A stretch of 7,553 nt of DNA, taken from NCBI GenBank assembly GCA_028275885.1, contig JAPWTW010000011.1:1-7553 (forward strand), written 5' to 3'. The notes beneath the pieces were generated by a model. That model worked only from the letters and a program-made list of their open reading frames with translations. It was not told the DNA's origin and searched no databases. Positions 1 to 7,553 of this stretch are shown here, piece by piece (position 1 is the stretch's first letter; each line of letters begins with the position of its first letter). This DNA comes from Candidatus Nanopusillus sp. Its GTDB lineage: Archaea > Nanobdellota > Nanobdellia > Nanobdellales > Nanobdellaceae. Both the position numbers and the translations under genes were made by a program.

Positions 1-386
1 TGTCCACTTATTTGGAATGATCCAGATCCTACTTGTAATACTGGATATGTTTTGTTTATATTATCACCTAAGTAAAGTGGTGCTTGTGATGAATAAAATA
101 GATATGCACCAGATGGAACTTGAGATGCACTTACAGAACTTACATTAAATGTAACTGCTACATTTTGGGTGGATGGTACTGTAAATGTTTCTAAAGCTGC
201 AATTATATTTGAAGCTCCTACAACATCCGCTGCATTGGCATTTGCTCCTACTACTACTGTCCATGATGTTGGTTGTGACTTCATAGATTGAGCTAATTGA
301 CCTATTGTTGGTGCTCCTGCAGAATATACTGCTACTCCTAATACACCCAATGCTCCCAAAACTGCCAAGGTCTTACCTCTCATCAT
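1..386 (-). CDS. Secreted S-layer-like surface protein, N-terminal part; the CDS runs off the left edge of the window
   Basis: Absent from the ORF track because it is truncated. Hand translation of the reverse complement from the ATG at 386..384 gives 128 codons with no stop: MMRGKTLAVLGALGVLGVAVYSAGAPTIGQLAQSMKSQPTSWTVVVGANANAADVVGASNIIAALETFTVPSTQNVAVTFNVSSVSASQVPSGAYLFYSSQAPLYLGDNINKTYPVLQVGSGSFQISG. It has a basic-then-hydrophobic signal peptide. The motif VVVGxxAxxxDVVGAxxIxAAL resembles the N-terminal domain of archaeal S-layer proteins (S_layer_N type, as I recall it from Methanococcales and Thermococcales). It also has N-x-S/T sequons (NVS, NKT) and A/G/S/T/V-rich composition. GC is clearly higher than in the rest of the window. 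Confidence 0.65.
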   Translation of the reverse strand, partial: MMRGKTLAVLGALGVLGVAVYSAGAPTIGQLAQSMKSQPTSWTVVVGANANAADVVGASNIIAALETFTVPSTQNVAVTFNVSSVSASQVPSGAYLFYSSQAPLYLGDNINKTYPVLQVGSGSFQISG

Positions 387-408
387 AAAATATCTATATG
401 GATTTTTT

Positions 409-427
409 CCTTTATATCCTTTTTCCA
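409..427 (-). promoter_or_regulatory. Putative BRE/TATA promoter of the surface-protein gene
   Basis: The minus strand reads GGAAAAAGGATATAAAGG. The TATA-like core (plus 411..417) is centred about 28 nt upstream of the ATG at 386 and is preceded by a purine-rich BRE-like stretch. There is no Shine-Dalgarno sequence before the ATG. TATA-like strings are frequent by chance in DNA this AT-rich. Confidence 0.4.
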
Positions 428-520
428 TGATTTATTTAATTATGATAGAATTTAAAAGATTTTCGATTTTTGATTAAAATTAATTATAACCAATAAGTAA
501 CAACTCTATTATCAAGTTAA

Positions 521-537
521 AATATCAAAAAATAATT
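521..537 (-). terminator. Oligo-T tract immediately after the stop of the first membrane paralog
   Basis: The minus strand after the TAA (540..538) reads AATTATTTTTTGATATT, with a T6 run at plus 527..532. Archaeal intrinsic termination typically uses oligo-T tracts. Confidence 0.4.
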
Positions 538-1206
538 TTATAATTCTTTAGCCTTTAATAATGCTACCAATGTTACTGTTGGTACCACAAATATAGTTAA
601 TAAAATGAAAAATATTACTATTCCATAACTTATTGAAATTGTTAACACGTATATTATATATATAATAGCCAATATTAATGATGCAATTATTGAATATAAT
701 AGTATATATGCAAATAATATCAATGATTTTTCAAAATATATTGATAATTTATTTACTTTTCCTAAAATAGATCCATAGAATGTATATAGAAGTAATATAC
801 TCAATATTATTGATATTATAATAATTGCCCATCCAACAATTATTAATGTTGGATTATATGATATATATTTATAATTTGTTAATTCGGATAAGTTCGTATA
901 TTCAATTGGTACTGGAGTGTAATATGTACCATATAGAATAACTATTATTCCTATTGATACTAATAGATTTGGTATTAATAATGATAAGAATGATGTTTTA
1001 TAATCTGGATTAATATTTTCTCCTGTAACTTTTGTATAATACCAGGATACTACATTTGGATAGAAATATGAATATATTATTGCTCCTAATATTGGTAATG
1101 CTACAGATAAGAACCCTAGCACTGCTGATGAAATAATAAATAATATACTATCTGCAAAATTTTTTCTCATATACTCAAAAGCACTTTTATATATATCTAC
1201 TACCAT
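538..1206 (-). CDS. Polytopic membrane protein of an unrecognised family (paralog P1, 222 aa, about 5 TM segments)
   Basis: Complete ORF. It has hydrophobic segments throughout. It shares two signature blocks with 1237..1929 and 6601..7287: YPxxxxWYYxKxxxxxxPxYxxxFxSxxIPxLL and LLLYxxxGSIxGKVxKxxI. Three-way paralogy supports real coding. I do not recognise a named family. The variable loop carries an NLS sequon. Confidence 0.8.
   Translation of the reverse strand: MVVDIYKSAFEYMRKNFADSILFIISSAVLGFLSVALPILGAIIYSYFYPNVVSWYYTKVTGENINPDYKTSFLSLLIPNLLVSIGIIVILYGTYYTPVPIEYTNLSELTNYKYISYNPTLIIVGWAIIIISIILSILLLYTFYGSILGKVNKLSIYFEKSLILFAYILLYSIIASLILAIIYIIYVLTISISYGIVIFFILLTIFVVPTVTLVALLKAKEL
744..777. 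repeat. 34-nt tract, 34/34 identical to 1425..1458 (direct repeat inside the paralogous genes)
   Basis: ataatttatttacttttcctaaaatagatccata occurs at both positions. It encodes YGSILGKVNKL on the minus strand. The conserved LLL just outside the tract uses different codons in the two genes (TTA CTT CTA versus TTA TTA TTA). Confidence 0.9.
961..1044. repeat. 84-nt tract, 84/84 identical to 1681..1764 (direct repeat inside the paralogous genes)
   Basis: The base-by-base comparison is identical from taatagattt... to ...ataatacca. The tract covers exactly 28 codons, WYYTKVTGENINPDYKTSFLSLLIPNLL. The next conserved residues, S-I-G, use TCA ATA GGA in P1 and TCT ATT GGT in P2. Confidence 0.9.
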
Positions 1207-1220
1207 AAATAATAGATCTT

Positions 1221-1236
1221 AAAAAGATATAAAAAA
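1221..1236 (-). promoter_or_regulatory. T-tracts plus a TATA-like box in the 30-nt spacer between P2 and P1 (probable P2 terminator and P1 promoter)
   Basis: The minus strand reads TTTTTTATATCTTTTT directly after the P2 stop (1239..1237). TTTATATC (plus 1226..1233) is centred about 24 nt upstream of the P1 ATG at 1206. Confidence 0.4.
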
Positions 1237-1929
1237 TTACAATTCCTTAGCCTTTAGTAGTAATATTAGATTTGATGCTGGATATACAATCATTATATTT
1301 AAAATTATTACAATTATATTTCCCAATAAAGGTATTTTACCAATTATTAATAATATTATATTAGCAATAATATAAAATACAAGCAAATATACAAATAATG
1401 TTAAAGACTTCTCAGCATCTATTAATAATTTATTTACTTTTCCTAAAATAGATCCATAAATACTATATAATAATAATAACCAAACTATTACACTAGTTAT
1501 TATTATAATTATACCAACAATTATACCTAAAAGAACATATGGAAGAATATGGAAAATTAGATAAACCAACAATATTAATTGTTGTAGATTATTGATATTC
1601 AATATATTTGTAAAAGTTAATCCTAGCTGCATTAAAATACTAACTAATACTACTAATATTATAGTTATACCAATAGAAAATAATAGATTTGGTATTAATA
1701 ATGATAAGAATGATGTTTTATAATCTGGATTAATATTTTCTCCTGTAACTTTTGTATAATACCATTTAGTTAATCTTGGATAAAGATATGAAAATAAAAT
1801 TGCTCCTATTATTGGTATTAAAAATAATAAACTCCATAATATATAAAATAATATACCATATATTATACTCTCTACTATATGATCCTTTACCAAATCAATA
1901 GACTTTTTATATGTTTCTAAAAGACCCAT
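1237..1929 (-). CDS. Polytopic membrane protein of the same unrecognised family (paralog P2, 230 aa)
   Basis: Complete ORF lying in tandem with P1. It has the same C-terminal LLKAKEL and the same two signature blocks. The N-terminus, central segment and C-terminal TM regions are highly divergent from P1. A TATA-like ATTTTAAA (plus 1951..1958) sits about 25 nt upstream of the ATG at 1929 and abuts the stop of the upstream gene. Confidence 0.8.
   Translation of the reverse strand: MGLLETYKKSIDLVKDHIVESIIYGILFYILWSLLFLIPIIGAILFSYLYPRLTKWYYTKVTGENINPDYKTSFLSLLIPNLLFSIGITIILVVLVSILMQLGLTFTNILNINNLQQLILLVYLIFHILPYVLLGIIVGIIIIITSVIVWLLLLYSIYGSILGKVNKLLIDAEKSLTLFVYLLVFYIIANIILLIIGKIPLLGNIIVIILNIMIVYPASNLILLLKAKEL
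1425..1458. repeat. 34-nt tract identical to 744..777
   Basis: See 744..777. The offset between the copies is 681 nt. Confidence 0.9.
1681..1764. repeat. 84-nt tract identical to 961..1044
   Basis: See 961..1044. The offset between the copies is 720 nt. Confidence 0.9.
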
Positions 1930-1959
1930 AAGAATTTTTCTTAATAAAAATTTAAAATA

Positions 1960-3483
1960 TTATTTTTTTGCAAACTTTATACCCTTCTTTTCATATTCAA
2001 TAATATTCATTAATAACTCATCCTCGCTTTTATATTCTTTCTTTAATAAAAATCTTGCAGATAAATAACTTATACCTTTACCAGCATAAATAAATACAAA
2101 CTTTTTACCATAATTTCTTAATAATTCAGCAGTTATATTTAATTTTTTCTCATCTTCTAAATCTTTTTCACTTTTTGCAACGCCAAAATATTGACCTCCA
2201 CATTTTTTACATTTAAATTTTTCATTATAATCCTTTACTTTTATTTTATATTTTGTTCCACATGCCATACAAACAAATATTAATTCAGTATTTTCAATTC
2301 TTTCTTTTACCAATTTTAATACTTCTCTCCATTTATCAGAAATCAATACATCTGATACATATTCTTCCAATCCTAAAATTGCTAAAGGTGATATATTTTC
2401 TTTATCAACAATATTTACCTTTATTTTTCCTTCCTTTATTTTCTTTAATATCATCTTTAAGTTCTTTATATCCAATTTTTCAATAAATAATTCATTTAAT
2501 GTTTCCCTATATACTGGTGTATTAATTAAATGATCTAAAATTCTTCTTAAAGTAGATTTTGAATAATCAGCATCTTTTTTAATTACTCCAAATCTTTTTG
2601 CAACATGTGAAAATTTCCATAAAAATAGATCTGTATTAACTATTGCCTTCTCTAATATATTTTCAATATTATCTATATCAATATTTTCAATTACTTCCTT
2701 AATATTTTCTTTTGTAATATATCCTGCTTTTAACATTATTCTATAAGGATCTGTCTTTATCCCAACAACAATTCCATATTTTTCGGATAATATTTCAGAA
2801 ATTAATCTTGACAATGCATCATTTATTTTAGTTCCAAATGGAGAATGAATAATAAACCAATCTCTATATTGTTCAATATAAATATTATCTTTATTTGGAT
2901 AAAAATATAATTCTTGATTTTTTAGCTCATCAAAATTTAATAAATCTCTTTTTATTTCTTGTGCTTCTTGTGCAACTTCCAATGGAACAGGTAATAATTC
3001 ACCTTCCCAAGATGGTATTGCAGATTCAAAATCTTTCTCCAATCCAACCAAAATCTTATTTTTTTCAATCTTTTCAATCTTCCATGGTAAACCTCTTAAT
3101 ATAAATATTGTACCCGGATTTCCATGTTTTGCAACAAATTCTTCATGCAATATACCAATTTTTTGACCTGTTGTTATATCATATACATCATATGATTTTT
3201 CATCAGGTATCATTGAAATATTATCTAAAAAATAAAATAACCCTTTTCTTGTTTTAATCAATTTTTTATTTTCTTTATCATATATTAAAATCTTTATTGA
3301 ATCTAAGAAATTTATTATTTCTAAAAACTCTTCATATGTTAAATCTTTATATATATGGGATCTTTTTATTGTATTCCAAACAAAATCAATATCAACTTCT
3401 CCATATTCCAAAGTCATCCCTACAATTTGATTTGCTAATACATCTAAAGCATTATAATGTATTTCAGGTTTCTCAATTTTCAT
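1960..3483 (-). CDS. lhr: Stand-alone C-terminal module of an Lhr-type (large helicase-related) superfamily 2 helicase: winged-helix, domain 4 (DEAD_assoc-like) and a C-terminal zinc ribbon, with no RecA-like helicase core
   Basis: The 507-aa ORF starts MKIEKPEIHYNALDVLANQIVGMTLEYGEVDIDFVWNTIKRSHIYKDLTYEEFLEIINFL. This matches my recollection of the segment that follows RecA2 in Lhr helicases (PLDVLAQQIV...W...Y..L....F..vl..L). The downstream pattern of domain-4-like length fits as well (ISMIPDEKSYDVYDITTGQKIGILHEEFV...GTIFILRGLPWKIEKI). A CxxC-x16-CxxC zinc ribbon lies at nt 2200..2271. An in-frame TAA seven codons upstream of the ATG rules out a longer ORF. The upstream neighbour is the AOR gene, not a helicase core. 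Confidence 0.8.
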   Translation of the reverse strand: MKIEKPEIHYNALDVLANQIVGMTLEYGEVDIDFVWNTIKRSHIYKDLTYEEFLEIINFLDSIKILIYDKENKKLIKTRKGLFYFLDNISMIPDEKSYDVYDITTGQKIGILHEEFVAKHGNPGTIFILRGLPWKIEKIEKNKILVGLEKDFESAIPSWEGELLPVPLEVAQEAQEIKRDLLNFDELKNQELYFYPNKDNIYIEQYRDWFIIHSPFGTKINDALSRLISEILSEKYGIVVGIKTDPYRIMLKAGYITKENIKEVIENIDIDNIENILEKAIVNTDLFLWKFSHVAKRFGVIKKDADYSKSTLRRILDHLINTPVYRETLNELFIEKLDIKNLKMILKKIKEGKIKVNIVDKENISPLAILGLEEYVSDVLISDKWREVLKLVKERIENTELIFVCMACGTKYKIKVKDYNEKFKCKKCGGQYFGVAKSEKDLEDEKKLNITAELLRNYGKKFVFIYAGKGISYLSARFLLKKEYKSEDELLMNIIEYEKKGIKFAKK

Positions 3484-3505
3484 GATTATTATATTTATAA
3501 CTTAG

Positions 3506-3522
3506 GTTATATATAAATATGT
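3506..3522 (-). promoter_or_regulatory. Putative TATA box of the Lhr C-terminal module gene
   Basis: The minus strand reads ATATTTATATATAACC. TTTATATATA is centred about 29 nt upstream of the ATG at 3483, inside a 97-nt intergenic spacer. There is no Shine-Dalgarno sequence. Confidence 0.45.
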
Positions 3523-3580
3523 TATTGAAACCATTCTATAAAATTTTATTAATATCAGATGATTAAAATAGGGATAACTA

Positions 3581-5449
3581 TTATTTTTTTAATCCCAAAT
3601 ATTTATCTAAACTTTCTTTAAATTCCTTCCACCATTTAACATAATCCTCATATTTCTCAAATTTCCAATCATTAGAATTTAATTCTCTACACATTGTAGA
3701 TACAAGATCCATTGCCCTTTTACTTTCCCATAGAACTGGTTCTGCTTTTGCTTTTATTGAATATTCGGCAATTTCTTTATATAAATTTTTATCCAAATCC
3801 TTTTCAGTAATTTCTCTATATAATCTATCTAATACTGGTTCATAAACACCTCTATAAAATCTGCATATTCCTAGATCTTCTATTAAAGATTCATTTATTG
3901 CCCTTCCATATGAAAATCTTGCAAAAATTTCTGGTCTTGCAAATGAATTTGAATAATCTGTCCAATATTTTCCCAAAATATACATTGGAGCAACCATTCC
4001 TGGACTCCAATATAAATTTGGGGTAATATATCCTTCATTCCCAAAGGATACATATACAACATAATCATTAAATTTATTATCCCTAATTCTTTCTTTATAT
4101 TTTTCATTTAATATTTTAGAAGATATTCTTATCCCCTTTTCAGATATTAAATATAATATTTCATTATTTTTCTTAATCAATCCTTCAATAATTTTTTCTG
4201 CAATTTTTGAATTTTTATATGAATCATTTTTTGGATCAAAATTCTCAAAATTAAATATTGGATATTCATTTAATCCAATTTCTCCAGGTTCTAATAATCT
4301 ATTTTCAATTAAATCAAATAACCATGAAATTAAATGTCCAATTTCAATTACATCCATTCCATATTGATCTACTAAATCTACTAATTTTAATGCCTCTTCA
4401 AATATATAATTACCAATAAATGGACCTAAAGAATGAAAAGGTTCATAATCTACTTTTTTACCTTTATATACTTTTTTACATGCTACATTACATAAATCTC
4501 CACAAGTAAACCATGATTTACTCTTTATAAATACCTCTTCCTGGAAAGGTTTCCAAAATAATTCAATAATATTATCATAATGTTTTCTCCTTAATTCTTT
4601 TGGATAATATATTGATTTATATCCAAATAAAGGTAATAATTCTTTATATAATAGGTAATTTTCTCCGAAAGTTCCTCCTGATCCTGTTTCTGGATCATAT
4701 TTATATTTCTTTGTTTTTTCATTAATAACATCTATATAACTTTTTCCAAATTTTTCTAAGAATATTTTATTTATTAATTGAAAATCATTTACTTTTTCAT
4801 ATCTATATTTATAATTTCCACCAGAAACAATACCCAAAATATTATGACCTTTAAATAATGAAGATCCGGCACCGCCTCTTCCAGAAAAATCTTCAGAACC
4901 TATTCTAAATTCTCCATTAAATATATCAAATGAAAATAAATTCCCATTATATGTATAAATAGATCCTTCTCCAACAACAACTGCTCTAGCATTATAATTT
5001 GAAAAGAAATCATTATATTTTTCTAATAAATATCTTGAAAATGCATATGCACCTTTATAATTTTTATATATATTTACATAATTTATAGGTTCAATTTTTA
5101 TATTATTTGGAGAAATAAAAATTACAGAAGGCTCTTTTGAATATCCAATAATTACAATTGCATCAATTCCAGATCCCATAAATTTATATCCAACACCACC
5201 AATTGAAGAAAAATGCAATGTTCTTGTTAATGGACTTTTAAATATTGCAACCATTCTATGAACCCCAAATAATTTCCCCCCAACAAATGGACCTAAACCA
5301 AATATAAATGGAACTGAAGGATCATAAACATCCTTTTTCCATGATTCATATTCATTATGTATTTTTACTCCTAAAGAAATAATTCCTTGAGAATCTATAT
5401 TAATAATTTTATATTCATCTTTATCTAAATTTATAAATAATACCTTCAT
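3581..5449 (-). CDS. Aldehyde:ferredoxin oxidoreductase (AOR) family tungsto/molybdopterin enzyme, possibly glyceraldehyde-3-phosphate:ferredoxin oxidoreductase (GAPOR)-like
   Basis: Several features of this 622-aa ORF are typical of the AOR family:
- an AOR_N-like N-terminus (FGLGPFVGGKLFGVHRMVAIFKSPLT)
- a pterin-binding-type glycine motif (GSEDFSGRGGAGSSLFKGHNILGIVSGG)
- a cysteine cluster, TCGDLCNVAC
- a distal cluster ligand context, EDLGICRF
- DQYGMDVIEIGHLISWLFDL.
The HFSSIGGVGY and GSEDxxxRGG contexts resemble what I recall of GAPOR homologues. I cannot assign the subfamily without an alignment. Confidence 0.88.
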   Translation of the reverse strand: MKVLFINLDKDEYKIINIDSQGIISLGVKIHNEYESWKKDVYDPSVPFIFGLGPFVGGKLFGVHRMVAIFKSPLTRTLHFSSIGGVGYKFMGSGIDAIVIIGYSKEPSVIFISPNNIKIEPINYVNIYKNYKGAYAFSRYLLEKYNDFFSNYNARAVVVGEGSIYTYNGNLFSFDIFNGEFRIGSEDFSGRGGAGSSLFKGHNILGIVSGGNYKYRYEKVNDFQLINKIFLEKFGKSYIDVINEKTKKYKYDPETGSGGTFGENYLLYKELLPLFGYKSIYYPKELRRKHYDNIIELFWKPFQEEVFIKSKSWFTCGDLCNVACKKVYKGKKVDYEPFHSLGPFIGNYIFEEALKLVDLVDQYGMDVIEIGHLISWLFDLIENRLLEPGEIGLNEYPIFNFENFDPKNDSYKNSKIAEKIIEGLIKKNNEILYLISEKGIRISSKILNEKYKERIRDNKFNDYVVYVSFGNEGYITPNLYWSPGMVAPMYILGKYWTDYSNSFARPEIFARFSYGRAINESLIEDLGICRFYRGVYEPVLDRLYREITEKDLDKNLYKEIAEYSIKAKAEPVLWESKRAMDLVSTMCRELNSNDWKFEKYEDYVKWWKEFKESLDKYLGLKK

Positions 5450-5460
5450 AAATTAAAAAA

Positions 5461-6462
5461 CTATTTTATCCCTTTTAAAATTTCCGATATTTTTTCTTTA
5501 ACATATAATCCTTTAGGCTCACCAAATGCTCTCTTTGTTATTCTACAAAAGTCACATATATCTTTTGATGTTGGCATTCCACAATATTTACATTTATTTA
5601 ATTTTATTTCTTCTTCTTTTTCATAAAATTTAATATTTCTTGCAATAGCTCTTGCCAAAGATATTTTAAATCCTGGATTTTCTTTTTCCATTTTATCTAA
5701 AAATTCTCTAATTTTTGTTTCAATTCTTTTACTACCATATTTAAATGGACATTGGTCTTCTAAATATGGAATATTTGATAATTTTACGTATAATTTTATT
5801 TCTTCTTCGGATATTTCATATAATGGTCTAATTCTTCCAACTAAAGAATCTATTTTTTCTGTTTTTGGACCTAATTTACTTATTGAATGCAAATCTTGTA
5901 AAAAGAAATTTTTAATTATATAAGGTAATAGATCATCCATATGATGTCCTAAAGCAATATAATCTACATTTAATTCATTTGCAACAACATTTAGTATATA
6001 TCTTTTTAATGAACCACATATACTACATGCAGGCCTTATATATTTTACTTTATAATTTGGTAATATTTTTGCACCCAATTTTATTAATGTTTCTGGTAAA
6101 TATGCTCCAATAATTTCTTTAGAATCCAAAATTATGAATTCAGTATTATATTCTTTACTAAAATTCTTTATAACTTCCAAAGATTTTTTAGAAAAATCAT
6201 ATATTCCCAAATTTATATGTAATCCAATTAATTCAAAACCAATTTCATCTTTTATATTTAATAATATATGATATAATGATGTACTATCTTTACCTCCAGA
6301 AACTCCTACCAATATTTTTTGTCCTTTTTTAATTAATTTATATCTTTTAATTGTTTCCAATACTCTTCTTTGTATATATTCTATATAATGATCTTTACAT
6401 AACCATAATTTTGAATATGGAATTTTTACAATTGCATCTTTTTCACAATAAAAGCATTTCAT
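5461..6462 (-). CDS. ttuA: TtuA/Ncs6-family PP-loop ATPase, a tRNA 2-thiolation (2-thiouridine synthesis) enzyme with an Fe-S site and two zinc fingers
   Basis: The ORF is 333 aa. It has an N-terminal zinc finger (CxxC...CxxH in MKCFYCEKDAIVKIPYSKLWLCKDHY) and the PP-loop SGGKDS. Candidate Fe-S ligands are PACSICGS plus QCPF. The C-terminal zinc finger is CKYCGMPTSKDICDFC. The overall layout matches the archaeal TtuA type (Pyrococcus) and is also compatible with the Ncs6/NcsA type. Confidence 0.88.
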   Translation of the reverse strand: MKCFYCEKDAIVKIPYSKLWLCKDHYIEYIQRRVLETIKRYKLIKKGQKILVGVSGGKDSTSLYHILLNIKDEIGFELIGLHINLGIYDFSKKSLEVIKNFSKEYNTEFIILDSKEIIGAYLPETLIKLGAKILPNYKVKYIRPACSICGSLKRYILNVVANELNVDYIALGHHMDDLLPYIIKNFFLQDLHSISKLGPKTEKIDSLVGRIRPLYEISEEEIKLYVKLSNIPYLEDQCPFKYGSKRIETKIREFLDKMEKENPGFKISLARAIARNIKFYEKEEEIKLNKCKYCGMPTSKDICDFCRITKRAFGEPKGLYVKEKISEILKGIK

Positions 6463-6487
6463 GAAATAAATAAAAAATAAATACTTA

Positions 6488-6500
6488 AAAATTTATATGA
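6488..6500 (-). promoter_or_regulatory. Putative TATA box of the tRNA thiolation gene, overlapped by an inverted repeat
   Basis: The minus strand reads TCATATAAATTTT. ATATAAAT (plus 6491..6498) is centred about 32 nt upstream of the ATG at 6462. It overlaps the imperfect inverted repeat ATGAAAGACTTCCTTCAT (6497..6514). Confidence 0.35.
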
Positions 6501-6517
6501 AAGACTTCCTTCATGTA

Positions 6518-6565
6518 ATTTAAACAATGTAAAGCATATATTATTAAATACTCCATAATTTCAAT
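6518..6565. repeat. Intergenic direct repeat, copy A (48-nt core, 43/48 identical to 7386..7433)
   Basis: atttaaacaatGtaaagcatAtattattaaatacTccataAtttCaat aligns with atttaaacaatAtaaagcatGtattattaaatacAccataCtttGaat. Weaker similarity extends left (ttcat, with a 3-nt indel) and right (tatttggcgggtatgct versus tattgtggtggatgct). Confidence 0.85.
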
Positions 6566-6600
6566 TATATAAAATATTTGGCGGGTATGCTTCTTAATAT

Positions 6601-7287
6601 TTATGACTGCATATTCTCAATGGCAACTGCATATAAAGTATATAGATAAGGTGGATAAAATATCCCCACTAATATTTCTAATATCAACAATAATATTGGA
6701 CCAATGAGTGGTATAAATAAAAAGAAGATAATATAAAATATAAAAATTATAAAGGCTGGAATAAAACTTATTAAAAGTAAATATATAGATTTTTTGACAT
6801 AAATCTTAAATTTATCTACTTTACCAATTATACTTCCAAACAGTGTATAAAGCAATAATATGTACAATATTAAACCTATTATCATTATTATTAAACCTAT
6901 AATAATAGAATTTATTAAAAACTCATCAGATTCTATCATAAAGAAATATAAAAGAACTCCAACAATCATTATTATAAAACCAATCATTGCAACCAATAAT
7001 GGAATCATTATTGATTTAAATGCTACATCGTACTTTGGATCTACCTTTATATTAAGTTTATTATAATACCATACAACCATCTTTGGAAATAATTTAGCAT
7101 ATAAATACCAACCCAGAACAGGTATTAAAGCTATAAATGCAAGAAAGTTCATTACCACACCTACAATAAATGCCTCTAACAATTTTTGTTTATATATATC
7201 ATATGATTTAATAACATAATCTAATGCCTCCATAAATATTCCCTTATCAAATATATTTTTAAAAGAATTATTATAATAATCATTCAT
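6601..7287 (-). CDS. Polytopic membrane protein, divergent third member of the P1/P2 family (P3, 228 aa)
   Basis: Complete ORF. It retains both family blocks in diverged form (FPKMVVWYYNKLNIKVDPKYDVAFKSIMIPLL and LLLYTLFGSIIGKVDKFKIYVKKSI). The nucleotide sequence of these blocks is not conserved with P1 or P2. An alternative start at M19 (ATG at 7233) would align better with the P1 and P2 N-termini. The TATA-like GATATAAAAAAT about 28 nt upstream of 7287 favours the long form. Confidence 0.8.
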   Translation of the reverse strand: MNDYYNNSFKNIFDKGIFMEALDYVIKSYDIYKQKLLEAFIVGVVMNFLAFIALIPVLGWYLYAKLFPKMVVWYYNKLNIKVDPKYDVAFKSIMIPLLVAMIGFIIMIVGVLLYFFMIESDEFLINSIIIGLIIMIIGLILYILLLYTLFGSIIGKVDKFKIYVKKSIYLLLISFIPAFIIFIFYIIFFLFIPLIGPILLLILEILVGIFYPPYLYTLYAVAIENMQS

Positions 7288-7308
7288 GAAAAAAGATTAT
7301 ATTTACAT

Positions 7309-7320
7309 ATTTTTTATATC
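7309..7320 (-). promoter_or_regulatory. Putative TATA box of P3
   Basis: The minus strand reads GATATAAAAAAT, centred about 28 nt upstream of the ATG at 7287. There is no Shine-Dalgarno sequence. Confidence 0.4.
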
Positions 7321-7348
7321 ATTTATACCACAACTAATTATTTTATTA

Positions 7349-7377
7349 TCATCCCCTCCAATATTATTGTGGGATGA
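7349..7377. other. Hairpin-capable inverted repeat: 7-bp stem TCATCCC/GGGATGA with a 15-nt loop
   Basis: 7349..7355 (tcatccc) is the exact reverse complement of 7371..7377 (gggatga). Four of the seven pairs are G-C, which stands out in this AT-rich spacer. The 3' arm overlaps the perfect 12-nt palindrome ATGAATATTCAT (7374..7385). Confidence 0.55.
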
Positions 7378-7385
7378 ATATTCAT

Positions 7386-7433
7386 ATTTAAACAATATAA
7401 AGCATGTATTATTAAATACACCATACTTTGAAT
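7386..7433. repeat. Intergenic direct repeat, copy B (partner of 6518..6565)
   Basis: See copy A. The offset between cores is 868 nt, so the two copies bracket the P3 gene. Confidence 0.85.
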
Positions 7434-7553
7434 ATTATAGATTTCCATTATTGTGGTGGATGCTAATCCCAATTTCTTATATTACAAATTTCAATATATT
7501 TTTTATAAAATTATTTTTAATTTTTGTTTTTTCTTTATCTGTAGTAGTTTTAT

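Follow-up and report, generated by a model that had tools for sequence, protein, structure and literature searches.

The locus considered here raises the question of why two tandem paralogous genes should carry tracts of perfectly identical DNA within sequence that otherwise differs between them. The window, meaning the whole stretch of 7,553 nucleotides that was analysed, was taken from a Candidatus Nanopusillus metagenome contig (JGI 3300036346, 8.8 kb) and carries both genes on its minus strand. P2, the upstream paralog (positions 1237-1929), encodes a protein of 230 amino acids, and P1, the downstream paralog (538-1206), one of 222 amino acids; both were recognised as open reading frames, and their AlphaFold models (pLDDT 90.2 for P2 and 89.5 for P1) have the same layout of six membrane helices. 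P1 is the ortholog of Nps_00755 of N. acidilobi, as determined by exact-sequence look-up of the N. acidilobi ortholog, and P2 is the ortholog of Nps_00750. P1 orthologs show 75-100% identity. P1 and P2 are 51% identical to one another overall and 41% identical without the tracts. Downstream of P1 lies the 5' part of a gene for a cell-surface (S-layer-like) protein (3-386, minus strand). The name of S-layer gene given to it in the preliminary description of this DNA holds only in part: all S-layer matches are weak and below threshold (PF05124, E = 1.1e-4; TIGR01564, E = 0.014), but its N. acidilobi ortholog, Nps_00760, is annotated as 'predicted cell surface protein' in an entry of Supplementary Data 1 of PMC4935971. 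The gene order LhrC (the Lhr C-terminal-half gene), P2, P1, surface protein is kept in 36 Nanopusillus/Nanobsidianus loci, among them that of N. acidilobi, whose genome is complete, and those of both N. stetteri assemblies.

A third, more distant paralog, P3 (6601-7287, minus strand), is 34% identical to P1. It retains the family motifs at the protein level (WYYNK... and GSIIGKVDK), and within the window it has no identical tract in common with P1 or P2. Its true start is probably Met19, at position 7233, as the relative P0124 begins at the equivalent of this residue. The family to which the three proteins belong, small six-helix membrane proteins with no assigned function, is almost confined to Nanopusillus/Nanobsidianus archaea. 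In Pfam and NCBIfam scans of P1, P2, P3 and the 23 sequences of alignment A1 no family reached or approached its threshold, no arCOG match for the family was found, and the best Foldseek match of the P1 model against the PDB (E = 0.46) was not informative as to fold. A profile search of 1.84 billion representative proteins recovered only 34 relatives, indicating that the family is narrow and giving no clue to its function. One UniRef record labels the ortholog P0053 as DUF4013 (PF13197), likewise a small multi-pass archaeal membrane protein; however, neither DUF4013 nor another Pfam family was matched above threshold (E up to 1) by any member of alignment A1, P0053 included. The Nanoarchaeota single-cell diversification study PMC6142677 highlights other proteins, and the passages considered here do not mention the P1/P2 pair.

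Two identical tracts are shared by P1 and P2, and both were confirmed as maximal exact repeats, with all features lying on the minus strand. The longer, T1, is 84 nt in length (961-1044 in P1, codons 55-82, and 1681-1764 in P2), encodes WYYTKVTGENINPDYKTSFLSLLIPNLL, and runs from the end of TM2 through the cytoplasmic turn GENINPD into the start of TM3. The shorter, T2, is 34 nt in length (744-777 in P1, codons 144-154, and 1425-1458 in P2), encodes YGSILGKVNKL, and takes in the end of TM4 together with a cytoplasmic loop rich in Lys. T1 may be considered the main, and T2 a weaker, island of putative gene conversion. Between the tracts lie central segments whose previously reported lengths of 183 nt in P1 (778-960) and 222 nt in P2 (1459-1680) are correct. 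That of P1 contains TM3, then a beta-hairpin loop at residues 96-118 that is exposed and has low pLDDT, and then TM4, and that of P2 is gene-specific and moderately conserved among P2 orthologs. Immediately outside the tracts the two genes use different codons for the same residues (TCA ATA GGA against TCT ATT GGT, and TTA CTT CTA against TTA TTA TTA), as had been observed.

The argument that protein-level constraint alone could not account for this identity, made in the preliminary description with a call for a formal test of synonymous sites, was borne out. Outside the tracts, 37 of 71 degenerate codons that specify the same amino acid in both genes are the same codon, close to the 40.5 of 71 expected for independent draws from the codon usage of the window, and synonymous sites between P1 and P2 are thus saturated there. 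Inside the tracts all 38 of 38 such codons are the same (P = 1.8e-11 at the outside rate, 10^-8.3 under codon usage), and the signature of gene conversion between the paralogs extends to many genomes. A GENECONV-type test, in which aligned sites were permuted (the GENECONV program itself was not the tool), gave a longest identical run of 38 when the aligned matches were shuffled 100,000 times and so never reached 84 nt, and runs of at least 34 nt appeared in 6 of 100,000. Biased gene conversion is not indicated, the GC content of the tract being 21% and that of the window 23%.

Comparison with other genomes indicates that the pair is of great age and has been retained. Paralog dS in the flanks ranges from 0.76 to more than 1.8 or is undefined, whereas ortholog dS is 0.2-0.5. 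To judge from these sequences, P2 and P1 are the products of an ancient tandem duplication that predates the divergence of the compared lineages. A separate duplication in each lineage was ruled out, since the flanks are anciently diverged and are orthologous across all loci. T1 sequences were compared from 31 loci and concerted evolution was examined in 28 complete pairs; many of the loci come from few hot-spring systems and are related, and are therefore not independent samples. In the 28 pairs, the two T1 copies of one genome differ by a mean of 3.29 nt, as against 5.92 nt between P1 orthologs, 7.49 nt between P2 orthologs and 6.86 nt between paralogs of different genomes (permutation p = 5e-5, a value that ignores phylogeny). 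Likewise, T1 paralog dS within a genome (0.124) is lower than ortholog dS (0.18 and 0.245). The two copies are free of differences in the window and at L017, L034, L039 and L042, and they differ at two positions in the closed genome of the cultured isolate. In the window, L017, L034 and L039 the only nearest neighbour of each copy is its own paralog, and each of these four loci has a private T1 haplotype present in both copies; that of the window is separated by 2 nt or more from all other sampled T1 sequences. Concerted evolution is also directly visible site by site: at 20 of 37 variable T1 sites at least two alleles are each found in both copies of some genome, and these co-segregating sites include synonymous ones, for example TTC/TTT and CTA/TTA. 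For T2 the support for conversion is modest. Its copies differ by 1.75 nt within genomes and by 2.02 nt between genomes (p = 0.0035), a weak result given ortholog differences of 1.47 nt for P2 and 2.28 nt for P1, and co-segregation is seen at only 2 of the 14 sites that vary. In other genomes exact matches run past T2 and are as long as 74 nt, the length reached in L025.

The ends of shared patches differ from locus to locus, and mosaics in both directions were observed. P1-type SIYFEKSLILFAY follows T2 in some P2 proteins (P0094, P0096 and P0110) and P1-type YPNVVAWYY precedes T1 in the P2 proteins P0113 and P0115, while P2-type YPRLAKWYY is present in one P1 protein, P0064. In L009, L022, L026 and L031, P2 matches its own P1 only across the 5' half of T1. 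The explanation that very probably applies is recurrent, short-tract, bidirectional gene conversion between P1 and P2, centred on the most conserved motif of the family. T1 and T2 hold the invariant columns of the whole family, kept even in remote relatives, and dN/dS is 0.26-0.28 in T1 and 0.08-0.10 in T2, compared with about 0.57 for the whole gene. Most of P1 and P2 has diverged beyond synonymous saturation, and the two motifs under the strongest purifying selection, which are predicted to sit at cytoplasmic turns, would have stayed similar enough in DNA to pair, so that homologous recombination, the agent that we infer, could repeatedly copy short patches from either gene to the other. Such patches would begin in the islands and stop where similarity ends, wiping out synonymous differences inside the islands and leaving the flanks gene-specific, and their spread may be limited by selection on divergent roles of P1 and P2. 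The perfect 84-nt and 34-nt identity in the window would then represent the state soon after a recent event in this lineage.

Two other explanations deny that the identity reflects copying between the genes. The codons of the tracts could be frozen in both genes by a functional element in the RNA or DNA, for instance a structured stretch of mRNA, a small RNA, a binding site or a signal for translational pausing, and the tract DNA is indeed nearly the same in all genomes and in both genes, including the non-preferred codons GTT, ATT and CTA. Among the most distant P1 orthologs codon identity is 0.86 in T1 and 0.72 outside it, so that codon-level selection may make a small contribution. However, ortholog dS in T1 (0.18 and 0.245) falls within the rest-of-gene range (0.15-0.49) and lies near the values for the whole gene (0.32 and 0.23), showing that synonymous sites do change, and they change in both copies of one genome, contrary to what constraint predicts. 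These co-segregating synonymous variants already largely refute nucleotide constraint. Nor is there a stable or unusual RNA fold on either strand (z-scores -0.4 and +0.6); the lone value of z = -2.2, for P1 with flanks, was not reproduced in P2 (z = +0.9). There is no credible Rfam match, a search at E up to 1 giving only two chance-level matches, of which mir-35_2 at 746-803 overlaps T2, and inspection by eye of either strand found no proper C/D box motifs. It had been proposed that nucleotide conservation of the tracts in distant species would argue for constraint, but this reasoning does not apply, because synonymous sites are not saturated between the sampled lineages anywhere in the gene. 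Constraint of this kind is accordingly regarded as very improbable. The identity might instead have been made by an assembler that merged reads of the two copies, or of co-occurring strains, into one consensus: the window is of metagenomic origin, repeats of 84 nt exceed many k-mer sizes, and at least one related contig appears to be collapsed. Against this, near-identity islands are also seen in single-cell genomes, in the cultured isolate's closed genome and in at least 30 independent assemblies, which makes an artefact unlikely. In addition, the flanks of the window switch cleanly to gene-specific sequence with both reading frames intact, and its tract haplotype is unique to the contig yet common to both copies. 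With these observations in hand, an artefactual origin of the tracts is scarcely credible.

Recombination of another kind was envisaged in the preliminary description, in which the tracts served as handles for moving a variable central cassette between family members. In the silent-cassette antigenic variation of Neisseria pilE/pilS and Borrelia vlsE, the variable part is the moved part. The P1/P2 locus resembles these systems in that conserved segments surround a variable exposed segment, gene conversion is the mechanism, and the locus adjoins the gene of a surface protein, the organism being one that lives attached to a host cell. It differs in having no silent donors, with at most two tract-bearing genes per genome, and in that the conserved motifs are converted and no swap of the centre is seen. 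The centre stays gene-specific in 28 of 28 complete pairs. A swapped centre ('121' or '212') is absent from all 117 family proteins, of which 81 are P1-type, 26 are P2-type and 10 are chimeras with a single junction, namely seven '211' and one each of '122', '221' and '112'. The proposed genome-wide search, run with tract peptide patterns, returned a single locus in each of 7 species genomes, complete N. acidilobi included, and no locus carries more than two copies of T1 or T2, indicating that no reservoir of silent cassettes exists. The cassette model therefore finds no support, and the locus is a clear though unexceptional instance of gene conversion. A broader version, with T1 and T2 as crossover points that create real chimeric genes and copy-number variants in natural populations and so vary an exposed membrane protein beside a surface-layer gene, has a low but appreciable probability. 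A deletion of about 720 or 681 bp would leave a single fused gene and the reciprocal product would carry three genes, and contigs with chimeric or collapsed genes, as had been predicted, do exist: besides the 10 chimeric proteins, L033, L044 and L056 carry LhrC, a single P2N/P1 fusion gene and the surface protein, L045 likewise carries LhrC and a fusion gene but stops about 120 nt past the fusion, before any surface-protein gene, L055 is fused at T2, and L054 has the reciprocal P1N/P2 gene, flanked by the 3' end of a P2 and the 5' end of a P1. Among these, L044 corresponds to OGCB01002188, L056 to GCA_028282985.1, and L054 and L055 to ERZ27249301 and ERZ27246779. The copies of the 460-nt repeat in L054 are only 94.8% identical and thus do not form a trivial loop through one sequence; L054 and L055 bear MEGAHIT k141 contig names, a k of 141 being larger than the 84-89-nt repeat; and for L044, L056 and L033 the data set holds no 100%-identical counterpart bearing the pair. 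On the other hand, L045 matches L039, a pair-bearing contig whose tract is an exact repeat of 89 nt, at 100% identity in the Lhr part, the N module and the P1 part, and L045 is most simply explained by assembly collapse, so that at least one collapsed one-gene contig is probably an artefact. Every chimera lies on a short contig (1.0-4.2 kb) from mixed-strain metagenomes, iterative-k assemblers can carry chimeric joins over from small k, the intact pair is present on all long contigs and genomes, and the lack of centre-only swaps and of further tract-bearing donors also counts against this version.

The central segments had been described as unrelated between P1 and P2, and this is true of only part of their length. 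The membrane-helix parts align weakly (SIGI..., IVG and LLLY), in keeping with the six helices of both models, and the part that fails to align is limited to about 40 codons at the exposed tip; in the P2 model this tip is a helical hairpin. An extracellular position of the variable segment, put forward earlier subject to a topology check, agrees with the charge distribution, there being 10 Lys/Arg in predicted cytoplasmic segments and 1 outside. From the AlphaFold layout and this positive-inside count, the loop formed by P1 residues 96-118 probably lies outside the cell. The NLS sequon reported for this loop is present in P1, but any sequon at this place occurs in only 6 of 28 P1 orthologs; an N-x-S/T sequon is found in the central segment of 22 of 28 P2 orthologs. 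No other part of P1 varies as much from strain to strain as this loop, with a dN/dS of 0.9-1.0. In trees of the flanking modules its alleles lie scattered, and a short patch differs between near-identical strains. On this sequence evidence the P1 loop is exchanged between strains. That the islands are real crossover points, giving cells with one fused, two or three genes, and that together with patch-wise interstrain exchange of the extracellular P1 loop they amount to recombination-driven variation of a membrane protein beside a surface-layer gene, is judged improbable; if true, the varied protein might matter for attachment to the host archaeon.

Gene conversion between P1 and P2 has parallels among the known concerted prokaryotic paralogs, such as tufA/tufB and the tandem mtrA-1/mtrA-2 of methanogens (PMC6053082, PMC4632066). 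In each case the paralogs are far older than the sampled species, yet within the converted region likeness within a genome exceeds that between orthologs, and conversion is recurrent and apparently ongoing. The mtrA copies are also in tandem, as are P2 and P1. Unlike in tufA/tufB and mtrA, homogenisation in P1/P2 is restricted to two short stretches (84 nt and 34 nt), the remainder of the roughly 680-nt gene being saturated, and the product is not a core enzyme but an uncharacterised membrane protein of a symbiont with a reduced genome. All seven archaeal cases in PMC6053082 come from methanogens. The present case indicates that homologous recombination is active in, and shapes at a fine scale, one of the smallest known cellular genomes, and it illustrates cleanly, in a natural setting, how gene conversion and purifying selection acting on a motif can reinforce each other to produce islands of identity in saturated paralogs. 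In practical terms, the 84-89-nt repeats are likely to be one source of the collapsed or chimeric genes called from metagenome assemblies of Nanoarchaeota, and apparent fusion proteins of the P1/P2 family should for this reason not be trusted without read support. As a lineage-specific six-helix pair with a strain-variable, predicted exposed loop, located beside a surface-protein gene, P1 and P2 are reasonable candidates for work on symbiont-host contact.

Decay of one of the genes was also considered, and the pseudogene reading was rejected, as both reading frames are intact in at least 28 genomes and the motifs are under selection (dN/dS 0.08-0.28). Nps_00750 and Nps_00755 have no proteome values in Supplementary Data 1 of PMC4935971, as is the case for most membrane proteins in the portion of that table considered here, and this source is therefore uninformative as to expression. 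Frameshifted copies of the genes are found in a few contigs, namely L028, L029, L032 and L038.

The tandem membrane-protein paralogs P1 (538-1206, minus strand) and P2 (1237-1929, minus strand) share two exact repeats, the 84-nt tract T1 (961-1044 in P1, 1681-1764 in P2) and the 34-nt tract T2 (744-777 and 1425-1458). Both were recovered where the preliminary description had placed them and neither can be extended, and the synonymous differences it reported directly beside them are present in the codon alignment. Outside the tracts the same codon is used at 37 of 71 identical residues, against 40.5 expected if codons were drawn at random according to codon usage in the window; P1 and P2 are therefore saturated in that part. 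Within the tracts, 38 of 38 codons match (P about 1e-8 to 1e-11). An identical aligned run of 84 nt was obtained in none of 100,000 permutations (longest 38), and one of at least 34 nt in 6 of 100,000. The caveat that codon choice is restricted in this AT-rich genome (GC 23.4% over the 7553-nt window) has thereby been tested formally, and tract identity in the window remains far beyond chance.

A search with P1 gave 152 relatives at E <= 0.01. The best 120 divide into three groups: P1 (67-100% identity), P2 (about 50%) and P1 orthologs of Nanopusillus clade B (53-61%). Scans of species genomes and metagenomes added 52 further loci. Annotations of the relatives name Candidatus Nanopusillus and Nanobsidianus, and the window itself comes from contig Ga0392389_01236 of JGI metagenome 3300036346. 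The gene order LhrC (an Lhr helicase C-terminal half encoded on its own; 1960-3483, minus strand), P2, P1 and cell-surface (S-layer-like) protein (5' end only, 3-386, minus strand) is retained in 36 of these loci, which makes the P1/P2 duplication an old one. Among the 36 are both N. stetteri assemblies and the closed genome of cultured N. acidilobi, where P2 is Nps_00750 and P1 is Nps_00755. The longest exact P1/P2 matches (20-89 nt) lie at the same two places in almost every pair. Frameshifted copies of P2 or P1 occur in some contigs (L028, about 1343-2046; L029, 1-518; L032, about 1055-1711; L038, about 2737-4153) and may be sequencing errors or genuine decay in some strains.

Neither P1 nor P2 matches a curated family or a solved fold, and a set of 1.84 billion proteins contains just 34 family representatives at 50% identity. 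Confident AlphaFold models of both (pLDDT 89.5 for P1 and 90.2 for P2) contain an amphipathic N-terminal helix followed by six membrane helices. T1 runs from the last part of helix 2 through the turn GENINPD into the beginning of helix 3; T2 takes in the last part of helix 4 and a loop rich in Lys. This layout, together with a Lys and Arg count of 10 in the predicted cytoplasm-facing segments versus 1 outside, places both tracts on the predicted cytoplasmic face and makes the part that cannot be aligned the predicted extracellular tip, modelled as a beta-hairpin for P1 and as a helical hairpin for P2. Both tracts are motifs conserved throughout the wider family and have the lowest dN/dS (0.08-0.28), and the TM3-loop-TM4 region of P1 has a dN/dS near 1.

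The tract DNA is strikingly alike across all loci, and this near-uniformity first suggested constraint at the nucleotide level as the cause of the identity. The sampled lineages, however, show no synonymous saturation anywhere in the gene: where residues are conserved, orthologs have codon identities of 0.72-0.91 outside and 0.86-0.92 inside the tracts, and ortholog dS in T1 (0.18 for P1, 0.245 for P2) lies near the values for the whole gene (0.32 and 0.23). Between paralogs, dS falls to 0.124 in T1 and 0.21 in T2, from values of 0.76 to above 1.8 in the flanks. In the 28 complete P1/P2 pairs, the two T1 copies of one genome differ by a mean of 3.29 nt (permutation p = 5e-5); between genomes the values are 5.92 nt for P1 orthologs, 7.49 for P2 orthologs and 6.86 for paralogs. 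Five genomes carry identical T1 copies and four of these, including the window, have a private haplotype common only to their own two copies. At 20 of 37 variable T1 sites the alternative alleles each occur in both copies of some genome, with purely synonymous changes among these 20. Constraint could not produce such sharing of variants by paralogs within a genome; recurrent gene conversion between P1 and P2, the probable source of the T1 pattern, does. T2 behaves likewise, with a weaker signal (p = 0.0035; 2 of 14 sites). RNA folding of the tracts gave nothing remarkable, and Rfam no credible match.

Some P2 genes carry P1-type sequence past T2 and others directly before T1, one P1 gene has P2-type sequence ahead of T1, and in four loci (L009, L022, L026, L031) T1 is converted over half its length only; conversion thus appears bidirectional, with patch ends that vary from lineage to lineage. 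The best explanation of the tracts is recurrent gene conversion over short stretches, restricted to the two motifs of this ancient tandem pair that are most conserved. Gene conversion of this type is a known process (PMC6053082, PMC4632066), for which the present locus offers a new and fairly clean setting.

The preliminary description had read the tracts as handles by which a loop is exchanged between family members. When 117 family proteins were cut into N module, centre and C module and each module was typed as P1 or P2, 81 were wholly P1-type, 26 wholly P2-type and 10 single-junction chimeras; none had only its centre swapped. Among the loci examined, none carries more than two copies of either tract, and the tract search found a single locus per species genome. 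These results do not support a role of the tracts as handles that move the loop between family members.

Contigs with the chimeric or collapsed arrangements predicted from the direct repeats do exist. In L033, L044 and L056 a single P2N/P1 fusion gene lies between LhrC and the surface protein; L045 has LhrC and the fusion gene, and its contig ends shortly afterwards; in L055 the fusion point is at T2; and L054 holds the reciprocal gene, P1N/P2, flanked by the 3' end of a P2 gene and the 5' end of a P1 gene, its two repeat copies being 94.8% identical. Either unequal crossover or repeat collapse in assembly would give such contigs. L039 carries the P1/P2 pair, with an 89-nt exact repeat as its T1, and L045 matches it at 100% identity across all modules; L045 is therefore most simply an assembly artefact. 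The 45 nt directly upstream of T1 in L033 are already P1-type, which puts the junction of that fusion gene further upstream, possibly close to the conserved PILGAI patch.

P1 loop alleles (TYYTPVP... versus ITSVSVG...; SRPALIQVV versus SGSTLIKVE) are scattered over the trees of the flanking modules. Loci L040 and L041 share 98.5% identity overall. Their P1 genes show no difference in the first 87 codons and then 10 differing positions within 24 nt of the loop, where L041 has the allele of the otherwise divergent L007. Loop patch borders lie inside the central segment, away from T1 and T2. Judged from these alleles, the P1 loop appears to be exchanged between strains. The surface variation originally proposed is thus retained in weakened form, as exchange of this predicted exposed loop between strains and as candidate fusion alleles; tract-mediated cassette exchange is not supported. 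Most L040/L041 differences fall in a few dense clusters (L040 5094-5154 and 5784-5838 in the surface-protein gene, 4224-4344 in the P1 loop), typical of short recombination imports or local diversifying selection. An N-x-S/T sequon is present in the predicted exposed segment of 22 of 28 P2 orthologs (typically N-I-S or N-I-T) versus 6 of 28 P1 orthologs; the window's own P2 has NILNINN in its central segment (1459-1680), a stretch with no such sequon.

The 507-aa Lhr-type protein has a winged helix, a DEAD/H-associated domain and a zinc ribbon and lacks the helicase core; it is 94-96% conserved in four related loci (L028, L044, L045, L056), corresponds to Nps_00745 in N. acidilobi, and is presumably a split gene, a common situation in Nanoarchaeota. 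The adjacent aldehyde:ferredoxin oxidoreductase (3581-5449, minus strand) matches the archaeal GAPOR model over its full length with 425 bits, against an equivalog cut-off of 1300, and is a divergent member of that family. It is followed by a TtuA-type tRNA sulfurtransferase (5461-6462, minus strand), by P3, a more distant P1/P2 paralog (6601-7287 as ORF, minus strand), and by the start of a PMT_2-like glycosyltransferase (7286 to the window end, plus strand). In the spacer between TtuA and P3, 54 nt (6518-6571) are 87% identical to 7386-7439 on the plus strand, approximately codons 34-51 of the glycosyltransferase ORF; because an in-frame stop interrupts the spacer copy, it looks like a relic of an old duplication or rearrangement of the P3/glycosyltransferase unit. 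The ATG of the P3 ORF at 7287 shares 2 nt with the divergent glycosyltransferase ATG. Since all relatives begin at the equivalent of Met19, the true start is probably 7233, which would leave a spacer of about 50 nt to the glycosyltransferase.
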